DNA from: Escherichia coli
Lineage (GTDB): Bacteria > Pseudomonadota > Gammaproteobacteria > Enterobacterales > Enterobacteriaceae
Length of the DNA stretch: 64,000 nt
Assembly (NCBI RefSeq): GCF_003018255.1
Contig: NZ_CP027440.1
Reading direction: 5' to 3' (one strand)
Position 1 is the stretch's first letter. Every line of letters starts with the position of its first letter. The notes below the pieces were generated by a model. It made no database searches, had not been told where the DNA came from, and worked only from the letters and a program-made list of their open reading frames with translations. This document shows, piece by piece, positions 1-64,000 of the stretch. The position numbers were made by a program, and so were the translations under genes.

Positions 1-353
1 CAATATAAAGCAGAGTGAAGGATAAATTTTGTGAATAAAGTATCATTATTTAATGATTTTGTGAATGTTTAAATGTCTCAGATAATTTGTTTAAGCGTTA
101 TTTATATTTGTGGCTTATGAGTCAGCGTGAATCATATCTAATATTTTTTACGATTTTTAGTTAAAAACGGCACTATTGTTATATTCCTCACGTTCCAGGA
201 AATCAGCGGATTTACTCATATTATGCAGCGGGATACTATCCATCGGCCTGCTGAAGTTGGATTAAAAATTCGAAAGTGCACACCTTATATTTCTCTATAT
301 ACGTATTCCTTTTGGAAAGCGTAGGGTCTCTTTTATTTCAGGGAACGTAAATA

Positions 354-1748
354 ATGAAAAAATCGACATTATCTTTAGCCATCGGTTTATTATTGGCATG
401 TAGTACCGGAATGGCAAAAACACAGCATTTAACGCTGGAACAACGCATGGCATTGCTGGAAGAACGCCTGGAAGCGGCAGAAATGCGGGCAGCAAAAGCA
501 GAGAGCCAGGTTAAACAGCTGCAGACACAACAAGCCGCTGAGATCCGCGAAATTAAGGCTGCCCAGGGCAATACGCCGGTAAATGGACAGGCAACGGCGG
601 AATCTGCAAAGAAAAATTCCACCTCACCTAATCTTTTGCTCTCAGGTTATGGCGATTTAAAAATCTACGGCGACGTAGAATTTAATATGGATGCGGAAAG
701 TAATCATGGCCTTCTGGCAATGACCAACGCTGATGTGAATAGCGATCCCACTAATGAACAGTGGAATCTCAATGGTCGTATTCTGTTAGGTTTTGATGGT
801 ATGCGAAAACTGGATAATGGTTATTTCGCCGGGTTCTCCGCACAACCGCTGGGGGACATGCACGGTTCAGTAAATATCGATGATGCGGTATTCTTCTTTG
901 GCAAAGAAAACGACTGGAAGGTCAAAGTAGGTCGTTTTGAAGCCTACGATATGTTCCCGCTGAATCAGGATACCTTTGTTGAACATTCCGGTAATACTGC
1001 GAACGATCTTTATGACGATGGCAGCGGTTATATCTATATGATGAAAGAGGGCCGCGGGCGCTCTAACGCTGGCGGTAATTTCCTCGTCAGCAAACAACTT
1101 GATAACTGGTATTTTGAATTAAACACGTTACTTGAAGACGGAACATCTTTATATAATGACGGTAATTATCATGGACGCGATATGGAGCAGCAGAAAAATG
1201 TTGCTTATCTGCGTCCAGTAATTGCCTGGTCGCCGACGGAAGAATTCACCGTTTCCGCAGCGATGGAAGCGAACGTAGTAAATAATGCTTATGGTTATAC
1301 CGATAGCAAGGGTAATTTTGTCGATCAGTCCGATCGTACCGGCTATGGTATGAGCATGACCTGGAATGGCCTGAAAACGGATCCGGAAAATGGTGTCGTG
1401 GTTAATCTTAATACCGCCTATTTAGATGCTAATAATGAGAAAGATTTCACTGCCGGGATTAACGCGCTGTGGAAACGTTTCGAGCTCGGTTATATCTACG
1501 CGCACAATAAGATTGATGAATTCAGCGGTGTAGTTTGTGATAACGACTGCTGGATTGATGATGAAGGGACGTACACCATTCACACCATTCATGCGTCTTA
1601 TCAGTTCGCTAATGTGATGGATATGGAGAACTTTAATATTTACCTCGGGACGTATTACTCCATTCTGGATAGCGACGGTGATAAAAAACACGGTGATGAT
1701 ACTGATGACCGTTACGGGGCACGCGTTCGCTTTAAATACTTCTTCTGA
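354..1748 (+). CDS. putative outer-membrane beta-barrel porin with N-terminal coiled-coil extension (LamB/ScrY/OprB-like; function unassigned)
   Basis: 464-aa ORF with ATG at 354 after an AT-rich upstream region; signal peptide MKKSTLSLAIGLLLACSTGMA; Ala/Glu/Gln-rich heptad-like helix at residues ~25-70; aromatic C-terminus (RVRFKYFF) typical of OM beta-barrels. Not a gene I recognise from K-12 at this position. Confidence 0.6.
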   Translation: MKKSTLSLAIGLLLACSTGMAKTQHLTLEQRMALLEERLEAAEMRAAKAESQVKQLQTQQAAEIREIKAAQGNTPVNGQATAESAKKNSTSPNLLLSGYGDLKIYGDVEFNMDAESNHGLLAMTNADVNSDPTNEQWNLNGRILLGFDGMRKLDNGYFAGFSAQPLGDMHGSVNIDDAVFFFGKENDWKVKVGRFEAYDMFPLNQDTFVEHSGNTANDLYDDGSGYIYMMKEGRGRSNAGGNFLVSKQLDNWYFELNTLLEDGTSLYNDGNYHGRDMEQQKNVAYLRPVIAWSPTEEFTVSAAMEANVVNNAYGYTDSKGNFVDQSDRTGYGMSMTWNGLKTDPENGVVVNLNTAYLDANNEKDFTAGINALWKRFELGYIYAHNKIDEFSGVVCDNDCWIDDEGTYTIHTIHASYQFANVMDMENFNIYLGTYYSILDSDGDKKHGDDTDDRYGARVRFKYFF

Positions 1749-1755
1749 TGAAGTC

Positions 1756-1782
1756 GCGGTGCTGGATATTTTCCGGCACCGC
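1756..1782. terminator. inverted repeat (gcggtgc...gcaccgc) between the convergent porin-like gene and rhaM; probable bidirectional terminator
   Basis: 7-bp inverted repeat with T-rich loop in the 40-bp gap between two convergent stop codons. Confidence 0.45.
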
Positions 1783-1788
1783 AACTCA

Positions 1789-2103
1789 TTAAGGCAGGTA
1801 AAACACTTCTTGCAGCTCGCTACTGACTGGGCTGTTATCCGGGTTAGTTGGCATAACGTCGGTCATATATTTCCACCAACGTTGGCAAACATCAGTACTG
1901 GCTACCGCATTCCACCGTTCTTCAGATTCAATCTCTACCGTGGCAAACAGCAGATTACGCGCTTTGTCGAGGTAAATGGCGTAGTTATGCGCACCGTGAG
2001 ATTTCAACACTGCTTCCAGTTCCGGCCAGATTGGATTATGACGACGCTGATACTCTTCGTGGGCGTCGGGGTTAACCTGCATGACAAAGGCTTTGCGGAT
2101 CAT
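1789..2103 (-). CDS. rhaM: L-rhamnose mutarotase
   Basis: 104-aa translation [28 protein letters not shown] matches RhaM (YiiL); directly downstream of rhaD. Confidence 0.95.
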
Positions 2104-2112
2104 GTTTGCTCC

Positions 2113-2937
2113 TTACAGCGCCAGCGCACTGGCGAGTGGTGTAACGCCGAAACGCTGGCCGAGCGCTATCAGCTCTTCACGACTGATGGTCTGTTTCATG
2201 CCGCCCATCGAATAAACCTTCACTAATACTTGTGCTGATTTTTCTGCGGTGTCGATTAAACCGAATGTTTCATCCAGTGTCGGACCGCTGCCGAAGACGC
2301 CGTGGAAGGGCCACAACACCAGCGAATGTTTTTGCATTTCCTGTGCGGTCGCCTGGCCGATTTCGTCGGTGCCGGGCACCATCCACGGCAAAATGCCGAC
2401 GCCATCCGGGAACACTACCAGACATTCGGTGCTGCCTTCCCACAGTTGGCGAGTGAAGACCGCGGTGTCGTTTTCCAGTACGTAGGTAAGGGCGATCAGG
2501 TTGGTGGCATGGCAGTGCATGATCACCCGATCTTTACCGTTGGTGGCTTTAATGCGCTCGCAGTGGGAGAGAAAGTGAGCCGGAAGTTCGGAAGTGGGGA
2601 CGGCTTTGTTGGTTAACCCCCAAAGAATGTGGTAGCCCGCGCCGTCGCTGTCGACTTTTACGATGCCTAAGTTAGCCGCAGGATCAAGCTGGACGTTACG
2701 GAAGAATTTGCCTGAGCCGGTGACAATAAACGGTGTATTTGCCAGTAAAGGCATGGGCTGGCTGAGCGGGATATAGCGCGGTTGTTGGTGAAAATTGTCG
2801 TGATATGGTGCGATATCGGCGTCATCCAGGCGCAGCGTCAGGTTGCCGCCGTTGCGCTCGTCCCAGCCTTTCAGCCAGGCGTCGGTGGTGGCTTTAATCA
2901 TTCCCTGGACAAACCAGGACTGAGTAATGTTTTGCAT
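2113..2937 (-). CDS. rhaD: rhamnulose-1-phosphate aldolase
   Basis: ORF-track ORF extends to 3030; trimmed to the ATG giving [21 protein letters not shown] (274 aa); synteny in rhaBAD. Confidence 0.95.
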
Positions 2938-2989
2938 GTTCGGTGTTCCTGTTAATTGGACGTCCGTGCCTGTTGCCGGATATACGATC

Positions 2990-3117
2990 TGTAGGCCGGA
3001 TAAGGCACTCGTGCCGCATCCGGCAATCAATGCCTGATGCGACGCTGTCGCGTCTTATCAGGCCTACAACTATTGCCGACCCGTAGGCCGGATAAGGCAC
3101 TTGTGCCGCATCCGGCA
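2990..3117. repeat. REP/BIME cluster (three REP units in alternating orientation)
   Basis: Repeated gccggatgcggc...cttatccggcctaca palindromic units between rhaD and rhaA. Confidence 0.8.
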
Positions 3118-3121
3118 GTGT

Positions 3122-6134
<3,013 letters not shown>

Positions 6135-6971
6135 ATGACCGTATTACATAGTGTGGATTTTTTTCCGTCTGGTAACGCGTCCGTGGCGATAGAACCCCGG
6201 CTCCCGCAGGCGGATTTTCCTGAACATCATCATGATTTTCATGAAATTGTGATTGTCGAACATGGCACGGGTATTCATGTGTTTAATGGGCAGCCCTATA
6301 CCATCACCGGTGGCACGGTCTGTTTCGTACGCGATCATGATCGGCATCTGTATGAACATACCGATAATCTGTGTCTGACCAATGTGCTGTATCGCTCGCC
6401 GGATCGATTTCAGTTTCTCGCCGGGCTGAATCAGTTGCTGCCACAAGAGCAGGATGGGCAGTATCCGTCTCACTGGCGCGTTAACCACAGCGTGTTGCAG
6501 CAGGTGCGACAGCTGGTTGCACAGATGGAACAGCAGGAAGAGGAAAATGATTTACCCTCGACCGCCAGTCGCGAGATCTTATTTATGCAATTACTGCTCT
6601 TGCTGCGTAAAAGCAGTTTGCAGGAGAACCTGGAAAACAGCGCGTCACGTCTCAACTTGCTTCTGGCCTGGCTGGAGGACCATTTTGCCGATGAGGTGAA
6701 TTGGGATGCCGTGGCGGATCTATTTTCTCTTTCGCTGCGTACGCTACATCGGCAGCTTAAGCAGCAAACGGGACTGACGCCTCAGCGTTACCTGAACCGC
6801 CTGCGACTGATGAAAGCCCGACATCTGCTACGCCACAGCGAGGCCAGCGTTACTGACATCGCCTATCGCTGCGGATTCAGCGACAGTAACCACTTTTCGA
6901 CGCTTTTTCGCCGAGAGTTTAACTGGTCACCGCGTGATATTCGCCAGGGACGGGATGGCTTTCTGCAATAA
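6135..6971 (+). CDS. rhaS: AraC-family transcriptional activator RhaS
   Basis: 278-aa translation [38 protein letters not shown]. Confidence 0.95.
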
Positions 6972-7044
6972 CGCGAATCTACTCAACGTATTTGTACGCC
7001 ATATTGCGAATAATCAACTTCGTTCTCTGGCCGAGGTAGCCACG

Positions 7045-7893
7045 GTGGCGCATCAGTTAAAACTTCTCAAAGATGATTTTTTTGCCAGCGACCAGCAGGC
7101 AGTCGCTGTGGCTGACCGTTATCCGCAAGATGTCTTTGCTGAACATACACATGATTTTTGTGAGCTGGTAATTGTCTGGCGCGGTAATGGTCTGCATGTA
7201 CTCAACGATCGCCCTTATCGCATTACCCGTGGCGATCTCTTTTACATTCATGCTGACGATAAACACTCCTACGCTTCCGTTAACGATCTGGTTTTGCAGA
7301 ATATTATTTATTGCCCGGAGCGGCTGAAGCTGAATCTTGACTGGCAGGGGGCGATTCCGGGATTTAGTGCCAGCGCAGGGCAACCACACTGGCGCTTAGG
7401 TAGCGTGGGGATGGCGCAGGCGCGGCAGATTATCGGTCAGCTTGAGCATGAAAGTAGTCAGCATGTGCCGTTTGCTAACGAAATGGCAGAGTTGCTGTTC
7501 GGGCAGTTGGTGATGTTGCTGAATCGCCATCGTTACACCAGTGATTCGTTGCCGCCAACATCCAGCGAAACGTTGCTGGATAAGCTGATTACCCGGCTGG
7601 CGGCCAGCCTGAAAAGTCCCTTTGCGCTGGATAAATTTTGTGATGAGGCATCGTGCAGTGAGCGCGTTTTGCGTCAGCAATTTCGCCAGCAGACTGGAAT
7701 GACCATCAATCAATATCTGCGGCAGGTCAGAGTGTGTCATGCGCAATATCTTCTCCAGCATAGCCGCCTGTTAATCAGTGATATTTCAACCGAATGTGGC
7801 TTTGAAGATAGTAACTATTTTTCGGTAGTGTTTACCCGGGAAACCGGGATGACGCCCAGCCAGTGGCGTCATCTCAATTCGCAGAAAGATTAA
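7045..7893 (+). CDS. rhaR: AraC-family transcriptional activator RhaR
   Basis: In-frame GTG at 7045 gives (M)[17 protein letters not shown] and 282 aa; the ORF-track ORF from 6934 would overlap the rhaS 3' end. Confidence 0.88.
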
Positions 7894-8924
7894 TTCGCCA
7901 TGCCCATGCCGACGATGTTGGCGGCGACAATAATCACCACACAACCGAGGCTCAACACCGTTACCGGACGGCGACCTGCATTGTTCCACTCTTTCAGCAC
8001 CAACCCGACGATACCGCCGCACAATACATAGAAGCTCATATGCAGCATCCAACTGATGTAGTCATACTGCGCCGGAATACGCGCGTGGCCCCAGGCATAG
8101 AAAAAGAATTGCAGATACCACATCAACCCGCCCAGTGCTGAGAGTAACACATTGTGAATGATCAGCGGTTTTGCCAGCGAGAAGTCGGCTTTTAGCGACA
8201 AATCCTTCACTTTTGCCAGACGAATGAAGCAGAAACCGAGGTTAATGATCGCGCCGCCGCCCATGATGACAACATAGCTTGGCAGAGCGACATACAGTGG
8301 ATCGACGCCCAGTGCAGCAGCGGCTTCATGCATCGGTTTTGCGGCGTTCATCGCAAAGGACATCCCGGCAGAGAAAATGCCGCACATCACCGCCAGCACC
8401 AGCCCTTTTTTCAGGTTGAACTCTTCGGCTTTAATGCCCATCTTGCGCTCTTTCAACTGCCCGGCGCGAGTTACAATCCCTACGCCAATCAGCGCCACCA
8501 GAACGCCGAGCAACGTCATGCGTCCGCCTTCGGTATTAATCAGCACATCGAAATTGCCGTTGATAATTGGCGTCATCAGCGTACCGACAATCAACGTAAT
8601 GCCAATGGCGATGCCAATTCCCATCGACATGCCGAGATAACGCATGGTCAGGCCGTAGTTGATATTACCGATCCCCCACATAGCGCCGAACAGAAAAACA
8701 GGCAGCAGCGTAGAGAGACTAAACGAGCTGTAATACGCCCAGAAATTCGGTAGTAACAGGGCGCTGATGGCCCACGGCAGGATAATCCACGAAACAATCC
8801 CACCGACTGACCACATGGTTTCCCATGACCATTTTTTTACTTTTTTGAACGGAGCGTAAAAACAGGCTGCACTGGCCGCGCCGATCAAATGCCAAAATAT
8901 CCCCATCGTAATCGCGTTACTCAT
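7890..8924 (-). CDS. rhaT: L-rhamnose:H+ symporter
   Basis: 344-aa polytopic membrane protein [26 protein letters not shown]; 4-bp overlap with rhaR stop on the opposite strand. Confidence 0.95.
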
Positions 8925-9115
8925 CTTCTTATCCTCATCATTTTTCGTCGCGTCACATCTCCGACGAGATGAGTGTAAAAATCGTGCTGTCGATTAACCT
9001 TTCGCCTATTGCCGCCGCTGCCGATTTACTGGCAATCACGGCATTAAGTGGGTGATTTGCTTCACATCTTGGGCATTTTCCTGCAAAACCATACCCTTAC
9101 GAAAAGTACGGCATT

Positions 9116-9134
9116 GATAATCATTTTCAATATC
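9116..9134. promoter_or_regulatory. Fur-box-like element in the sodA promoter (gataatcattttcaatatc), followed by a tataat -10 at 9146-9151
   Basis: AT-rich hexamer-repeat motif resembling the Fur consensus upstream of sodA; Fur repression of sodA is established knowledge. Confidence 0.5.
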
Positions 9135-9208
9135 ATTTAATTAACTATAATGAACCAACTGCTTACGCGGCATTAACAATCGGCCGCCCGACAATACTGG
9201 AGATGAAT

Positions 9209-9829
9209 ATGAGCTATACCCTGCCATCCCTGCCGTATGCTTACGATGCCCTGGAACCGCACTTCGATAAGCAGACCATGGAAATCCACCACACCAAACA
9301 CCATCAGACCTATGTCAACAACGCCAACGCGGCGCTGGAAAGCCTGCCAGAATTTGCCAACCTGCCGGTTGAAGAGCTGATCACCAAACTGGACCAGCTG
9401 CCAGCAGACAAGAAAACCGTACTGCGCAACAACGCTGGCGGTCACGCTAACCACAGCCTGTTCTGGAAAGGTCTGAAAAAAGGCACCACCTTACAGGGTG
9501 ACCTGAAAGCGGCTATCGAACGTGACTTCGGCTCCGTTGATAACTTCAAAGCAGAATTTGAGAAAGCGGCAGCTTCCCGCTTTGGTTCCGGCTGGGCATG
9601 GCTGGTGCAAAAAGGCGATAAACTGGCGGTGGTTTCTACTGCTAACCAGGATTCCCCGCTGATGGGTGAAGCTATTTCTGGCGCTTCCGGCTTCCCGATT
9701 CTGGGCCTGGATGTGTGGGAACATGCTTACTACCTGAAATTCCAGAACCGCCGTCCGGACTACATCAAAGAGTTCTGGAACGTGGTGAACTGGGACGAAG
9801 CAGCGGCACGTTTCGCGGCGAAAAAATAA
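9209..9829 (+). CDS. sodA: manganese superoxide dismutase
   Basis: Translation [36 protein letters not shown], 206 aa from the ATG at 9209. Confidence 0.97.
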
Positions 9830-9886
9830 TCATTTGCCGCCTGCTGCAATGAGGCGTTTACGCCGCATATCAGCTTAAAAAATGAA

Positions 9887-9912
9887 CCATCGCCAACGGC
9901 GGTGGTTTTTTT
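9887..9912 (+). terminator. intrinsic terminator downstream of sodA
   Basis: GC stem ccatcgcc/ggcggtgg followed by a T7 run. Confidence 0.6.
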
Positions 9913-10088
9913 GTGATCAATTTCAAAATAAAAACAATGATCCGATAAAAATAAAACGATGTTTCAATTGATGTGGTTTTGATCACTTTTATTGATTAAA
10001 TGAATGTCTATCTTCGTTTCCATCAACACTGATGCTCCATTGAGGAATTACGCATCAGCCCTTAAAAATATGCCGACAGGTGATGGAA

Positions 10089-11072
10089 ATGCAGATAAAA
10101 CGCTCGATTGAGAAAATCCCGGGGGGGATGATGCTCGTCCCGCTATTCCTTGGCGCACTGTGCCACACCTTCTCGCCGGAGGCGGGGAAATATTTTGGAT
10201 CATTCACCAACGGGATGATTACCGGTACGGTGCCCATTCTGGCGGTGTGGTTTTTTTGCATGGGGGCGTCAATAAAATTAAGCGCGACGGGAACGGTATT
10301 GCGTAAATCCGGTACGCTGGTGGTAACAAAAATTGCCGTCGCGTGGGTGGTTGCGGCAATTGCCTCGCGCATTATTCCGGAACATGGTGTTGAAGTTGGA
10401 TTCTTTGCCGGACTTTCAACGCTGGCGCTGGTGGCGGCGATGGATATGACCAACGGCGGACTTTACGCTTCCATCATGCAGCAGTACGGCACAAAAGAAG
10501 AAGCTGGGGCATTTGTGTTGATGTCATTGGAGTCCGGGCCGCTCATGACGATGATTATTCTGGGCACTGCCGGGATTGCCTCGTTTGAACCGCATGTTTT
10601 CGTCGGCGCAGTATTACCGTTCCTGGTGGGCTTTGCCCTTGGGAACCTTGACCCTGAATTACGAGAATTTTTCAGCAAAGCGGTGCAGACGCTGATTCCA
10701 TTCTTTGCCTTCGCACTGGGTAATACCATTGATTTGACTGTAATTGCCCAGACAGGTTTGCTGGGGATCCTGTTGGGTGTGGCAGTAATTATCGTGACCG
10801 GTATTCCGTTGATTATCGCTGATAAATTGATTGGCGGTGGCGATGGCACTGCCGGAATTGCCGCTTCCAGTTCCGCAGGGGCCGCGGTAGCGACACCTGT
10901 GCTGATTGCAGAAATGGTGCCTGCGTTTAAACCGATGGCTCCGGCAGCAACTTCGCTGGTCGCGACGGCGGTCATTGTGACTTCGATTCTGGTGCCAATT
11001 CTTACCTCTATCTGGTCACGTAAAGTCAAAGCCAGAGTGGCGAAAATCGAAATTTTAGGTACGGTGAAATAA
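10089..11072 (+). CDS. kdgT: 2-keto-3-deoxygluconate permease
   Basis: Translation [28 protein letters not shown], 327 aa from the ATG at 10089. Confidence 0.93.
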
Positions 11073-11220
11073 ACCAACTTCCTTAATCCCCACAGCCGGA
11101 TGAACTAACGTTCGTCCGGTTTTCAATTGCGTTTCTGCCTGGATACTTACCGCGAAAACAGCACGCCTGACATAAAATAAATATGGTCTAATGGGGAAAT
11201 TTCTCGTGGAGAGGGAACAG

Positions 11221-11895
11221 ATGCGATATCCGGTTGATGTATACACAGGCAAGATTCAGGCTTATCCCGAAGGCAAACCCAGCGCAATTGCCAAAATCCA
11301 GGTTGATGGTGAGTTGATGCTGACGGACCTGGGGCTGGAAGGTGACGAACAGGCGGAGAAAAAGATCCACGGCGGGCCAGACAGAGCGCTGTGTCATTAT
11401 CCTCGTGAGCATTATCTCTACTGGGCGCGGGAATTTCCGGAACAGGCGGAGCTGTTTGTTGCGCCTGCGTTTGGCGAAAATCTCTCAACCGACGGTCTGA
11501 CGGAAAGTAATGTTTATATTGGTGATATTTTCCGCTGGGGAGAGGCATTAATTCAGGTCAGCCAGCCACGCTCACCTTGCTATAAACTCAATTACCATTT
11601 TGATATCAGCGATATAGCGCAGTTGATGCAAAACACGGGTAAAGTGGGGTGGTTGTATAGCGTAATTGCACCAGGGTTGGTATCTGCTGATGCGCCGCTG
11701 GAGTTGGTTTCCCGTGTCAGCGATGTGACCGTGCAGGAGGCTGCCGCCATCGCATGGCATATGCCGTTTGATGACGATCAGTATCACCGTTTACTCTCCG
11801 CCGCAGGGTTATCGAAAAGCTGGACGCGAACGATGCAAAAGCGCCGACTGAGCGGCAAGCTCGAAGATTTTTCCCGCCGTTTGTGGGGAAAATAA
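11221..11895 (+). CDS. yiiM: MOSC-domain protein YiiM
   Basis: Translation MRYPVDVYTGKIQAYPEGKPSAIAKI, 224 aa; RBS gagggaa upstream of the ATG at 11221. Confidence 0.9.
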   Translation: MRYPVDVYTGKIQAYPEGKPSAIAKIQVDGELMLTDLGLEGDEQAEKKIHGGPDRALCHYPREHYLYWAREFPEQAELFVAPAFGENLSTDGLTESNVYIGDIFRWGEALIQVSQPRSPCYKLNYHFDISDIAQLMQNTGKVGWLYSVIAPGLVSADAPLELVSRVSDVTVQEAAAIAWHMPFDDDQYHRLLSAAGLSKSWTRTMQKRRLSGKLEDFSRRLWGK

Positions 11896-11902
11896 CCCCG
11901 GA

Positions 11903-12042
11903 GTGTAGGCCTGATAAGACGCTATCAGCGTCGCATCAGGCATCCTGCTCAAATGCCGGATGCGGCGTAAACGCCTTATCCTGCCTACAAAACCCATAAA
12001 TTCAACAGGTTTTGTAGGCCTGATAAGCGTAGTGCATCAGGC
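11903..12042. repeat. REP/BIME cluster (three REP units)
   Basis: gtaggcctgataag...gcatcaggc and gccggatgcggcg...cttatcc palindromic units between yiiM and cpxA. Confidence 0.8.
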
Positions 12043-12066
12043 ATTTTTTTTACCTGAATGTTGACG

Positions 12067-13440
12067 TTATGACCGCTTATACAGCGGCAACCAAATCACC
12101 AGCCGTAAACCGCCCAGCGGGCTGTCTTCTGCCTTCACCCAGCCACGATGCTGCTGAATGGCGGTTTCTACAATCGCCAGCCCCAAACCTGTACCGCCAG
12201 ATTCACGATCGCGTGCTTCATCGGTCCGATAGAATGGACGGAAAATCTGTTCGCGATCTTCCGGGCTAACGCCAGGACCATCGTCGTCCACCGTAATGGT
12301 GATACCGTCTTTATCTACCGCAAAGCCCACTTCAATCTTCGTATGGGAATAACGCAGAGCATTACGAACAATGTTTTCCAGCGCACTTTCCAGGGCGTTC
12401 GGGTTGCCGTACAGCGGCCACGGCCCAGGTGGGAAGTTAACCGTCAACGACTTGCCCATTTGCTCGGCTTCGAACGCCGCGTTATCCAGCACTTCACTCC
12501 ACAACTGGTTGGCTTTGATGGTCTCGCTAACCAGCGCATTTTTCTGCTGATTACGTGACATCACCAACAGATCGTTGATCATGCTGTCCAGACGTTGCGC
12601 TTCGGTTTCAATACGCTCCAGTTCCTTGCTTTCACCGCTACGACGGCGCAGTAACGCCGTACCCAGTTGCAGACGCGTCAGCGGGGTGCGCAGTTCGTGA
12701 GAGATATCAGAAAGTAGACGCTGCTGAGAGGTCATCATGCGCTCCAGCGCGGTGACCATCTGGTTAAAACTGGCACCGGCGGCAAGGAATTCCTGTGGCC
12801 CCGCTTCCAGTTCCGGGTGCTGGCGTAAGTTTCCCTGGGCAACTTCATCGGCAGCGTTTTTCAGCTTACGCGCCGGTTTTGCCAGACTCCAGGCCAACCA
12901 CAACAGCAGCGGCGTACTGACCAGCATGGTGACAATCAGCAGTAATAGCGGGCGGTCAAACAGTAAGTTTATGAAATCGGATTGAGAACTGCTGGCCGGA
13001 CGAATCAGATAAAGTTGGTAATTATCTTCGCCATCACGCACGGAGAACGGACCGACCAGTTCCACGCGGCCATACTTTTTCTTCTGCGGATGATCGGCGT
13101 TATCGGCCTGACCAATAAAGTTACGAATGATCTGCATTTCGCTGCGTTCAGCGCCGATCACGCGGCCTTCGGTGGTCACCAATAACAAACGCTGTCCTGG
13201 CGGTGCCCACTTATCAATCGCCCGGAACAGACGCCGCCACCACATTAAATCGTTGGGCGGATCGTTCGCCAGCTCCGCTTCAACATGCTGCTCAATCATC
13301 AGACCCTGACGCTGTTCGCTATCCAGAAGCTCGGTCATCTGGCGTGAATCGAGCTTGGGTAACATCAAAACCAACATCAACACCAGCGCCAGCGTCAGCC
13401 AGAAGATGGCGAAGATGCGCGCGGTTAAGCTGCCTATCAT
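12067..13440 (-). CDS. cpxA: envelope-stress sensor histidine kinase CpxA
   Basis: 457-aa translation MIGSLTARIFAIFWLTLALVLML with HisKA motif SHELRTPLT; ATGA overlap with cpxR. Confidence 0.97.
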   Translation of the reverse strand: MIGSLTARIFAIFWLTLALVLMLVLMLPKLDSRQMTELLDSEQRQGLMIEQHVEAELANDPPNDLMWWRRLFRAIDKWAPPGQRLLLVTTEGRVIGAERSEMQIIRNFIGQADNADHPQKKKYGRVELVGPFSVRDGEDNYQLYLIRPASSSQSDFINLLFDRPLLLLIVTMLVSTPLLLWLAWSLAKPARKLKNAADEVAQGNLRQHPELEAGPQEFLAAGASFNQMVTALERMMTSQQRLLSDISHELRTPLTRLQLGTALLRRRSGESKELERIETEAQRLDSMINDLLVMSRNQQKNALVSETIKANQLWSEVLDNAAFEAEQMGKSLTVNFPPGPWPLYGNPNALESALENIVRNALRYSHTKIEVGFAVDKDGITITVDDDGPGVSPEDREQIFRPFYRTDEARDRESGGTGLGLAIVETAIQQHRGWVKAEDSPLGGLRLVIWLPLYKRS

Positions 13441-14135
13441 GAAGCAGAAACCATCAGATAGCCACGACCACGCAGGGTTTTAAACCACGGGTGACCATCC
13501 TTACGATCCGGCAGTTTACGACGCAGGTTGGAAATATGCATATCGATAGCGCGGTCGAAAGGCGTCAGGCGCTTGCCCAGCACTTCCTGGCTTAAATGCT
13601 CACGGGAAACCACCTGACCCAGATGCTGTGCCAGCAAATAGAGCAGGGTAAACTCAGTACCGGTTAACTCCAGTGTTTGCCCGTCGAAGGTGGCTTCCTG
13701 GCGACCAGGATTGAGACTTAAGGCATCAACTTCCAGTGTCGGTGAACCGTTGTCGTTGTTTTGCTGTTGTTCGCTCCAGTGCGAACGGCGCAGGATCGCG
13801 CGAATACGTGCCACCAGCTCACGATCATTAAACGGTTTCGGGAGATAGTCATCTGCGCCCAGCTCAAGGCCGAGAACGCGATCAAGTTCACTGCCGCGCG
13901 CCGTCAACATAATGACAGGCGTCTGGTGTGTCTGGCGAAGTGCTTTTAATGTGTCGATACCATTTTTCTTCGGCATCATTACATCAAGCAAAAGTAAATC
14001 AATGCTGTCGTCCAGAAGATCAAGCGCCTGTTCCCCATCGTGGGCAACAATCACGTTGAAGCCTTCCATCTCGAGCAGCTCCTTTAATAGGGAAGTCAGC
14101 TCTCGGTCATCATCAACTAACAGGATTTTATTCAT
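13437..14135 (-). CDS. cpxR: response regulator CpxR
   Basis: 232-aa translation MNKILLVDDDRELTSLLKELLEMEGF; OmpR-family. Confidence 0.97.
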   Translation of the reverse strand: MNKILLVDDDRELTSLLKELLEMEGFNVIVAHDGEQALDLLDDSIDLLLLDVMMPKKNGIDTLKALRQTHQTPVIMLTARGSELDRVLGLELGADDYLPKPFNDRELVARIRAILRRSHWSEQQQNNDNGSPTLEVDALSLNPGRQEATFDGQTLELTGTEFTLLYLLAQHLGQVVSREHLSQEVLGKRLTPFDRAIDMHISNLRRKLPDRKDGHPWFKTLRGRGYLMVSAS

Positions 14136-14190
14136 TGTTTAAATACCTCCGAGGCAGAAATTACGTCATCAGACGTCGCTAATCCATGAC

Positions 14191-14205
14191 TTTACGTTGT
14201 TTTAC
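14191..14205. promoter_or_regulatory. CpxR box (GTAAA-N5-GTAAA, read on the minus strand) in the cpxR/cpxP divergent promoter
   Basis: tttacgttgttttac seen in sequence; the CpxR consensus is established knowledge. Confidence 0.6.
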
Positions 14206-14284
14206 ACCCCCTGACGCATGTTTGCAGCCTGAATCGTAAACTCTCTATCGTTGAATCGCGACAGAAAGATTTTGGGAGCAAATG

Positions 14285-14785
14285 ATGCGCATAGTTACCG
14301 CTGCCGTCATGGCCTCAACGCTGGCAGTCAGTTCATTAAGCCACGCTGCTGAAGTCGGTTCAGGCGATAACTGGCATCCGGGTGAAGAACTTACGCAGCG
14401 CAGTACGCAGAGCCATATGTTCGACGGCATAAGTTTAACCGAACATCAGCGTCAGCAGATGCGAGATCTTATGCAACAGGCCCGGCACGAACAGCCTCCT
14501 GTTAATGTTAGCGAACTGGAGACAATGCATCGCCTTGTCACCGCAGAAAATTTTGATGAAAACGCTGTGCGCGCACAGGCAGAAAAAATGGCGAATGAGC
14601 AAATTGCTCGTCAGGTTGAGATGGCAAAAGTCCGCAACCAAATGTATCGCCTGTTAACGCCGGAGCAGCAAGCGGTTTTAAATGAGAAACATCAACAACG
14701 AATGGAGCAGTTGCGTGACGTGACGCAATGGCAAAAAAGTTCATCGTTGAAGCTATTGAGTAGTAGCAACTCACGTTCCCAGTAG
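14285..14785 (+). CDS. cpxP: periplasmic Cpx pathway inhibitor/adaptor CpxP
   Basis: Translation [36 protein letters not shown], 166 aa from the second ATG. Confidence 0.95.
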
Positions 14786-14794
14786 TAAACCCTG

Positions 14795-14852
14795 TTTTCC
14801 TTGCCATAGACACCATCCCTGTCTTCCCCCACATGATGTGGGGGTTTTTTTT
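14795..14852 (+). ncRNA. cpxQ: cpxP 3'UTR-derived sRNA CpxQ (inferred by position) ending in the cpxP intrinsic terminator (14826-14852)
   Basis: Perfect stem cccccacat/atgtggggg followed by a T8 run immediately after the cpxP stop; CpxQ processing from the cpxP 3'UTR is established knowledge; the 5' end here is approximate. Confidence 0.5.
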
Positions 14853-14933
14853 ATCCTCAATTTGCCTGCTGCTTAATGCATTGCAGATGATTTGCTTCCG
14901 TTATACTAGCGTCAGTTGATAGCGGGAGTATTT

Positions 14934-15836
14934 ATGAATCAATCTTATGGACGGCTGGTCAGTCGGGCGGCGATTGCTGCAACGGCGATGGCTTCACTGC
15001 TATTGCTGATTAAAATTTTTGCATGGTGGTATACCGGGTCGGTGAGTATTCTCGCCGCGCTGGTGGATTCGCTGGTGGATATCGGCGCGTCGTTGACGAA
15101 TTTACTGGTGGTGCGATATTCCCTGCAACCTGCCGACGATAATCACTCGTTTGGTCACGGTAAAGCTGAGTCCCTCGCGGCGCTGGCGCAAAGTATGTTT
15201 ATCTCCGGTTCAGCACTATTCCTGTTTTTGACGGGTATTCAACATCTGATATCTCCAACACCGATGACAGATCCAGGCGTCGGGGTTATCGTGACAATTG
15301 TGGCGCTAATTTGTACGATTATCCTTGTCTCGTTTCAGCGTTGGGTGGTGCGCCGGACGCAAAGCCAGGCGGTGCGGGCTGATATGCTACATTACCAGTC
15401 TGATGTTATGATGAACGGTGCAATTCTGCTGGCGCTGGGGTTGTCCTGGTACGGCTGGCATCGCGCCGATGCTCTGTTTGCATTGGGAATCGGCATCTAT
15501 ATTTTATATAGCGCGTTACGCATGGGATATGAGGCGGTACAGTCATTACTGGATCGCGCATTGCCTGATGAAGAACGGCAAGAAATTATTGATATCGTGA
15601 CTTCCTGGCCGGGTGTTAGCGGCGCTCACGATCTTCGCACGCGGCAGTCAGGGCCGACCCGCTTTATTCAGATTCATTTGGAAATGGAAGACTCTCTGCC
15701 TTTGGTTCAGGCACATATGGTGGCGGATCAGGTAGAGCAGGCTATTTTACGGCGTTTTCCGGGATCGGATGTGATTATCCATCAGGACCCCTGTTCCGTC
15801 GTACCCAGGGAGGGTAAACGGTCTATGCTTTCATAA
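14934..15836 (+). CDS. fieF: cation-diffusion-facilitator Fe/Zn efflux transporter
   Basis: Translation [36 protein letters not shown], 300 aa. Confidence 0.95.
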
Positions 15837-16016
15837 TCAGTATAAAAGAGAGCCAGACCCGCATTTTGTGTATAAAATACCGCCATTTGGCCTGACCTGA
15901 ATCAATTCAGCAGGAAGTGATTGTTATACTATTTGCACATTCGTTGGATCACTTCGATGTGCAAGAAGACTTCCGGCAACAGATTTCATTTTGCATTCCA
16001 AAGTTCAGAGGTAGTC

Positions 16017-16979
16017 ATGATTAAGAAAATCGGTGTGTTGACAAGCGGCGGTGATGCGCCAGGCATGAACGCCGCAATTCGCGGGGTTGTTCGTTCTGCG
16101 CTGACAGAAGGTCTGGAAGTAATGGGCATTTATGACGGCTATCTGGGTCTGTATGAAGACCGTATGGTACAGCTAGACCGTTACAGCGTTTCTGACATGA
16201 TCAACCGTGGTGGTACGTTCCTCGGTTCTGCGCGTTTCCCGGAATTCCGCGACGAGAACATCCGCGCCGTGGCTATCGAAAACCTGAAAAAACGTGGTAT
16301 CGACGCGCTGGTGGTTATCGGCGGTGACGGTTCCTACATGGGTGCAATGCGTCTGACCGAAATGGGCTTCCCGTGCATCGGTCTGCCGGGCACTATCGAC
16401 AACGACATCAAAGGCACTGACTACACTATCGGTTTCTTCACTGCGCTGAGCACCGTTGTAGAAGCGATCGACCGTCTGCGTGACACCTCTTCTTCTCACC
16501 AGCGTATTTCCGTGGTGGAAGTGATGGGCCGTTATTGTGGCGATCTGACTTTGGCTGCGGCTATTGCCGGTGGCTGTGAATTCGTTGTGGTTCCGGAAGT
16601 TGAATTCAGCCGTGAAGACCTGGTAAACGAAATCAAAGCGGGTATCGCGAAAGGTAAAAAACACGCGATAGTGGCGATTACCGAACATATGTGTGATGTT
16701 GACGAACTGGCGCATTTCATCGAGAAAGAAACCGGTCGTGAAACCCGCGCAACTGTGCTGGGCCACATCCAGCGCGGTGGTTCTCCGGTGCCTTACGACC
16801 GTATTCTGGCTTCCCGTATGGGCGCTTACGCTATCGAGCTGCTGCTGGCAGGTTACGGTGGTCGTTGCGTAGGTATCCAGAACGAACAGCTGGTTCACCA
16901 CGACATCATCGACGCTATCGAAAACATGAAGCGTCCGTTCAAAGGCGACTGGCTGGACTGCGCGAAAAAACTGTATTAA
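16017..16979 (+). CDS. pfkA: 6-phosphofructokinase I
   Basis: Translation [29 protein letters not shown], 320 aa; the ORF-track ORF starts 32 codons upstream. Confidence 0.97.
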
Positions 16980-17034
16980 TGATTTCGGAAAAAGGCAGAT
17001 TCCTTTAGCCTGAAACCGATGACAGAAGCAAAAA

Positions 17035-17134
17035 TGCCTGATGCGCTTCGCTTATCAGGCCTACATGAATTCTGCAATTTATTGAATTTGCGAACTTTTG
17101 TAGGCCGGATAAGGCGTTCGCGCCGCATCCGGCA
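17035..17134. repeat. REP/BIME cluster (two REP units)
   Basis: tgcctgatgcgcttcgcttatcaggcctaca and tgtaggccggataaggcgttcgcgccgcatccggca between pfkA and sbp. Confidence 0.8.
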
Positions 17135-17298
17135 TGGACAAAGCGCACTTTGTCAGCAATATGAGGCGGATTTCTTCCGCCTTTTTAATCCCCCTACATA
17201 TACCCGCAAGTTATAGCCAATCTTTTTTTATTCTTTAATGTTTGGTTAACCTTCTGGCACGCTTTGCTCATCACAACACAACATAAGAGAGTCGGGCG

Positions 17299-18288
17299 AT
17301 GAACAAGTGGGGCGTAGGGTTAACATTTTTGCTGGCGGCAACCAGCGTTATGGCAAAGGATATTCAGCTTCTTAACGTTTCATATGATCCAACGCGCGAA
17401 TTGTACGAACAGTACAACAAGGTATTCAGCGCCCACTGGAAACAGCAAACTGGCGATAACGTGGTGATCCGTCAGTCCCACGGTGGTTCAGGCAAACAAG
17501 CGACGTCGGTAATCAACGGTATTGAAGCTGATGTTGTCACGCTGGCTCTGGCCTATGACGTGGACGCGATTGCGGAACGCGGGCGGATTGATAAAGAGTG
17601 GATCAAACGTCTGCCGGATAACTCCGCACCGTACACTTCCACCATTGTTTTCCTGGTGCGTAAGGGCAATCCGAAGCAGATCCATGACTGGAACGATCTG
17701 ATTAAACCGGGTGTTTCGGTGATCACGCCTAATCCGAAAAGCTCTGGTGGCGCGCGCTGGAACTACCTGGCAGCCTGGGGCTACGCGCTGCATCACAACA
17801 ACAACGATCAGGCAAAAGCACAGGATTTTGTTCGGGCACTGTATAAAAACGTCGAAGTTCTGGATTCTGGCGCGCGCGGCTCCACTAATACCTTTGTCGA
17901 GCGCGGGATTGGCGATGTACTGATTGCCTGGGAAAACGAAGCTCTGCTGGCAGCGAATGAACTGGGGAAAGATAAATTCGAAATTGTCACGCCGAGTGAG
18001 TCTATCCTCGCAGAGCCAACCGTGTCGGTGGTCGATAAAGTGGTCGAGAAAAAAGGCACCAAAGAGGTGGCGGAAGCCTACCTGAAATATCTCTACTCGC
18101 CAGAAGGTCAGGAAATTGCCGCGAAAAACTACTACCGTCCGCGCGATGCTGAGGTGGCGAAAAAGTACGAAAATGCGTTTCCAAAGCTGAAGTTATTCAC
18201 CATTGATGAAGAGTTCGGCGGCTGGACGAAAGCGCAAAAAGAGCATTTTGCTAACGGCGGTACGTTCGATCAGATTAGCAAACGCTGA
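17299..18288 (+). CDS. sbp: periplasmic sulfate-binding protein
   Basis: 329-aa translation [37 protein letters not shown]. Confidence 0.95.
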
Positions 18289-18393
18289 TTTCTCCAGGAT
18301 AATTATCAAACCCGGTGGTTTCTCGCGACTGGGTTTTTTATTTGTCACGATTTTGCGTTACCCTTGCATCTCTTTGAGGTACAGGGAAAAAAG

Positions 18394-19149
18394 ATGAAAA
18401 AAGCGGGTCTTCTTTTTTTGGTGATGATAGTTATCGCCGTTGTGGCTGCCGGTATTGGTTACTGGAAATTAACCGGTGAAGAGTCGGATACATTACGTAA
18501 GATTGTCCTTGAGGAATGTTTGCCCAATCAGCAGCAAAATCAAAATCCTTCGCCATGTGCGGAAGTCAAACCCAATGCCGGATACGTGGTTTTAAAAGAT
18601 CTTAATGGCCCACTGCAATATCTGTTGATGCCAACGTATCGTATTAACGGTACTGAAAGTCCTTTGTTGACCGATCCTTCAACGCCGAACTTCTTTTGGT
18701 TGGCCTGGCAGGCGCGTGATTTTATGAGCAAAAAATACGGCCAGCCGGTTCCCGATCGCGCGGTTTCTTTGGCGATCAACTCTCGCACCGGGCGTACGCA
18801 AAACCATTTTCATATTCATATCTCTTGTATTCGTCCTGATGTGCGCGAACAGCTGGATAACAATCTGGCGAACATCAGCAGCCGCTGGTTGCCACTGCCA
18901 GGTGGTTTGCGCGGGCATGAATACCTGGCGCGTCGGGTAACGGAAAGCGAACTGGTACAACGCAGCCCATTTATGATGCTTGCAGAAGAAGTGCCTGAGG
19001 CGCGGGAACATATGGGAAGCTACGGGCTGGCGATGGTGCGGCAGAGTGATAACTCATTTGTATTGCTGGCGACACAACGAAATCTACTGACGCTTAACCG
19101 TGCTTCAGCCGAGGAAATCCAGGATCATCAGTGTGAGATTTTGCGTTAA
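18394..19149 (+). CDS. cdh: CDP-diacylglycerol pyrophosphatase
   Basis: Translation [26 protein letters not shown], 251 aa. Confidence 0.92.
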
Positions 19150-19171
19150 GGCGAGGAGTTAAGGAAAGTAA

Positions 19172-19194
19172 GTGCCGGATATGAAATCCGGCAC
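19172..19194. terminator. hairpin between convergent cdh and tpiA (probable bidirectional terminator)
   Basis: gtgccggat-atgaa-atccggcac perfect inverted repeat. Confidence 0.6.
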
Positions 19195-19203
19195 CTGTCA
19201 GAC

Positions 19204-19971
19204 TTAAGCCTGTTTAGCCGCTTCTGCAGCTTTAACGATCACTGCGAAAGCGTCAGCTTTCAGAGAAGCACCGCCAACCAGCGCGCCGTCGATGTCTGGT
19301 TGAGCAAACAGTTCTGCAGCGTTAGACGCGTTTACAGAGCCGCCGTACTGAATGATCACTTGTTCAGCGATGTTAGCGTCAACTTTAGCGATGTGGTCAC
19401 GGATGAATTTGTGAACAGCCTGTGCCTGAGCCGGAGTTGCAGATTTGCCAGTACCGATTGCCCATACGGGTTCGTAAGCGATAACCGCACCTTCGAATGC
19501 CGCAGCACCCTGAGTTTTCAGTACCGCGTCGATCTGACGTGCACAAACTTCTTCAGTTTTGCCCGCTTCGTTTTCAGCTTCGGTTTCACCGATGCACAGA
19601 ACCGGAGTCAGACCCTGCTCTTTCAGCACCGCGAATTTTTTCGCGATCAGTTCGTCAGACTCTTTGTGGTAAGTACGACGTTCAGAGTGGCCGATGATGA
19701 TGTACTGTGCGCCGATGTCTTTCAGCATAGCAGCAGAGGTTTCACCGGTGAATGCGCCGGACAGGTTCAGGTCCACGTTTTGCGCACCCAGCATGATGTG
19801 GCTGCCTTCAGCTTCACGCTTCGCCATATCGATGTACATTTCCGGTGGTGCGATTGCAACCGCACAGCCAGCAACACCTGCCAGCTCTTTACGCAGGTTA
19901 GATACCAGCTCGTGAACCATGTGGCGGCTGCCGTTCAGTTTCCAGTTACCCATCACTAAAGGATGTCGCAT
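19204..19971 (-). CDS. tpiA: triosephosphate isomerase
   Basis: 255-aa translation [30 protein letters not shown]. Confidence 0.97.
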
Positions 19972-20078
19972 TTTAATTCTCCACGCTTATAAGCGAATAA
20001 AGGAAGATGGCCGCCCCGCAGGGCAGCAGGTCTGTGAAACAGTATAGAGATTCATCGGCACAAAGGCTTTGCTTTTTG

Positions 20079-20678
20079 TCATTTATTCAAACCTTCAAGC
20101 GATTCAGATAGCGCCAGCTTAATCGGTTCAACAGCGAAGGTCAGCCCCTTTTCGCCGTTGTCCGCGACAACATAACGCAGTGCACCTTCTGTCTCGGTGT
20201 AATAACGTTTGTTTTTCCCCGCCGTTAGTAGCGCCTGCAGTTTTTTCTGGCTTTGAGTTTTGGTCATTAATGGGGTGAGTGTGCGGATCACCGCTGCCAT
20301 GTATGCCTGAGCTTTCGCTTTCGCGGCTTTTTGCTCTGGCCCCTGGATGGGTAGCCAGGTCATTTGAATGCTTTTGATTTTTAAGGTACCGCGCTCCAGC
20401 GCAGTAGAAGCATACAAGTTCTCGTTAATTTTACTTGCTGCACGAGTGAGATTGGCTTTGTCGGGACTGCTGTCGATGGCACGAAATTCGTTCAGTGGCA
20501 GGCTGGGATTCTGGCTGTTAAAGTCTTCTCGAAACTGGCTGATGGAGAGATCGAAAGTAGGGGCTCCAGCCAGCAGATAAGGCGCGGTCGTTGCCGTATC
20601 TGGTGTTTGTGCATGCGCCGTTGTTGTAACGGTTAATGCAGAACATAAGAGAAAAAACAGCGTACACCCTGGCTTCAT
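20079..20678 (-). CDS. yiiQ: DUF1454-family periplasmic protein YiiQ
   Basis: 199 aa with signal peptide MKPGCTLFFLLCSALTVTTTAHA; synteny next to tpiA. Confidence 0.9.
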   Translation of the reverse strand: MKPGCTLFFLLCSALTVTTTAHAQTPDTATTAPYLLAGAPTFDLSISQFREDFNSQNPSLPLNEFRAIDSSPDKANLTRAASKINENLYASTALERGTLKIKSIQMTWLPIQGPEQKAAKAKAQAYMAAVIRTLTPLMTKTQSQKKLQALLTAGKNKRYYTETEGALRYVVADNGEKGLTFAVEPIKLALSESLEGLNK

Positions 20679-20778
20679 TGACAGTACCTTTTGTTATGAC
20701 TGGCTCCGATTAAAACGATATCTGTCGCCCTTGTCAAAAGGGTAGAATCCTGGAAAAGACAACCATCAAGGAACTTAC

Positions 20779-21219
20779 ATGACCATACAGCAATGGTTAT
20801 TCTCATTTAAAGGGCGTATTGGACGCCGTGATTTCTGGATTTGGATAGGCCTGTGGTTTGCAGGCATGCTGGTGCTTTTCTCACTGGCGGGTAAAAATTT
20901 ACTCGATATTCAGACCGCGGCGTTTTGCCTTGTGTGCTTGCTTTGGCCAACAGCGGCAGTAACCGTTAAGCGCTTGCATGATCGCGGGCGTTCCGGCGCA
21001 TGGGCATTTCTGATGATTGTGGCGTGGATGCTGCTGGCGGGTAACTGGGCAATTTTACCGGGTGTCTGGCAATGGGCGGTGGGGCGTTTTGTCCCGACAT
21101 TGATTCTGGTGATGATGCTTATCGATCTTGGTGCGTTTGTTGGCACACAAGGCGAAAATAAATATGGTAAAGATACCCAGGATGTGAAGTATAAAGCCGA
21201 CAATAAATCAAGTAATTAA
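20779..21219 (+). CDS. yiiR: DUF805 inner-membrane protein YiiR
   Basis: 146-aa translation MTIQQWLFSFKGRIGRRDFWIWIGLWFAGMLVLF. Confidence 0.9.
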   Translation: MTIQQWLFSFKGRIGRRDFWIWIGLWFAGMLVLFSLAGKNLLDIQTAAFCLVCLLWPTAAVTVKRLHDRGRSGAWAFLMIVAWMLLAGNWAILPGVWQWAVGRFVPTLILVMMLIDLGAFVGTQGENKYGKDTQDVKYKADNKSSN

Positions 21220-21430
21220 CCTTTAATATATCTCTTATCGCTATTTTTTTCCGGGATTGTTATTTCCACGATGCAAGTGACAATGCCCGGAAAATCCTTC
21301 TGAACTCTTCACCTTAAGCAATATCAAAAAAAATGGTAATCCATAAGATCATTACTTGTTTGTTCTTCCTTTAACGGCGCATTATTCTTAAGTCGTAATC
21401 GACAGAGAGGCGAATATACAGAGGTGCCCT

Positions 21431-21730
21431 ATGAAAGATGTCGTAGATAAATGCAGTACTAAAGGATGTGCGATTGATATCGGTACGGTGATTGATAACG
21501 ACAACTGTACCAGTAAGTTTTCGCGCTTTTTTGCCACCCGCGAAGAAGCAGAGTCCTTTATGACCAAACTGAAAGAGCTTGCCGCCGCTGCATCCTCTGC
21601 AGATGAAGGGGCCAGCGTGGCCTATAAGATTAAGGATCTGGAAGGGCAAGTTGAGCTTGATGCGGCCTTCACCTTCTCATGCCAGGCCGAGATGATTATT
21701 TTTGAGTTATCACTGCGTTCGTTAGCTTGA
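21431..21730 (+). CDS. yiiS: UPF0381 protein YiiS
   Basis: 99-aa ORF immediately upstream of uspD; synteny. Confidence 0.85.
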
Positions 21731-21756
21731 TGGAGTTGCTTTAGAAGGAGTTAAAT

Positions 21757-22185
21757 ATGGCTTATAAACACATTGGCGTGGCAATTTCCGGGAATGAAGA
21801 AGATGCCTTACTGGTGAATAAAGCCCTGGAGCTCGCCAGACATAATGACGCTCACCTGACGTTAATTCATATTGATGATGGCTTAAGCGAGTTGTATCCG
21901 GGTATCTACTTCCCTGCAACAGAAGATATTCTTCAATTGTTGAAGAATAAGTCGGATAACAAGCTGTATAAACTGACGAAAAATATTCAATGGCCGAAGA
22001 CAAAACTGCGTATTGAACGCGGAGAAATGCCGGAAACACTGCTGGAAATTATGCAAAAAGAGCAGTGCGACCTCCTTGTCTGTGGTCATCACCACTCATT
22101 TATCAACCGTTTGATGCCGGCATATCGCGGGATGATCAATAAGTTGAGTGCGGATTTGCTCATCGTGCCGTTTATCGATAAGTAA
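21757..22185 (+). CDS. uspD: universal stress protein D
   Basis: 142-aa translation [42 protein letters not shown]. Confidence 0.93.
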
Positions 22186-22189
22186 CCGC

Positions 22190-22936
22190 TTACCAGTAAT
22201 GCTCCGCTGTCATATGGCCCGGTCGGCGACGTAAATGTTTCGTCATCTGCCGGGTCTCTTTCAGTAACTGTTGCGTATCGCGCACCATCTGTGGATTGCC
22301 GCACAGCATCACATGGCTGGTTTCTTTATTCATCGGCAGGCCAACCGCGCTTTCCAGTTCACCACTTTCAATTAATGCCGGTATCCGTCCGGTGAGCGAC
22401 CCCGCTGTCGTTTCCCGACTGACCACCGTCTGAATGCGCAGTTTGCCTTCGTAGCGTTTTTCCAGTTCTTGCATCAGTGGCAAATAGCTTAAGTCGGCGG
22501 CATAACGTGCGGCGTGAACCAGGACCAGATTTTTGAAGCGCTCTAAATCTTTGCCCAGTTGCAGAATCGATAAATAAGGGCCAATCGCTGTACCGGTTGC
22601 CAGCATCCATAGCGTTTCGCAATCTGGTACTTCATCCAGCACAAAGAAGCCAGCTGCTTCGCTAACCACCTGCACTTCATCGCCCGGTTTCAGTGCCGCC
22701 AGTCGTGGGCTTAATTTGCCATCGGGGACGGTGACCAGGTAAAACTCCAGATCGGGATTATCGGGCGAGTTAACATAGGAGTAGGCGCGCTGGACGCGTT
22801 CGCCGTCGATTTCAAGGCCAAGCTTGGTGAATTGCCCGGCGGTAAACGGAAGCACGGGGGCGTGAACGGTGAGACTAAACAGGGCGTCGGTCCAGTTCTG
22901 CACTTTAGTGACTTTGCCTGTTACCCAATCAGCCAT
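22190..22936 (-). CDS. fpr: ferredoxin/flavodoxin-NADP+ reductase
   Basis: 248-aa translation MADWVTGKVTKVQNWTDALFSLTVHAPVLPFTAGQFTKLGL. Confidence 0.95.
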   Translation of the reverse strand: MADWVTGKVTKVQNWTDALFSLTVHAPVLPFTAGQFTKLGLEIDGERVQRAYSYVNSPDNPDLEFYLVTVPDGKLSPRLAALKPGDEVQVVSEAAGFFVLDEVPDCETLWMLATGTAIGPYLSILQLGKDLERFKNLVLVHAARYAADLSYLPLMQELEKRYEGKLRIQTVVSRETTAGSLTGRIPALIESGELESAVGLPMNKETSHVMLCGNPQMVRDTQQLLKETRQMTKHLRRRPGHMTAEHYW

Positions 22937-22983
22937 GTTTTTCTCCTGTTTTGATTGACTTGCCTTATCTTCGTTCTCCGAAC

Positions 22984-23010
22984 AAAAAAATTCCAGTCCC
23001 GAAGGACTGG
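22984..23010 (-). terminator. intrinsic terminator of the glpFKX transcript
   Basis: ccagtccc-gaag-ggactgg hairpin with a U-run on the minus strand, just past the glpX stop. Confidence 0.6.
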
Positions 23011-23032
23011 AAGGCTCAATCGATCAAATCAA

Positions 23033-24043
23033 TCAGAGGATGTGCACCTGCATTTCTGGGTCTTTGCGATCCAGATAGTGGATAGACTGAATGCGGCGAA
23101 TGGTGCGTGACTTGCCGCGGATCAGCAGCGTTTCGGTAGTCGCGATATTGCCTTTGCGGCTAATACCTTCCAGCAGATCACCTTTGGTGATGCCGGTGGC
23201 AGAAAAGATGACGTTGTCGCTGCGCGCCATATCGCCCAAACGCAATACTTTACCGGCTTCGATGCCCATCGCTTTGCAGCGTGCCAGCTCCTGCTCGCCA
23301 ATGCGACGATTCTCTTCGTTGTCGCCTTTGACGTCATGACGCGCCAGCAGACGACCGTTCATGTCACCATCTAATGCGCGGATCACCGCCGCAGAAACCA
23401 CGCCTTCCGGCGCGCCACCAATACCGTACAGCACGTCAACTTCGCTGTCTGGCATACAGGTGAGAATTGAGGCTGCAACGTCGCCGTCCGGAATAGCAAA
23501 TACGCGCACGCCGAGTTGCTGCATTTCTGCGATAACGGCATCGTGGCGCGGTTTTGCCAGAATCGTTACCGTCAGTTCGCTCAACGGTTTGCCGAGCGCC
23601 GCCGCAACATTGCGCAGGTTATCCGCCAGCGGCAGGTTCAGATCAATGGTGCCTTTGGCTCCCGGTCCGACGATCAGCTTCTCCATATACATATCTGGCG
23701 CGTTGAGGAAGCAGCCTTTATCGCCTACTGCCAGCACCGCCAGCGCGTTAGCCTGGCCCATCGCCGTCATGCGCGTGCCTTCAATCGGATCAACAGCAAT
23801 ATCTACCGCGTCGCCGCGACCAGTACCGACTTTTTCACCAATGTAGAGCATCGGTGCTTCGTCGATTTCACCTTCACCAATAACGATGGTGCCGTCAATG
23901 TTGACCTGGTTGAGCATAATACGCATGGCGTTTACCGCCGCGCCGTCCGCGGTGTTTTTATCGCCGCGTCCTAACCATTTGTAGCCAGCCAGCGCCGCTG
24001 ATTCGGTGACGCGGGAAAATTCGATGGCAAGTTCTCGTCTCAT
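23033..24043 (-). CDS. glpX: fructose-1,6-bisphosphatase class II
   Basis: Translation MRRELAIEFSRVTESAALAGYKWLGRGDKN, 336 aa; the ORF-track ORF extends 43 codons upstream. Confidence 0.95.
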   Translation of the reverse strand: MRRELAIEFSRVTESAALAGYKWLGRGDKNTADGAAVNAMRIMLNQVNIDGTIVIGEGEIDEAPMLYIGEKVGTGRGDAVDIAVDPIEGTRMTAMGQANALAVLAVGDKGCFLNAPDMYMEKLIVGPGAKGTIDLNLPLADNLRNVAAALGKPLSELTVTILAKPRHDAVIAEMQQLGVRVFAIPDGDVAASILTCMPDSEVDVLYGIGGAPEGVVSAAVIRALDGDMNGRLLARHDVKGDNEENRRIGEQELARCKAMGIEAGKVLRLGDMARSDNVIFSATGITKGDLLEGISRKGNIATTETLLIRGKSRTIRRIQSIHYLDRKDPEMQVHIL

Positions 24044-24140
24044 AGTAAACTCTAAGCAGTAAGGAATGGCGCGAAGTGTAGCACAGGGGAAGGGCGGGAT
24101 TATTGATGTGTGCGGGGTTGCCCCCGCACGATTCAGGACT

Positions 24141-24171
24141 ACCGGATGCGGCATAAACGCTTCATCCGGCA
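24141..24171. repeat. single REP element between glpK and glpX
   Basis: accggatgcggcataaacgcttcatccggca palindromic unit. Confidence 0.7.
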
Positions 24172-24177
24172 TTTACA

Positions 24178-27225
<3,048 letters not shown>

Positions 27226-27280
27226 TTACGCTTCATCTTTCGCGTAATTTCTTTACTGTGTAGGCCAACAGGTAACGCAG

Positions 27281-27308
27281 AAAAAAGGCACCTTGCGGTG
27301 CCTTTTTT
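27281..27308. terminator. bidirectional intrinsic terminator between zapB and rraA
   Basis: aaaaaa-ggcacc-ttgc-ggtgcc-tttttt: GC stem flanked by A and T runs. Confidence 0.75.
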
Positions 27309-27309
27309 A

Positions 27310-27795
27310 TCATTCAATATCCAGCGGATCTTCTGAAAGAATAATCCCGGTATTGTCGGCGTAAAGATGGTCGCCGGAGAAGAAGGTTACACCGCCAAAA
27401 TTGACGCGGACATCGCTTTCGCCAATGCCTTCGCCAGCGGCACCAACCGGAATTGCGGCCATTGCCTGGATGCCGATATCCAGCTCTTCCAGGTCATCTA
27501 CCTGACGCACCGCGCCGTAAATGACCAGACCTTCCCATTCATTTTGTACTGCCAGACGCGCCAGTTCAGCATCGACCAGTGCGCGACGAACAGAACCACC
27601 GCCATCGACGACAAGAACACGACCACGGCCATTCTGTTCGAGCAGATCGTACAGCAACCCGTTGTCCTCGAAACATTTTACCGTGATTATTTGTCCGCCA
27701 AACGACGCCCGTCCGCCAAAGTTGGAGAACAGCGGTTCCACGACGTTAACATCTTCTTGATAGATGTCACAAAGCTCGGAAGTATCGTATTTCAT
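27310..27795 (-). CDS. rraA: RNase E regulator RraA
   Basis: 161-aa translation [46 protein letters not shown]. Confidence 0.95.
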
Positions 27796-27887
27796 AGGCT
27801 TAACATTCAGTTGCTGCGAGAATTTTCAGTATATCGCGCTATGTAGGCTGTTGGCAAAATCATCAATTGTTAATTGATATTTGTCAG

Positions 27888-28814
27888 TTATGCTGCCCAC
27901 TGGCTTAGGAATATCCCTAAAACAAACAGCAGGTTAGTCAGTAACGCTCCCTTGACAGTGCGTTCCAGCATCGGTCGCATCGCCACCGGGTCCATTTCCC
28001 GCATCACATAACGGGCTTGCTTCACCAGTAATGGTGCCGCCAGCAGGAACAGCCAGCCCCACAGGCTATGCAGCGAAAAGAGATTAAACAGCGCCAGGCA
28101 CACCAGAGAGCCCATCAGCAGGCAGGCATGATAACGACGCGCGTTCACTTCACCTAAGCGCACCACCAGCGTGTTTTTGCCATTTTCGCGGTCGCTATTG
28201 ATATCACGCAGGTTATTAATGTTCAGTACTGCCGTTGCCAGCAGGCCGCATGCGGTCGCCGGAAGGATCAGCGCCGGAATCAATGTATGAGCCTGTAAAT
28301 ACCAGCTGCCCATGACGCTCAACCAGCCAAAGAAAACCAGTACGGAAATATCACCCAGACCGATATAACCATAAGGACGATTGCCCACGGTGTAGGTGAT
28401 AGCGGCAATGATCGACAACCCGCCAAGAATCAGGAAACCGACAAAATCGGCCAGTGTATGGCACGCCACTGCAACCAGTGCCAGCCCGGAGAGACAGATG
28501 AGCACGACGGTAATAATGAGCGCCCGTTTCATCTCTTGCTGGGTAATGACCCCTTTTTGCATGCCGCGTAGCGGTCCGATACGGTCAGGTTTATCGCTGC
28601 CTTTTACCGCATCGCCGTAATCATTGGCGAGGTTAGAAAGGATCTGTAATAGCCCGGCGGTAATCAGTGCCAGCAGGGCGACCAGCGGATCGAAGTGACC
28701 TTGCCACCATGCCAGCGCCGTCCCGACGATAATTGCAGCAAAGGCGAGGGGGAGGGTTTTAGGTCGTAAACTTTCCAGCCACGCCTGAGTTCGGCTAATT
28801 TGTTGTTCAGTCAT
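27888..28814 (-). CDS. menA: 1,4-dihydroxy-2-naphthoate octaprenyltransferase
   Basis: Translation MTEQQISRTQAWLESLRPKTLPLAFAAIIVG, 308 aa; UbiA-family polytopic protein. Confidence 0.93.
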   Translation of the reverse strand: MTEQQISRTQAWLESLRPKTLPLAFAAIIVGTALAWWQGHFDPLVALLALITAGLLQILSNLANDYGDAVKGSDKPDRIGPLRGMQKGVITQQEMKRALIITVVLICLSGLALVAVACHTLADFVGFLILGGLSIIAAITYTVGNRPYGYIGLGDISVLVFFGWLSVMGSWYLQAHTLIPALILPATACGLLATAVLNINNLRDINSDRENGKNTLVVRLGEVNARRYHACLLMGSLVCLALFNLFSLHSLWGWLFLLAAPLLVKQARYVMREMDPVAMRPMLERTVKGALLTNLLFVLGIFLSQWAA

Positions 28815-28825
28815 AATACGCGCCA

Positions 28826-28850
28826 ATAAAAATGGGGCCTTTCAGCCCCA
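28826..28850 (-). terminator. intrinsic terminator after hslU
   Basis: tggggc-ctttca-gcccca hairpin followed by a U-run on the minus strand. Confidence 0.55.
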
Positions 28851-28880
28851 TCAAACAATGATGAAAATGATTGAACGCGA

Positions 28881-30212
28881 TTATAGGATAAAACGGCTCA
28901 GATCTTCATCTGCCACCAACGCATCCAGATGTTTGCTCACATAATCTGCGTCAATAGTGATGGTTTGACCGCTTAAATCGCTGGCGTCGTAGGAAATCTC
29001 TTCCATTAAACGCTCCAGAACGGTATGTAAACGACGAGCACCGATGTTTTCGGTAGATTCGTTCACCTGCCATGCCGCTTCCGCGATGCGCTTAATACCG
29101 GAGTCGGTAAACTCGATATTTACGCCTTCAGTCGCCATCAGTGCTTTGTACTGCACGGTAATAGAGGCATTCGGCTCGGTCAGAATACGCTCGAAGTCGC
29201 TGGTGGTCAGTGCCTGCAGCTCAACGCGGATTGGCAGACGACCTTGCAGTTCCGGGATCAGGTCAGACGGTTTCGCAATCTGGAACGCGCCAGAAGCGAT
29301 AAACAGAATGTGGTCAGTTTTGACCATCCCGTGTTTGGTGGAAACGGTGCAACCTTCTACCAGCGGCAGCAGGTCACGCTGAACACCTTCACGAGAAACA
29401 TCCGGACCGGAAGACTCGCCGCGCTTACAGATTTTGTCGATTTCGTCGATAAACACGATCCCGTGCTGCTCAACAGCGTCGATAGCGTCTTGCTTCAGCT
29501 CTTCCGGATTCACCAGTTTCGCCGCTTCTTCTTCAATCAGCAGCTTCATGGCGTCTTTGATTTTCAGCTTACGCGCTTTTTGCTTCTGACCGCCCAGGTT
29601 CTGGAACATGGACTGCAGCTGGCTGGTCATCTCTTCCATGCCCGGAGGAGCCATAATTTCAACGCCCATCGGTGCTGCGGCAAGATCGATCTCGATTTCT
29701 TTGTCATCAAGCTGGCCTTCACGCAGTTTTTTGCGGAATGCCTGACGAGCAGCGGACGGTTCCTGCTGCTGTTCGGTCTGTCCCCAGTTGTTTTTAGCCG
29801 GTGGGATCAGTACGTCGAGAATACGTTCTTCTGCCAGTTCTTCAGCGCGATAACGGTTTTTCTCGATAGCCTGGACACGTACCATTTTCACGGCGGCATC
29901 GGTCAGATCGCGAATAATAGAATCCACTTCCTTACCGACATAGCCCACTTCGGTGAATTTGGTCGCTTCAACTTTGATGAACGGCGCATTCGCCAGCTTA
30001 GCCAGACGACGGGCGATTTCAGTTTTACCGACACCGGTCGGGCCGATCATCAGGATATTTTTCGGGGTCACTTCATGGCGCAGCTCTTCGTTGAGCTGCA
30101 TGCGACGCCAGCGGTTACGCAGAGCAATCGCCACGGAACGCTTGGCGTTGTCCTGGCCGATGATGTGCTTATCCAGTTCGCTGACGATTTCGCGTGGGGT
30201 CATTTCAGACAT
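28881..30212 (-). CDS. hslU: ATP-dependent protease ATPase subunit HslU
   Basis: 443-aa translation [37 protein letters not shown] with Walker A GPTGVGKT. Confidence 0.97.
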
Positions 30213-30221
30213 GGGAGATCC

Positions 30222-30752
30222 TTACGCTTTGTAGCTTAATTCTTCGATGGTGTGGAAATGGTTGGTATAGATGCAAATGTCGCCTGCAATATCCAACGCC
30301 TTTTCAGCAATTTCACGGGCGCTAAGTTCAGTGTTTTCTAACAGCGCGCGCGCCGCAGCCTGGGCGTAAGGGCCGCCGGAGCCGATAGCAATAAGATCGT
30401 TTTCTGGCTGCACCACGTCACCGTTACCGGTGATGATAAGCGAAGCGGTTTCATCCGCGACTGCCAGCAGTGCTTCAAGTTTGCGCAGCATGCGATCGGT
30501 ACGCCAGTCTTTTGCCAGCTCAACGGCGGCTTTGACCAGATGGCCCTGATGCATTTCCAGTTTACGTTCAAACAGTTCGAACAGCGTAAAAGCATCCGCA
30601 GTACCGCCCGCAAAGCCCGCGATGACTTTGTCGTTGTACAGACGGCGGACCTTTTTCACGTTGCCTTTCATTACGGTATTGCCCAACGTGGCCTGACCAT
30701 CACCAGCGATGACCACATGGCCGTTACGGCGTACGCTTACTATAGTTGTCAC
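30222..30752 (-). CDS. hslV: ATP-dependent protease subunit HslV
   Basis: 176-aa translation [38 protein letters not shown]. Confidence 0.97.
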
Positions 30753-30844
30753 GAGCTGACCCCTTGGTTACGAATACAGAGTACAAACCCCGTACAAAAG
30801 TACGGGGCATAATGCAATTATAGATGGGGGGGATTTTGAGGGTT

Positions 30845-31804
30845 TCAACCCCCGGCGGCGAGCCGAATGCAGTTTGTATGACCCGCCATCTTCAAGCGAT
30901 TGAGGGTGCTGTCTGCGTTCTCTTTGCCTTTCACCGGGCCAATGACCACACGATTCCAGCCATTGTTGGTGGTGATTTTCGAGTCAAAGCCTTCAAACGC
31001 CAGCTGAGCACGTACCGTCTCTGCCTGTTCCGCGCCTCTGAACGAACCGCACTGCACCATCCAGCGGCGTTCGTCTTTTTTCTCCGCCGTCGGTTTTGGC
31101 GCGTCAGCGGCACGAGCAACCGGCGCAGCTTGCTGCGGCTTCGACTGCGCGGTCGTGTGCGCAGGGGTTTGCAGCAGATCCTGGTACGGCTGCTGAGTAG
31201 AAGCCGGTTTAGACTGGCGCGGTTGCGCCTGTACCGGCGCGGCTTGCGACGTACGCGTCTGCTGCTGCCAGCTTTGTTCAGTCGTACGCGACTGCTGAGC
31301 CAGGCGTTGCTGCTCCGCTAATTGCTGCGCCTGACGCTGGCGCTGTAGCGTTTGCTGACGCTGTTCCGGCGTCTGTTCATTCCACGGAACTTCAACCAGC
31401 TGCGTTGGCTGCTGGCGCATATCAGCCTGCATTTGCTCAAGAAGCTGGCGTTGTTCTGGTGTCAGTTGCTCCGGCGTTTTCACTTCACCACCGGCAGAAG
31501 GTTCTGTAGGCGCACGCACACCCGGCTGGCGACTTTCCAGCTCTTTGATGTAGCGCCAGCGTTCTTCTGGTTTTGGTGGTAGTCCGTTTCCGGTCACTTT
31601 CTGGCTTTGCAGTGTCTCGGACTCTTCTTTCTTGTGATGCGTAATGAAGTACAGACCACCGATAAAGGTCACAAGAACGGCGGCAGCAATAGCGACCATA
31701 GCGGGAGAAACCGCAGGCAGATTTCGTTGCTTTTTCCGTGAGGTGCTCTTTTTTCGCCGCGAAGGTGCCGGTTGGCTGCGGCGTACATAATCTCGTTGTG
31801 CCAC
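30845..31804 (-). CDS. ftsN: cell-division protein FtsN
   Basis: 319 aa, MAQRDYVRRSQPAPSRRKK, Q/P-rich linker and C-terminal SPOR domain. Confidence 0.95.
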   Translation of the reverse strand: MAQRDYVRRSQPAPSRRKKSTSRKKQRNLPAVSPAMVAIAAAVLVTFIGGLYFITHHKKEESETLQSQKVTGNGLPPKPEERWRYIKELESRQPGVRAPTEPSAGGEVKTPEQLTPEQRQLLEQMQADMRQQPTQLVEVPWNEQTPEQRQQTLQRQRQAQQLAEQQRLAQQSRTTEQSWQQQTRTSQAAPVQAQPRQSKPASTQQPYQDLLQTPAHTTAQSKPQQAAPVARAADAPKPTAEKKDERRWMVQCGSFRGAEQAETVRAQLAFEGFDSKITTNNGWNRVVIGPVKGKENADSTLNRLKMAGHTNCIRLAAGG

Positions 31805-31895
31805 TATCGTTTCGCTGTATTTATTCGTTCGTCAGCCCGCCATGTTACTTAAGCGGCGGGCCTTTGACCAGTCACGGCAGTCTTAAAGGTTTACT

Positions 31896-32921
31896 TTAAG
31901 GTAACGCGCGTGTTGATCCCCGGATGATAAGTTCGCAGTCCATTAAACGAGAGCCACTGCCAACGTGTTGCCCCTGCATTTGATCAAGCAATAACAGCAT
32001 AGCTTCCCGACCGATTTCGTAACGCGGCTGCGCGATGGTTGTCAGCGGCGGATCACAAAATTGCGTCAGGTCGATGTTATCAAAACCGATTATGGAAAGG
32101 TCTTCCGGGACTTTCAGCCCCTGGCGTTTTGCCTGAGAAAGTGCGCCGAGCGCCATCACATCGCTATGGCAGAAGACAGCAGTAGGCGGTTGTGGAAGAT
32201 CAAGCAACTGCTGCATCGCTTTGCTTCCGGCTTCGAAGGTGAAGTCGCCACGGGCGATGTATTGCGGATCAACCATAATGCCGCAGCGACGCAGCGCCTG
32301 GACATAGCCTTGCAGGCGGTAGTGACACAGCGGCATCTCTTCGGGACCGGCTATACAGCCAATCCGATTATGCCCTTGCTCATATAAATAATTTACTGCA
32401 TCAAATGCGGCGGTCAGATTGTCGATATGAACGGTAGGCAGCTCCAGTTCCGGTGCAAATTCGTTCGCCATCACCATCGGCGGCAGATTACGCTGTTCCT
32501 CAATGCTGGCATCAAACGGCAGCCTTGAACCCAGCAGCAACATGCCATCAATTTGCTTGGTGATGATCAAATCGATAAAGGTTTTTTCCTGCTGATTTTG
32601 ATGCGCACAGTCGCCAATCAGCACCAGATATCCGTGATTTGCCGCCGTAACTTCGATACCGCGAATAATTTCGCTAAAGAAGGGATCGCAGATATCCGGG
32701 ACAATCACCAGAATAGTGCGGGATTCATTACGCTTGACGTTGCGCCCCATAGGCTGCGGTAAATAACCCACTTCCCGGGCCGCTTTTTCAACCCGATTAC
32801 GGGTGGCCTGGGAGACTTTATCGGGATTCATTAATGCTCGGGAGACAGTCGCTGTAGAGACTTTTGCCTTGAGGGCAACGTCTTTCATGGTCGCGGCAGT
32901 TTCCTGCTTCTTCGCTTTCAC
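31896..32921 (-). CDS. cytR: LacI-family repressor CytR
   Basis: GTG start giving (M)KAKKQETAATMKDVALKAKVSTATVSRAL, 341 aa; HTH at the N-terminus. Confidence 0.92.
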   Translation of the reverse strand: MKAKKQETAATMKDVALKAKVSTATVSRALMNPDKVSQATRNRVEKAAREVGYLPQPMGRNVKRNESRTILVIVPDICDPFFSEIIRGIEVTAANHGYLVLIGDCAHQNQQEKTFIDLIITKQIDGMLLLGSRLPFDASIEEQRNLPPMVMANEFAPELELPTVHIDNLTAAFDAVNYLYEQGHNRIGCIAGPEEMPLCHYRLQGYVQALRRCGIMVDPQYIARGDFTFEAGSKAMQQLLDLPQPPTAVFCHSDVMALGALSQAKRQGLKVPEDLSIIGFDNIDLTQFCDPPLTTIAQPRYEIGREAMLLLLDQMQGQHVGSGSRLMDCELIIRGSTRALP

Positions 32922-33076
32922 ACTCACTCCTCGCCTGGCACGTCAGGCGTACTACATCCATGTTTACTTCACATCGGCAACATTTTTAGCAGATAGCGCG
33001 TGAAAACGGTTACAGAATTTTCATGAAAAGTGTGATGAATATTGAATTTTTCGATCCGCCTCGCATCGTGAGCGCA

Positions 33077-35434
<2,358 letters not shown>

Positions 35435-35438
35435 TTAG

Positions 35439-35690
<252 letters not shown>

Positions 35691-35703
35691 GACCGGATTT
35701 CCG

Positions 35704-35730
35704 AAAAAAGCGCCGCACGGCGCTTTTTTT
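35704..35730 (+). terminator. rpmE intrinsic terminator
   Basis: aaaaaa-gcgccg-cac-ggcgc-ttttttt. Confidence 0.8.
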
Positions 35731-35750
35731 GTGCCTGAATTTTGGTCGTA

Positions 35751-36359
35751 TTACCAGGAAAACAGCGGCCATTCTTTGGCGACCGTGGTGAGTTGTGGCG
35801 CATCGAAAACGGCTTGTGGTGAAACTACCGTTTCCTCAAGCGGAATATTTTTGCCGTAGCGTTCTTTGAGCTTTGCCTGAACCAGCGGGTTACTAAGATC
35901 GAACTCTTTCAGCTTCTGCTGCTCGCCCACACGCATTCCCAGCGCATTCTGGTAGACCTTCCACACCACTTCCGAACAGTACTGGCGATCGTCGCTCCAC
36001 GAGAAGCTGGAGTCATACGGTTTACCGAGATAACGTTTTGCCGTTTGCGCCAGTTTTTGCTGTTGTTCAACACTCAGTCCGCCTTCAACGCGGCGAACAA
36101 CGTATTTGCCCTTTTCACCATGGGCGATCCACTGCTTGAGTGGGGTGTATTTTACCGGGCCGACCGCTTCAAAAACGTAGGGCTTTTTGTTGCGTATCAC
36201 CAGCATACCGGTGTGGCTGTAATCGGAATGGGTCGCCAGTTGGATCGCTTTACTTTGCGATGAGCGAGAGATCTGAAAGATGATGTCGCCGGTTTGTGGT
36301 TGCCAGGCAAATGCAGGCACAGAAACCAGCAGGCTGAGAATCAGTAGCCTGATTTTCAT
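35751..36359 (-). CDS. yiiX: DUF830 (NlpC/P60-like) protein YiiX
   Basis: 202 aa with signal peptide MKIRLLILSLLVSVPAFA; synteny between rpmE and metJ. Confidence 0.88.
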   Translation of the reverse strand: MKIRLLILSLLVSVPAFAWQPQTGDIIFQISRSSQSKAIQLATHSDYSHTGMLVIRNKKPYVFEAVGPVKYTPLKQWIAHGEKGKYVVRRVEGGLSVEQQQKLAQTAKRYLGKPYDSSFSWSDDRQYCSEVVWKVYQNALGMRVGEQQKLKEFDLSNPLVQAKLKERYGKNIPLEETVVSPQAVFDAPQLTTVAKEWPLFSW

Positions 36360-36418
36360 CGTTAAACGTCCATGTATGAAAAAAGCGGCTGGTTAACTCC
36401 GCGCCGCTCTTTTCCGCT

Positions 36419-36736
36419 TTAGTATTCCCACGTCTCCGGGTTAATCCCCATCTCACGCATGATCTCTTTTGCCGCCTCCGGAATTTCGTCGCTGCGCTCT
36501 TTACGCAGGTCGGCATCATCCGGCAAAGGTTGCCCGGTAAAGGCATGCAGAAACGCTTCGCACAGCAGCTCGCTGTTGGTCGCGTGACGCAGGTTGTTCA
36601 CCTGACGACGCGTGCGTTCATCGGTGAGGATTTTTAACACCTTAAGAGGAATGGAAACCGTAATTTTTTTGACTTGTTCACTCTTCTTGCCGTGCTCAGC
36701 GTATGGGCTGATATATTCGCCGCTCCATTCAGCCAT
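36419..36736 (-). CDS. metJ: methionine repressor MetJ
   Basis: Translation [66 protein letters not shown], 105 aa. Confidence 0.95.
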
Positions 36737-36925
36737 GAGATACTTAATCCTCTTCGTCAATAAATTGAGGCCAGACCACACAATTAATATGGGTACTGAC
36801 CGTAAACCCGCATAGTTTACCGTACAGGCGTTACCGTGACATCGTGTAATGCACCTGTCGGCGTGATAATGCATATAATTTTAACGGCTATTTGAGATTT
36901 GCTCAATCTATACGCAAAGAAGTTT

Positions 36926-36949
36926 AGATGTCCAGATGTATTGACGTCC
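36926..36949. promoter_or_regulatory. tandem met boxes (MetJ operator) of the metBL promoter
   Basis: agatgtcc-agatgtat-tgacgtcc: three 8-bp repeats resembling AGACGTCT. Confidence 0.6.
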
Positions 36950-37012
36950 ATTAACACAATGTTTACTCTGGTGCCTGACATTTCACCGACCAAGCCCAGG
37001 GAACTTCATCAC

Positions 37013-38173
37013 ATGACGCGTAAACAGGCCACCATCGCAGTGCGTAGCGGGTTAAATGACGACGAACAGTATGGTTGCGTTGTCCCTCCCATCCATCTTT
37101 CCAGTACCTATAACTTTACCGGATTTAATGAACCGCGCGCGCATGATTACTCGCGGCGCGGCAACCCAACGCGCGATGTGGTTCAGCGAGCGCTGGCAGA
37201 ACTGGAAGGCGGTGCTGGTGCAGTACTTACTAATACCGGCATGTCCGCGATTCACCTGGTAACGACCGTTTTTTTGAAACCTGGCGATCTGCTGGTTGCG
37301 CCGCACGACTGCTACGGCGGTAGCTATCGCCTGTTCGACAGCCTAGCGAAACGCGGTTGCTATCGCGTGTTGTTTGTTGATCAAAGCGATGAACAGGCAT
37401 TACGGGCAGCGCTGGCAGAAAAACCCAAACTGGTACTGGTAGAAAGCCCAAGTAATCCATTGTTACGCGTCGTGGATATTGCGAAAATCTGCCATCTGGC
37501 AAGGGAAGTCGGGGCGGTGAGCGTGGTGGATAACACCTTCTTAAGCCCGGCATTACAAAATCCGCTGGCATTAGGTGCCGATCTGGTGTTGCATTCATGT
37601 ACGAAATATCTGAACGGTCACTCAGACGTGGTGGCCGGCGTAGTGATTGCTAAAGACCCGGACGTTGTCACTGAACTTGCCTGGTGGGCAAACAATATTG
37701 GCGTGACGGGCGGCGCGTTTGACAGCTATCTGCTGCTGCGCGGGTTGCGAACGCTGGTGCCGCGTATGGAGCTGGCGCAGCGCAACGCGCAGGCGATTGT
37801 GAAATATCTGCAAACCCAGCCGTTGGTGAAAAAACTGTATCACCCGTCGCTGCCGGAAAATCAGGGGCATGAAATTGCCGCGCGCCAGCAAAAAGGCTTT
37901 GGCGCAATGTTGAGTTTTGAACTGGATGGCGATGAGCAGACGCTGCGTCGTTTCCTGGGCGGGTTGTCGTTGTTTACGCTGGCGGAATCATTAGGGGGAG
38001 TGGAAAGTTTAATCTCTCACGCCGCAACCATGACACATGCAGGCATGGCGCCAGAAGCGCGTGCTGCCGCCGGGATCTCCGAGACGCTGCTACGTATCTC
38101 CACCGGTATTGAAGATGGCGAAGATTTAATTGCCGACCTGGAAAATGGCTTCCGGGCTGCAAACAAGGGGTAA
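37013..38173 (+). CDS. metB: cystathionine gamma-synthase
   Basis: Translation MTRKQATIAVRSGLNDDEQYGCVVPPIHLSSTY, 386 aa. Confidence 0.95.
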   Translation: MTRKQATIAVRSGLNDDEQYGCVVPPIHLSSTYNFTGFNEPRAHDYSRRGNPTRDVVQRALAELEGGAGAVLTNTGMSAIHLVTTVFLKPGDLLVAPHDCYGGSYRLFDSLAKRGCYRVLFVDQSDEQALRAALAEKPKLVLVESPSNPLLRVVDIAKICHLAREVGAVSVVDNTFLSPALQNPLALGADLVLHSCTKYLNGHSDVVAGVVIAKDPDVVTELAWWANNIGVTGGAFDSYLLLRGLRTLVPRMELAQRNAQAIVKYLQTQPLVKKLYHPSLPENQGHEIAARQQKGFGAMLSFELDGDEQTLRRFLGGLSLFTLAESLGGVESLISHAATMTHAGMAPEARAAAGISETLLRISTGIEDGEDLIADLENGFRAANKG

Positions 38174-38175
38174 AA

Positions 38176-40608
38176 ATGAGTGTGATTGCGCAGGCAGGGG
38201 CGAAAGGTCGTCAACTGCATAAATTTGGTGGCAGTAGTCTGGCTGATGTGAAGTGTTATTTGCGTGTCGCGGGCATTATGGCGGAGTACTCTCAGCCTGA
38301 CGATATGATGGTGGTTTCCGCCGCCGGTAGCACCACTAACCAGTTGATTAACTGGTTGAAACTAAGCCAGACCGATCGTCTCTCTGCGCATCAGGTTCAA
38401 CAAACGCTACGTCGTTATCAGTGCGATCTGATTAGCGGCCTGCTACCCGCCGAAGAAGCCGATAGCCTCATTAGCGCCTTTGTCAGCGATCTGGAACGCC
38501 TCGCGGCGCTGCTCGACAGCGGTATTAATGATGCGGTGTATGCGGAAGTGGTGGGCCACGGTGAAGTGTGGTCGGCGCGCCTGATGTCTGCGGTACTTAA
38601 TCAACAAGGGCTGCCAGCGGCCTGGCTTGATGCCCGCGAGTTTTTACGCGCTGAACGCGCCGCGCAGCCGCAGGTTGATGAAGGGCTTTCTTACCCGTTG
38701 CTGCAACAGCTACTGGTACAACATCCGGGCAAACGTCTGGTGGTGACCGGGTTTATCAGCCGTAACAACGCCGGTGAAACGGTGCTGCTGGGGCGTAACG
38801 GTTCCGACTATTCCGCGACACAAATCGGTGCGCTGGCGGGTGTTTCCCGCGTAACCATCTGGAGCGATGTCGCCGGGGTATATAGTGCCGACCCGCGTAA
38901 AGTGAAAGATGCCTGTCTGCTGCCATTGCTGCGTCTTGATGAAGCCAGCGAACTGGCGCGTCTGGCGGCCCCCGTTCTTCACGCCCGTACTTTACAGCCA
39001 GTATCCGGTAGTGAAATCGACCTGCAGCTGCGCTGTAGCTACACGCCGGATCAAGGTTCCACGCGCATTGAACGCGTGCTGGCCTCCGGTACTGGTGCGC
39101 GTATTGTCACCAGCCACGATGATGTCTGTTTGATTGAGTTTCAGGTGCCCGCCAGTCAGGATTTTAAACTGGCGCATAAAGAGATCGACCAAATCCTGAA
39201 ACGTGCTCAGGTGCGCCCACTGGCAGTTGGCGTGCATAACGATCGCCAGTTGCTGCAATTTTGCTACACCTCGGAAGTGGCCGACAGTGCGCTGAAAATC
39301 CTCGACGAAGCAGGATTACCCGGCGAACTGCGTCTGCGTCAGGGGCTGGCGCTGGTGGCGATGGTTGGGGCGGGCGTCACCCGTAACCCGCTGCATTGCC
39401 ACCGCTTCTGGCAGCAACTGAAAGGCCAGCCGGTCGAGTTTACCTGGCAGTCCGATGACGGCATCAGCCTGGTGGCAGTACTGCGCACCGGCCCGACCGA
39501 AAGCCTGATTCAGGGGCTGCATCAGTCCGTCTTCCGCGCAGAAAAACGCATCGGCCTGGTATTGTTCGGTAAGGGAAATATCGGTTCCCGCTGGCTGGAA
39601 CTGTTCGCCCGTGAGCAGAGCACGCTCTCGGCGCGCACCGGCTTTGAATTTGTGCTGGCAGGCGTGGTGGACAGCCGTCGCAGCCTGTTGAGCTATGACG
39701 GGCTGGACGCCAGCCGTGCGCTAGCCTTCTTTAATGATGAAGCCGTCGAACAGGATGAAGAGTCGCTATTCCTGTGGATGCGTGCCCATCCGTATGATGA
39801 TTTAGTTGTGCTGGACGTTACTGCCAGCCAGCAGCTTGCTGATCAGTATCTCGATTTCGCCAGCCACGGTTTCCACGTCATCAGTGCCAACAAACTGGCG
39901 GGAGCGAGCGACAGCAATAAATATCGCCAGATCCACGACGCGTTCGAAAAAACCGGGCGTCACTGGCTGTACAACGCCACCGTCGGCGCAGGTTTGCCGA
40001 TCAACCATACCGTGCGCGATCTGATCGACAGCGGCGACACTATTTTGTCGATCAGCGGGATCTTCTCCGGCACGCTCTCCTGGCTGTTCCTGCAATTCGA
40101 CGGTAGCGTGCCGTTTACTGAACTGGTGGATCAGGCGTGGCAGCAGGGCTTAACTGAACCTGACCCGCGTGATGACCTCTCCGGCAAAGATGTGATGCGC
40201 AAGCTGGTGATTCTGGCGCGTGAAGCGGGTTACAACATTGAACCGGACCAGGTGCGTGTTGAATCACTGGTGCCAACCCATTGCGAAGGTGGAAGCATCG
40301 ACCATTTCTTTGAAAATGGCGATGAACTTAATGAGCAGATGGTACAACGGTTGGAAGCGGCCCGTGAAATGGGGCTGGTGTTGCGCTACGTGGCGCGTTT
40401 CGATGCCAACGGCAAAGCGCGAGTAGGCGTGGAAGCGGTGCGAGAAGACCATCCGCTGGCATCACTACTACCGTGCGATAACGTCTTTGCCATCGAAAGC
40501 CGCTGGTATCGCGATAATCCGTTGGTGATCCGCGGGCCAGGTGCAGGGCGCGACGTCACCGCCGGGGCGATTCAGTCGGATATTAACCGTCTGGCGCAGT
40601 TGTTGTAG
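38176..40608 (+). CDS. metL: bifunctional aspartokinase II / homoserine dehydrogenase II
   Basis: 810-aa translation MSVIAQAGAKGRQLHKFGGSSLADVKCYLRVAGIMAEYS. Confidence 0.97.
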   Translation: MSVIAQAGAKGRQLHKFGGSSLADVKCYLRVAGIMAEYSQPDDMMVVSAAGSTTNQLINWLKLSQTDRLSAHQVQQTLRRYQCDLISGLLPAEEADSLISAFVSDLERLAALLDSGINDAVYAEVVGHGEVWSARLMSAVLNQQGLPAAWLDAREFLRAERAAQPQVDEGLSYPLLQQLLVQHPGKRLVVTGFISRNNAGETVLLGRNGSDYSATQIGALAGVSRVTIWSDVAGVYSADPRKVKDACLLPLLRLDEASELARLAAPVLHARTLQPVSGSEIDLQLRCSYTPDQGSTRIERVLASGTGARIVTSHDDVCLIEFQVPASQDFKLAHKEIDQILKRAQVRPLAVGVHNDRQLLQFCYTSEVADSALKILDEAGLPGELRLRQGLALVAMVGAGVTRNPLHCHRFWQQLKGQPVEFTWQSDDGISLVAVLRTGPTESLIQGLHQSVFRAEKRIGLVLFGKGNIGSRWLELFAREQSTLSARTGFEFVLAGVVDSRRSLLSYDGLDASRALAFFNDEAVEQDEESLFLWMRAHPYDDLVVLDVTASQQLADQYLDFASHGFHVISANKLAGASDSNKYRQIHDAFEKTGRHWLYNATVGAGLPINHTVRDLIDSGDTILSISGIFSGTLSWLFLQFDGSVPFTELVDQAWQQGLTEPDPRDDLSGKDVMRKLVILAREAGYNIEPDQVRVESLVPTHCEGGSIDHFFENGDELNEQMVQRLEAAREMGLVLRYVARFDANGKARVGVEAVREDHPLASLLPCDNVFAIESRWYRDNPLVIRGPGAGRDVTAGAIQSDINRLAQLL

Positions 40609-40619
40609 TGATTATTGAA

Positions 40620-40650
40620 CAAAAGCTGGCAGTTGCCAGCTTTTGTTGTC
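40620..40650 (+). terminator. metL intrinsic terminator
   Basis: caaaagctggca-gt-tgccagcttttg perfect 12-bp stem followed by a T-rich tail. Confidence 0.75.
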
Positions 40651-40824
40651 ACCTCTAAACCACCTCCTGCGGAGGTGGTGATTGATTGTCATTTTGCCTT
40701 TGGTCAGTGCCCCGGTAATAAGGGGGCTTTTGTGTTGAGCGATGAATTCACAGTGTGAATGGTGAAGTTATTTATGACAATTACAAAATGGCATTAAGTA
40801 AAAATATCTAAAACATCACCTGAT

Positions 40825-41685
40825 TTAAAATTGATAACCAATAGTAGTATAGGTTCCCCATCCTGTGTTTTTTAATTCAAATGGACCATCTCCGAAGTTA
40901 ACTTTCTCCCCAGCATTCCATTGTCCACCGTTGTGAAAATAACGTAGTGTAAATGCAAATTTCCAGTGTTCATATAGCAGGGAAAGGATATGGCTTGAAG
41001 CAATAGCATTACTGGTTCGTTTATTATTGTGTGATTTGTCCGCAAGATCGGAGCCAAAATCAAAGTTAGTAAAACTATTGTATACCAATCGCCCTCCGAA
41101 TAAATGGGTAAGAGGAATGCTATATTTTATTTTGAATCGATATCCGTCCCATTCATTTTCATTAGCGGCACCATAGTTTTGCCACTGATACTTGGCGTAT
41201 ATATTGGCAGAAAGCTTAATTGGTAGACCCGTGTCGATATCTGTACCAAGCCCCATATACCATGTACTTTGCCGGGATGACTGGTTGTCACCCATATCAT
41301 AGACATAGTTGTTTGCAATGAACCATTCTTTAAAAGGGCCGAACGCAAGATTTAATCCGGTCAATTTGTCAATGGAAAACCGAGGTTCTATTTCCGTAAA
41401 TAGTGGTGAGCCCTCATCCCAGATCCCAACATCATAGTGACTGCCGACGCCAAAGAATTTTGGTAGATCAACATAACCATAAAAATCAAACCAGTCTTTT
41501 CTTCCTGCTACAGTATATTCAGGGTAGAGGTCGTTAGTCAGTCTTGGGCCAAAGCGAGAGTCTGTGCGACCAATGACATTCAAGCTTTGATGTAACCAGC
41601 TTTCATCAATTTTAATTTCCTGAGCGTTTCCAATGCAAGGTATTAATAGAATGGATAAAGCTATCCCGTGCTTTTTTATACACAT
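40825..41685 (-). CDS. Tsx-family outer-membrane nucleoside-specific channel (Tsx paralog)
   Basis: 286 aa with a signal peptide; shares long blocks with E. coli Tsx as I recall it ([81 protein letters not shown]) and ends in an aromatic residue (GYQF). Confidence 0.85.
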
Positions 41686-41724
41686 AAATATATCTCATTA
41701 TTTATTGTTGATTTAGAGAAAAAT

Positions 41725-41761
41725 AATGCCATTCAGTGAATGAATGGCATTATAATTTTTT
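41725..41761 (-). terminator. intrinsic terminator after nucleotidase paralog A (bidirectional-looking)
   Basis: aatgccattca-gtgaa-tgaatggcatt 11-bp perfect stem flanked by A/T runs on both sides. Confidence 0.6.
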
Positions 41762-41763
41762 TA

Positions 41764-43389
41764 TTATTTGCTAACGTCCACCCGCATTTCATTTACCTGT
41801 GCAGGCGTAATCTTGTGGCCTTTCTTCAAATAATCGATCACGACATCGGACATGTTATTTCCGGCGCGGACCTGAACATTTTTCCCTTCTTTGAATGCCA
41901 GAAAACCATCGCCCCCCAGTGCAAGGAAAGTCGTTGTTGCAACATGGTAAATATTCGTATCAACGATCTCTTCACCATTAATTTTAAAAGATACTATGCG
42001 CTGACCTACTGGTTTCTTCGGGGTATAGCGCATTTCTGCGCCTTTTGACATTTGCAGGATGCCATTGGTAAGCGATGCCCCGTGTTCCAGTAGGTTACGC
42101 AGATCCTTACCGCTGAGATCCATTTCAGTAAGTTCATTCTTGAAGGGGAATGTACTGGTAATGTCGCCAAAGGTAATCGTGCCTGCATTTATATCCGCAC
42201 GTAAGCTGCCGGAGTTTATCAATGCAATCTGTGCAGTCGGTGCAGCGACAAGCATTGCATCGGTAAACAGGTTGCCAAGTTGCGATGACTCACCGTAGGC
42301 ACGAGTTAATGCAATCGATGATTCACCGACTGGTTGGCGTACAAGATCCGCCAGTTTTTTATTCCAGCCATTGATAACTTTTTGTGTGGTTGGATCAGGT
42401 ATCCATTCATCGGCATAAACCGTTTTCAGCTCAAAGCTCTTCACTTTATGAGTACGAGCTGTAGGGTTGACATCAAGGATTAATTTACCAATATCGATAC
42501 CGCCACTGTCAGTCGAAAGGATTAAGGTGTTGCCGACTTTGATTGGTTCTGGCGTTCCGACGTGGGCATGCCCGGTAATCAGAATATCCAATCCTTTCAC
42601 CTTGCTTGCGGTTTGAATATCTTTATCAAGAGCGCGTCTAACATCTGTATTGCCAATGCTGGACTGACGCGCCGGTACGCCTTCATGAACCAGCGCCACG
42701 GTGAGGTCAACCTTATCACGTAACTCATCGATATAATGCTGCAAATACTTCACTTCATCACGTGCTTCAATCCCCTGATTCTTGAGGGTCGCGGAAGATT
42801 TATCAAATCGGTTATTATTGTCATTATCGAGTCCCTGGAGAGAGAGCTCCGAGACCGTGTCATTAAATGCAAATACGCCGTGTAGCCCAACAATACCAAT
42901 CTTGATGCCATCTTTTTCCAGGATGGTGTAGGGCTTGTTCCAGAAGGGTTTCTCACTCTCTTTATGATAAACATTGGCTAATAAAACAGGGAAATTCGCT
43001 TTGCTTAATTGTCGGAGGGCATTATCCCAGCCATGGTCAAACTCATGATTACCGATTGATACTGCGTCAAAAGGCATGGTATTCATAATATCAATTATTG
43101 CTTCGCCCTTTGTCAGGCTACTGATATATGGCCCGGTGAAATAGTCTCCAGCATCAAAATAAAAGGTGGCTTTATTTTTGGCTTTCTCTTGTTTTACTAA
43201 CGTGGATATATTGGCAAAGCCACCAATGTCGCGTTTTCCGTCTGCGACATACGGTACTTTATAGGAATCCACATGAGCGTGAAGATCATTGGTATAAATA
43301 ATCGTGACATCCTGCGCCATAACTGAGGTCGAAAAAATAGTCAGCAATGTTGCGGCAAATAAAGTACGCTGCGCTGTTTTCATTCGCAT
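41764..43389 (-). CDS. UshA/CpdB-family periplasmic metallophosphoesterase / 5'-nucleotidase, paralog A
   Basis: 541 aa; signal peptide ending VMA|QD; calcineurin-like motifs [27 protein letters not shown]; C-terminal 5'-nucleotidase-type region with GGDGF; alternative ATG at 43383. Confidence 0.85.
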   Translation of the reverse strand: MRMKTAQRTLFAATLLTIFSTSVMAQDVTIIYTNDLHAHVDSYKVPYVADGKRDIGGFANISTLVKQEKAKNKATFYFDAGDYFTGPYISSLTKGEAIIDIMNTMPFDAVSIGNHEFDHGWDNALRQLSKANFPVLLANVYHKESEKPFWNKPYTILEKDGIKIGIVGLHGVFAFNDTVSELSLQGLDNDNNNRFDKSSATLKNQGIEARDEVKYLQHYIDELRDKVDLTVALVHEGVPARQSSIGNTDVRRALDKDIQTASKVKGLDILITGHAHVGTPEPIKVGNTLILSTDSGGIDIGKLILDVNPTARTHKVKSFELKTVYADEWIPDPTTQKVINGWNKKLADLVRQPVGESSIALTRAYGESSQLGNLFTDAMLVAAPTAQIALINSGSLRADINAGTITFGDITSTFPFKNELTEMDLSGKDLRNLLEHGASLTNGILQMSKGAEMRYTPKKPVGQRIVSFKINGEEIVDTNIYHVATTTFLALGGDGFLAFKEGKNVQVRAGNNMSDVVIDYLKKGHKITPAQVNEMRVDVSK

Positions 43390-43423
43390 TCCTTGTTAAA
43401 TAAATTGACTGATAAATGAGATT

Positions 43424-44977
43424 TTATTTGGCGACGTCCATGACTCGTTTAGTTAAGTCTGGGGTGACAGGTTTATGATTTTTGAAATAATCGATGATAG
43501 ATTCCGCCGAGGTTGTTCCCGGTATCGTCTTCACATTTTTTCCATTCAAAAATGCTTCAAAACCGTCACCACCACTGGCACAAAAGGAGTGCGTGGCAAT
43601 ACGATATGTTTGATTATCTTCCACGGGTTTGCCGTTAATGGTGAAAGAGATTAACCGTTGGTTGAGGGGTTTTTTGCTGTCATAGACAACCGCAACACTT
43701 TTAGAAACTTGTAACACACCGTTAGTTAGATTGGTTGCATGCGTCATCAATGATTTGAGATCGCGGCCCGTCAAATCCATCTCGATGAGGTCATTATTAA
43801 AGGGGAATGTGCTAATAACATCTCCCAGTGTGATATCGCCTTTAGGAAAATCAGCTCGAATCCCACCGCTATTTTGAAATCCGGCAACGGCATCAGGTGT
43901 TTTTTCCATCATTGCATCAAGAATAAGGTTGCCGGTAGAAGAGGAACTACCATACTCACGTGTTAAAACTACGGGAGAATGGCCGACAACTTCCTGTGTT
44001 ATTTTGTTAAGCTTTGCACTCCATTTATCAATAGTATTTTGAACGATGGTGTCAGGTTTAAATTGATCTGCAAAGATGGTGATTAACTCACCATTATAAC
44101 TGTCAATTTTCTTCGTTTTCGGATTGTAATCAAGCACAAGTTTTCCGATGTTGGTGCCGTATGCATCGGTAGATACAATTAATGTGTTATTAACTTTTAT
44201 TGGTTGCGGTGTTCCGACATGTGCGTGACCGGTAATTAAGACATCAACACCATTCACTTTTTTAGCTGTCTCAATATCTGCCTGTAGTAGCCGCTCCACA
44301 TCTTTACTACCAAAGCTTGATTGACGCGCCGGGACACCTTCGTGAATTAGCAAAACGGTAATGTCGACTTTACCTTTTAATTCTGCAAGTGCTTTATTTA
44401 AATATTTAATTTCGTCTCTGGCTTCTACGCCTTCACGTGCTTTTGCCGCGACTGTATCATAGAAAGCGAATGCGCCATGCAATCCAATCACACCAATCTT
44501 TAAACCATCTTTTTCGATAATGGTCCACGGATGATCCCAAACTGGTTTATTCGTATCGGTGTAGTAGATATTTCCCAGCAGAATGGGGAATTTTGCTTTT
44601 GATAACTGAGACACCATATTGGGCACACCGTGATCGAACTCGTGATTACCAACAGACACCGCATCAAAGGGCATAGTGTTCATGATATCAATAATAGCCT
44701 CACCTTTGGTCAGGGTGCTGATATACGGCCCGGTAAAATAGTCGCCTGCATCAAAGAAAAACACATCTTTGCTTTTTTTCTTCGCTTCATTAACGATGCC
44801 TGAAATATTAGCCATACCACCTATAAGTCTGTTCTTATCAACAGCGATGATTTTTGCTGGATTGACATGTGCGTGAATGTCATTCGTATAATAAATAGTA
44901 ACGTCCTGAGCTAGAACACTGTGAGAAAATATCACGCCGAATATGACTGATAATGTTGTAAATACAGTTTTCATCAT
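43424..44977 (-). CDS. UshA/CpdB-family periplasmic metallophosphoesterase / 5'-nucleotidase, paralog B
   Basis: 517 aa; signal peptide ending VLA|QD; same motif set (YTNDIHAH, FDAGDYF, GNHEFD, ITGHAH, GGDGF); 34-bp gap to paralog A suggests co-transcription. Confidence 0.85.
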   Translation of the reverse strand: MMKTVFTTLSVIFGVIFSHSVLAQDVTIYYTNDIHAHVNPAKIIAVDKNRLIGGMANISGIVNEAKKKSKDVFFFDAGDYFTGPYISTLTKGEAIIDIMNTMPFDAVSVGNHEFDHGVPNMVSQLSKAKFPILLGNIYYTDTNKPVWDHPWTIIEKDGLKIGVIGLHGAFAFYDTVAAKAREGVEARDEIKYLNKALAELKGKVDITVLLIHEGVPARQSSFGSKDVERLLQADIETAKKVNGVDVLITGHAHVGTPQPIKVNNTLIVSTDAYGTNIGKLVLDYNPKTKKIDSYNGELITIFADQFKPDTIVQNTIDKWSAKLNKITQEVVGHSPVVLTREYGSSSSTGNLILDAMMEKTPDAVAGFQNSGGIRADFPKGDITLGDVISTFPFNNDLIEMDLTGRDLKSLMTHATNLTNGVLQVSKSVAVVYDSKKPLNQRLISFTINGKPVEDNQTYRIATHSFCASGGDGFEAFLNGKNVKTIPGTTSAESIIDYFKNHKPVTPDLTKRVMDVAK

Positions 44978-45206
44978 CCCTCCTGGATAGGGTGTGTTAC
45001 ATTTGTTGAATTATTTAAATAAAAGACACATCGTGTCTTATTTTATGTAAGCATAGTTCAGAAAAGTATTGTGTGATCTTAGTAACAAATAATGTTATTA
45101 ATTAAACATTGACCATGATTATATTTCACGGTCATACATTTATATATTTAATTAAATGAAAGGTAGTGTTCTCTCTTAATTTATGGTCGTTTGTCGAGTG
45201 TATTGA

Positions 45207-46331
45207 CTAACAAGATGGAGTGAGCGATTCATTGTATTTTAACGCCAGTGAGGTCAGCATTTGTGTTACGCGACCTGCGGATAATAACGCGCTTTGGGTA
45301 AAGTCGTGTTGGTCTGTCAGCCATGTGATAAAACAACGACTGGTTGCCAGAGAAACATTTGCGCCCCTTTCTAAGCAGGCTCCCGTGAGTAGGCAGACCA
45401 TCTTGCAGTTATTCCCCTGCTCCCAGCGCTGCCACTGATTTTGCCACCAACCATGGTATGTCGTTCCCTTAAAATGCCAGGGCGTATCAGCGTTACTGTC
45501 ACTGATTTCTTCTTCTACGAACCAAAGTTCACCTTGTTGTTGGCGGAACTGATCTGCCCAGGCTGTAATAATTGCGCCTCTTAGAAAACATTCGTGTGAA
45601 ATAATATGCGTTTTGACATCTGGATAGCGGATTTTCAGTATTCTGAAATGCCCGTGTGCCGTGATAACCGGGCGTAGTATGGCTCCCTTACCGTTGCGCT
45701 TGAGTACAGCACTGCCATACTGAATTTCATCGAACTGGCTCCGGCGCAAGAATTGCGCTTCACGCATATCTACCTTCTGCACGATATCGCGATGGTGCAT
45801 AGTTGGTTCTGTGTTGCCCTTGTAACTGTACCGCAGACTGTCTCCTGTCTGATGTTGCGTATAATTCGTGGAGAGATGAAGAATGTTGCCACGAGTGGCG
45901 TCAAGACTGACTAAAACATACAGTTTTTGTACTGCGCTGGCCCCTTGAAAGGGTATGAACAGTTGAACGGTTTCAATGGCCTGGGGATGCGTAATTTCTT
46001 TCTGATACTGTTTAGGCGTCCAGACTTTTTTGCAGTTACGGCATTGAATGCGTTGCGAACCCTGTGGATTGTGACCATAACAAATCATGTCTGTGCCATA
46101 ACATACCGGGCAGAAATGACCCTTCTCCGAGGCCCACGTAGATAAGTGAACTGACAACCAGTCACGAAATTGTTGCTCGTCAAACAACGGCGGGTAACTG
46201 CCACATGCCCGACAGTGCAGTGCCGGATAACCCAGTTTATAGTCTGGCCAACTGTAATCTTCCGATGAGGCCAATCCCAAATTTCGGCAACCGAACGTTT
46301 TACAGGCATTAATCGTAAACAGAGTCGACAT
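45207..46331 (-). CDS. cysteine-rich cytoplasmic protein with transposase-type zinc ribbon (possible IS1/IS1595-like transposase relic or regulator)
   Basis: 374-aa ORF with no signal peptide; Cys pairs at C10/C15 and C40/C43, then CPVCYG...GSQRIQCRNCKKVWTP resembling the CPxC...QRYxCxxCxKxW zinc ribbon of IS1 InsA / IS1595 transposases; assignment is by motif only. Confidence 0.55.
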   Translation of the reverse strand: MSTLFTINACKTFGCRNLGLASSEDYSWPDYKLGYPALHCRACGSYPPLFDEQQFRDWLSVHLSTWASEKGHFCPVCYGTDMICYGHNPQGSQRIQCRNCKKVWTPKQYQKEITHPQAIETVQLFIPFQGASAVQKLYVLVSLDATRGNILHLSTNYTQHQTGDSLRYSYKGNTEPTMHHRDIVQKVDMREAQFLRRSQFDEIQYGSAVLKRNGKGAILRPVITAHGHFRILKIRYPDVKTHIISHECFLRGAIITAWADQFRQQQGELWFVEEEISDSNADTPWHFKGTTYHGWWQNQWQRWEQGNNCKMVCLLTGACLERGANVSLATSRCFITWLTDQHDFTQSALLSAGRVTQMLTSLALKYNESLTPSC

Positions 46332-46463
46332 ATATCACCAACGATTTCACAAGGTCGTTGATTTTGTCCGGCAACTATCCCCTGCAGATGTGATTACTCT
46401 CACATAAATAAGTCTTTCAGAACGTAATGTAGCAATCCTTTATCTCACTGAAAGGGATTGTTT

Positions 46464-48017
46464 ATGAAAATTAAAATACTTGCTGCGGGTATCGCATTAA
46501 CACTGCCGTTCTGGGCTTGCGCTAAAGATGTCACTATTATTTATACCAACGACCTCCATGCGCATGTAGAACCTTATAAAGTGCCGTGGATCGCTGACGG
46601 TAAACGGGATATTGGCGGCTGGGCAAATATCACTACGCTGGTTAAGCAAGAAAAAGCAAAAAATAAAGCGACATGGTTTTTTGATGCGGGCGACTATTTT
46701 ACCGGGCCATATATCAGCAGCCTGACCAAAGGTAAGGCTATTATCGATATTATGAATACTATGCCGTTTGATGCCGTCACGATAGGCAACCATGAATTTG
46801 ACCACGGCTGGGACAACACATTATTACAGTTGAGTCAGGCAAAATTCCCGATTGTGCAGGGCAATGTTTTTTATCAGAACAGCAGTAAATCATTCTGGGA
46901 TAAGCCCTATACCATCATCGAAAAAGACGGTGTGAAAATAGGCGTTATAGGTTTGCACGGTGTATTTGCCTTTAATGACACAGTATCTGCTGCCACGCGA
47001 GTGGGTATTGAGGCGCGTGATGAAATTAAATGGCTACAACGTTATATCGATGAACTTAAAGGCAAGGTTGATTTGACCGTCGCCCTGATCCATGAAGGTG
47101 TTCCGGCCCGCCAGTCCAGTATGGGAGGCACAGATGTGCGTCGCGCGCTGGATAAAGATATTCAGACGGCAAGTCAGGTGAAAGGGCTGGATATTTTGAT
47201 CACCGGACATGCACATGTGGGTACGCCGGAACCGATTAAAGTCGGCAATACGCTCATCCTCTCCACTGACAGCGGCGGGATTGATGTGGGCAAACTGGTT
47301 CTCGACTACAAAGAGAAGCCGCATAATTTTACGGTGAAAAACTTCGAGCTTAAAACCATTTACGCTGACGAGTGGAAGCCCGATCCACAAACGAAACAGG
47401 TGATCGACGGCTGGAATAAAAAGCTTGATGAAGTGGTGCAACAAACGGTGGCGCAATCGCCGGTTGAATTAAAACGTGCCTATGGTGAATCGGCTTCCCT
47501 CGGGAACCTGGCGGCTGACGCTTTACTGGTAGCGGCGGGTAAAAACACCCAATTGGCGTTAACCAACTCTGGCGGCATTCGCAATGAGATCCCCGCAGGG
47601 GCGATCACGATGGGCGGCGTCATCAGTACGTTCCCGTTCCCCAACGAACTGGTGACGATGGAACTCACGGGTAAACAATTACGCAGTCTGATGGAACACG
47701 GCGCAAGTTTAAGCAATGGCGTTTTACAGGTATCGAAAGGCCTGGAAATGAAGTACGACAGCAGCAAGCCGGTTGGTCAGCGGGTAATCACACTGACTCT
47801 GAATGGCAAACCCATTGAAGATGCGACGGTTTATCACATTGCTACTCAGAGTTTCCTTGCTGATGGTGGAGATGGTTTTACCGCCTTTACCGAAGGGAAA
47901 GCGCGTAACACAACGGGCGGTTATTACGTTTATCACGCGGTGGTTGATTACTTCAAAGCGGGCAACACCATTACGGATGAACAGCTCAACGGTATGCGCG
48001 TGAAGGATATCAAATAA
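46464..48017 (+). CDS. UshA/CpdB-family periplasmic metallophosphoesterase / 5'-nucleotidase, paralog C
   Basis: 517 aa from the ATG at 46464 (RBS aaggga; the ORF-track ORF starts at a TTG at 46458); signal peptide ending ACA|KD; motifs [32 protein letters not shown]; closest by eye to paralog A. Confidence 0.85.
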
Positions 48018-48073
48018 AAGTGCGCACTGAATTGACTCAACTGTTTGTTACCCGTTGATTGCGCAGATCCTGT

Positions 48074-48103
48074 ATTCGGCCTACGCGAGGGCGCAGGCCG
48101 AAT
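48074..48103 (+). terminator. stem-loop downstream of paralog C (possible terminator)
   Basis: attcggcct-N12-aggccgaat 9-bp inverted repeat; no strong T-run, so weak. Confidence 0.35.
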
Positions 48104-48326
48104 CAGATGCCTTAGCATCACCATCCGGTGGCAGGACGTTGTTTTTCGAATTAGCCCAGGTGTCGCTGTGTTGTCAGAATATGAGTCAAAACGTGCGAGG
48201 TGGATTGTGCTATAGAGAAATCTTTTATCGCCTCTAATTAAGATGAGTTTTTTTCATCTTCCCTGATTTTTCCTCACCATCATTGGTTATTTTTCGGTTG
48301 ACGCCCTTCGGCTTTTCCTTCATCTT

Positions 48327-48358
48327 TACATCTGGACGTCTAAACGGATAGATGTGCA
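48327..48358. promoter_or_regulatory. met boxes (MetJ operator) of the metF promoter
   Basis: acatctggacgtctaaacggatagatgtgcac contains repeated AGACGTCT-like octamers just upstream of metF. Confidence 0.6.
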
Positions 48359-48395
48359 CAACACAACATATAACGATAAGCGATTGATGAGGTAA

Positions 48396-49289
<894 letters not shown>

Positions 49290-49469
49290 ATAGTGTGCCT
49301 TTTGTGAAAATTACACAGTGATCACAAATTTTAAACAGAGCACAAAATGCTGCCTCGAAATGAGGGCGGGAAAATAAGGTTATCAGCCTTGTTTTCTCCC
49401 TCATTACTTGAAGGATACAAATCTAAAACCCTTTTTTATAAAGCATTTGTCCTAAATCGGACATAATCA

Positions 49470-49560
49470 AAAAGTCTTAATTACGATCAATTTGATCTAC
49501 ATCTCTTTAACCAACAATATGTAAGATCTCAACTATCGCATCCGTGGATTAATTCAATTA
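49470..49560. promoter_or_regulatory. katG promoter region (expected OxyR-binding region)
   Basis: AT-rich region upstream of katG; OxyR activation of katG is established knowledge, but the exact site was not resolved from sequence. Confidence 0.4.
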
Positions 49561-49563
49561 TAA

Positions 49564-51798
<2,235 letters not shown>

Positions 51799-51891
51799 TC
51801 TGACCTTCTTCAGCGACTGCCTTTCATGCAGTCGCTGAAGTTTCTTTACCGGCGTATAGTGTCCACAGGAAAACTACACACTGGATCTCTC

Positions 51892-52797
51892 ATGTCTGCC
51901 GCAGGAAAGAGCAACCCACTGGCAATCAGTGGCCTGGTTGTGCTCACACTTATCTGGAGTTATAGCTGGATTTTCATGAAGCAAGTCACCAGCTACATCG
52001 GTGCCTTCGACTTTACCGCCTTACGCTGCATTTTCGGCGCTCTCGTTTTATTCATCGTCCTTTTATTACGTGGTCGCGGAATGCGCCCGACACCGTTTAA
52101 ATACACCTTAGCCATTGCCCTGTTACAAACCTGCGGGATGGTCGGCCTGGCGCAGTGGGCGCTGGTCAGCGGAGGAGCGGGGAAGGTGGCAATCCTGAGC
52201 TATACCATGCCGTTCTGGGTGGTAATTTTCGCCGCGTTGTTTCTCGGTGAACGCCTGCGACGCGGACAATATTTCGCGATTCTGATTGCCGCTTTCGGCT
52301 TATTTTTGGTGTTGCAGCCGTGGCAACTCGATTTCTCTTCGATGAAAAGCGCCATGCTGGCAATCCTCTCCGGTGTGAGTTGGGGGGCGAGCGCGATTGT
52401 TGCTAAACGTCTGTATGCCCGCCATCCGCGCGTGGATTTATTGTCGCTAACATCCTGGCAGATGCTGTATGCGGCGCTGGTGATGAGCGTGGTCGCTTTA
52501 CTGGTGCCGCAACGTGAAATTGACTGGCAATCCACCGTGTTCTGGGCGCTGGCCTACAGTGCGATTCTGGCGACAGCGCTGGCGTGGAGCTTATGGTTGT
52601 TTGTATTGAAAAACTTGCCTGCCAGTATTGCCAGCTTAAGCACACTGGCCGTTCCCGTTTGCGGCGTACTCTTTTCCTGGTGGCTGCTCGGTGAGAATCC
52701 GGGGGCAGTTGAAGGTAGCGGTATTGTGCTGATTGTACTGGCACTGGCGCTGGTGAGCCGTAAGAAAAAAGAAGCCGTCAGTGTAAAAAGGATCTGA
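51892..52797 (+). CDS. yijE: EamA/DMT-family transporter YijE
   Basis: Translation [32 protein letters not shown], 301 aa, polytopic. Confidence 0.9.
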
Positions 52798-52823
52798 ATT
52801 TTTTCTTCATGTGGGGAGATCTC

Positions 52824-53441
52824 TTATTTAGCAAAATACCGATAGTGCCCCACCATCCGCCAGCTAAACAGTACATCTTCTTCCTGCGCGCCTGCGCCAA
52901 TGTTATGTATCACCAGCGGCGTACCGTCGCGGGCGAAGCCATCTGACACCACCCCAATATGTGCCAGCCCGTTATCTAATCGCCAGGAGACAATATCGCC
53001 CGCTTGATAGTCACTGGGGTTCTTGCTGGTGGGGCGTGTTTTATCGTGGCGGGTAAACCAGGTTTCCAGATTAGGCACCCGGCGGTGATCGATGTTGCTG
53101 TCCGGGCGCTTTAACTGCCATTTTTGCGGGTACGCAGCAAAATTCTTCGCCATATCTTCGTGCACCAGTTTCTGCAAATCGACCTTCTGGCTGCGCAATG
53201 CACGGATCACCACATCGGAACATACGCCGCGTTCTTGCGGGACATCACCGCCAGGATAGGTAAGCTGCACATACGCCGGATCGTAAAATAGCGTGCTGCC
53301 GATTTGCTGTCTGGCGCCGTCTGCGATGGCAAGATTGGTGTTGGCCTGGATTTGTACCACGGTTGGTGGAACGGCGGGAGATTTTAAGGAGTAACTGGTA
53401 AATACCGTCAGAAGACTGAATAACGCCAGTGAAGCTTTCAT
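52824..53441 (-). CDS. yijF: DUF1287 periplasmic protein YijF
   Basis: 205 aa with signal peptide MKASLALFSLLTVFTSYSLK; synteny. Confidence 0.88.
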   Translation of the reverse strand: MKASLALFSLLTVFTSYSLKSPAVPPTVVQIQANTNLAIADGARQQIGSTLFYDPAYVQLTYPGGDVPQERGVCSDVVIRALRSQKVDLQKLVHEDMAKNFAAYPQKWQLKRPDSNIDHRRVPNLETWFTRHDKTRPTSKNPSDYQAGDIVSWRLDNGLAHIGVVSDGFARDGTPLVIHNIGAGAQEEDVLFSWRMVGHYRYFAK

Positions 53442-53572
53442 CTGTTTCGTCCGTGAAAATAAGAGTCACAGATTCGACCTTCCGGGCTAACGATTGTTCT
53501 GTGGAGAAAATGTCCAGAAGCGGATAAAAAAACACCCGAACAAGGTGGAAGTTTCAGATTACTGGCACAGCG

Positions 53573-53672
53573 TGCCGGATGCGGCGTGAACGCCTTATCC
53601 GGCCTACAAAAGTACGTAAATTTACTATATTGCAGAGATTGCGTAGGCCTGATAAGCGTAGCGCATCAGGCA
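53573..53672. repeat. REP/BIME cluster (two REP units)
   Basis: tgccggatgcggcgtgaacgccttatccggcctaca and cgtaggcctgataagcgtagcgcatcaggca between yijF and gldA. Confidence 0.8.
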
Positions 53673-53683
53673 ATTTTGCGTTC

Positions 53684-53708
53684 AAACTCCCGGACAAGCC
53701 GGGAGTTT
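53684..53708 (-). terminator. intrinsic terminator after gldA
   Basis: aaactcccgg-acaa-gccgggagttt hairpin immediately past the gldA stop. Confidence 0.6.
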
Positions 53709-53716
53709 GGAGTAGG

Positions 53717-54820
53717 TTATTCCCACTCTTGCAGGAAACGCTGACCATACTGGTCGGCTACCAGCAGTGCGGCGTAAACCTGATCTGGCGTCGCGCCGCC
53801 AGGCATGTTGTGGATGGTTTCACCTTCTGCACATGCCGCTTCTGCCACAATTCGCATTTTCGCCGGGACATCTTCTTTAATATCCAGTTGAGCGAGAGTT
53901 ATTGGCAAACCTACCGCATGGCTAAGTGCAGCTACGGTTTCGATTTCCTCCACCGGCGCGTTTTCCAGAACCAGCTGCGTCAGCGTACCAAATGCCACTT
54001 TTTCACCGTGGTAATAGTGATGCGCGTCCGGGATAGCGGTCAGGCCGTTATGCACCGCGTGAGCCGCCGCCAGCCCGCCGCTTTCAAAACCAACGCCGCT
54101 CAAATAGGTGTTCGCTTCAATCACGCGCTCCAGCGCCGGGGTTACTACATGCTGCTCGGCGGCAAGCATCGCTTTTTCGCCTTCTTCCAGCAGGGTGTTG
54201 TAGCACAGTTCAGCCAGTGCCAGCGCCGCCTGGGTGCACTTGCCGCCCGCCATGGTGGTCGCGCCGCTACGAGAGCAAGCACGCGCTTCAAACCAGGTTG
54301 CCAGCGCATCGCCGATACCCGCCGCTAACAGACGTGCAGGTGCGCCAGCGACGATTTTGGTGTCGACAATGACCATATTCGGGTTATTTGGCAACATCAG
54401 ATAGCGGTCAAATTCACCATCATCGGTGTAGATAACAGACAATGCGCTGCACGGTGCGTCGGTAGAGGCGATAGTCGGTGCGATCGCTACCGGAACACCC
54501 ATGAAATGTGCCAGTGCTTTGGCAGTATCGAGAGTTTTTCCGCCACCGATACCGAGAATTGCGCCACACTGCGCAGTCTCCGCGATGCCACGCAGACGGT
54601 CGATCTCATTTTGCGAACATTCACCGCCAAACGGCGCAATTTCTACTACCAGTCCAGCATCTTTAAAGCTTTTCTCGACAGTGGATTGAGCAAAACCTAA
54701 AACAAATTTGTCACCCACCACTAACCAGCGTTCTGCCAGCGGCTTCAGGTATTCGCCCAGACGATTAATCACATCAGCGCCCTGGATGTATTTACCCGGT
54801 GATTGAATAATGCGGTCCAT
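53717..54820 (-). CDS. gldA: glycerol dehydrogenase
   Basis: Translation [40 protein letters not shown], 367 aa. Confidence 0.95.
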
Positions 54821-54830
54821 AATTGCTCCT

Positions 54831-55493
54831 TTAGAGATGAGTAGTGCCAAATGCGGCATTCCAGTCGTGTTCGAACTTCTCTATAGCTGACTCTACCGCA
54901 GGGGTGTTGAGCATTTGTTGCGCTACATCTAAGGGCAGGGTGATGGATTCACATCCTGCCAGTAAACAGTCCAGCGCCTGACGTGGTGTTTTAAAGCTGG
55001 CAGCCAGCACCATGCTTTCTGGCGCATGCATTTCCAACAGCGCTTGCAGCTCCTGTACAGTACGAATGCCGTCACCGCCCTGGGCATCTACGCGGTTAAC
55101 GTATGGAGCAACGTATTTGGCTCCAGCCAGCGCCGCCAGTAATCCTTGCGCTGCGCTGTACACTGCGGTTCCCAGCGTAGTAATGCCTTCTTTCTTCAGC
55201 ATTTTAATTGCTGCCAGACCTTCAGAGGTTACCGGAATTTTAACCACAATGCCCGGAATAGCGTCGCGCAGGCGTTTCGCTTCTTTCACCATACCCTGCG
55301 CGTCGCGGCTCATGGTCTGAGCAAACAGAATTCCCTCATCACCGATCGCTTTTTGAAGGCGCGGCAGCACTTCCCAGATGGACTCCTTGCTGGCAGCGAT
55401 AATGCTCGGGTTAGTTGTCACCCCGGCAATCGGGAATATGCGTGCCAGACGTTCGACTTCTGCGACGTTAGCGGTGTCCAGATACAGTTCCAT
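54831..55493 (-). CDS. fsaB: fructose-6-phosphate aldolase 2
   Basis: 220-aa translation [47 protein letters not shown]. Confidence 0.95.
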
Positions 55494-55504
55494 GATGTTT
55501 CCTT

Positions 55505-58006
55505 TTACAGTTCCAGTTCATGTTGCAGCAGGCTGGCGATAGCGTCGGCAGAGGCGGCGTTAACCAGCGCGTTACGGAATTCTTCGTGCATGATGCGACG
55601 AGCGAGGCGCGAGAAAATGCGCATGTGCTGATCGCCCGCAGCATGTTTGTTCAGGGTTAACATAATGATGAATTGCGCTTCATCATCGCCCCAGCGCACC
55701 GGCGCTGCCAGACGCGCCACGCTGATGGTGGATTGCTCAATGTGTTCTGATTTGCTGTGGGGAATGGCAAAACTAAAGCCCAGACCGGTAGAGAAAACGG
55801 CCTCGCGCGCCCACAAGTCGGCTTCCAGTTTACGCGGATAGCGACAGCGGCCCGCCAGCAGCAGGTTATCGGTCATGCCTTTGAGCACTTCTTCTTTGCT
55901 GCGCCAGTCGCTTTCCAGTGTGATGCACTCGGCGGTGACCAGCGGTGCGTCTTGTTGGGTCATGCGGAATTGCGCCAGCAGGTGTTCCACTTCCAGCGAA
56001 GTACGGCAGGCCATTGCCTGGTTGAGCAACTTGCGGCACTCACGGCTATCAAGTTGCGCCATCCGCGCTTTCGCCGCCGGAATTGATGGTGCGCTCATGC
56101 TGAGTTCATCCAGCCCTAAACCGACCAGCAACGGCAGCACGGAACCTTTCGCTCCCAGTTCACCGCACAGACCAATCCATTTGCCCTGGCGATGCACCGC
56201 CTGTACGGCGTAATCGAGCGCCCGCAAGAATGCTGGATTCAGGCTGTTGTAGTGACGAGTCACCTTAGCGTTATCGCGATCCACTGCCAGTAGATATTGC
56301 GTCAGGTCATTACTACCAATACTAAAGAAATCAATCTCTTCGCAGCATTGATCGATGATGAACATCACCGACGGCACTTCCAGCATGATGCCGAGTGGAA
56401 TCTTCTCATCAAACGGAATGTGTTCGTTACGCAGTTGCTGTTTGGCTTCCGCCAGTTTTTCTTTCACCCATAAGATCTCTTCCATTGAGGAGATCATCGG
56501 GATCATGATTTTCAGGCTGCCGTGAGCAGAGGCGCGCAGGATCGACCGTAGTTGTGTGGTAAACAACGACGCGTATTCTTCATAAATACGCACCGCGCGA
56601 TAACCGAGGAACGGGTTTGCCTCTGCGGGAATATTCAGATAATCAACGGGTTTGTCACCGCCAATATCCATAGTGCGCACAATAATGCTGCGTCCGTTGG
56701 CGGACTCCAGCGCCTGACAAAAAATGTTGTACAGCTCGCTTTCGCCCGGTGCACTGGTGCGATCCATATAGAGCATTTCAGTGCGGAATAAACCAACGCC
56801 TTCCGCACCATTGCCGAATGCGGCCTGCGCTTCCACGGAGTGAGCGATGTTAGCGGCAATTTCAATGCGGATACCGTCAGCGGTACGGGCTTGTTGGGTC
56901 AGCCAGACACGCTGTTGCTCACGCAGGGCGTCCTGTACGCGGGCTTCTTGCTGATAATAACGGGCCACGGCTTCCCCTGGCTCAACCACAATCGCCCCTG
57001 CGTTGCCGTCGATATAAATCGTTTGATGCTGCCACGGAGTAAGGGCATCAATATCCACACCTACCAGCGTCGGAATGTTGAACGAACGGGCAAGGATCAC
57101 CGTATGTGAGGTGGTGCCGCCACTTTTCAGTAATAGACCTTTGAGGTGATTTTTATCCAGTTCGAGGAACTGGCTGGGGGTCAGTTCATCAGCCATACAA
57201 ATGGCGGGCTGCGTCAGTTTGCCCGGTGCCGGGAAGCGTTGCTCACCGTAGATTTGCTGGAGTAACTGGAAGCAGACGTCGCGTACGTCCAGGGCACGTT
57301 CTTGCAGGTAGCTGCTGCTGGAACGGGCGAACTCTTCGCAAAAGTGATTCGCACTGGCAACAATCGCTTCGGCGCAGCTTAATCCGGCGCTGACACCTGC
57401 CAGTAAATGTTCGCGCAGGGAAGTATCGCCAGCCAGGGATCGGTGAGCTTCCAGTATCGCGCTGGTAGCACCGTCGCTATCCAGCAGACGAAATTCAATG
57501 TTTTTCATCACCAGTGTCAGGCCGTTTTCCAGCGCGGATTGCTCGGCGTCAACGCCTTTGGCAGCAGGAAGATTACCCAGCGCATTGAGATCTAAAGAAG
57601 AGATCGGCGTCAGAATGCCGCCTGCACTACCACTGCACACGGTGCGAGCACGGATAATTTGCGGATTCAGATTGGTCAGTGAAACCGGCAGTGGTTCCAG
57701 TTCGTCAGATTTTACTTCCGCCAGCGGTGCGTCGCAGTGGGGGAATTCATCGCGCAGCCATTGGCTTAAACGCTGGTGCGCTTCCTGTTCGTCGGCCCCG
57801 GAAATCAGTAACTGGCAGTTATCGCCCACCAGCGTATCGGTGCCAATCAGCGCAAGGGCGCTTTTGGCGTTGCCCTTGCGGTCAGTGCGCAGGTTATGCC
57901 ACTCAATTTGTGATGAAAAAGTATTACACAGCGTTTCAACGTGGCTTGCCGGACGTGCATGTACGCCGTTAGGTAGCTCACAAATAAATTCCACAATCAG
58001 GGCCAT
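55505..58006 (-). CDS. ptsA: multiphosphoryl transfer protein (enzyme I-like / HPr / EIIA-Fru fusion)
   Basis: 833-aa translation [24 protein letters not shown] with a PEP-utilising enzyme region; heads the ptsA-fsaB-gldA operon. Confidence 0.92.
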
Positions 58007-58314
58007 TGCCTCTCTCCCGGTACGGTTTTCTGTTTACAGGATAAGAGCGCACGGCAACGGCCTGCCATGTGACAAATCTGCCAAAAGCTGGACAAATGTA
58101 ATGTAACCGTCAATTTGCGACGCGTCTCACAAGACGCCGTTTTGCGGCATGCTTCCGGATCATCGCAAGTTATGAGGCGGATCGCATTTTTGTACTGATA
58201 TTACAAAAGTCCAGTAAATGGCCTTTTTATCCACTGTTTGCTCCGCCTGCGATTGCCTATTGTTTCCTCCATCAAAAATATGGACATGGGCTTTTGCAAG
58301 CCCGGGAGCAGCTT

Positions 58315-59394
58315 ATGAATGAGTTGGTGCAGATCCTGAAAAATACCCGTCAGCATTTAATGACGGGCGTTTCACACATGATTCCCTTCGTGGTATCGGG
58401 CGGTATTTTGCTGGCGGTTTCCGTCATGTTGTATGGCAAAGGCGCAGTGCCGGATGCCGTAGCCGATCCGAATCTGAAAAAACTGTTTGATATCGGCGTT
58501 GCGGGTTTGACGCTGATGGTGCCTTTCCTCGCCGCTTACATTGGTTACTCCATTGCAGAGCGTTCTGCGCTGGCTCCGTGCGCTATCGGTGCCTGGGTTG
58601 GTAACAGCTTTGGTGCGGGCTTCTTTGGTGCACTGATCGCCGGGATTATCGGCGGCATCGTGGTGCATTACCTGAAGAAAATTCCGGTGCATAAAGTTCT
58701 GCGCTCGGTGATGCCAATCTTCATCATTCCGATCGTCGGCACACTGATTACCGCAGGCATCATGATGTGGGGGCTGGGCGAGCCTGTGGGGGCATTGACC
58801 AACAGCCTGACTCAGTGGCTTCAGGGGATGCAGCAGGGCAGCATTGTTATGCTGGCGGTGATCATGGGCCTGATGCTGGCGTTCGATATGGGCGGTCCGG
58901 TTAACAAAGTGGCCTATGCCTTCATGCTGATTTGCGTTGCTCAGGGTGTTTATACCGTGGTGGCCATTGCTGCCGTGGGTATTTGTATTCCGCCGCTGGG
59001 GATGGGGCTGGCGACGCTGATTGGTCGTAAAAATTTCTCCGCAGAAGAGCGCGAAACCGGTAAAGCGGCGCTGGTGATGGGGTGCGTTGGGGTTACTGAA
59101 GGGGCGATTCCTTTCGCCGCTGCCGATCCGCTGCGTGTTATTCCTTCCATCATGGTCGGTTCAGTTTGTGGTGCAGTAACTGCGGCGCTGGTCGGTGCGC
59201 AGTGCTATGCAGGCTGGGGCGGTCTGATTGTGCTGCCGGTGGTTGAAGGCAAGCTGGGTTATATCGCAGCAGTAGCTGTCGGAGCAGTGGTGACGGCTGT
59301 TTGTGTGAACGTGCTGAAAAGTCTGGCGCGTAAAAATGGGTCTTCGACTGATGAAAAAGAAGACGACCTGGATTTGGATTTTGAAATTAATTAA
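58315..59394 (+). CDS. frwC: fructose-like PTS enzyme IIC component
   Basis: Translation MNELVQILKNTRQHLMTGVSHMIPFVVSGG, 359 aa, polytopic. Confidence 0.92.
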   Translation: MNELVQILKNTRQHLMTGVSHMIPFVVSGGILLAVSVMLYGKGAVPDAVADPNLKKLFDIGVAGLTLMVPFLAAYIGYSIAERSALAPCAIGAWVGNSFGAGFFGALIAGIIGGIVVHYLKKIPVHKVLRSVMPIFIIPIVGTLITAGIMMWGLGEPVGALTNSLTQWLQGMQQGSIVMLAVIMGLMLAFDMGGPVNKVAYAFMLICVAQGVYTVVAIAAVGICIPPLGMGLATLIGRKNFSAEERETGKAALVMGCVGVTEGAIPFAAADPLRVIPSIMVGSVCGAVTAALVGAQCYAGWGGLIVLPVVEGKLGYIAAVAVGAVVTAVCVNVLKSLARKNGSSTDEKEDDLDLDFEIN

Positions 59395-59408
59395 TTGAGG
59401 AACGAGCC

Positions 59409-59729
59409 ATGACGAAAATTATTGCAGTAACCGCGTGTCCATCTGGTGTTGCCCATACCTATATGGCGGCAGAGGCGCTGGAAAGTGCCGCGAAAGCGAA
59501 AGGCTGGGAAGTGAAAGTAGAAACCCAGGGCTCGATTGGTCTGGAAAACGAACTGACTGCGGAAGACGTGGCGAGCGCCGATATGGTGATCCTGACCAAA
59601 GATATCGGCATCAAGTTTGAAGAGCGTTTTGCTGGCAAGACCATCGTGCGCGTCAACATCAGCGACGCGGTAAAACGCGCTGATGCCATTATGAGCAAAA
59701 TTGAAGCTCACCTGGCACAAACCGCTTAA
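59409..59729 (+). CDS. frwB: fructose-like PTS enzyme IIB component
   Basis: 106-aa translation MTKIIAVTACPSGVAHTYMAAEALESAAKAKGWEVKVETQG. Confidence 0.93.
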   Translation: MTKIIAVTACPSGVAHTYMAAEALESAAKAKGWEVKVETQGSIGLENELTAEDVASADMVILTKDIGIKFEERFAGKTIVRVNISDAVKRADAIMSKIEAHLAQTA

Positions 59730-59779
59730 GTTCTTATCCCGCCCGTAAGGGCGGGTTCGCTTTCCCACAGGAGTTCCTC

Positions 59780-62077
59780 ATGACGAATCGTATCTCTCGC
59801 CTCAAAACTGCACTGTTTGCCAATACCCGTGAAATCTCGCTGGAGCGTGCGCTGCTTTATACCGCCAGCCATCGGCAAACCGAAGGCGAACCGGTGATAT
59901 TGCGCCGGGCGAAAGCAACAGCGTATATCCTTGAACATGTTGAAATTTCGATTCGTGATGAAGAACTGATTGCCGGTAACCGCACCGTAAAACCGCGCGC
60001 CGGGATTATGTCGCCGGAAATGGACCCTTACTGGCTGCTGAAAGAGCTGGATCAATTCCCGACGCGTCCGCAGGACCGCTTTGCTATCAGCGAAGAAGAT
60101 AAACGTATCTACCGTGAAGAGTTGTTCCCGTACTGGGAAAAACGTTCGATGAAAGATTTCATTAACGGGCAGATGACGGATGAAGTAAAAGCCGCGACCA
60201 GCACGCAGATTTTCAGCATCAACCAGACGGATAAAGGCCAGGGGCACATTATTATTGATTACCCGCGCCTGCTGAATCACGGGCTGGGTGAGCTGGTAGC
60301 GCAGATGCAGCAACATTGTCAGCAACAGCCGGAGAATCACTTTTATCAGGCAGCGCTGTTACTGCTCGAAGCCTCGCAGAAACACATTTTGCGTTACGCC
60401 GAACTGGCGGAAACGATGGCGGCAAGCTGCACTGATGCCCAGCGTCGCGAAGAACTGCTGACTATTGCGGAGATCTCCCGCCATAACGCCGAACATAAGC
60501 CGCAGACGTTCTGGCAGGCGTGCCAGTTATTCTGGTACATGAACATCATTCTGCAATACGAATCCAACGCCAGTTCACTATCGTTGGGGCGCTTCGACCA
60601 GTATATGTTGCCGTTCTATCAGGCATCATTAACCCAGGGCGAAGATCCGGCGTTCCTGAAAGAACTGCTCGAATCTTTATGGGTGAAATGCAACGACATC
60701 GTGCTGTTGCGCTCCACCAGTAGCGCGCGTTATTTCGCCGGTTTCCCGACCGGCTATACCGCACTGCTCGGCGGGTTAACCGAGAACGGACGTAGCGCGG
60801 TGAACGTGCTTTCGTTCCTTTGCCTTGACGCTTATCAAAGCGTGCAATTACCGCAACCGAACCTCGGCGTGCGCACTAACGCCTTGATCGACACGCCGTT
60901 CCTGATGAAAACCGCAGAAACCATTCGCCTCGGCACCGGTATTCCGCAAATCTTTAACGATGAAGTGGTGGTGCCAGCGTTCCTCAACCGTGGCGTTTCG
61001 CTGGAAGATGCACGCGACTATTCCGTAGTGGGCTGTGTGGAATTATCTATTCCCGGCAGAACCTACGGCTTGCATGACATCGCGATGTTTAATCTGCTGA
61101 AAGTGATGGAAATCTGCCTGCATGAAAATGAAGGCAATGCTGCGCTGACTTATGAAGGTTTACTGGAGCAGATCCGCGCCAAGATCAGCCACTACATCAC
61201 CCTGATGGTTGAGGGCAGCAATATTTGCGATATCGGTCACCGTGACTGGGCACCTGTACCGCTGCTCTCATCGTTTATCAGCGATTGTCTGGAAAAAGGC
61301 AGCGATATTACCGATGGCGGCGCGCGTTATAACTTCTCCGGCGTACAGGGGATCGGTATCGCCAACCTGAGCGATTCTCTCCATGCGTTGAAAGGGATGG
61401 TTTTTGAGCAACAGCGTTTAAGTTTTGACGAATTGCTGTCGGTATTAAAAGCCAACTTCGCAACGCCAGAAGGCGAAAAAGTCCGTGCTCGCTTAATTAA
61501 CCGCTTCGAGAAATACGGTAACGATATCGACGAGGTGGATAACATCAGCGCCGAACTGTTACGCCACTACTGCAAAGAAGTGGAAAAATACCAGAACCCG
61601 CGCAGCGGCTACTTCACGCCGGGATCGTATACCGTTTCTGCTCACGTCCCGTTGGGATCGGTGGTTGGCGCGACGCCAGACGGTCGTTTTGCCGGGGAAC
61701 AACTGGCAGACGGCGGCTTGTCACCCATGCTGGGCCAGGACGCACAAGGGCCAACGGCGGTACTGAAGTCAGTCAGTAAGCTCGATAATACGCTGCTGTC
61801 TAACGGTACGTTGCTGAACGTGAAATTCACTCCGGCGACTCTGGAAGGTGAAGCGGGATTACGCAAACTGGCCGACTTCTTACGGGCGTTTACCCAGCTT
61901 AAGTTGCAGCATATTCAGTTTAACGTGGTGAACGCCGACACGTTGCGGGAAGCGCAACAGCGCCCACAAGATTATGCCGGGCTGGTGGTGCGCGTTGCCG
62001 GATACAGCGCCTTCTTTGTCGAATTGTCGAAGGAGATCCAGGATGACATCATCCGCCGGACAGCGCATCAGCTGTAA
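59780..62077 (+). CDS. pflD: pyruvate formate-lyase-like glycyl-radical enzyme
   Basis: 765 aa; C-terminal glycyl-radical motif VVRVAGYSAFFVEL. Confidence 0.93.
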   Translation: MTNRISRLKTALFANTREISLERALLYTASHRQTEGEPVILRRAKATAYILEHVEISIRDEELIAGNRTVKPRAGIMSPEMDPYWLLKELDQFPTRPQDRFAISEEDKRIYREELFPYWEKRSMKDFINGQMTDEVKAATSTQIFSINQTDKGQGHIIIDYPRLLNHGLGELVAQMQQHCQQQPENHFYQAALLLLEASQKHILRYAELAETMAASCTDAQRREELLTIAEISRHNAEHKPQTFWQACQLFWYMNIILQYESNASSLSLGRFDQYMLPFYQASLTQGEDPAFLKELLESLWVKCNDIVLLRSTSSARYFAGFPTGYTALLGGLTENGRSAVNVLSFLCLDAYQSVQLPQPNLGVRTNALIDTPFLMKTAETIRLGTGIPQIFNDEVVVPAFLNRGVSLEDARDYSVVGCVELSIPGRTYGLHDIAMFNLLKVMEICLHENEGNAALTYEGLLEQIRAKISHYITLMVEGSNICDIGHRDWAPVPLLSSFISDCLEKGSDITDGGARYNFSGVQGIGIANLSDSLHALKGMVFEQQRLSFDELLSVLKANFATPEGEKVRARLINRFEKYGNDIDEVDNISAELLRHYCKEVEKYQNPRSGYFTPGSYTVSAHVPLGSVVGATPDGRFAGEQLADGGLSPMLGQDAQGPTAVLKSVSKLDNTLLSNGTLLNVKFTPATLEGEAGLRKLADFLRAFTQLKLQHIQFNVVNADTLREAQQRPQDYAGLVVRVAGYSAFFVELSKEIQDDIIRRTAHQL

Positions 62078-62921
62078 CGTTGTGGAAACGCGCCGCAATG
62101 ATGTGGCGCGCATTTTCAACATTCAGCGTTATTCACTGAATGACGGCGAGGGCATTCGTACGGTGGTCTTTTTTAAAGGCTGTCCGCATCTTTGCCCATG
62201 GTGTGCTAATCCGGAGTCGATCTCCGGCAAAATCCAGACGGTACGCAGAGAGGCGAAATGTCTGCACTGTGCGAAATGTTTGCGTGATGCGGATGAATGC
62301 CCCTCCGGGGCGTTTGAACGGATTGGCCGCGATATCAGCCTTGACGCGCTGGAGCGGGAAGTGATGAAAGATGACATTTTCTTTCGCACGTCCGGCGGCG
62401 GCGTCACGCTTTCTGGCGGCGAAGTGTTAATGCAGGCGGAGTTTGCTACCCGTTTTTTACAGCGGCTGCGGTTGTGGGGCGTGTCATGCGCCATTGAAAC
62501 TGCCGGAGACGCGCCAGCCAGCAAGCTGTTACCGCTGGCGAAATTGTGCGATGAAGTGTTGTTCGATTTAAAAATTATGGACGCGACTCAGGCGCGGGAT
62601 GTGGTGAAGATGAATCTGCCACGCGTGCTGGAGAATCTGCGTTTGCTGGTGAGTGAGGGCGTCAACGTGATCCCGCGTTTACCGCTGATCCCTGGTTTCA
62701 CGCTCAGCCAGGAGAATATGCAGCAGGCTCTGGACGTGCTGATCCCGCTGAATATCAGGCAGATCCATCTGTTACCGTTTCATCAGTACGGCGAACCGAA
62801 ATACCGCCTGCTGGGGAAAACATGGTCGATGAAAGAGGTGCCTGCGCCGTCGTCAGCTGATGTGGCAACGATGCGCGAAATGGCAGAACGGGCCGGATTT
62901 CAGGTTACCGTGGGAGGTTAA
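62043..62921 (+). CDS. pflC: glycyl-radical enzyme activating protein (radical SAM)
   Basis: Translation MTSSAGQRISCNVVETRRNDVARIF, 292 aa; CxxxCxxC motif CPHLCPWC; 35-bp overlap with pflD. Confidence 0.92.
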   Translation: MTSSAGQRISCNVVETRRNDVARIFNIQRYSLNDGEGIRTVVFFKGCPHLCPWCANPESISGKIQTVRREAKCLHCAKCLRDADECPSGAFERIGRDISLDALEREVMKDDIFFRTSGGGVTLSGGEVLMQAEFATRFLQRLRLWGVSCAIETAGDAPASKLLPLAKLCDEVLFDLKIMDATQARDVVKMNLPRVLENLRLLVSEGVNVIPRLPLIPGFTLSQENMQQALDVLIPLNIRQIHLLPFHQYGEPKYRLLGKTWSMKEVPAPSSADVATMREMAERAGFQVTVGG

Positions 62922-62922
62922 A

Positions 62923-63264
62923 ATGGCATACCTGGTGGCAGTAACCGCCTGCGTCAGTGGCGTGGCGCATACTTATATGGCGGCGGAACGGCTGGAAAAG
63001 TTGTGCCTGTTAGAGAAGTGGGGCGTCAGCATTGAAACTCAGGGCGCGCTGGGAACGGAGAATCGTTTAGCGGACGAGGATATCCGCCGGGCGGATGTTG
63101 CGCTGTTAATTACGGATATCGAGCTTGCCGGTGCTGAGCGATTTGACCATTGCCGCTATGTGCAATGCAGCATCTACGCTTTCCTTCGTGAGCCGCAGCG
63201 GGTGATGAGCGCGGTACGCAAAGTGCTTTCTGCGCCGCAGCAAACCCATCTCATTCTGGAGTAG
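62923..63264 (+). CDS. frwD: fructose-like PTS enzyme IIB component 2
   Basis: Translation MAYLVAVTACVSGVAHTYMAAERLEKL, 113 aa. Confidence 0.9.
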   Translation: MAYLVAVTACVSGVAHTYMAAERLEKLCLLEKWGVSIETQGALGTENRLADEDIRRADVALLITDIELAGAERFDHCRYVQCSIYAFLREPQRVMSAVRKVLSAPQQTHLILE

Positions 63265-64000
63265 TCGGTTTTTCTGTCAGTTGGCTGTGGTACTGCCGAC
63301 GATATTCCGACGGTGAGCGTTCGGTATTTTTACGAAACAGACGGCAGAAGTAGTTGCTGTCGACAAAGCCGCAGGCGTGCGCCACTTCTTTTACCTTCAG
63401 GTCATAGCCTTTCAATAACGTCTTAGCGTGCTCCAGTCGCGTGTGATTCAGGTATTCGTTAAAACCAGTGGCCCCCGTTTTTTGAAACAGGTGCGAGAGG
63501 TAATTTGGCGAAATATAGAATGCCTGTGCGACAGATTCGCGGGTAAGCGCGGAGGCATAGCGTTCGTCGATATAATCACGAATAGCTTCGAACAGTGCCT
63601 GGCTGCGTGAGGCGGTCTGGATTTGGCTGCCAAGCAAATCGCGGCAGTGGCTAAGCAGGCTGGCGACGATAAGCCTTGCCGTTTGCTGCTCCTGCGACTG
63701 CATTTGCATTTCATTGAGCGTTTGTAGCAGAAAAGAACCTATGCGTGGGCCGCGTCGGGCGACGTGTTGCTTCGCCAGATTTTGATATTGTTTGCCATCC
63801 CATTGCACGACGCTGAAGCCGAGTTGCTGTTTGCCAAACAGCACGCTAAAGGTAGTGGCGGGGGCTTGCCATTGTGGAAAATTCCAGCCACCAGCGGGAA
63901 CGTACAGCACATCGCCGGGAACTAACGCTGCTCCAGCGCCGGTATCAATAAACTCACCTTCCAGCACAATTTCCAGCCGTGGAAAATCGACCTGATACGC
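63251..64000 (-). CDS. yijO: AraC-family transcriptional regulator YijO (partial; 5' end beyond the window)
   Basis: C-terminal AraC HTH region (VAHACGFVDSNYFCRLFRKNTERSPSEYR); stop at 63251-63253; ORF open to the window edge; convergent 14-bp overlap with frwD. Confidence 0.85.
   Translation of the reverse strand, partial: AYQVDFPRLEIVLEGEFIDTGAGAALVPGDVLYVPAGGWNFPQWQAPATTFSVLFGKQQLGFSVVQWDGKQYQNLAKQHVARRGPRIGSFLLQTLNEMQMQSQEQQTARLIVASLLSHCRDLLGSQIQTASRSQALFEAIRDYIDERYASALTRESVAQAFYISPNYLSHLFQKTGATGFNEYLNHTRLEHAKTLLKGYDLKVKEVAHACGFVDSNYFCRLFRKNTERSPSEYRRQYHSQLTEKPTTPE

Follow-up and report, generated by a model that had tools for sequence, protein, structure and literature searches.

A RafY-family porin gene beside rhaM on the Escherichia coli chromosome, best read as an orphan of an old raf locus

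What kind of outer-membrane channel is encoded beside rhaM in the window (the whole stretch of 64,000 nucleotides of E. coli DNA that was analyzed), and what is it doing next to the rhamnose genes? According to the initial annotation, the protein is a porin of the outer membrane, made up of a signal peptide, an N-terminal coiled coil and a beta-barrel; Pfam, AlphaFold2 and heptad analysis bear this out. The coding sequence (354..1748, + strand; ORF listing) starts with ATG, stops with TGA at 1746-1748 and specifies a RafY-family glycoporin of 464 amino acids. When we searched Pfam, the protein matched PF16966 (RafY glycoporin family, Porin_8; TCDB 1.B.15) with E = 3.7e-154 and 513.7 bits, the alignment covering model positions 1-372 of 372 and residues 104-464, and the same domain was found in 50 of 50 aligned relatives. 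The suggested membership in a sugar-porin family is thus upheld over the full length of the domain, and by its sequence the product is a full-length member of the RafY glycoporin family. The gene is intact and was annotated already, RefSeq labeling the protein ‘carbohydrate porin’ (WP_000749944.1); it is a known, ordinary E. coli sugar-porin gene. Among the NCBIfam models no family matched, the best being an irrelevant coiled-coil model (E = 0.14), and the protein belongs neither to the OprB carbohydrate-selective nor to the OmpF/OmpC-type general porins as defined by Pfam. Searches of PDB sequences with the protein, a 50-sequence profile and the N-terminal 79 residues returned no relatives; the RafY family is without a solved structure.

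The signal peptide (residues 1-21, MKKSTLSLAIGLLLACSTGMA; 354..416, + strand) was read from the sequence, with cleavage by signal peptidase I predicted before KT, and the AlphaFold2 model, a monomer with a mean pLDDT of 82.4, has a helix at residues 3-16. A lipoprotein was also considered, since residues 13-16 (LLAC) satisfy the PROSITE lipobox pattern, and was rejected because orthologues do not have a Cys at the equivalent of position 16 (LLLVANTGFA before the KT). The predicted periplasmic coiled-coil helix comprises residues 26-70 (429..563, + strand) and was assigned from its heptad register, AlphaFold2 and the Pfam family PF11471. Quoted in the initial annotation as LTLEQRMALLEERLEAAEMRAAKAESQVKQLQTQQAAEIREIKAAQ (residues 26-71) and taken there for a helical segment of about 45 residues, it proved to have a clean heptad register in the coiled-coil analysis: 11 of 13 a/d positions in residues 26-70 are L, M, A, V or I, with 15 of 5000 shuffles scoring as well, and AlphaFold2 predicts a single unbroken helix at 28-70 with a pLDDT of about 86. 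A low-complexity linker predicted to be disordered follows (residues 71-99; 564..650, + strand), with pLDDT below 50 at residues 72-98; orthologues differ more here than anywhere else in the protein. The remainder, residues 100-464 (651..1745, + strand), is a predicted 16-stranded beta-barrel. AlphaFold2 gives 16 long strands over residues 100-463, in keeping with the barrel that the initial annotation expected and with the 16 strands assigned by TCDB to the RafY family (PMC4827864). A long conserved loop (residues 195-240) joins barrel strands 5 and 6, and the C-terminus of the barrel reads RFKYFF.

To see how this locus varies, we surveyed 5426 complete E. coli genomes. More than one arrangement is common: 2828 of the 5426 have frv without the porin, about 1391 have frv and the porin together, as in O157:H7, and in 1165 the porin is present and frv has been cleanly removed, the type nearest the window. 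The first of these is the K-12 type, so the initial annotation was right that K-12 is without the porin gene. Its reading of the junction, that the porin lies there instead of frv, fails on the genomes, about 1391 with O157:H7 among them, that carry frvRXBA beside the porin; judged from the sequences, the presence of the porin and the presence of frv are independent indels. The window itself starts 353 bp 5' of the porin gene, and because this is all the upstream sequence it holds, the absence of frv was inferred from the nearest genome (L001, 99.9% identical, with frv absent) and not seen directly. At least 80% of the porin gene is covered in 2556 genomes, and 47% of the complete genomes have the porin. 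One alternative that the initial annotation had named, a common E. coli gene at this position with a function unrelated to porins, is therefore correct as to commonness and wrong as to function. In 52% of genomes the gene is absent through one common replacement by 111 bp, and alleles disrupted by IS1 and IS30 occur, so the porin is dispensable.

On the other side of the gene lies rhaM (1789..2103, - strand) across a gap of 40 nt, and since rhaM is on the - strand the two genes are convergent. Between their stop codons is a hairpin with an 11-bp GC-rich stem and a 5-nt loop (1756..1782); the 61-nt fold around it has a predicted energy of -29.7 kcal/mol on the + strand (z -6.3) and -26.6 kcal/mol on the - strand (z -5.8). 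The convergence with rhaM and the hairpin had both been described correctly in the initial annotation; that the hairpin is a shared terminator is unproven, there being no T-run after it on either strand, which is why the terminator scan did not list it. A GC-rich hairpin, differing in sequence, is found 3' of the porin at every orthologous locus, and the hairpin of K-12 is unrelated.

Conservation extends to the region upstream. A CRP-like site, TGTTATATTCCTCACG (177..192, + strand), is centered 169.5 nt 5' of the ATG, CRP binding being predicted from the sequence. The pattern TGT[GT]A-N6-T[CA]AC[AG] is present in 35 of 39 orthologous upstream regions with invariant half-sites and a variable spacer; one half-site is weak (TGTTA), and the site lies 153 to 235 nt from the ATG across orthologues. 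Porin expression is probably cAMP-CRP dependent. Further downstream, a palindrome that could form a 5' hairpin, CGTATTCC-TTTT-GGAAAGCG (302..321, + strand), ends 19 nt 5' of the Shine-Dalgarno sequence GGGAA (341-345, + strand), a block that is conserved in orthologues. Most orthologues have a predicted stem-loop in the same place with unrelated stem sequences, and its conservation was therefore judged by per-sequence folding z-scores against control regions: the region from -68 to -18 has a mean z of -1.9 compared with about 0 in two control regions, with z below -2 in 18 of 36 sequences as against 2 of 36 in the controls. With no sequence in common among the stems, RNAalifold on a MAFFT alignment of the 5' region yielded no consensus. 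The lone promoter-like match 5' of the gene (262-291) was no better than chance, and Rfam, searched with positions 1-2200 at a permissive E <= 1, gave no match. For work on how the porin gene is controlled, the CRP-like site and the 5' hairpin, both conserved, offer inexpensive starting points.

Where the gene came from is suggested by its orthologues: in Citrobacter, Kluyvera, Klebsiella and Raoultella they face rhaM in the same convergent arrangement. Of the loci in other species with at least 67% identity, all 34 share the gene neighbourhood frv / azlCD / HTH-cupin / porin / rhaM. Directly 5' of the orthologue in Klebsiella, Raoultella and Enterobacter species lie rafR-rafA-rafB, whose products are 64-77% identical to the plasmid proteins; in these other genera the porin is the last gene of a raffinose-type cluster. 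At the E. coli locus none of the raf genes (rafR, rafA, rafB, rafD) is beside the porin. Only 672 of the 5426 E. coli genomes have rafAB. A search for an E. coli genome with a chromosomal raf cluster at this position led to a diverged rafRABD copy, which belongs to an island unrelated to this locus and is accompanied by another porin, of 498 amino acids. Because the orthologues adjoin rhaM and several have rafR-rafA-rafB directly upstream, the E. coli gene is best read as an orphan porin, a remnant of an old raf locus on the chromosome or its local form.

The proximity to the rhamnose genes had led the initial annotation to raise the possibility of a channel specific for a sugar or oligosaccharide, and one form of this would be a channel for rhamnose or rhamno-oligosaccharides working with the rha regulon. 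In favor of such a role, the convergent adjacency of porin and rhaM is kept in Escherichia and the four genera named above, among others, with rhaM directly downstream at a gap of 40-300 nt in about 24 of 34 orthologous loci. Yet convergent genes with a strong hairpin between them are not co-transcribed, and the strains without the porin include the rhamnose-positive K-12. At several loci other genes intervene before rhaM (L014, L032, L037 and L043) or rafRAB stand downstream in place of rhaM (L029 and L038), and the catabolic partners that do occur are clusters of alpha-galactosidase and LacY-type permease, not the rha genes. Rhamnose is a monosaccharide and crosses general porins. The link to rhamnose is accordingly not supported, the arrangement being old synteny with a raffinose-type cluster in other genera, and we regard a rhamnose channel as highly improbable. 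A second explanation would make the gene a silent relic of a lost raf cluster, unexpressed, useless and heading for deletion, and it gains from the missing cognate rafRAB genes, the widespread loss by the 111-bp replacement and the IS-disrupted alleles. Against this, purifying selection on the gene is strong, with a dN/dS of 0.06 within E. coli (relative to the O157:H7 allele, at a dS of 0.09) and of about 0.05 between Citrobacter lineages and between genera; none of the alleles examined has a broken reading frame; and the CRP-like site, the hairpin and the Shine-Dalgarno block are conserved upstream. With its low dN/dS, an open reading frame covered to at least 80% in the 2556 genomes and the exact protein on at least 1000 contigs, the porin gene is counted as functional, making a relic very unlikely.

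The remaining alternative concerns the class of channel. LamB maltoporin and ScrY sucrose porin (PF02264, TCDB 1.B.3; PDB 1a0s, 1mpr) are likewise outer-membrane sugar channels, and a porin of this family would have 18 strands, an aromatic greasy slide and saturable sugar binding. ScrY shares the periplasmic N-terminal coiled coil and the order of signal peptide, coiled coil and barrel, and a published tree puts the RafY family nearest to the sugar-porin family (PMC4827864). The match of PF11471 (Sugarporin_N) to our porin is weak (E = 0.06), with E <= 1e-3 in 8 of 50 aligned family members and E <= 0.1 in 19 of 50, so that the N-terminal extension is likely homologous to PF11471 at the family level. 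This coiled coil is where the likeness to ScrY ends. PF02264 does not match the porin even at E <= 10, hhalign of the RafY-family profile against K-12 LamB gave a probability of 0.2%, the profile search of PDB sequences was empty, and the model has 16 strands compared with the 18 of LamB and ScrY. Saturable sugar binding is spoken against, for plasmid RafY, by the title of Andersen 1998 as cited in PMC4827864. The ScrY-like architecture proposed in the initial annotation therefore stands for the N-terminal extension and falls for the barrel, and we give hardly any credence to a LamB/ScrY-type porin.

The reading that we prefer, and hold to be very probable, is that the gene is a chromosomal RafY orthologue, a wide passive sugar channel left as the orphan of an old raf locus. 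From sequence features, the precursor would be exported by Sec and cut after Ala21, and the Bam machinery would insert the barrel in the outer membrane by way of the C-terminal aromatic signal. In the predicted structure, the 16-stranded barrel would most likely be a trimer, with the conserved strand 5-6 loop lining or constricting the pore and the N-terminal helix extending into the periplasm, where three such helices probably wind into a coiled coil like that of ScrY. By analogy with the plasmid protein, the channel may be a wide passive one for di- to oligosaccharides too large for OmpF/OmpC, with the raffinose family, sucrose and maltodextrins as putative substrates and transport by general diffusion, not saturable sugar binding. 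In E. coli the gene stands alone, with an upstream region to itself, and its presence or absence is a common strain polymorphism independent of frv. The literature searched contained no experiment on the chromosomal copy, the sole mention there being as ‘rafY2’ in O157:H7.

A more far-reaching proposal, which we think doubtful, is that the rhaM-adjacent gene is the ancestral enterobacterial rafY; that an Escherichia-like copy was the source of plasmid rafY; that the E. coli gene is a catabolite-controlled, large-channel orphan; and that its expression is set by a structured 5' leader, previously undescribed, whose hairpin is kept by compensatory turnover. If this were true, strains would differ, according to whether they are among the roughly half that carry the gene, in how permeable the outer membrane is to oligosaccharides and perhaps bulky antibiotics. 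The practical value of the finding is small. For annotation, the gene should be entered as an orphan porin of the RafY family (rafY2); a LamB/ScrY-type label would be wrong, and so would treating it as a substitute for frv. K-12 is without an outer-membrane channel that close to half of strains possess, and the three common locus forms are useful to bear in mind when comparing K-12 with B, O157:H7 and ExPEC strains. A related Klebsiella porin alters fitness once the main porins are lost, and by analogy the E. coli gene might likewise affect gut oligosaccharide use or outer-membrane permeability.

Compared with known systems, the predicted barrel comes closest, in the model, to OprP, OmpF, DcaP and other trimeric porins and not to LamB/ScrY; these 16-stranded trimeric porins (OprP, 2o4v; OmpF/Omp-Pst1; VhChiP; DcaP, 6eus) show sequence identity of only 8-14% and have no Pfam family in common with it. 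The closest system is plasmid RafY (pRSD2 type; TCDB 1.B.15, PF16966), the function of which is taken from Ulmke 1997 and Andersen 1998 as far as these are cited in PMC4809568, PMC12987596 and PMC4827864. Our comparison used the porin of plasmid pYDC107_184, encoded after rafR-rafA-rafB-rafD and standing for the pRSD2-type RafY: identity is 79%, with 87% positives, over 450 amino acids, and length (464 amino acids) and domain order are alike. DNA homology with plasmid rafY begins at codon 21 and extends as far as the stop codon. In synonymous distance the plasmid gene is nearer to the chromosomal gene of E. coli (dS 0.95) than to the orthologues of any other genus sampled (dS saturated). The chromosomal copy differs in having no rafRABD beside it, and the two copies do not agree in signal peptide, in upstream region or in downstream hairpin. 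Neither the CRP-like site nor the 5' hairpin is present in the plasmid copy. Divergence is much greater in the N-terminal 100 residues than in the barrel (dN 0.37 versus 0.08), and since 21% of residues differ, the pore properties could differ from those of plasmid RafY. GlyP of Klebsiella pneumoniae belongs to the same Pfam family and is described as a larger-pore alternative carbohydrate porin whose derepression brings a nutritional fitness gain in Klebsiella (bioRxiv 10.64898/2026.03.29.715108). GlyP-type paralogues are 57-62% identical to the E. coli porin and are found at other loci (L073-L075, L078, L089 and L092). Unlike the E. coli gene, which has no adjacent regulator, glyP is part of a permease-hydrolase-porin operon under the LacI-type repressor GlyR.

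The open reading frame at 354..1748 (+) was placed exactly by the initial annotation (ATG start, 464 aa, as in the ORF listing) and correctly recognised as a porin. Pfam PF16966, 'Porin-like glycoporin RafY', matches it over its full length (E = 3.7e-154, model 1-372/372). The family is described and the gene already annotated: RefSeq genomes label it 'carbohydrate porin' (WP_000749944.1). It is common in E. coli, and the identical protein stands on at least 1000 contigs. NCBIfam holds no model for it, and no PDB chain is related to it by sequence, even with a 50-sequence profile. The proposed architecture of signal peptide, Ala/Glu/Gln-rich helix and beta domain also proved right, as judged from the sequence, heptad statistics and an AlphaFold2 model built from a 50-sequence alignment (mean pLDDT 82.4, pTM 0.72). 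Behind a Shine-Dalgarno GGGAA 8 nt 5' of the ATG, the protein begins with a signal peptide of ordinary type (MKKSTLSLAIGLLLACSTGMA/KT cleavage); LLAC fits the lipobox pattern, yet the orthologues read LLLVANTGFA/KT and a lipoprotein was rejected. Residues 26-70 make up an Ala/Glu/Gln-rich coiled-coil segment in clean heptad register, with 11 of 13 a/d positions hydrophobic (equalled by only 15 of 5000 shuffles), and one helix is predicted at residues 28-70. A disordered linker (residues 72-98, pLDDT < 50) leads to a predicted beta domain of 16 long strands (residues 100-463) with C-terminal RFKYFF.

When the model was compared with solved structures, the best Foldseek matches were OprP, OmpU, BpsOmp38, VhChiP, Omp32, OprB, OmpF, PorB and DcaP, with ScrY and LamB outside the top 50. 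The Pfam search gave no match to the LamB family, and the porin-family profile scored K-12 LamB at 0.2% probability. The Foldseek matches and this LamB probability place the modelled barrel in the 16-stranded trimeric-porin type, and the initial annotation was wrong about the barrel family. Likeness to ScrY is limited to the N-terminal coiled coil, where PF11471 (sugar-porin periplasmic N-terminal extension) matches weakly at residues 27-54 (E = 0.06). Among 50 aligned family members PF11471 reaches E ≤ 1e-3 in 8 and E ≤ 0.1 in 19, and remoter RafY-family members, of 350-390 aa, are entirely without the extension. Many family-invariant residues belong to a long loop that follows strand 5 (residues 195-240): G193, E196, A197, P202, D206, Y228 and R234-R236.

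The gene order is yiiG-frvR-frvX-frvB-frvA-rhaM in K-12 and yiiG-frvRXBA-porin-rhaM in O157:H7. Two deletions distinguish the window's closest genome (99.9% identical) from O157:H7, with which it is otherwise collinear: a clean one of 4.79 kb that takes in the final 19 bp of yiiG and stops 18 bp 5' of the frvA start, and one of 470 bp within the 5' part of yiiG. Just 5' of the window start, the locus of this closest genome (L001, 11310-12000) carries a yiiG pseudogene without ∼470 bp of the 5' part and the last 19 bp, the latter lost together with frv. The window's own frv absence is read from these nearest relatives because the window starts 353 bp 5' of the porin gene. K-12 has 111 unrelated bp, containing their own hairpin (locus L003, 11013-11123), in place of the 1723-bp porin segment of O157:H7 (locus L004, 7712-9434).

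We counted these arrangements directly in 5426 complete E. coli genomes, scoring a gene or operon as present when at least 80% covered. The porin gene was found in 2556 and the frv operon in 4185; 2828 genomes (52%, as in K-12) have frv and the K-12-type porin-less junction, ∼1391 (26%, including O157:H7 and B strains) have both, and 1165 (21%, including those nearest the window) have the porin behind the yiiG/frv-deletion junction. All 2828 porin-less genomes appear to share one common junction, which suggests a single old event. The claim that the porin stands instead of frv held only in part: the two are independent indels, and ∼1391 genomes carry both. This three-form polymorphism is a modest new point. 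Porin alleles broken by IS1 and IS30 also occur. In E. coli HS30-1 (locus L005, 6288-7077) IS1 took out yiiG and frv and left only the final 75 bp of the porin gene. The annotation of GPEC1031 places an IS30-family transposase inside the region matching window 1-2200, with the BLAST match in two pieces.

Outside E. coli, the closest homologues occupy the corresponding position and converge with rhaM, in Citrobacter (81-85% identical), Kluyvera (83%) and Klebsiella sp. B345 (∼75%; 74-75% by alignment). Taking one genome per species and analysing the best 80 of 382 relatives, we found all 34 loci of at least 67% identity in one neighbourhood, namely frvBA, azlCD, an HTH-cupin regulator, the porin and then rhaM-rhaD. 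The conservation of this neighbourhood in other genera argues that the frv-plus-porin form is ancestral for Escherichia and that K-12 lost the porin. Relatives of 57-65% identity among the best 80 are paralogues that occupy other loci; six lie in permease-GH32-porin operons, a layout consistent with the Klebsiella GlyP operon (bioRxiv 10.64898/2026.03.29.715108). Directly 5' of the porin, Klebsiella spallanzanii, K. grimontii, Raoultella terrigena and Enterobacter sp. JUb54 have rafR-rafA-rafB homologues 64-77% identical to the plasmid proteins; rafAB occurs in only 672 of the 5426 E. coli genomes. Our preferred reading is that an old chromosomal raf locus once included this porin gene, which E. 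coli retains as an orphan; this ancestry is a further modest new point.

The dN/dS between the window and O157:H7 alleles is 0.06 (dS 0.09). Comparisons with other genera give 0.04-0.07, and those of Citrobacter lineages with one another 0.05, all of which argues against a decaying relic. The analysis itself shows the protein's family membership, its domain layout and predicted fold, the selection on its gene and the genomic context. By analogy with plasmid RafY, the protein would be a wide, passive channel through the outer membrane that admits di- to oligosaccharides. In support, the Klebsiella relative GlyP, when derepressed in a strain without the main porins, gave better nutritional competitiveness (bioRxiv 10.64898/2026.03.29.715108). 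The predictions would have the protein form trimers with a periplasmic three-stranded coiled coil. A rhamnose-linked channel, as initially suggested, finds no support. The adjacency to rhaM, though old and conserved, looks like inherited gene order: the two genes are convergent with a hairpin between them, other genes part them in some species, K-12 uses rhamnose without the porin, and the catabolic partner, where present, is a raffinose-type cluster.

Two upstream features stand out as conserved across orthologues against diverged surroundings, another modest new point. A CRP-like site, TGTTA-N6-TCACG (TGTTATATTCCTCACG, 177-192, +), occurs in 35 of 39 orthologous upstream regions, its half-sites invariant (one of them weak), its spacer variable and its distance to the ATG 153 to 235 nt; this putative site suggests that the gene is under catabolite control like those of other sugar porins. 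A stem-loop, CGTATTCC-TTTT-GGAAAGCG (302-321, +), ends 19 nt 5' of the Shine-Dalgarno and recurs at the same position in most orthologues of other genera with unrelated stems (CGTCTTCC/GGAAGACG, GAGATCTC/GAGATTTC, AAGGTGAATA/TATTCACCTT, TGGATT/AATCCA) and a mean fold z-score of -1.9 (∼0 in control regions). Rfam has no match to it; a 5' leader element and a palindromic operator are both conceivable. No promoter was placed upstream of the gene.

On the other side, the 40-nt gap to rhaM (1789..2103, -) holds an 11-bp GC-rich hairpin (1756-1782); folding of 61 nt gives -29.7 kcal/mol for the + strand (z -6.3) and -26.6 kcal/mol for the - strand (z -5.8). The convergence with rhaM and the hairpin are real, but its role as a shared terminator is only putative: neither strand has a following T-run, and the hairpin was absent from the terminator scan's hits. 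Elsewhere in the window, REP-type elements match Rfam naRNA4 at 2994-3064 and 11908-11985; between rhaD and rhaA, this ∼92-bp unit is repeated in tandem about four to five times in K-12 and fewer times in the window type. The expected Rfam elements show nothing unusual (ES036 sRNA, 17057-17098; ClpQY promoter element, 30750-30807; L31 ribosomal-protein leader, 35419-35471).

A chromosomal 'rafY2' without raf genes has been mentioned for O157:H7, with no functional data (PMC4809568). The chromosome of E. coli EC21GDE043 (locus L096, 5886-15588) bears an IS-flanked genomic island with crr, a kinase, a different 498-aa 'carbohydrate porin' and a diverged rafRABD, ∼81% identical in DNA to the plasmid operon and of a type present in ∼228 records. 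In the 97.6-kb plasmid-labelled record CP057400.1 (15145-16536), the window's chromosomal-type porin recurs at 100% identity, perhaps because a chromosomal segment was captured or the contig misassigned. Conjugative IncF plasmids show the rafR-A-B-D-Y arrangement, in which a LacI-family regulator, alpha-galactosidase, MFS permease and GH32 hydrolase precede a 464-aa porin homologue. This plasmid RafY is 79% identical to the window porin over 450 aa, and its gene differs in having neither the CRP-like site nor the 5' stem-loop. Because it is closer to the chromosomal gene of E. coli (78% protein identity, dS 0.95) than to the other genera sampled (68-70%, dS saturated), we infer that the comparison points to an Escherichia-like source for plasmid rafY.

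What the first reader, a model, noticed from the sequence alone, without database searches (positions are those of the whole stretch)
6934..7047. rhaR start-codon ambiguity
The longest in-frame ORF starts at 6934 and would overlap the last 38 bp of rhaS. A GTG at 7045 gives the 282-aa protein. The choice affects whether rhaS and rhaR are translationally coupled.
Basis: partly seen in the sequence, partly recalled or inferred. Interest (0 to 1): 0.15.

Follow-up and report, generated by a model that had tools for sequence, protein, structure and literature searches.

The report
rhaR start codon: GTG at 7045
The E. coli rhamnose regulator gene rhaR has three possible start codons, but comparison across related bacteria shows that the GTG at 7045 (282-aa protein) is the conserved start, which is what current reference annotation already uses, so the finding is ordinary.

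Summary
The window holds the E. coli rhaB / rhaS-rhaR / rhaT locus. The rhaR frame is open from GTG 6934 (319 aa, 38-nt overlap with rhaS), and GTG 7045 gives 282 aa.

The evidence favours GTG 7045:
- It has the best Shine-Dalgarno (GAGGT, 7033-7037).
- In 31 orthologous rhaS-rhaR junctions outside E. coli and its nearest relative, the aligned codon is GTG (TTG in the four Atlantibacter-type loci), or an ATG one codon downstream in Budvicia and Limnobaculum.
- 29 of those 31 have an in-frame stop 6-78 nt upstream. The other two have no ATG/GTG/TTG start between rhaS and the aligned codon.
- Spacer length varies from 71 to 158 nt and is often not a multiple of three, with REP-like insertions.
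- NCBIfam RhaR models, PDB 5U93/5U9E, the paralog RhaS and RefSeq (including K-12) all begin there.

No N-terminal protein or ribosome-profiling data were found, so a minor long isoform in Escherichia is not excluded. Overlap-type coupling with rhaS is therefore unlikely.

In passing: the first 43 nt of the spacer are conserved above neutral expectation, in a layout resembling a class II CRP-type promoter. This is untested.

The parts
6135..6971 (+). rhaS coding sequence (278 aa), stop TAA at 6969-6971
   Evidence: ORF list. RefSeq annotation of the 100% identical strain 104 and of Nissle 1917 and K-12 MG1655.
6934..6936 (+). GTG, first start-type codon of the longest rhaR-frame ORF (319 aa). 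Lies inside rhaS. Judged not to be used.
   Evidence: Weak anti-SD pairing, -2.4 kcal/mol. The frame is closed downstream of this position in 29 of 31 loci outside E. coli and Escherichia sp. MOD1. Only one contig in the protein collection carries a 319-aa annotation.
6955..6957 (+). ATG giving the 312-aa form. Formed by the rhaS codons GAT-GGC and overlaps rhaS by 17 nt. Judged to be an annotation artefact of choosing the first ATG.
   Evidence: Anti-SD pairing -4.8 kcal/mol. An in-frame ATG at this position is present only in E. coli and Escherichia sp. MOD1. In 'E. coli' E69 a 1-nt deletion plus a TGA separates it from rhaR. The 312-aa form is common in databases.
6972..7044 (+). 73-nt rhaS-rhaR spacer, non-coding
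   Evidence: Orthologous spacers are 71-158 nt, often not a multiple of 3 apart, with REP-like insertions and in-frame stops.
6972..6987 (+). Conserved dyad CGCGA-N6-TCAAC (TCACC in most genera) directly after the rhaS stop. CRP-site-like, function not shown.
   Evidence: The half-site columns have pairwise identity of 0.8-0.9 or more, against 0.3-0.6 in the N6 and 0.45 at four-fold synonymous sites. See alignment A1.
7009..7014 (+). Conserved -10-like hexamer AATAAT, 29.5 nt from the dyad centre. Putative only.
   Evidence: The spacing is 29.5 nt in 27 of 31 loci and 30.5 nt in 4. All length variation (28-114 nt) lies downstream of it.
7033..7037 (+). Shine-Dalgarno GAGGT, 7-8 nt before the GTG
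   Evidence: Best anti-SD pairing of all candidates, -7.2 kcal/mol. GAGG is the only conserved element in the last 30 nt of the spacer across genera.
7045..7047 (+). GTG, the conserved rhaR start codon
   Evidence: The aligned codon is GTG, or TTG in the four Atlantibacter-type loci, in 31 of 34 fetched junctions. In Budvicia and Limnobaculum an ATG lies one codon downstream. Position 1 of the 282-position NCBIfam RhaR models maps here. PDB 5U93 begins MAHQLKLL. RefSeq CDS starts here.
7045..7893 (+). rhaR coding sequence, 282 aa (AraC_binding cupin domain plus two HTH_AraC motifs)
   Evidence: It is 36% identical to RhaS, with RhaS residue 8 aligned to residue 11 of the 282-aa form.
7890..8924 (-). 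rhaT, convergent with rhaR. The two stop codons share the palindrome TTAA at 7890-7893.
   Evidence: ORF list. RefSeq annotation.

Best explanation
rhaR is translated from the GTG at 7045-7047, giving the 282-aa AraC-family activator. Initiation is directed by its own Shine-Dalgarno sequence (GAGGT, 7033-7037). The 73 nt between the rhaS stop (6971) and this GTG are untranslated spacer. The open reading frame that continues upstream to ATG 6955 and GTG 6934 is a chance open frame confined to E. coli and its closest relative. It is an off-frame of the rhaS 3' end plus a spacer that happens to lack stops, and it does not encode part of RhaR.

Consequently rhaS and rhaR do not overlap, and coupling by overlap or termination-reinitiation is not expected.

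Shown here: the conservation pattern, the RBS strength, the domain and model boundaries, and current annotation practice.
Inferred: that E. coli ribosomes actually start only at 7045.
For: 1. RBS. Anti-SD duplex energy is -7.2 kcal/mol for 7045, against -4.8 for 6955 and -2.4 for 6934.
2. Cross-genus comparison of 34 rhaS-rhaR junctions from other species (loci, analysis). The codon aligned to 7045 is GTG in 27 and TTG in 4; an ATG lies one codon downstream in the 3 Budvicia and Limnobaculum loci. GAGG sits upstream. In 29 of the 31 junctions other than Escherichia sp. MOD1 and its two close relatives... more precisely, among the 31 loci outside E. coli and Escherichia sp. MOD1, 29 have an in-frame stop 6-78 nt upstream of that codon, including 'E. 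coli' E69 (TGA 12 nt upstream plus a 1-nt deletion). The two exceptions have no ATG/GTG/TTG start between rhaS and the aligned codon.
3. Spacer lengths are 71-158 nt, often differing by numbers that are not multiples of 3, with REP-like insertions. A coding region would not tolerate this.
4. In the last 30 nt before the start, only the SD is conserved (mean pairwise identity 0.37), so there is no protein-level constraint.
5. NCBIfam RhaR equivalog models NF010025 and NF010027 (282 positions) align positions 2-281/282 to residues 39-318/319 of the 319-aa translation. No NCBIfam or Pfam model covers residues 1-37.
6. Crystallised RhaR N-terminal domain constructs 5U93 and 5U9E start at MAHQLKLL and HQLKLL.
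7. The paralog RhaS begins 3 residues inside the 282-aa form.
8. RefSeq annotates 7045 in all four genomes checked, including K-12 MG1655 (NP_418342.2, 282 aa). The version suffix .2 fits an earlier revision.
9. [quoted passage not shown]
Against: - No direct experimental evidence for the N-terminus could be retrieved. The RhaR purification paper (Tobin & Schleif 1990) and the Egan-lab papers are not in the held library. rhaR is absent from the start-site and N-terminomics supplements searched.
- Within E. coli the upstream frame is open, and ATG 6955 has a moderate SD-like GGGA. A minor long isoform therefore cannot be excluded by comparison alone.
- The 312-aa form is annotated on at least 1000 contigs. 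From my memory, it is also the numbering used in older genetic work.
- Structure constructs and curated models reflect curators' choices and are not independent measurements.
Confidence: 0.92

Rival explanations
1. The native E. coli RhaR is the 312-aa protein starting at ATG 6955. That ATG lies 14 nt before the rhaS stop, so ribosomes finishing rhaS re-initiate there (classical overlap coupling). The 282-aa annotation would then be a truncation.
For: The frame is open in E. coli and Escherichia sp. MOD1. ATG is the preferred start codon. There is an SD-like GGGA 4-8 nt upstream (-4.8 kcal/mol). The 312-aa form is widely annotated. From memory, it is the original 1987 assignment, described as 'partially overlapping' reading frames.
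Against: The 30 extra residues are not conserved outside Escherichia. The frame is closed by stops in 29 of 31 other loci and disrupted by indels and REP-like insertions, including in the near relative E69. No family model or solved structure includes them. The downstream GTG with its stronger SD is conserved instead.
Confidence: 0.04
2. Both starts are used in Escherichia. The major 282-aa form comes from GTG 7045, and a minor N-terminally extended isoform (312 aa) is made by ribosomes terminating at the rhaS stop. This would be a lineage-specific proteoform.
For: Nothing in the E. coli sequence forbids it: the frame is open and the ATG lies within re-initiation range of the rhaS stop. The junction is almost invariant among the E. 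coli strains compared.
Against: There is no evidence for it. The near-invariance within E. coli is expected anyway, because part of the region is rhaS coding sequence and part is the conserved spacer module. An extension ahead of the cupin domain has no counterpart in RhaS or in other RhaR orthologues.
Confidence: 0.06
3. The 319-aa protein from GTG 6934 (the longest ORF) is the real product.
For: Only that it is the longest ORF. One database entry uses it.
Against: There is essentially no SD (-2.4 kcal/mol). The site lies 38 nt inside rhaS. All the conservation arguments against the 312-aa form apply equally.
Confidence: 0.005

Closest known systems
E. coli K-12 rhaR (b3906, NP_418342.2; NCBIfam NF010025/NF010027 'HTH-type transcriptional activator RhaR')
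   Same: Same gene, with the same neighbours (rhaB divergent, rhaS upstream, rhaT convergent). The 282-aa product starts at the homologous GTG. The K-12 junction differs from the window at one base in the 140 nt compared.
   Different: Nothing of substance. The window is 100% identical over 601 nt to chicken strain 104 rather than to K-12. The window protein differs from the K-12-derived PDB sequence at 3 residues of the N-terminal domain.
Start-codon over-extension artefacts (longest-ORF or first-ATG rule) later corrected by comparative re-annotation
   Same: An upstream in-frame ATG/GTG in an accidentally open frame. The downstream non-ATG start has a better SD and cross-species conservation. 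Several lengths coexist in databases.
   Different: Here the extension would also create a gene overlap, so the wrong choice changes the inferred operon mechanics (coupling) as well as the protein length.
Class II CRP-dependent promoters (CRP site centred at -41.5, e.g. galP1). Comparison applies to the side observation only.
   Same: A dyad of two conserved 5-mers separated by a variable 6-mer, followed by a T-rich flank. A TATAAT-like hexamer lies exactly 29.5 nt from the dyad centre. This spacing is invariant, while the distance to the start codon varies from 28 to 114 nt.
   Different: The dyad matches TGTGA-N6-TCACA at only 6 of 10 positions in E. coli and 7 of 10 in most genera. The conserved C's in CGCGA are not what CRP prefers. 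No TSS, CRP binding or cAMP dependence has been shown.

Membership tests
RhaR (AraC/XylS-family L-rhamnose-responsive activator; NCBIfam equivalogs NF010025/NF010027) | Full-length match to the equivalog model above the curated cut-off | tested here: met
   573.1 bits against a cut-off of 525 (NF010025), and 564.2 against 384 (NF010027).
RhaR (AraC/XylS-family L-rhamnose-responsive activator; NCBIfam equivalogs NF010025/NF010027) | The N-terminus of the model coincides with the proposed start | tested here: met
   Model positions 2-281/282 align to residues 39-318/319 of the 319-aa translation, so position 1 corresponds to the codon at 7045. Residues 1-37 are unmatched.
RhaR (AraC/XylS-family L-rhamnose-responsive activator; NCBIfam equivalogs NF010025/NF010027) | N-terminal AraC-type cupin ligand-binding domain plus a C-terminal double HTH | tested here: met
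   PF02311 at residues 59-189, PF12833 and PF00165 at 236-313. PDB 5U93/5U9E RhaR N-terminal domain match with E = 1e-115.
RhaR (AraC/XylS-family L-rhamnose-responsive activator; NCBIfam equivalogs NF010025/NF010027) | Gene context: rhaS immediately upstream, rhaB divergent, rhaT downstream | tested here: met
   The rhaS-rhaR tandem is present in 34 loci from other species.
Translationally coupled overlapping gene pair (stop/start overlap or termination-reinitiation) | The downstream start codon overlaps the upstream stop codon or lies within a few nucleotides of it | tested here: not met
   The conserved start at 7045 lies 73 nt after the rhaS stop, and 71-158 nt after it in other genera. Only the unsupported starts at 6934 and 6955 would overlap.
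Translationally coupled overlapping gene pair (stop/start overlap or termination-reinitiation) | The downstream gene lacks an independent ribosome-binding site, or its site is masked by structure that upstream translation opens | tested here: inconclusive
   An independent, conserved SD is present. In E. coli a predicted hairpin (z = -3.17) pairs the rhaR SD and GTG with the rhaS 3' coding end (P = 0.66), but the pairing partner is not conserved across genera (0-0.77).
Class II CRP-dependent promoter (side hypothesis for spacer 6972-7014) | 22-bp CRP site resembling TGTGA-N6-TCACA | tested here: inconclusive
   6 of 10 core positions match in E. coli and 7 of 10 in most genera. The half-sites are conserved and the N6 is variable. 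The pattern is not enriched in the window. In about 12 genomes the best match in the genome's own rha regulatory region is the cGTGA-N6-TCACA site, but this is not significant in any single genome.
Class II CRP-dependent promoter (side hypothesis for spacer 6972-7014) | Site centred at -41.5, i.e. 29.5 nt before the first base of a -10 hexamer | tested here: met
   29.5 nt in 27 of 31 loci and 30.5 nt in 4. The hexamer is AATAAT, AATACT or GATAAT. The TSS itself is unknown.
Class II CRP-dependent promoter (side hypothesis for spacer 6972-7014) | A mapped transcription start, and dependence on CRP-cAMP | not testable with these tools
   No TSS data covering this position could be read. No paper on an rhaR promoter was found.

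The most novel reading that the evidence does not exclude
The conserved 43-nt module at the start of the rhaS-rhaR spacer (CGCGA-N6-TCAmCGTTTT ... AATAAT, window 6972-7014) is an internal, activator-dependent promoter of class II CRP type. It would fire at about 7020-7022 and produce an rhaR-only mRNA with a leader of about 24 nt containing just the SD and GTG 7045.

This would supply the basal RhaR needed to ignite the RhaR-dependent rhaSR positive-feedback loop. It would also make rhaR expression partly independent of rhaS, and it would by itself exclude the upstream start codons.
Probability: 0.3. Interest if true: 0.4.

Novelty: already known. Interest (0 to 1): 0.1.

Why it matters
For the finding itself, it matters little. 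It confirms that the current 282-aa annotation of a textbook regulator is right, and that the 312- and 319-aa entries still circulating in databases are over-extensions. In my recollection, older literature also uses the 312-aa numbering.

The practical value is for anyone mapping mutations, designing RhaR constructs or rhaSR expression cassettes, or inferring operon mechanics. rhaS and rhaR are separated by an untranslated spacer and do not overlap.

The spacer turns out to carry a conserved, promoter-like module. If that module is functional, it would add an unrecognised input to a widely used inducible system.

Tried and rejected
1. Conserved RNA structure or attenuator in the spacer. RNAalifold found no pairs in the spacer (consensus energy -3.84 kcal/mol, no compensatory changes). 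Per-genus MFE folds were inconsistent. The terminator scan found nothing between rhaS and rhaR. Rejected.
2. Similarity of the spacer block to the RhaR half-site at psr or the RhaS half-site rhaI2 at rhaBAD, which I noticed by eye. The E. coli 'ACGTTTTTTACG' at psr is not conserved across genera. The best matches of the 23-nt non-coding block in each genome's own rhaB-rhaS region are at chance level (P 0.04-0.97). Rejected.
3. Local opening energies around each candidate start. All were about 22-23 kcal/mol, so they did not discriminate.
4. Sigma-70 consensus promoter scan. Nothing was found in the spacer. This is expected if any promoter there is activator-dependent and lacks a -35 element.
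5. Direct experimental evidence. The Egan-lab papers and Tobin & Schleif are not held. The INRI-seq supplements list only two weak out-of-frame sites near the rhaS start and nothing for rhaR. TRAINSPOTTER, the Kim 2012 TSS tables and Conway 2014 gave no hits or had no files held. The Cappable-seq GTF is stored truncated and would not reach this coordinate. CRP-SELEX and 'rhaR promoter' text searches found nothing relevant.
6. Genome-wide recurrence of the dyad pattern in the window. There were 5 matches at 3 or fewer mismatches against 2.6 expected, so it is not a repeated element.

Full report
**What is there.** The window carries the E. coli L-rhamnose regulatory locus. rhaB is on the minus strand (4378-5847). 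rhaS (6135-6971) and rhaR (ending at 7893) are on the plus strand. rhaT is convergent on the minus strand (7890-8924). A 601-nt probe across the junction is 100% identical to E. coli strain 104 and is present in 5,417 of 5,426 complete E. coli genomes.

**Check of the observation.**
- The rhaR frame is open upstream to a TGA at 6811.
- Its first start-type codon is GTG 6934 (319 aa), which overlaps the last 38 nt of rhaS.
- GTG 7045 gives 282 aa.
This is the practically important rival. In the public protein collection the 282-aa and 312-aa versions of K-12 RhaR each occur on at least 1000 contigs. The 319-aa version occurs on one contig, and 288-aa versions also exist.

So the ambiguity is real as an annotation phenomenon.

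**Which start is used: intrinsic signals.** GTG 7045 is preceded by GAGGT (7033-7037) at 7-8 nt. Its anti-Shine-Dalgarno duplex energy is -7.2 kcal/mol, the best of all in-frame candidates. The values for ATG 6955 and GTG 6934 are -4.8 and -2.4 kcal/mol. Local opening energies did not discriminate between the candidates.

**Which start is used: comparative evidence.** One scan of species-representative genomes returned 39 loci. Of these, 34 contain a tandem rhaS-rhaR pair, from Escherichia, Citrobacter, Kluyvera, Leclercia, Silvania, Buttiauxella, Atlantibacter, Cedecea, Budvicia, Limnobaculum and others. At the position aligned to 7045:
- The codon is GTG in 27 loci.
- It is TTG in the 4 Atlantibacter-type loci.
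- In the 3 Budvicia and Limnobaculum loci an ATG lies one codon downstream.
- A GAGG-type SD precedes it.

Upstream, the rhaR frame is closed by an in-frame stop 6-78 nt before that codon in 29 of the 31 loci outside E. coli and Escherichia sp. MOD1. The two exceptions have no ATG/GTG/TTG start between rhaS and the aligned codon. Even the genome labelled 'E. coli E69' (RhaR 93% identical) has a 1-nt deletion in the spacer and a TGA 12 nt before the GTG.

Spacer length ranges from 71 to 158 nt, often differing by numbers that are not multiples of three. Several Citrobacter, Buttiauxella and Atlantibacter spacers carry REP-like palindromic insertions. In the last 30 nt before the start only the SD is conserved, and mean pairwise identity there is 0.37, below the 0.45 seen at four-fold synonymous sites. 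None of this is compatible with a conserved coding extension.

**Which start is used: protein-level evidence.**
- The 282-position NCBIfam RhaR equivalog models align positions 2-281/282 to residues 39-318/319 of the 319-aa translation. Nothing in NCBIfam or Pfam covers residues 1-37.
- The crystallised RhaR N-terminal domain (PDB 5U93, 5U9E) begins MAHQLKLL / HQLKLL, which is the 7045 start.
- The paralog RhaS (36% identity) aligns from its residue 8 to residue 11 of the 282-aa form. The two proteins therefore have near-coincident N-termini only if rhaR starts at 7045.

**Which start is used: annotation.** RefSeq annotates the 7045-equivalent start in all four genomes inspected, including K-12 MG1655 (b3906, NP_418342.2, 282 aa). 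[quoted passage not shown] These annotation-based items are not independent experiments.

**What is missing.** I found no accessible N-terminal sequencing, N-terminomics or initiation-profiling result for RhaR. From memory, and not verified here:
- The original 1987 sequence paper described 'partially overlapping' rhaS and rhaR frames, which corresponds to ATG 6955.
- Older genetic work numbers RhaR residues on the 312-aa scale.
- UniProt lists the longer forms as erroneous initiations.

A minor long isoform in Escherichia therefore cannot be formally excluded. I give it about 6%.

**Consequence for coupling.** With the start at 7045 there is no overlap. The 73-nt gap and the independent, conserved SD argue for independent initiation.

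There is one caveat. The E. coli RNA 6911-7072 is predicted to form a long irregular hairpin (-52.5 kcal/mol; z = -3.17; 1 of 200 shuffles as stable). In it the rhaR SD and GTG pair with the 3' end of the rhaS coding sequence with mean probability 0.66. Translation of rhaS could in principle unmask the rhaR site. In other genera the ribosome-binding region is also mostly paired, but the partner is inconsistent (0-0.77), so this is at best lineage-specific, and it is untested.

**Noticed in passing: a conserved module in the spacer.** The first 43-45 nt after the rhaS stop are conserved across genera in which the rhaR frame is closed, so the constraint is on the nucleotides. Using 16 genus-level representatives, mean pairwise identity is 0.66 against 0.45 at 60 four-fold sites. 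Fourteen of 45 columns reach 0.8 or more, against 3% of four-fold sites (resampling P < 1e-4).

The pattern is CGCGA (conserved), N6 (variable), TCA[C/A]CGTTTT (conserved), about 13 variable nt, then AATA[A/C]T (conserved).

The distance from the dyad centre to the first base of the hexamer is 29.5 nt in 27 of 31 loci and 30.5 nt in 4. All insertions and length variation (28-114 nt) fall downstream of the hexamer. This is the geometry of a class II (-41.5) CRP-type promoter. It predicts a start near 7020-7022 and an rhaR-only mRNA that would contain only the 7045 start.

Arguments against:
- The dyad matches the CRP core at only 6-7 of 10 positions.
- Its invariant C's are unexplained.
- The pattern is not enriched in the window.
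- No TSS or binding data were found.

RNA-level explanations (a conserved hairpin or a terminator) were tested and not supported. A resemblance to RhaS and RhaR half-sites that I saw by eye did not survive a shuffle test. [quoted passage not shown]

**Verdict.** The favoured reading (GTG 7045, 282 aa) is strongly supported and is already the accepted annotation, so this is known and ordinary and I score interest at 0.1. The only element that might be new is the conserved promoter-like module in the spacer. I rate it about 0.3 likely to be a functional internal promoter, and of moderate interest if it is.

Noticed in passing
window 6972-7014 (and the homologous 43-45 nt after the rhaS stop in L004-L036): A non-coding block, CGCGA-N6-TCAmCGTTTT...AATAAT, is conserved well above four-fold synonymous sites (0.66 vs 0.45 mean pairwise identity). 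The dyad-to-hexamer spacing is fixed at 29.5 nt, and all insertions lie downstream. The layout resembles a class II CRP-type promoter for an rhaR-only transcript. No experimental support was found.
   Followed up: partly
window 6911-7072: A long irregular RNA hairpin is predicted (-52.5 kcal/mol, z = -3.17). It pairs the rhaR SD and GTG with the rhaS 3' coding end, which includes the two upstream candidate starts. The pairing partner is not conserved across genera. It could give structure-mediated coupling in Escherichia.
   Followed up: partly
L006, L011, L035 (Citrobacter amalonaticus); L018, L021-L023 (Buttiauxella); L024-L026, L031 (Atlantibacter-type), between the -10-like hexamer and the rhaR SD: The rhaS-rhaR spacer is expanded to 128-158 nt by GC-rich palindromic, REP-like insertions (e.g. 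GCCGGATG...CATCCGGC). They are independent in different genera and always lie in the same sub-segment of the spacer.
   Followed up: no
window 7890-7893: rhaR (+) and rhaT (-) are convergent, and their stop codons overlap in the palindrome TTAA. This leaves no intergenic space for a terminator between them. RefSeq annotation shows the same overlap.
   Followed up: no
window 7027-7029 (CTG): 288-aa RhaR entries exist in Shigella dysenteriae and some E. coli records. That length corresponds to a start at this codon position. I did not check whether those strains carry a mutation creating a canonical start there.
   Followed up: no
L002 (E. coli BHUCD01), locus 937-1772: rhaS is annotated as a frameshifted pseudogene in this clinical strain, while rhaR is intact.
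   Followed up: no
L031 ('Citrobacter freundii M-21') and L005 ('E. coli E69'): The record names look inconsistent with the sequences. The rhaSR junction of L031 is of the Atlantibacter type (TTG start, same spacer). E69 RhaR is only 93% identical to E. coli RhaR. Both are probably mislabelled or divergent lineages.
   Followed up: no

Follow-up and report, generated by a model that had tools for sequence, protein, structure and literature searches.

Several small regulatory RNAs (sRNAs) that depend on Hfq are processed by RNase E from the 3' untranslated regions (3'UTRs) of mRNAs, including SdhX, MicL-S, SroC, NarS, and GlnZ (PMC9438474). CpxQ, which is cleaved from the 3'UTR of cpxP by RNase E with the aid of Hfq (PMC9438474; PMC10250213; bioRxiv 10.1101/341578), resembles SdhX, MicL-S, SroC, NarS, and GlnZ in its use of the terminator of the parental mRNA, in its cleavage near the stop codon, in its 5' monophosphate, and in its association with Hfq (PMC9438474). 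Unlike these RNAs, however, CpxQ derives from a monocistronic mRNA, spans almost the whole of the UTR, and has a protein partner in the same stress pathway. Together with Hfq, it represses nhaB, skp, agp, ydjN, fimA, and cfa, an action that protects the inner membrane (PMC9438474; PMC4817254; PMC6755755; PMC10250213; bioRxiv 10.1101/341578). The 5' end of this RNA acts as the seed for both nhaB and cfa (PMC6755755). For example, U7 of CpxQ pairs with nhaB (PMC10250213), and the substitution C11G disrupts repression of cfa, which is restored by a compensatory mutation in the target (PMC6755755).

Here, we describe the cpxP 3'UTR in a 64-kb stretch of Escherichia coli DNA, which we call the window. 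Positions 14795-14852 on the plus strand almost certainly constitute the gene for CpxQ, a 58-nt, Hfq-dependent sRNA that would lack a promoter of its own, be released by RNase E, and act through a seed. The identity of the gene, the terminator, the match to the CpxQ sequence, and the purifying selection on it are results of the present analysis. In the first-pass annotation of this DNA, the CpxQ locus was regarded as known biology, a judgement that the literature shares (PMC4817254; PMC9438474); CpxQ at this locus is already established biology.

The cpxP-CpxQ transcript

The genes at the locus are arranged in the order cpxA (-), cpxR (-), cpxP (+), fieF (+), and pfkA (+), which is the E. coli context according to the list of open reading frames (ORFs) and the RefSeq and MG1655 annotation. 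The parental mRNA of CpxQ contains the cpxP coding sequence, which in the ORF list occupies 14285-14785 on the plus strand and encodes 166 amino acids plus stop. MG1655 cpxP (b4484) maps to the same coordinates, and the RefSeq annotation under 100%-identical matches is 'cell-envelope stress modulator CpxP'. The TAG stop codon (14783-14785) is followed directly by an in-frame TAA (14786-14788), with which the complete 67-nt 3'UTR begins (14786-14852, plus strand). This UTR lies on the same strand as cpxP and upstream of fieF, and its last 58 nt are CpxQ. Two ORFs that overlap this stretch on the minus strand, at 14538-14834 and at 14692-14832, run antisense to a conserved gene and were discounted as mechanical.

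A CpxR box of the form GTAAA-N5-GTAAA is found on the minus strand in the cpxR-cpxP intergenic region (14191-14205), 80-94 nt upstream of the cpxP start codon. Identified by motif match alone, it is the sole perfect match to GTAAANNNNNGTAAA within the 64-kb window. The consensus and the role of the box are taken from general knowledge of the Cpx regulon, and we assume that it marks the promoter region for the cpxP-CpxQ transcript. Within cpxP, a promoter scan detected no sigma70-like promoter; the missing internal promoter is weak evidence, and would fit a processing origin of CpxQ.

The curated MG1655 ncRNA cpxQ (b4716, 58 nt), which is annotated 9 nt past the cpxP stop codon, maps to 14795-14852 on the plus strand and is identical to the window at 57 of its 58 positions. 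The single mismatch lies in the terminator loop, where position 14836 is A in the window and C in K-12 MG1655. In every other respect compared, namely the locus, the length, the 5' seed, hairpin 1, the terminator stem, and the U8 tail, the RNA is the same as the K-12 CpxQ described in 2016. The proposal of the first-pass annotation that the cpxP 3'UTR matches the CpxQ model is borne out both by this alignment, which it had itself suggested as a check, and by the cpxA-cpxR-cpxP-fieF context. Divergence in the seed region, which it had named as evidence against CpxQ, is absent: nt 1-14 are identical to those of K-12 CpxQ, and with numbering from 14795 the published U7 and C11 fall on a U and a C, which fits a 5' end at that position.

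The difference in the loop is common in the species. Among 5426 matching complete-genome E. coli records, the 67-nt UTR is 100% identical to that of the window in 4189 and differs by one mismatch in 1235, and the UGA loop predominates in other Enterobacteriaceae genera too. Therefore, it is K-12 that has the minority allele, and the window carries the commoner one. The 5' seed (UUUUCCUUGCCAU, 14795-14807, plus strand) is predicted to be single-stranded, being unpaired in both the minimum-free-energy and the centroid folds, and it is invariant in all 81 sequences compared below. A second seed region is also known in CpxQ.

Taken together with the published work, these features suggest how the RNA would arise and act in this strain, for which processing by RNase E, dependence on Hfq, and the target mRNAs are carried over from the literature. 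Phosphorylated CpxR (CpxR-P) would activate the cpxP promoter through the box at 14191-14205, and transcription would pass through cpxP and end at the intrinsic terminator (14826-14844, with U8 at 14845-14852). RNase E would then cut the cpxP mRNA 9 nt after the stop codon, at CCCUG/UUUU between 14794 and 14795, and this cleavage would free a stable 3' fragment with a 5' monophosphate, CpxQ, to which Hfq would then bind. The coordinates of this putative processing site (14790-14798, plus strand) follow from a 5' end copied from the MG1655 K-12 cpxQ annotation. CCCTG followed by T4-5 is present at the site in 81 of 81 sequences, and UG/UUU departs from the RNase E consensus RN/WUU (as quoted in PMC6755755) in having U, not a purine, at position -2.

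Once bound by Hfq, CpxQ would use the single-stranded seed at 14795-14807 to pair with the nhaB, skp, cfa, agp, ydjN, and fimA mRNAs, with reduced translation or stability as the outcome. The seed has the same sequence as in K-12, the strain in which regulation of the targets was shown; none of the known targets is encoded in the window. One and the same cpxP transcript would thus give rise both to CpxP, a protein of the periplasm, and to an RNA regulator in the cytoplasm, which would jointly relieve inner-membrane stress.

Structure and conservation of the 3'UTR

The terminator hairpin (14826-14844, plus strand) has 8 perfect base pairs, 6 of them G-C, formed between the arms CCCCCACA (14826-14833) and TGTGGGGG (14837-14844) and closed by the 3-nt loop UGA (TGA at 14834-14836). 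It is followed by T8 at 14845-14852 on the plus strand, which would provide both the 3' end of the transcript and the poly(U) tail to which, according to the literature, Hfq is expected to bind; across all 81 sequences this run comprises 7-9 T. The perfect stem and the U8 tail had been recognized at first pass and stand as described, but the stem does not directly follow cpxP, as was then stated, and instead starts 40 nt after the stop codon.

In a loose terminator scan, the number of sites was not above that in shuffled sequences (2 sites versus 2.3 expected, in 2.6 kb). The test was therefore based on strict criteria instead, namely a stem of 8 bp or more without mismatches, in which 6 or more pairs are G-C, with 7 or more T directly after it. 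By these criteria, the two strands of the 64 kb together contain a single site, 14826-14852, and 200 simulated sequences contained none. Folding yields -17.4 kcal/mol; the z score is -2.35 for the 67-nt UTR and -2.74 for the 58-nt CpxQ.

Upstream of the terminator stem, hairpin 1 is predicted at 14808-14824 on the plus strand, where AGACA (14808-14812) would pair with UGUCU (14820-14824) around the loop CCAUCCC. All 5 of its pairs are unvarying across 24 distinct sequences, and covariation thus neither supports nor refutes this helix. In the terminator stem, 2 pairs change in a compensatory manner from genus to genus (A-U/U-A/C-G and C-G/U-A/G-C). Pairing in this stem is kept in 96% of cells, compared with 43-61% when the partner columns are slid, and its covariation score was reached by 0 of 500 shuffles.

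Conservation was measured at 80 cpxP loci from distinct Enterobacteriaceae species, which together with the window make up the 81 sequences. These loci encode CpxP proteins with 71-100% identity to that of the window and were picked by CpxP peptides only, and the selection is therefore unbiased with regard to the UTR. At the 80 loci, 31 of 31 columns are invariant in CpxQ nt 1-31 (14795-14825), as against 33% of columns over all positions of the cpxP coding sequence, 8% at its third codon positions, 5% in its last 60 nt, and 0% in the spacer that runs from U8 to fieF. Conservation is higher in the non-coding CpxQ part than in the coding sequence of cpxP, in agreement with an earlier report (PMC9438474), and on this comparison the non-coding part is under extreme purifying selection. 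Such a pattern is the one expected of a trans-acting RNA whose primary sequence would be read by its targets, by RNase E, and by Hfq, and is unlike that of a bare terminator.

An alternative would be that the region serves solely as the cpxP intrinsic terminator, with a UTR that merely ends transcription and stabilises the mRNA. A strong terminator is certainly present, as it is at the end of most genes, but a terminator alone would be expected to leave the opposite of the pattern seen here: in 81 sequences from many genera, none of the 31 nt upstream of the stem varies, while the stem itself carries compensated changes and the flanks are free to diverge. In addition, a stable, processed RNA whose targets have been validated is documented in the literature. 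We consider it very improbable that the UTR does nothing more than terminate, and read it as the source of CpxQ.

A phage attachment site overlapping cpxQ

Positions 14809-14855 on the plus strand are the attB core of Wphi-type P2-like phages, at which the phage integrase would carry out recombination. The core comprises CpxQ nt 15-58 and 3 nt downstream (ATC), and its length of 47 bp was measured in the present analysis. It is identical at 47 of 47 positions to the attP of phage Wphi, in which the copy sits between ogr and int, and the core sequence is carried by 62 records in the phage collection, among them Wphi, fiAA91-ss, and several P2-like phages of Yersinia and Salmonella. When the 67-nt UTR was used as the query, additional incomplete copies also turned up in many genomes of E. 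coli.

In lysogens the order is cpxP-CpxQ-int ... ogr-core-fieF, with two perfect 47-bp direct repeats, 29.3 kb apart, on either side of a P2-like prophage of 29 kb that separates cpxP from fieF. Since the 47-bp repeats on either side of the prophage are perfect, integration would regenerate an intact CpxQ at attL. The window contains a single copy of the core, and attB is therefore unoccupied here.

Occupied sites are found both within E. coli and beyond it. The core adjoins a Wphi-type integrase in 778 of 5426 complete E. coli genomes (14%), and a Wphi-type Int (67-99% amino acid identity) lies immediately after cpxQ in 6 of the 80 species representatives, with occupation in several other genera. 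The position of the core within near-invariant sequence would explain an integration site that is usable across several genera. A second integrase type was also found at the same cpxP-fieF site. Seven representatives from Salmonella arizonae, Citrobacter, Enterobacter, and Intestinirhabdus have neither fieF nor a Wphi-type integrase in the ~1.4 kb after cpxQ, and there seem to be other insertions or rearrangements at the downstream junction of cpxQ in these genomes. In addition, the record NZ_JBQJRQ010000002.1 (32,330 bp, circular, 'plasmid unnamed3') is a complete P2-like phage genome with tail genes, integrase, Cox, and ogr, together with the cpxQ-derived core. It probably represents a prophage that has been excised or has circularised, and the same integrase is also present on the chromosome of the strain.

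The paper on the genome of E. coli W (PMC3032704) lists the site as 'cpxP-fieF', with Wphi1 (P2), and the Wphi integration site is said to have been identified earlier (PMC3448106). Our search of the searchable library found no literature that links CpxQ to an attB, a prophage, or a phage integrase. The Wphi attB had been catalogued as intergenic (cpxP-fieF) before CpxQ was described. The arrangement is like that of attB sites in the 3' ends of tRNA genes, in ssrA, and in cyaR, where the phage carries the 3' part of an RNA gene and restores the gene upon integration. Unlike those sites in RNA genes, however, the Wphi site has been catalogued as lying between genes. With the overlap described here, cpxQ joins tRNA genes, ssrA, and cyaR as an RNA gene used for phage integration.

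Could the extreme conservation be due to the attB role, for the phage, and not to the function of an RNA? The perfect match to the Wphi attP core and the frequency with which a Wphi-type integrase adjoins it in E. coli and among the species representatives would be in keeping with this view. Conservation by the host for the benefit of a phage would nevertheless be unexpected, and phages presumably adopt sites that are already conserved. Moreover, the invariant block extends 14 nt beyond the upstream edge of the core (14795-14808) and takes in the seed that experiments have defined, and within the core it is the terminator stem that differs between genera, whereas CpxQ nt 1-31 do not. Selection for the attachment site is thus a most unlikely source of the pattern, and function as CpxQ is the explanation that we favour for the invariance of these nucleotides.

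In every Wphi-type P2-like phage, a copy of CpxQ nt 15-58 lies just downstream of ogr and retains the greater part of hairpin 1, including the loop CCAUCCC, as well as the terminator and the Hfq-binding U8 tail. By way of speculation, and with little expectation that it is so, this copy could do more than serve passively as an integration core and could be expressed from the phage, or from the prophage at attR, in a phage transcript of which it would form the 3' end. The product would be a truncated, CpxQ-like, Hfq-binding RNA that might compete with host CpxQ or partly mimic it. If true, phage gene expression would be tied to the envelope-stress network.

Hrs1 and the annotation of CpxQ

Rfam 15 contains no CpxQ family, and a scan of the whole window at its gathering thresholds gave no hit at the cpxP 3'UTR locus. 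In a permissive scan, RF02628 (Hrs1) matched the minus strand at 14780-14852 with 44.5 bits (E = 1.5e-7 in a 401-nt search). This falls below its gathering score of 56.4, and the match is on the strand opposite to the RNA; with 44.5 bits against a gathering score of 56.4, pipelines based on Rfam would miss CpxQ. Plus-strand matches in the permissive scan (NsiR1, RyhB, and others) were rejected as spurious, terminator-type hits. Elsewhere in the window, Rfam naRNA4 matches of 74-79 bits mark REP-type elements at 2994-3064 (+) and 11908-11985 (-), the second just downstream of cpxA. Gathering-level hits to ordinary E. coli features comprise the ES036 (CssrF) sRNA at 17057-17098 (-), the ClpQY (hslVU) promoter element at 30750-30807 (-), and the L31 ribosomal-protein leader at 35419-35471 (+).

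Hrs1 was described in Erwinia amylovora as an Hfq-dependent RNA of ~74 nt, encoded between cpxP and fieF, co-oriented with them, and ending in a 3' Rho-independent terminator (PMC4070566, Zeng and Sundin 2014). In that paper it was classed as restricted to the genus Erwinia (PMC4070566). Hrs1 is nonetheless like CpxQ in its cpxP-fieF location, its strand, its dependence on Hfq, and its Rho-independent terminator, and the reverse complement of the RF02628 consensus aligns with CpxQ, including CCUUGCCA and UCCCUGUCU. From this combination of position, strand, terminator, and reverse-complement alignment, we conclude that Hrs1 is the Erwinia orthologue of CpxQ. The RF02628 model is unlike CpxQ, however, in that it seems to be oriented antisense to the real RNA: its consensus starts with A7 followed by a hairpin, which is the reverse complement of the Hrs1 arrangement, and the model appears to have been built on the wrong strand.

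The orientation of the Hrs1 match, the only significant one from Rfam, would suggest a functional minus-strand RNA that is antisense to the 3'UTR of cpxP. Such an RNA is scarcely conceivable, as on that strand the hairpin is preceded by A8 and lacks a T run after it, so that no minus-strand RNA could terminate there, and the tables of the source paper place hrs1 itself on the strand of cpxP and fieF, with its Rho-independent terminator at the 3' end, coordinate 130143 (PMC4070566). The plus-strand CpxQ gene is the reading that we retain, and no feature of the sequence speaks against it.

Among the RefSeq E. coli genomes listed, no annotated feature lies under the UTR match, and the curated K-12 record differs in this respect. 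The lack of a CpxQ family, along with the strand of the Hrs1 model, probably contributes to the missing RefSeq annotation. CpxQ is a textbook 3'UTR-derived sRNA, and to recognize it at this locus matters mainly for annotation. The overlap with attB and the strand issue in Rfam are useful notes, not discoveries, and leave the verdict of established biology unchanged. A corrected RF02628 model would let pipelines annotate CpxQ across the Enterobacterales.

Follow-up and report, generated by a model that had tools for sequence, protein, structure and literature searches.

Features of the metL/tsx-like intergenic region

The sequence examined was a 64,000-nucleotide stretch of Escherichia coli DNA (the window), in which metL and a convergent gene for a Tsx-like nucleoside channel (286 codons, ending at 40825) are separated by a gap of 216 bp. 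All four structures under study, three hairpins and a palindrome, are located in this gap (Table 1). The tsx-like gene is the last gene in the minus-strand part of a block lying between metL and metF (window positions 40608-48248), which also includes three 5'-nucleotidase paralogues and one hypothetical gene. The 5'-nucleotidase genes (41764-43389 and 43424-44977 on the minus strand, and about 46464-48017 on the plus strand) share 66-75% DNA sequence identity with one another. The Tsx-like channel is 58-68% identical to Tsx of other genera, and no close relative of the block was present in another species among the best 80 matches. Together, the channel and nucleotidases look like a nucleotide-scavenging module.

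Table 1. Coordinates of features in and around the metL/tsx-like gap (window numbering)
Feature	Position	Strand	Sequence or basis
metL ORF	38176-40608	+	Stop codon 40606-40608, the left limit of homology with K-12 and with the short-block haplotype
Hairpin 1 (candidate bidirectional terminator)	40618-40647	both	AACAAAAGCTGGCA-GT-TGCCAGCTTTTGTT; A-tract/stem/T-tract
TTTTG	40641-40645	+	End of the terminator T-run; putative counterpart of the TTTTA flanking IS left ends elsewhere
Predicted IS200/IS605-family left-end relic, nt 1-41	40646-40686	+	TTGTCACCTCTAAACCACCTCCTGCGGAGGTGGTGATTGAT; alignment to left ends
Hairpin 2	40659-40679	both	ACCACCTCC-TGC-GGAGGTGGT; IS left-end nt 14-34
Hairpin 3 (terminator-like)	40709-40737	+	GCCCC-GGTAATAAG-GGGGC then TTTTGTGTT
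Palindrome, 15 bp	40746-40760	both	ATTCACA-G-TGTGAAT (ATTCACAGTGTGAAT); arms 40746-40752 and 40754-40760
AT-rich stretch	40761-40824	-	Directly 3' of the tsx-like stop codon; start of the tsx-like 3' untranslated region
Tsx-like nucleoside channel gene	40825-41685	-	ORF; NCBIfam NF011686 (Tsx), E 2e-148; RefSeq annotation

A repeat finder returned three perfect inverted repeats in the gap, namely hairpin 1, hairpin 2 and the palindrome, and with the sequence itself this located all four of the structures in the original prediction. The region from 40606 to 40830 was found to fold with -72.2 kcal/mol on the plus strand (shuffled sequences, -51.7 +/- 4.1; z -5.0) and -66.4 kcal/mol on the minus strand (z -6.1). 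As none of 200 dinucleotide shuffles folded as well as the real sequence, the hairpin set exceeds what is expected by chance.

RefSeq annotates no features under the spacer. Positions 40400-41000 were scanned against Rfam 15 at E-values up to 10, which returned only noise (the best matches scored 13.5-17 bits where the family thresholds are 37.6-55, at E no lower than 4.6; the 17-bit match has a threshold of 44 bits), and no promoter-like site was found on the plus strand of the spacer. A 47-codon ORF with a TTG start (40615-40758) covers all of the hairpins and was treated as spurious.

Position of the array relative to the K-12 genome

The K-12 sequence aligned with the window up to position 40607 and resumed at 48249. 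None of the hairpin motifs was present in the 348-bp metL-metF spacer of K-12, hence the array belongs to the variable segment and not to the core. The alignment with K-12 that had been proposed as a means of locating the junction thus places it at the metL stop codon (40607/8). In K-12, metL is followed by a different terminator (CCCGGTACTCATGTTTTCGGG + TTTATGGTTT); the hairpin originally called the metL terminator is not core sequence, as homology with K-12 ends at the metL stop codon. The K-12 spacer was also seen to contain a REP-like inverted repeat (GCCGGATTAAGCGTTTACGACGAATCCGGC; coordinates 3183 to 3222 of K-12 locus L002) and an annotated 44-codon hypothetical ORF, both in the ~200 bp replaced by the block.

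Three states of the metL-metF gap were identified in E. coli, the K-12-type 348-bp spacer, the 7.6-kb block and a short block of ~3 kb, and all three have a common left breakpoint at the metL stop codon. Of 5426 complete E. coli genomes, 660 carry the 7.6-kb block with a spacer of the kind seen in the window, among them CFT073, IHE3034 and a Nissle (EcN) record. A 501-bp probe covering the junction (40500-41000) was 100% identical to strain DETEC-S792. The short block, represented by SK1144 (ST131), was found in 1183 genomes. In these, the metL stop codon is followed by 7 bp and then by sequence corresponding to window position 45244, and the whole array is missing. SK1144 aligned on the metL side only up to 40607, and the shared part of its block is 90.7% identical to the window.

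Hairpin 1 is a candidate bidirectional terminator

The arms of hairpin 1 (40618-40631 and 40634-40647) are 14 nt long and 100% complementary, giving a stem of 13-14 bp with a predicted free energy of -20.9 kcal/mol, located 10 nt after the metL stop codon and about 180 nt after that of the tsx-like gene. On both strands it reads as a GC-rich stem-loop followed by a U-run, the criterion for an intrinsic terminator. A scan with a simple terminator consensus did not flag it, presumably since its T-run belongs to the extended stem. Judged from this arrangement, hairpin 1 appears to be a bidirectional intrinsic terminator for metL on the plus strand and the convergent tsx-like operon on the minus strand, and would most likely end both the metBL transcripts and the tsx-like/5'-nucleotidase transcripts.

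Hairpin 2 lies in the remnant of an IS200/IS605-family left end

Hairpin 2, originally placed at 40660-40678, has 9-nt arms (40659-40667 and 40671-40679) that are 100% complementary, and was flagged by the terminator scan on the plus strand. When the spacer alone was used as the query, window positions 40640-40686 were also found at 194 plasmid places and at further chromosomal sites. Alignment of three such sites revealed a shared element starting TTGT(T/C)A..CTAAACCACCTCC-NNN-GGAGGTGGTGATTGA and continuing for ~50 more bases that are absent from the window. Other copies of the element run straight into a gene annotated as an IS200/IS605 transposase (tnpA). Two other candidates for the terminator-adjacent repeat, a group IIC intron and a REP-type element, were dropped because copies run into these tnpA genes. 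Three other loci with the repeat were subjected to an Rfam scan at gathering threshold, in which the sole match, an ALIL pseudoknot within an IS3-family element, was unrelated.

The IS copy reconstructed from one of these loci (L006) is 628 bp in length and encodes a protein of 144 aa, which matched Pfam Y1_Tnp (PF01797; E 9e-40) and NCBIfam transpos_IS200 (NF033573; E 2e-44), as well as the TnpA structures solved for ISDra2 and IS608. Comparison of full IS copies with the whole 64-kb window using blastn-short produced a single significant match, at 40655-40685 (E 5e-7). Positions 40646-40686 aligned with left-end nt 1-41 of six copies (L003-L006, L009 and L010), and the homology stops at 40686-40689, where an intact IS goes on CCTGTAAGGCTATAGCC. 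The hexamer TTGTCA that opens the left end (40646-40651) recurs at 40686-40691, exactly where the homology stops (GATTGAT/TGTCATTTT); this could be coincidental, or could reflect the way in which the remaining IS was lost.

The right end of the IS carries a similar hairpin followed by TCTTTTA (CCACCTCC-TCA-GGAGGTGG-TCTTTTA in the IS200 right end), and right ends finish in either TCTTTTA or TATTTTA. However, the bases flanking hairpin 2 on both sides match the left end and not the right end. No IS right end was found in the window, as the matches of 19-20 nt to right ends at 40659-40679 are to the self-complementary hairpin 2, and a tblastn search of the window with the TnpA of the family gave no match. 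As the window includes neither tnpA nor a right end, the segment 40646-40686 is, on these alignments, a relic of an IS left end and not an IS. The idea that the structures mark an insertion scar thus holds in part: hairpin 2 is the scar of a mobile element, an IS200-family left end, and does not represent an att-like scar left by the 7.6-kb block.

The left-end hairpin co-varies among members of the family, for example CCGTCTCC/GGAGATGG in copy L012, which fits a structure used by the IS itself, and by analogy hairpin 2 is likely to be the hairpin recognised by TnpA. Against the assignment to an IS left end, the match covers only 41 nt, half of which is a self-complementary hairpin, and the target flank in the window is TTTTG, not TTTTA. 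An intact IS at the metL/tsx-like site was found in no genome.

Insertion context and other copies of the element

Elements of the IS200/IS605 family lack terminal inverted repeats and insert 3' of a short specific target that is repeated at the close of the right end. Copies of the IS elsewhere have TTTTA before the left end and a right end closing in TTTTA. The flank of the left end is TTTTA in L003, L005, L006, L009 and L010, and ATTTG in L004. Counting the window, six of the eight independent left-end contexts start right after an A-tract, a terminator-like hairpin and a T-run, with TTTTA or TTTTG as the flank, and a position directly after a terminator T-run is, in these alignments, a common site for this IS family. 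Most probably, an IS200-family IS once inserted directly 3' of the T-run of hairpin 1, and everything past about nt 41 was later lost.

Further partial copies were observed. The relic in pSMS35_130 (L003; coordinates 2496 to 2600) is ~105 nt long and is located ~120 nt downstream of a gene for a ProQ/FinO-family protein. Relics of this type were found in 427 PLSDB plasmids at 99% identity or more, and occur on hundreds of Escherichia, Salmonella and Klebsiella plasmids. The relic closest to that in the window (93% identity over 43 nt) is in the chromosome of strain EC6622 (L004; coordinates 2501 to 2590), where it too immediately follows a terminator hairpin, in the gap separating dpdD from queD within a Dpd (7-deazaguanine DNA modification) island. 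In strain NMBU_W05E18 (L011; coordinates 1501 to 1818), an internally deleted and decayed derivative of ~318 bp with left and right ends and no intact tnpA was found beside capsule genes.

Hairpin 3 resembles a plus-strand terminator

Hairpin 3 was found where it had been predicted (40709-40727, with a T-run), but the 3' arm, given as ggggg, was slightly off register and reads GGGGC. The arms, GCCCC (40709-40713) and GGGGC (40723-40727), enclose a loop of 9 nt. A terminator-like arrangement is present on the plus strand only, as the minus strand continues ACTGACC. The predicted free energy is -10.5 kcal/mol in the window, and -14.6 kcal/mol in the allele carried by IHE3034, in which one extra C produces a 6-bp stem (GCCCCC/GGGGGC). 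From its sequence hairpin 3 looks like a plus-strand terminator, and it would stop residual plus-strand read-through only.

The hairpin 3 stretch was not found elsewhere in E. coli when searched as part of the whole spacer, and positions 40687-40830 had no match in 72,556 plasmids. It may be a remnant of whatever previously separated the IS from the tsx-like gene, or have served as the terminator of something lost along with the IS body. An origin from the tnpA-proximal right-end hairpin (GCCCCC-TTATA-GGGGGC) was also considered, as the IHE3034-type hairpin 3 has an identical 6-bp stem and the minus strand has GCCCCCTTAT in common. This was unsupported, the best alignment being of 11 nt (E 7.5).

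Spacer alleles in genomes carrying the block

Seven haplotypes of the spacer in carrier genomes were aligned. The carriers have two basic alleles, the window type in 101 genomes and the IHE3034/CFT073/Nissle (EcN) type in 553, which differ at 15 of 216 positions (~7%), and seven of the 15 differences fall in the AT-rich stretch next to the tsx-like stop codon. The spacer in six further genomes is intermediate. Only that of L097 was examined, and it proved to be recombinant, its breakpoint falling between 40760 and 40774.

In the major allele, hairpin 2 has a compensatory change of the 40664/40674 pair from C-G to T-A, a mismatch introduced at 40662 (A to T) and loop variants, and one strain has an additional disruptive G-to-A change. 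The predicted stability falls by 6.6 kcal/mol, from -16.1 kcal/mol in the window allele to -9.5 kcal/mol in the IHE3034-type allele. Hairpin 2 is thus drifting in the commoner allele, though the compensatory pair hints at some constraint and is a poor fit to pure decay. Hairpin 1 and its flanks were identical in all seven haplotypes, and hairpin 3 was invariant except for the 1-nt indel described above. The rough Poisson P values for this invariance are about 0.05 and 0.09, respectively, and because there are only two basic alleles the conservation carries little statistical weight and is weak evidence of constraint.

Comparison of the window with IHE3034 (L013) over 13.8 kb revealed divergence of 4-7% from the middle of metL to the 3' end of the tsx-like gene (38700-41000), and elsewhere mostly 2% or less, with isolated peaks at 41751-42000, 46001-46250 and 46751-47000. 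The raised divergence at 38700-41000 suggests a recombination patch. As it extends across the whole of this stretch, the spacer is not unusually variable for its neighbourhood. In one strain with the window-type spacer, 2020CK-00188 (L100), the annotation gives the tsx-like gene as a pseudogene without its C-terminus, and a base change was found at 40819, near the stop codon.

Origin and possible roles of the array

Taken together, the array very probably consists of four unrelated things, a terminator hairpin, an IS200-type relic, a second terminator-like hairpin and a chance palindrome. A role in ending transcription or insulating metL from the block, as originally suggested for the whole array, is reasonable for hairpins 1-3 on the basis of their sequences. 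By analogy with the published IS200 hairpin, hairpin 2 may still act as a weak back-up terminator, perhaps in both directions, though it is decaying.

It is unlikely that the hairpins were instead selected together, with the IS relic taken over by the host, and that hairpins 1-3 are kept either because they insulate metBL in three steps from the tsx-like nucleoside-scavenging operon or because they give rise to a regulatory RNA. Such an RNA could be a small RNA from the tsx-like 3' untranslated region with its 3' end at hairpin 1, or a short plus-strand RNA that starts near the end of the IS relic and finishes at hairpin 3. The strong folding excess on both strands, the invariance of hairpins 1 and 3 in the seven haplotypes while the remaining spacer differs by ~7%, and the compensatory pair in hairpin 2 are all consistent with a selected structure. 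In Salmonella, IS200 left ends yield regulatory RNAs (PMC5435999), and the tnpA transcript of IS200 starts at about nt 40 (PMC4513863), where the relic ends. However, the relic lacks precisely the art200 and tnpA 5'UTR region (from nt 40), and the absence of both an Rfam match and a plus-strand promoter-like site in the spacer also argues against this reading. So do the loss of stability of hairpin 2 in the major allele, with the further disruptive change in one strain, and the 1183 short-block genomes that do without the whole array. If the insulator or small RNA were real, selection on the stem would account for the C-G to T-A change seen in the B2-type allele.

It is still less probable that the array is the integration scar of the 7.6-kb block, in the form of an att site or terminal repeats, or that the block is cargo carried between IS200 ends. 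The array does lie exactly at the left limit of K-12 homology, and the IS left end points into the block, but neither an IS right end nor tnpA is present anywhere in the window and no integrase is annotated in the block. Comparison of the two junctions (40580-40900 and 47950-48320) revealed no significant direct or inverted repeat, the best being 9 nt (E 0.34), and no right end or other repeat was found at the metF-side junction. The short-block haplotype has the same left breakpoint without any hairpin of the array. A scar or cargo origin is largely refuted.

The least probable proposal of all is that the palindrome, a perfect 7+7 inverted repeat in which all three allele differences make the window version more symmetric, is an operator for a dimeric regulator of the tsx-like operon or metL, as it is located downstream of both convergent genes and not in a promoter, reads AGTAACAGAGTGAAT in the major allele (553 of the 660 carrier genomes), where three substitutions destroy the symmetry, has no second perfect 7+7 copy of its sequence in the window, and is of a kind no more frequent than expected (21 perfect 7+7 palindromes with a gap of 0-3 in the 64-kb window, against 16.1 +/- 4.4 in shuffles). 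The original prediction of a regulator site is not borne out, and the palindrome was treated as a chance feature specific to one allele. In a search for an outgroup that would give these substitutions a polarity, the Tsx-like protein was compared with 100,044 species genomes, and the best matches in other species, 58-68% identical, were apparently ordinary tsx genes.

Significance

All the component types, namely intrinsic terminators, the left-end hairpin of IS200 and relics of IS elements, are already well known, and what is new here is only the identity of an unannotated relic and the exact placement of the junction. The findings are ordinary biology, of little importance beyond annotation, though they account for hairpins that occur, unannotated, in 660 of the 5426 complete E. 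coli genomes. They also fix the left boundary of the variable metL-metF segment at the metL stop codon itself, and show that the metL terminator, too, is haplotype-dependent. Studies of metBL 3' ends or of tsx-like/5'-nucleotidase expression should expect terminators that depend on the strain. In addition, they provide further examples of IS200-family elements located directly after intrinsic terminators and of left-end-only relics that persist there.

Comparison with known systems

The block is the same as GR 31 (metL..metF) of ExPEC/APEC, with a Tsx-like channel and three UshA-like nucleotidases (PMC12928451). The passages of that paper on metL, metF or the nucleotidases discuss the genes, and the intergenic hairpins are not mentioned in them. 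Hairpin 1, with its GC core stem, 5' A-tract and 3' T-tract, resembles the bidirectional Rho-independent terminators found between convergent genes.

IS200 belongs to the tnpA-only group of the IS200/IS605 family. Nucleotides 12-34 of its left end form an inverted repeat that acts as a strong Rho-independent terminator in both directions, halting ~85% of upstream, outside transcripts (PMC4513863, PMC5435999). By position, hairpin 2 (left-end nt 14-34) matches this repeat, and the relic, like the other copies of the IS, lies directly after a T-run. However, only the first 41 nt are left in the window, and the tnpA 5'UTR/art200 region (nt 40 on), tnpA and the right end are gone. IS200 was compared here by its published description, and its published length is 707 bp, whereas the full-length E. 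coli relatives are ~628-630 bp with a TnpA of 144 aa. The other left-end-only relics, in pSMS35_130-type plasmids and between dpdD and queD, have the same start and hairpin and are likewise intergenic, by the 3' end of a minus-strand gene, but they retain ~90-105 nt of the element, compared with 41 nt in the window.

Follow-up and report, generated by a model that had tools for sequence, protein, structure and literature searches.

A metL-metF locus of Escherichia coli with three periplasmic 5'-nucleotidases, a second Tsx channel and a transposase-derived candidate regulator

In the window, i.e., the 64-kb stretch of E. coli DNA analysed here, five intact ORFs were found between metL (38176-40608, plus strand) and metF (48399-49289, plus strand). 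They were assigned as a tsx-like gene, nucA, nucB and Znr on the minus strand, and a divergent nucC on the plus strand. The block is best read as a CRP-controlled periplasmic module for nucleotide scavenging, with Znr as a regulator exapted from a transposase. This reading is given a probability of about 60%; its substrates, its dependence on CRP and the role of Znr as a regulator are the parts that we infer. A first-pass annotation had reported the five extra genes and proposed that they form a single functional module. The gene count was confirmed. The module proposal was supported by the recurrence of Znr, type-C, type-B and type-A nucleotidases and the Tsx paralogue together elsewhere on the chromosome in E. 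albertii, Enterobacter, Klebsiella sp., and Citrobacter. In about 40 enterobacterial loci with the upstream flank available, Znr adjoins and diverges from a type-C nucleotidase gene; such pairs were seen at several places on the chromosome, some accompanied by B, A and Tsx and some not.

To determine the edges of the block, the K-12 locus was compared with the window by blastn. Homology to K-12 ended at 40607 and restarted at 48249; K-12 lacks the segment between (40608-48248) and carries 199 bp of unrelated sequence instead. The extent proposed at first, 40651-48300, was approximately right, and only its exact edges had to be moved. A hairpin with a perfect 14-bp stem (40618-40647; inverted repeat I10, 100% complementary) lies where metL and the tsx-like gene converge and is likely a bidirectional terminator. 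It falls within the block, so the metL terminator earlier placed at 40620-40650 is not part of the shared core sequence. An Rfam search of the block matched no family.

By RefSeq annotation, 658 of 5426 complete E. coli genomes carry the whole set of five genes, among them CFT073, UTI89, F11, and E2348/69, and the full block was also found in avian pathogenic strains. Znr and nucC without the other three genes were found in approximately 1180 further complete E. coli genomes, including ST131. The block is accessory, as had been supposed, since it is missing from K-12 and from approximately 66% of complete E. coli genomes. The locus had also been taken to be undescribed, which was not the case. 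RefSeq annotates the genes, a structure of nucC, under the name c4898, dates from 2009, and a 2026 paper names the metL to metF region GR31 and proposes a nucleoside processing and transport module (PMC12928451). The same locus is what was named GR31 in APEC BEN2908 and further ExPEC/AIEC strains, and its four annotated functions are identical. As far as the accessible text of that paper goes, its account covers Tsx and the three UshA-like ORFs but not the 374-aa protein; the two-gene haplotype, the ancestral pair and the control region are absent from it, and no experiments are reported (PMC12928451). The block itself is real and already annotated. Znr is the new lead of the locus, because its family adjoins nucleoside genes in many bacteria.

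Three periplasmic 5'-nucleotidases were identified, i.e., nucA of type A (41764-43383, minus strand; 539 aa from the RefSeq start, with an insertion of ~24 aa), nucB of type B (43424-44974, minus strand; 516 aa), and nucC of type C (46464-48017, plus strand; 517 aa). Their earlier assignment as UshA-like was borne out. Pfam Metallophos and 5_nucleotid_C domains were detected in nucA and nucB, and nucC matched the PDB sequence of c4898 (3IVD, 3IVE) with 1121 bits and ~99% identity, the four differing residues matching the CFT073 allele. The metal, catalytic and substrate residues of UshA (D41, H43, D84, N116, H117, D120, H217, H252, R410, F429, N431, F498, and D504) are all invariant in the three types. 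Sec signal peptides with AxA sites were read at the N-termini. Type-A orthologues in other genera are 85-87% identical to nucA. For nucB, the identity was 89% with the gene downstream of Znr in C. farmeri and 71-72% with other type-B genes, and for type C it was 88-100% across genera. The dN/dS of nucC was 0.02-0.04. By sequence, types A, B and C fall into three old orthologous groups, and they probably differ in substrate preference. The titles of 3IVD and 3IVE state that c4898 was solved with uridine and with cytidine. These crystal ligands do not establish the physiological substrates of nucC; no paper or kinetics for the two entries was found, and a literature search yielded no data on expression, binding or enzyme activity for any of the five.

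The tsx-like gene (40825-41685, minus strand) encodes a 286-aa outer-membrane nucleoside channel. The HMM search agreed with its first identification as a Tsx paralogue, i.e., NCBIfam NF011686 at 493 bits (cutoff 311) and Pfam Channel_Tsx at E 4.9e-70, and it is 65% identical to K-12 Tsx. Between nucA and this gene, a terminator scan of both strands located a hairpin with a 13-bp stem and a T-run (41723-41753), which is terminator- or attenuator-like.

The scavenging set of E. coli K-12 comprises periplasmic UshA (and CpdB) and outer-membrane Tsx under cAMP-CRP/CytR/DeoR control. The block resembles it in the superfamily, the two-domain architecture and all catalytic and substrate residues of its nucleotidases, in the Tsx family of its channel, and in the consensus CRP site of its promoter region. 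However, the block nucleotidases are only 25-28% identical to UshA and are not orthologues (NF007109 scores 152-169, cutoff 600). They are also three clustered paralogues rather than one dispersed gene, and the adjacent candidate regulator is transposase-derived, not of LacI or DeoR type.

The divergent control region between Znr and nucC (46332-46463, 132 bp) is conserved across genera. Mean column identity was 84% over eight genera, 47 columns were invariant over 39 loci, and the gap was ~130-140 bp in every locus checked. In its center, ~65 nt from each start codon, lies a perfect CRP consensus core, TGTGA-N6-TCACA (46389-46404). It is the only perfect match in the window, and no aligned genus departs from it by more than one change. 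A CRP-like site with one mismatch, TGTGA-N6-TAACA on the plus strand, was found upstream of nucB (45072-45087), and comparison of upstream regions showed its conservation in C. farmeri. Beyond the CRP-like sites, no operator common to the nucC and nucB promoters was found. An inverted repeat beside the Znr start carries uncompensated changes in one arm; therefore, it is neither a proven operator nor a proven RNA hairpin.

In the proposed mechanism, cAMP-CRP would drive expression from the centered site and from the second site upstream of nucB. The three Sec-exported nucleotidases would dephosphorylate nucleotides in the periplasm, and the second Tsx channel would raise nucleoside flux through the outer membrane. 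The products could then be taken up and used by the core transporters and the deo/udp/cdd enzymes. It is also conceivable that the nucleotidases serve host interaction, i.e., that they break down ATP, NAD or cyclic (di)nucleotides outside the cell, or make adenosine, and so blunt host signaling. Such a role would account for the enrichment in extraintestinal pathogenic lineages, with the full block in the four named strains and in avian pathogens, and NadN and CD73-like ecto-enzymes belong to the same nucleotidase family. However, the signal peptides are ordinary Sec ones with no surface anchor, the core pair is common in non-pathogenic environmental Enterobacteriaceae, and the nucC crystals hold pyrimidine nucleosides. 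Catabolism is indicated by the Tsx linkage, by the CRP sites and by the nupC/deo neighbours of Znr-family genes, and a role at the host is considered doubtful.

Znr (45207-46331, minus strand) was first described as a zinc-ribbon protein, a reading that was not upheld as it stood: it is a transposase-derived protein of 374 aa. Two zinc ribbons (aa 10-43 and 74-100) precede an RNase H-like, transposase-like domain (aa ~116-370). The second ribbon is of the IS1 InsA type (hhalign of Znr against InsA, 96.6% probability, E 6.5e-10), and the AF2 model was confident (pLDDT 94, pTM 0.93). The likeness to IS1 extends to the helix-turn-helix (HTH) that follows this ribbon, which is homologous to that of InsA in distant family members, and to the transposase/integrase fold that the C-terminal domain shares with InsAB'. 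Unlike IS1, Znr has no DDE triad, no detectable sequence similarity to InsB, no terminal inverted repeats and a single copy per genome, and its synteny with metabolic genes is fixed. It also has an extra N-terminal CxxxxC...CxxC ribbon, and the HTH segment of InsA and distant homologues is deleted in the Znr of the window; therefore, its DNA-binding capacity is uncertain. Homologues at 25-45% identity adjoin nupC-deoCABD, nupC-udp/deoD, 5'-nucleotidases (L011, L012, L058, L059, and probably L060) or tsx-sulfatase.

Some databases label homologues as IS1 family transposase, and the transposase zinc ribbon is the sole detectable sequence motif, as would be expected of a decaying, functionless remnant. 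Selection and synteny contradict this explanation, which is hardly credible. In approximately 40 loci of at least 12 genera the ORF is intact and similar in length, its dN/dS of 0.09-0.23 indicates purifying selection, and, besides the single copy and the lack of terminal repeats, the synteny with nucleotide and nucleoside genes holds down to 25% identity. Znr would instead be an exapted, catalytically dead IS1-like transposase in which the InsA-type zinc ribbon and the RNase H-like core persist. Most likely it would act as the dedicated regulator of the module, with the remodelled core as sensor domain. FHY3/FAR1, domesticated transcription factors derived from Mutator transposases, similarly combine a transposase DNA-binding module with an inactivated catalytic core under purifying selection in a host function. 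They are, however, eukaryotic and unrelated in sequence, and for Znr the regulatory role is a predicted one.

At the positions expected for the second D and the E of a DDE enzyme, H228 is invariant, and H246, E247, R197, Y168, Y205, W296, and W300 are conserved family-wide. E247 is the sole acidic residue conserved throughout the family. The His/Glu cluster at the former active site (H226/H228, H246/E247) could mean residual or new catalysis instead of sensing. Znr might then be an enzyme or nucleic-acid-processing factor, its core remodelled around this cluster, and act in the cytoplasm on a nucleoside, a nucleotide or a nucleic acid, in concert with the nucleotidases of the periplasm. The RNase H-like fold, the grouping of the conserved residues and the missing HTH are consistent with this, and in Vibrio-type loci the Znr-family gene follows the nucleotidase gene in the same orientation at a distance of 25-35 bp, as a member of one operon would. 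However, the N-terminus is homologous to InsA, a sequence-specific DNA-binding repressor, local regulators are typically arranged in this way, divergently over a dense and conserved control region, and searches of Pfam, NCBIfam, PHROGs and PADLOC matched no enzyme family. The enzyme reading is thus a tentative one and rather unlikely.

The order metF, nucC, divergent Znr, metL was found in Escherichia, Citrobacter, Pseudocitrobacter, Klebsiella, Kosakonia, Phytobacter, Superficieibacter, Kluyvera, and S. arizonae. Across Enterobacteriaceae genera at this site, nucC and metL are conserved to a similar degree, with identities of about 87-92% and 90-95%, respectively. The Znr-nucC pair is most likely ancestral at metL-metF in Enterobacteriaceae, and since the pair occupies the same site across these genera, the short K-12 intergenic region is most likely derived, reflecting a loss in K-12-like E. 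coli. The block had been taken as one accessory unit, and the whole 7.6 kb could be viewed as a single horizontally acquired island in a subset of E. coli. K-12 lacks it, and its AT-richness was verified: gene GC was 0.40-0.48, compared with 0.52-0.575 in metB, metL, metF, and katG, and GC3 was 0.35-0.52, compared with 0.57-0.63 in the same four genes. The most AT-rich genes, tsx, nucA and nucB, are those missing from the two-gene haplotype. However, at least nine genera carry the pair here, their nucC being 87-100% identical. A comparison of the five-gene and two-gene haplotypes of E. coli gave 94-100% identity for nucC and the control region, with an abrupt fall inside Znr. As already noticed at first, there is no integrase and no tRNA (the tRNA result covering 30-56 kb), and a repeat scan found no direct or other flanking repeats around the block. 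A single island is very improbable, and for 46000-48248 it was contradicted by the cross-genus synteny and the haplotype identity. Low GC was likewise rejected as a sign of recent transfer of nucC and Znr.

The block is a mosaic with a breakpoint near 46000, and separate ancestry relative to the two-gene E. coli haplotype is limited to 40608 to ~46000 (right edge approximate), i.e., the tsx-like gene, nucA, nucB, and Znr over its 3' two-thirds. This segment of ~5.4 kb would have recombined into the lineage of the window. By junction mapping, 40608-45243 is missing from the two-gene haplotype. Sliding identity between the haplotypes was 57-83% from 45244 to ~46000 and at least 94% to the right of it. 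The N-terminus of Znr is 90% identical to the two-gene allele and the C-terminus 72%, and dS was 1.10 for Znr, compared with 0.088 for nucC.

Five intact ORFs were found between metL (38176-40608, plus strand) and metF (48399-49289, plus strand), i.e., a tsx-like gene (40825-41685, minus), the type-A and type-B nucleotidase genes nucA (41764-43383, minus) and nucB (43424-44974, minus), the gene of a cysteine-rich, 374-aa zinc-ribbon protein, here named Znr (45207-46331, minus), and the type-C nucleotidase gene nucC (46464-48017, plus), which is divergent from Znr. The alignment to K-12 stopped at 40607 and restarted at 48249, and an unrelated 199 bp lies in the K-12 interval. The five-gene block reported in the first-pass annotation was therefore borne out, with edges shifted slightly to 40608-48248. 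E. coli JNE23-011 was 100% identical to the window across the metL-metF stretch. The block had been described as AT-richer than its flanks, and this was seen in GC (0.40-0.48 in the five block genes vs 0.52-0.575 in four flanking core genes) and in GC3 (0.35-0.52 vs 0.57-0.63). The block is not a classical genomic island, as had also been stated; no integrase ORF was found in it, no tRNA around it and no flanking or direct repeats at it, and its right-hand 2.2 kb is probably ancestral. An Rfam search of 36-52 kb gave no family, and none of the five proteins matched the PADLOC anti-phage defence models.

Two small elements were observed at the edges. A GC-rich hairpin, CCACCTCC-N3-GGAGGTGG, is placed at 40659-40679, just 3' of the tsx-like gene, and a similar hairpin, CACCACCTCCAGAGGAGGTGGTG, is found again in the E. 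albertii module (locus L009, ~6141-6315), where it separates two nucleotidase genes. Possibly, this is a small palindromic element carried along with the module. The 199 bp of K-12 (locus L003, 1709-1907) carries a REP-like palindrome, GCCGGATTAAGCG...GAATCCGGC, and an annotated hypothetical ORF of 44 aa, and may be the scar of block loss.

The three UshA-like nucleotidases were confirmed at the superfamily level. In Pfam search, NucA and NucB showed the Metallophos domain (PF00149) and the 5_nucleotid_C domain (PF02872, E 1e-36 to 3e-37). All three proteins fit the UshA/CD73-type superfamily. The metal and catalytic motifs of the calcineurin-like metallophosphoesterase domain, i.e., DxH, GD, GNHE, H, and GHxH, were present. 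UshA residues D41, H43, D84, N116, H117, D120, H217, and H252, as well as R410, F429, N431, F498, and D504, were unchanged in all three, so that the metal ligands, the catalytic His-Asp pair, the phosphate-binding Arg410, and two base-stacking Phe are kept. NucC was about 99% identical to PDB entries 3IVD and 3IVE, titled 'Putative 5'-nucleotidase (c4898) from Escherichia coli', with uridine and with cytidine, and released in 2009; the four differing residues are those of the CFT073 allele. By eye, the N-termini resemble Sec signal peptides ending in VMA|QD, VLA|QD, and ACA|KD.

Pairwise identity among the three was 54-64%, and only 25-28% to K-12 UshA. Their scores against the UshA equivalog model NF007109 (152-169 bits) lie far below its cutoff of 600, and they were likewise far under the equivalog cutoffs of NadN, CpdB, and SoxB. 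By sequence, they form a separate branch of the superfamily and are relatives, not orthologues, of UshA. Identity across genera was 88-100% for type C, 85-87% for type A, and 71-89% for type B. The types are stable orthologous groups, a pattern that favours separate roles over a recent duplication. The metL-metF locus goes unmentioned in a review of microbial 5'-nucleotidases.

The Tsx-family assignment was also upheld. The tsx-like product scored 493 bits against NF011686 (curated cutoff 311), showed the Channel_Tsx domain (PF03502, E 4.9e-70), and was 65% identical to K-12 Tsx.

Over 5426 complete E. coli genomes, all five genes were found in 658 (12%; e.g., CFT073, UTI89, F11, and E2348/69), only Znr and nucC in about 1180 (22%; O25b:H4-ST131 and SMS-3-5), and neither in about 3580 (66%; K-12 and O157). 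The block is therefore accessory in E. coli, as proposed. In the two-gene haplotype, the 3' ends of Znr and metL overlap. Across 1845 E. coli genomes, Znr-nucC occupies one place per genome; two of these 1845 segment matches sit on plasmid-labelled records. In some lineages, the two additional nucleotidase types and the second Tsx may influence how well the cells grow on the breakdown products of nucleic acids in gut or urine, and may also alter the uptake of nucleoside-analogue drugs and the response to Tsx-dependent phages and colicins.

The earlier view that the locus is undescribed did not hold. The genes are annotated in RefSeq, and the interval was described in 2026 as region GR31 (metL..metF) of APEC BEN2908, common to ExPEC and AIEC model strains (PMC12928451). 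The passages of that paper on GR31 also suggest a nucleoside processing and transport system; they deal with the ORFs of Tsx and of the three UshA-like proteins, leave the fifth gene aside, and present no experiments. A literature search by the locus tags c4894-c4898, STM4102-4104, and VC2353 gave nothing relevant, and no published function for Znr was found in the literature search.

The ancestry of the block was examined by locating the metL, metF, nucleotidase, tsx, and Znr genes in about 44 loci, which came from a one-genome-per-species scan and other look-ups. Znr homologues were spread across Enterobacteriaceae. The order metF...nucC<->Znr...metL was found in Escherichia (coli, whittamii, and a cryptic clade), many Citrobacter species, Pseudocitrobacter, Klebsiella pneumoniae, K. 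oxytoca, K. spallanzanii, Kosakonia, Phytobacter, Superficieibacter, Kluyvera, and Salmonella enterica subsp. arizonae. In the genera with this site, identity to the window was 87-92% for nucC, 90-95% for metL, and 91-96% for metF, and the dN/dS of nucC was 0.02-0.04. As in the two-gene haplotype of E. coli, Znr touches or overlaps metL in Pseudocitrobacter, Klebsiella, and Kosakonia. The simplest reading of these comparisons is that Znr-nucC was ancestral at metL-metF and that K-12-like E. coli lost the pair. K-12 would then give a reduced picture, a reference-strain bias, of an enterobacterial interval that had a nucleotidase gene and its partner; both are kept in one third of E. coli, including the major extraintestinal lineages ST131, ST95, and ST73.

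The remaining part of the block has a different history. Compared with the two-gene E. coli strain R11, the window was 94-100% identical from ~46000 rightwards (the first ~110 Znr codons, control region, nucC, and metF), and 57-83% identical to the left of ~46000 through the rest of Znr. Against the two-gene allele, Znr was 90% identical in its N-terminus and 72% in its C-terminus, and dS was 1.10 for Znr vs 0.088 for the neighbouring nucC. The drop of identity inside Znr and the dS contrast between Znr and nucC thus indicate a ~5.4-kb segment (40608-~46000) of separate ancestry, which spans tsx, nucA, nucB, and the Znr codons of the C-terminal domain. Its genes tsx, nucA, and nucB are also the most AT-rich of the block. 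The nucB orthologue of Citrobacter farmeri was 89% identical and is likewise downstream of Znr. The block is real, and it is an acquired island only in part, since Znr-nucC probably belongs to the ancestral site.

Other changes were seen at this site. Beside an intact nucC of S. enterica subsp. arizonae (locus L049, 8001-8726), only Znr residues 126-367 were matched, which may represent a truncated gene or pseudogene. In Citrobacter and Pseudocitrobacter, the interval carries an extra LysR-family regulator gene and a carboxymuconolactone-decarboxylase-family gene (loci L004, 4897-6272; L007, 4880-6252; L010, 11254-12608). With these extra genes, metL-metF is an interval where genes have been gained and lost repeatedly.

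The same gene set recurs at other chromosomal sites, where Znr once more points away from a type-C nucleotidase gene. In this second-site operon, the genes after type C are type B, in some cases one more B-like copy, then a Tsx paralogue and type A. The arrangement was found in E. albertii, Enterobacter hormaechei, E. asburiae, E. cloacae, a Klebsiella species, Citrobacter sp. wls619, and a few Escherichia; the E. albertii-type module was in no complete E. coli genome at a coverage of at least 80%. Since Znr, nucleotidases, and Tsx recur together, the suggestion of one functional module is reasonable, and the ordinary part of the block is a predicted periplasmic nucleotidase/Tsx scavenging module. 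Two Znr modules each, i.e., the metL-metF pair and the expanded operon, were carried by E. coli SCPM-O-B-8794 (loci L016 and L024), Escherichia sp. MOD1-EC7003 (L019 and L044), and Citrobacter sp. wls619 (L034 and L047).

Of the block, Znr merits further work: its family derives from a transposase, is linked to nucleoside metabolism, and has a conserved control region with a CRP site at its centre. In Pfam/NCBIfam search, only an IS1/InsA-type zinc ribbon was recognized, at residues 74-105 and under the curated cutoffs (NF050000, 23.2 bits, cutoff 28). The zinc ribbon of the first-pass annotation is present, but the protein as a whole is a transposase relative. PHROGs search of the block proteins gave a transposase-type zinc ribbon only, and PDB sequence search with Znr gave only chance zinc-finger matches. 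The family is small, since 1.84 billion proteins contain only 123 representatives of it at 50% identity, and Zn_ribbon_InsA was detected in 8 of 53 members at E<=1e-3. By hhalign, the 53-member profile matched IS1 InsA residues 4-85 (zinc ribbon and HTH) with 96.6% probability and E 6.5e-10. The HTH follows the zinc ribbon in distant members, and this ~50-residue segment is deleted in the window Znr and its enterobacterial orthologues. No similarity of the family to IS1 InsB was found by hhalign, so the IS1 link rests on InsA homology and the fold. The AlphaFold model had pLDDT 94 and pTM 0.93, with residues ~116-370 RNase H-like.

An active IS1-family transposase was considered and rejected. 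The conserved residues include R197, H228, H246, W296, and W300, and there is no DDE triad because E247 is the sole acidic residue conserved family-wide; multicopy spread is also missing, and the synteny is fixed. The gene was intact in about 40 loci, single-copy, without terminal repeats, and with dN/dS of 0.09-0.23. Therefore, Znr is neither an active nor a decaying insertion sequence but an exapted transposase relative. A literature search on domesticated-transposase nucleoside regulators gave nothing relevant.

The control region between Znr and nucC (46332-46463, 132 bp) is strongly conserved. The gap was ~130-140 bp at all loci checked, mostly 132-133 bp, and 138 bp in Klebsiella. Mean column identity was 84% over eight genera, with 47 invariant columns in a 39-locus alignment, whereas the Znr protein was only 58-80% identical. 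The sole perfect CRP core of the 64-kb window, TGTGA-N6-TCACA (46389-46404), lies in its middle, ~65 nt from both start codons, and differs by at most one change in all genera. From this motif, the Znr and nucC promoters are presumably CRP-dependent. Further conserved blocks were TTACGTTCTGAAA and AAATCGTTGGT. A one-mismatch CRP-like site (45072-45087) was found upstream of nucB and also in C. farmeri. In the search for an operator common to the nucC and nucB promoters, only the CRP-like sites were found; TTTCWGAAC was a tentative resemblance and was discarded, being not kept in C. farmeri. An inverted repeat beside the Znr start, CAACGA-N10-TCGTTG, was a candidate RNA hairpin, and one of its arms varies without compensation. 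In the nucB leader, a perfect palindrome with a T-run, AAGACAC-GAT-GTGTCTT (45023-45039), is placed ~40 nt downstream of the CRP-like site, a position like that of an operator or leader terminator; it is not kept in C. farmeri.

The neighbours of distant Znr homologues (25-45% identity) were compared. The gene was divergent from nupC-deoC-deoA-deoB-deoD (P0146, loci L013/L014), from nupC and a udp/deoD-type phosphorylase gene (P0140, L051), and from a nucleotidase gene (P0123, L011). In three Vibrio-type loci (L012, L058, and L059), a label resting on AFDB annotations of similar proteins, it lies 25-35 bp 3' of a UshA-like nucleotidase of 519-521 aa on the same strand, and in another (L060) 20 bp 3' of a 519-aa ORF, probably of a nucleotidase as well, also on the same strand. 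One homologue (P0163, L052) is within a tsx-sulfatase-radical-SAM maturase cluster. Thus, all informative contexts are with nucleotide/nucleoside genes or a Tsx channel. A metagenome scan for Znr homologues gave three loci.

Together with the DNA-binding module of InsA type and the divergent gene order, these contexts make a local regulator the most likely function of Znr, with a probability of roughly 0.5. The dead RNase H-like core would act as the sensor. The main alternative takes the His/Glu cluster of Znr as catalytic. With Znr as a regulator, the wider proposal, which we hold tentatively and at somewhat under even odds, is that domestication of an IS1-like transposase founded an unrecognised gammaproteobacterial transcription-factor family. 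Its zinc ribbon, with the HTH in most members, would bind DNA, its dead core would sense nucleosides or nucleotides, and in Enterobacterales and Vibrionales its targets would be the genes of periplasmic nucleotidases, Tsx, and NupC as well as the deo genes. With this family, the change of a transposase into a host factor can be put to the test in bacteria, and its tight genomic link to nucleoside metabolism is a clear starting point for experiments.

Two further features were observed around Znr homologues. The tsx-like/sulfatase/radical-SAM maturase cluster (L052, 2519-7628) also has an arylsulfotransferase fragment, and an arylsulfotransferase gene adjoins Znr in Enterobacter hormaechei (locus L005, 9282-10808); these neighbours hint at a link to sulfated substrates. 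In L012 (~5318-5353), 5' of the Vibrio-type nucleotidase gene that is followed by a Znr homologue, a LacI-family-like palindrome, TGCAAACGTTTGC, lies beside a CRP-like site, TGTGAGATTACTCAC, in an arrangement that resembles CytR/CRP-type control.

Follow-up and report, generated by a model that had tools for sequence, protein, structure and literature searches.

The metL–metF islet and its genes

The window analysed here is a stretch of 64,000 nucleotides from an E. coli chromosome of ExPEC/B2 type. A 7.2-kb accessory islet (window 40.8–48.0 kb) is inserted between metL and metF, and most of it is taken up by a nucleotidase span at 41764–48017. This span contains three full-length paralogs, referred to in the following as NT-A, NT-B and NT-C, at the coordinates and lengths (541, 517 and 517 aa) given in a previous reading of this DNA made from sequence alone, the sequence-only reading. 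All three are metallophosphoesterases of the 5'-nucleotidase family with predicted signal peptides. NT-A (41764–43389, minus strand) has 541 residues, or 539 from the RefSeq start at 43383, and NT-B (43424–44977, minus strand), the most divergent paralog, has 517, or 516 from the RefSeq start at 44974. NT-C (46464–48017, plus strand; ORF start 46458/46464) has 517 residues counted from the ATG and is the core and most conserved paralog. The layout is both tandem and inverted, as had been described, with NT-A and NT-B in tandem on the minus strand and NT-C in the opposite orientation. A 374-aa ORF that the sequence-only reading did not mention (hyp, 45207–46331, minus strand) divides NT-C from the other two.

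The last gene of the NT-B–NT-A–tsx string is a second tsx paralog (40825–41685, minus strand), encoding an outer-membrane nucleoside channel of the Tsx type. The product scored 493 bits over its full length against NCBIfam model NF011686, passing the cut-off of 311, and is labeled "nucleoside-specific channel-forming protein Tsx" in RefSeq. Its dN/dS relative to Citrobacter is 0.049, and it was reported to be 67% identical to Tsx (PMC12928451). Between NT-A and tsx, a scan for terminator-like structures found a hairpin with a 13-bp stem and T runs on both strands (41723–41753), which might possibly serve as a partial terminator or attenuator. The three-enzyme set that had been proposed is present as three paralogs, but as a set it is incomplete: the module also holds the Tsx channel, a promoter with a predicted CRP site and a probably transposase-derived cytoplasmic protein.

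The nucleotidase cluster is a known, optional E. coli gene cluster and is not first described here. RefSeq already annotates the islet, which is the GR31 of ExPEC/AIEC strains in the earlier literature, where the same general reading was arrived at independently (PMC12928451). Strains of the B2/ExPEC/AIEC type carry the complete islet, among them UTI89, RS218, APEC O1, LF82 and the E. coli type strain. Among 5426 complete E. coli genomes, 1843 carry NT-C and 658 carry NT-A and NT-B, and most carriers of the locus have NT-C alone; one E. coli strain has four paralogs in one operon. The five genes hyp, NT-C, NT-B, NT-A and tsx are found together across Citrobacter, Enterobacter and Escherichia, where they show two different gene orders and two genomic locations. 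The hyp/NT-C pair occupies the metL–metF site in Citrobacter, Klebsiella, Kosakonia, Phytobacter, Superficieibacter, Pseudocitrobacter, Kluyvera and Salmonella arizonae.

Family, predicted export and divergence of the three nucleotidases

The motifs FDAGDYF, GNHEFDH, ITGHAH and GGDGF were found in all three proteins, in line with the initial description. Each has the Pfam domains Metallophos and 5_nucleotid_C (E-values of 8e-11 and 1e-36, respectively, for NT-A), which also appear in the precomputed domain calls of all homologs, and the family-model HMM E-values of 1e-44 to 1e-58 are far beyond chance level. When the proteins were aligned with UshA, the metal and catalytic residues D41, H43, D84, N116, H117, D120, H217 and H252 were conserved throughout, as were the nucleotide-binding residues R410, F429, N431, F498 and D504 of the C-terminal domain. 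The position of UshA Q254 is occupied by His, as it is in CpdB, and the counterpart of R375/R379 was ambiguous in the alignment. No variation was seen in 28 homologs at the metal ligands, the His–Asp dyad, the Arg that binds phosphate or the two stacking Phe residues. Loss of the catalytic His/Asp residues, which had been named as the sign of a pseudoenzyme, was not seen on alignment of NT-A, NT-B and NT-C, all of which retain them. These alignments support the assignment of the trio to the UshA/CD73/CpdB superfamily as secreted-type members with intact catalytic residues.

The more specific label "UshA/CpdB-type" held at the level of the superfamily only, since the proteins fall below the curated cut-offs for both UshA and CpdB. 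Scores against the curated UshA, CpdB, NadN and SoxB models were about 80–170 bits overall, with cut-offs of 436–883. We therefore rejected assignment to the UshA equivalog (NF007109; 152–169 bits against 600), CpdB (NF006938/TIGR01390; 77–103 bits against 486/883), NadN (TIGR01530; 123–134 bits against 436) and SoxB (TIGR04486; 147–157 bits against 550). The top NCBIfam match was to the 5'-nucleotidase half of a YfkN-type model, at 185–196 bits, and there were weak matches to Nt5e and LPXTG nucleotidase models. By these comparisons, the trio forms a subfamily of its own, with the Thermus 5'-nucleotidase and CD73 as the closest solved structures apart from that of NT-C itself. A literature search found no biochemical data on NT-A, NT-B or NT-C.

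Inspection of the N-termini showed a positive n-region and a hydrophobic core, conserved in the orthologs, followed by apparent A-X-A cleavage sites (VMA|QD, VLA|QD and ACA|KD). The AXA-type signal peptides described before are therefore Sec-like by inspection, with sites retained in orthologs. The mature N-terminus had been called near-identical; NT-A and NT-B do begin with QD, but mature NT-C starts with KDVTI rather than QDVTI. The Cys in the ACA site is Ser in the Citrobacter orthologs, so it is not part of a lipobox, and neither a lipobox nor an LPXTG surface anchor was found when the N-termini and sequences of the three were inspected. The crystallized construct of NT-C starts at residue 21, past the predicted cleavage region, which supports the signal peptide. 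A periplasmic location is thus predicted for all three.

At the protein level, NT-A and NT-C are 68% identical, NT-A and NT-B 56%, and NT-B and NT-C 57%, and the B clade falls outside A+C in the tree, which bears out the impression that A and C are the closer pair. At the DNA level, A and C form inverted repeats of 461 and 534 nt with 70–75% identity. Synonymous sites between the paralogs are saturated (pS 0.77–0.83), and each of the three constitutes its own orthogroup spanning several genera, that of NT-A having members in Citrobacter, Enterobacter and Escherichia. The dN/dS values relative to Citrobacter are 0.062 for NT-A, 0.049 for NT-B and 0.031 for NT-C, and NT-C is 88–92% identical across genera. 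Taken together, the separate orthogroups, saturated dS and low ortholog dN/dS show that the triplication is ancient, not ongoing, with each paralog under strong purifying selection. Of the earlier phrase "triplicated, diversifying", the first word stands and the second is misleading. In 205 alignment columns all three clades have the same conserved residue, while the residue beside the base-stacking Phe (UshA G430 position) is clade-specific: K in A, N in B and P in C. Three separately conserved orthogroups would be compatible with a division of labor.

NT-A alone carries an insertion in its N-terminal domain. It had been placed at about 42775–42850; it is real and comprises 20 residues at 42790–42849 (minus strand), corresponding to residues 179–198 of the 539-aa form (ELSLQGLDNDNNNRFDKSSA). 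The consensus in the A clade is ELS[LI]QGLDND[NK]NNRFDKS[SA]A, and all seven A orthologs that were compared (Escherichia, Citrobacter and Enterobacter) have the insertion. In the alignment, neither B nor C has it, nor do UshA and an A-like sister protein of 517 aa. AlphaFold gave pLDDT below 50 over residues 182–202 of NT-A, and the insertion sits exactly at the break between the A/C inverted repeats I1 and I2.

Predicted promoter elements and the transposase-like neighbor

A perfect consensus CRP site, TGTGATTACTCTCACA, is predicted at 46389–46404 and is the only zero-mismatch match to TGTGA-N6-TCACA in the 64 kb. The site is conserved in all 37 hyp/NT-C spacers, one of them from Vibrio. It would lie at about −41 relative to a −10-like hexamer of NT-C, TAATGT. 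The divergent hyp/NT-C pair with this conserved site is the core unit of the module. A second, CRP-like site with one mismatch, TGTGATCTTAGTAACA (45072–45087), is located in the hyp/NT-B spacer, within a block of the E. coli sequence that is also conserved in Citrobacter enshiensis. Both NT-C and the B-A-tsx string may thus be transcribed in a CRP-dependent manner. No Pho-box-like sequence was found in the whole window at up to three mismatches.

Directly upstream of the hyp start codon is an inverted repeat, CAACGA-N10-TCGTTG (46339–46360), which is unique in the window, was matched in none of 100 shuffles and is conserved over about 30 loci from at least 10 genera. It is a candidate operator or 5'-UTR hairpin. 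TGCAA-like motifs upstream were also noticed by eye.

The cytoplasmic hyp product has a pair of Cys4 zinc ribbons, one of them similar to IS1 InsA, and a C-terminal domain with an RNase-H/DDE-transposase fold. A conserved DDE triad was not found at the expected positions: the only acidic columns conserved family-wide are D144, D201 and E247, none of which is on RNase-H strand 1 or 4. Database relatives of hyp often bear the label "IS1 family transposase". The match to the corresponding model (NF033558) was 22 bits against a cut-off of 100, covering the zinc-ribbon part only, no terminal inverted repeats flank the gene, and there is one copy per nucleotidase module, syntenic across genera. We rejected the label on the basis of the low score, the lack of a DDE core and terminal repeats, and the single copy. 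The hyp family profile aligned to all of InsA, zinc finger and helix-turn-helix included (hhalign 96.7%, E 3e-10), with no detectable similarity to InsB (probability 0.1%). Longer family members share the helix-turn-helix segment, but the short enterobacterial form lacks it; hyp in the window retains the zinc ribbon C74, C77, C97 and C100, and has a deletion where the helix-turn-helix aligns. This weakens the idea of a regulator for this particular gene. In eight of nine contexts, remote homologs adjoin a nucleotidase, nuclease or phosphodiesterase gene or deo genes, some having acid phosphatase, endonuclease I or Xds-like genes as neighbors. Probably, hyp is a domesticated transposase that would serve a regulatory role. 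The recurrence of such a dead-transposase-like protein beside nucleotide-scavenging genes is the newest and less expected lead from this analysis.

Proposed role and nearest known systems

The divergent hyp/NT-C pair with its conserved CRP site points to catabolite-controlled nucleotide scavenging. We consider it probable that the islet is a periplasmic module of this kind and that its three enzymes divide the substrates, presumably nucleotides, among them. NT-A, NT-B and NT-C would be exported to the periplasm by Sec; nucleotides entering via porins would have their phosphate esters hydrolyzed by the di-metal center and His–Asp dyad, and the freed nucleosides would be imported by inner-membrane transporters. 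The Tsx paralog would raise the outer-membrane flux of nucleosides or deoxynucleosides. cAMP–CRP would be needed to transcribe NT-C and the B-A-tsx string, with the divergent hyp as a candidate local regulator. Retention of ancient paralogs by purifying selection suggests that they probably split the substrate range, and specialization is plausible. Against the scavenging reading, K-12 already has UshA, CpdB and AphA, which puts the benefit of a further module in question. Tsx carries nucleosides, not nucleotides, so its tie to the nucleotidases is indirect.

By analogy with S. aureus AdsA, streptococcal CdnP/Nt5e and human CD73, the enzymes might instead be host-directed ecto-nucleotidases that break down ATP, NAD or cyclic dinucleotides outside the cell, or generate adenosine, and so damp host immunity. 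This would account for the enrichment of the full islet in ExPEC/AIEC-type strains, and the nearest non-identical structures belong to the Thermus and CD73 group and not to UshA; the weak Nt5e and LPXTG matches fit as well. However, a periplasmic enzyme lacking a surface anchor meets only what passes the outer membrane, hyp/NT-C occurs widely among Enterobacteriaceae from plants and the environment (such as Kosakonia, Phytobacter and Superficieibacter), and the CRP-type promoter and Tsx partner favor nutrition, making the host-directed role unlikely. We also doubt that the paralogs are functionally equivalent duplicates with no specialization of substrate, retained for dosage or as a reserve. 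The three agree in all catalytic and main substrate-contact residues and in the 205 shared columns, and most carriers have only NT-C; on the other hand, proteins only 56–68% identical, with saturated dS, have persisted as separate orthogroups at dN/dS 0.03–0.06, with an A-clade insertion, clade-differing residues near the base pocket and, in one strain, four paralogs in an operon.

In Vibrio cholerae, periplasmic nucleotidases help to scavenge phosphate from extracellular DNA, and the phosphatase and nuclease genes beside some remote hyp homologs would suit enzymes of the Pho regulon with phosphate acquisition, not nucleoside supply, as their main role. Since the window has no Pho-box-like sequence at up to three mismatches and what is conserved in the promoter is a CRP site, this is improbable. 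Least credible of all is that the proteins are pseudoenzymes or nucleoside-binding proteins without catalysis: the aligned catalytic residues gave no evidence for it, the metal ligands, dyad, Arg and Phe pair all being retained.

The scavenging module can be compared with several known systems. NT-C is the same protein as PDB 3IVD/3IVE ("Nucleotidase", an E. coli structural-genomics target), which we take to be c4898 of CFT073, with about 99% identity (phmmer against PDB, 1122 bits, 4 substitutions in 499 aligned residues). The crystallized protein does not have the insertion of NT-A, and NT-C is the only one of the three with a solved structure. A literature search gave no publication or activity data for these entries, which are presumably complexes with uridine and cytidine and would then imply a nucleoside-binding pocket in NT-C. 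UshA, the E. coli periplasmic 5'-nucleotidase/UDP-sugar hydrolase, shares the domain architecture and has a signal peptide, as predicted for the trio, and the trio keeps its metal, catalytic and nucleotide-binding residues at just 24–28% identity, differing by the Q254 to His change, an extra VPARQSS...DVRR loop and a shorter inter-domain region. The best non-identical solved relative, the Thermus thermophilus 5'-nucleotidase (2Z1A, E 4e-46), and the CD73/snake-venom ecto-5'-nucleotidases (E about 1e-32 to 1e-35) align end to end, but their low identity transfers no function past the generic 5'-nucleotidase mechanism; CD73 is a GPI-anchored eukaryotic dimer. CpdB (2',3'-cyclic phosphodiesterase-3'-nucleotidase), the trifunctional nucleotidase YfkN (27–28% identity) and the NAD nucleotidase NadN share the superfamily and the predicted secreted location, and the C-terminal extension of CpdB is missing from the trio. 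With the CytR/CRP nucleoside regulon (tsx, deo, udp, cdd, nupC/G), the islet shares a Tsx-type channel, the logic of nucleoside supply and a consensus CRP site at a predicted class-II distance, but it has a single CRP site and, in place of a LacI-type regulator, the divergent hyp.

A five-gene islet between metL and metF

The window is E. coli chromosome, and the islet is flanked by metB–metL on one side and metF–katG on the other. Between metL and metF lie a gene for a Tsx-family channel (tsx; 40825–41685, minus strand), the nucleotidase-family genes NT-A (41764–43389, minus strand) and NT-B (43424–44977, minus strand), a gene annotated only as a 374-aa "hypothetical protein", referred to in the following as hyp (45207–46331, minus strand), and a third nucleotidase-family gene, NT-C (46464–48017, plus strand). 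The GC content of these five genes is 40–48%, compared to 52–57% for metL and metF, which marks the islet DNA as compositionally foreign. Strain JNE23-011 is 100% identical over a 7.8-kb region. A mobile element as the carrier of the enzymes was rejected, because IS-type terminal repeats were absent and the locus was syntenic at metL–metF across genera. A defence system was likewise rejected, PADLOC giving 0 matches for all five islet proteins. Further stretches of lower GC (43–48%), at 1–2000, 20001–22000 and 26001–28000, lie outside the islet and may be additional accessory DNA. A hairpin with a 13-bp stem and T runs on both strands was observed at 41723–41753, between NT-A and tsx. It has a AATGGCATTA core in common, in inverted orientation, with the sequence at 40778–40796 just downstream of tsx, so that related short repeats bracket this gene.

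Of 5426 complete E. coli genomes, 1843 have NT-C, and 658 have NT-A plus NT-B, and the full islet, which leaves about 1185 short and about 3580 empty metL–metF alleles; K-12 and O157:H7 have nothing at this site. A short form of the islet consists of hyp and NT-C only. When genomes were scanned with a narrower hyp alignment, 34 loci were recovered, and in every one not truncated by a contig end hyp was divergent beside an NT-C-type gene. This pair usually lies between metL and metF. Among its hosts are Citrobacter, Klebsiella, Kosakonia, Phytobacter, Superficieibacter, Pseudocitrobacter and Kluyvera, as well as Salmonella arizonae and Escherichia species. There are two extended forms. One, at metL–metF in this window and in Citrobacter enshiensis, has hyp-B-A-tsx opposite C; the other, found elsewhere in the genome in Enterobacter, Citrobacter wls619 and some Escherichia, has hyp opposite a C-B-tsx-A operon. 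A 327-aa membrane protein next to the C. enshiensis module and a 319-aa SPASM-like fragment next to that of Enterobacter were considered as module genes and rejected, because they show no relationship to one another.

Two hyp/NT-C units are present in some strains, the first at metL–metF and the second, a full module, elsewhere, as in E. coli SCPM-O-B-8794 (loci L025 and L017) and in the locus pairs L043/L020 and L045/L035. At L025, a single string holds tsx and four nucleotidase paralogs (C, two B-like and A). Between full and short islets in E. coli, the hyp alleles differ with a dS of 1.10 and the adjacent NT-C genes with a dS of 0.088; the full islet therefore arrived through recombination, in which hyp was replaced and B-A-tsx gained. 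In the chicken isolate E. coli CS18F (locus L053), an IS1A insertion disrupts NT-C, which is thus dispensable, at least in that strain.

Active sites and age of the three nucleotidases

The sequence-only reading had described NT-A, NT-B and NT-C as metallophosphoesterase-nucleotidases, and this description holds: all four motifs that it quoted (FDAGDYF, GNHEFD, ITGHAH and GGDGF) were found in all three proteins, which have the Pfam domains Metallophos and 5_nucleotid_C. A and C are indeed the closer pair, with 68% protein identity, compared to 56% for A/B and 57% for B/C, and the insertion reported for A only is real (42790–42849). The signal peptides with A-X-A sites are probable, the N-termini resembling Sec signal peptides on inspection, but the mature start QDVTI given for the three does not extend to NT-C, whose predicted mature form begins with KDVTI. 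NT-C has a Cys at position −2 that is Ser in Citrobacter, which argues against a lipoprotein.

The three proteins were aligned with K-12 UshA and CpdB. All of them keep UshA residues D41, H43, D84, N116, H117, D120, H217 and H252, together with R410, F429, N431, F498 and D504; the functional roles of these residues come from published UshA structures. No catalytic residue is missing, so the loss that was to count against the description is not found. Position 254 of UshA is His in all three, as it is in CpdB. Identity to UshA is only 24–28%, and none of the three reached the curated equivalog cut-offs of the UshA, CpdB, NadN, SoxB or YfkN-type models. The protein in PDB entries 3IVD and 3IVE is NT-C, with 4 differences in 499 residues; we take these entries to be the uridine and cytidine complexes of "c4898". 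A literature search on c4898, 3IVD and 3IVE found no relevant paper. The next best solved relatives are the Thermus 5′-nucleotidase 2Z1A and the CD73 group. A VPARQSSxGxxDVRR loop at about residues 235–247 (42649–42687 in NT-A) is common to the three proteins and absent from UshA and CpdB, and is a subfamily signature. AlphaFold models the loop with low confidence (pLDDT <50). Support for the general functional class is good.

The set had also been called a diversifying triplication, and on this point the data disagree. Between paralogs, synonymous sites are saturated (pS 0.77–0.83), with dN of 0.24–0.39. In a neighbour-joining tree of 52 homologs from the fetched loci, the sequences fell into three clades, A, B and C, each with several genera, A being sister to C and B lying outside both. 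Against the C. enshiensis orthologs, dN/dS was 0.062 (A), 0.049 (B), 0.031 (C) and 0.049 (tsx), close to the 0.028 and 0.020 of the flanking metL and metF in the same comparison; NT-C evolves almost as slowly as these housekeeping neighbours. The 20-residue insertion is almost invariant in 7 of 7 A orthologs and missing from a 517-aa A-like sister protein; it was not resolved in the AlphaFold model of NT-A (pLDDT <50 over residues 182–202). Ten alignment columns are fixed inside each clade and different in all three, and one of these, aligned to UshA G430, adjoins the base-stacking Phe and is K in A, N in B and P in C. Because the synonymous sites are saturated, the clades span genera, ortholog dN/dS is low, the A insertion is conserved and clade-fixed columns exist, we conclude that the trio is an ancient, stably kept paralog set. 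These data do not amount to ongoing diversification, and the earlier phrase should be replaced by that of an old paralog set within a conserved, CRP-linked scavenging module. Such an ancient set is compatible with a division of labour between the enzymes.

The hyp/NT-C spacer and the hyp family

Alignment of the 132-bp spacer between hyp and NT-C across 37 loci showed three conserved blocks: an inverted repeat, CAACGA-N10-TCGTTG (46339–46360), which abuts the hyp start codon and is unique in the window; a predicted CRP site, TGTGA-N6-TCACA (46389–46404), upstream of NT-C; and TTTCAGAACGTAA-GTAGC followed by a ribosome-binding site. Within the 64 kb, this CRP site is the sole perfect consensus match; it and the CAACGA repeat are each conserved in >30 loci, and the site is kept even in a Vibrio locus where hyp is only 29% identical. 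If a TAATGT hexamer defines the start point, the centre of the site would be about 41 nt upstream of it, from which we infer a class-II geometry. A predicted CRP site with one mismatch (45072–45087) lies upstream of NT-B, within a block conserved with Citrobacter. CytR-like TGCAA/GTTGCA motifs were seen, by eye only, directly upstream of the perfect site.

Variants of the CAACGA repeat arms give wobble pairs whose strand differs from species to species, so the repeat may be an RNA hairpin or a DNA operator. Searching the spacers for riboswitches and structured RNAs with Rfam gave none at E ≤ 0.1, and Pho regulation was set aside after no Pho box was found in the window at ≤3 mismatches.

The hyp family is rare, with 123 representatives among 1.84 billion clusters, and Pfam gave only weak InsA zinc-ribbon matches and no other family. 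Its relatives in AFDB, from Enterobacterales, Vibrio, Photobacterium and related groups, carry the label "cytoplasmic protein" or "IS1 family transposase". The family alignment has four conserved Cys pairs; R197 and H228 are invariant, and N156, Y168, Y205, P221, H246, E247, W296, W300 and N367 almost so. The family profile aligned with IS1 InsA over the whole of InsA, zinc finger and helix-turn-helix (HTH) included, with 96.7% probability, whereas the 374-aa protein of this window is without the HTH segment. Its InsA-like zinc ribbon is joined to an RNase-H/transposase fold in which no DDE triad is conserved; a relationship of this core to IS1 InsB was rejected, as the two did not align. There is one copy of hyp per module, without terminal repeats, and its dN/dS of about 0.15 indicates purifying selection, weaker than on the enzymes.

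The gene contexts of nine remote hyp homologs (20–40% identity) were then considered, with loci L008, L009, L012, L014, L015, L049, L050 and L052 among them. A 5′-nucleotidase-family gene was the neighbour in three separate loci, one of them L049. In one locus each, the neighbours were Tsx, a nucleotidase and a phosphodiesterase; a porin, a class-B acid phosphatase and a class-II cyclic-nucleotide phosphodiesterase; a tal-add-deoCABD-like operon with TatD and a Bmp-type ABC transporter; a PNP/UDP phosphorylase; and endonuclease I with a large LTD-domain protein. By these neighbours, eight of the nine contexts are linked to nucleotide, nucleoside or nucleic-acid breakdown; nucleotide-related neighbours were absent in the ninth, that of homolog P0164. 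Judged from gene association only, the most economical reading is that hyp is a domesticated transposase now serving scavenging genes, and its most likely role, on the same basis, is that of a DNA-binding regulator.

Comparison with known systems

Taken jointly, these observations allow a broader reading, which we put forward tentatively and with some doubt. On this view, an IS1-like transposase would have been domesticated to give the hyp family, in which an InsA zinc ribbon, in some members together with the HTH, would be fused to a catalytically dead RNase-H-fold domain. The family would now serve, across Enterobacterales and Vibrionales, as a dedicated and possibly nucleoside-sensing transcription factor for genes that scavenge nucleic acids, nucleotides and nucleosides from outside the cell. 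The E. coli protein would act jointly with CRP at CAACGA-N10-TCGTTG, and under its control would be a second Tsx channel and three periplasmic nucleotidases that are sub-functionalised and belong to an uncharacterised subfamily. Should hyp prove to be a regulator, nucleotide scavenging would gain a regulator that had been missing, and bacteria a new case of transposase domestication; our literature search found no paper linking a domesticated IS1 transposase with nucleosides. The association of the family with scavenging genes is the part most worth pursuing. As for the enzymes, assigning a substrate is of value for a subfamily whose members occur in roughly one third of E. coli and many Enterobacteriaceae. 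With three natural paralogs and an existing structure, a substrate screen would cleanly test whether periplasmic nucleotide salvage has been sub-functionalised, and the profiles could explain why the extended set is retained in B2/ExPEC lineages.

The finding as first stated was largely known, in that the genes are annotated, one crystal structure exists and the islet has been published in ExPEC genomics. It is GR31 (metL..metF) in a 2026 paper that compared APEC BEN2908 with strains of ExPEC and AIEC, and which lists a Tsx homolog and three UshA-domain ORFs and suggested, without experiments, a nucleoside processing and transport system (PMC12928451). NT-A, NT-B and NT-C are a new, uncharacterised subfamily of a well-understood enzyme superfamily.
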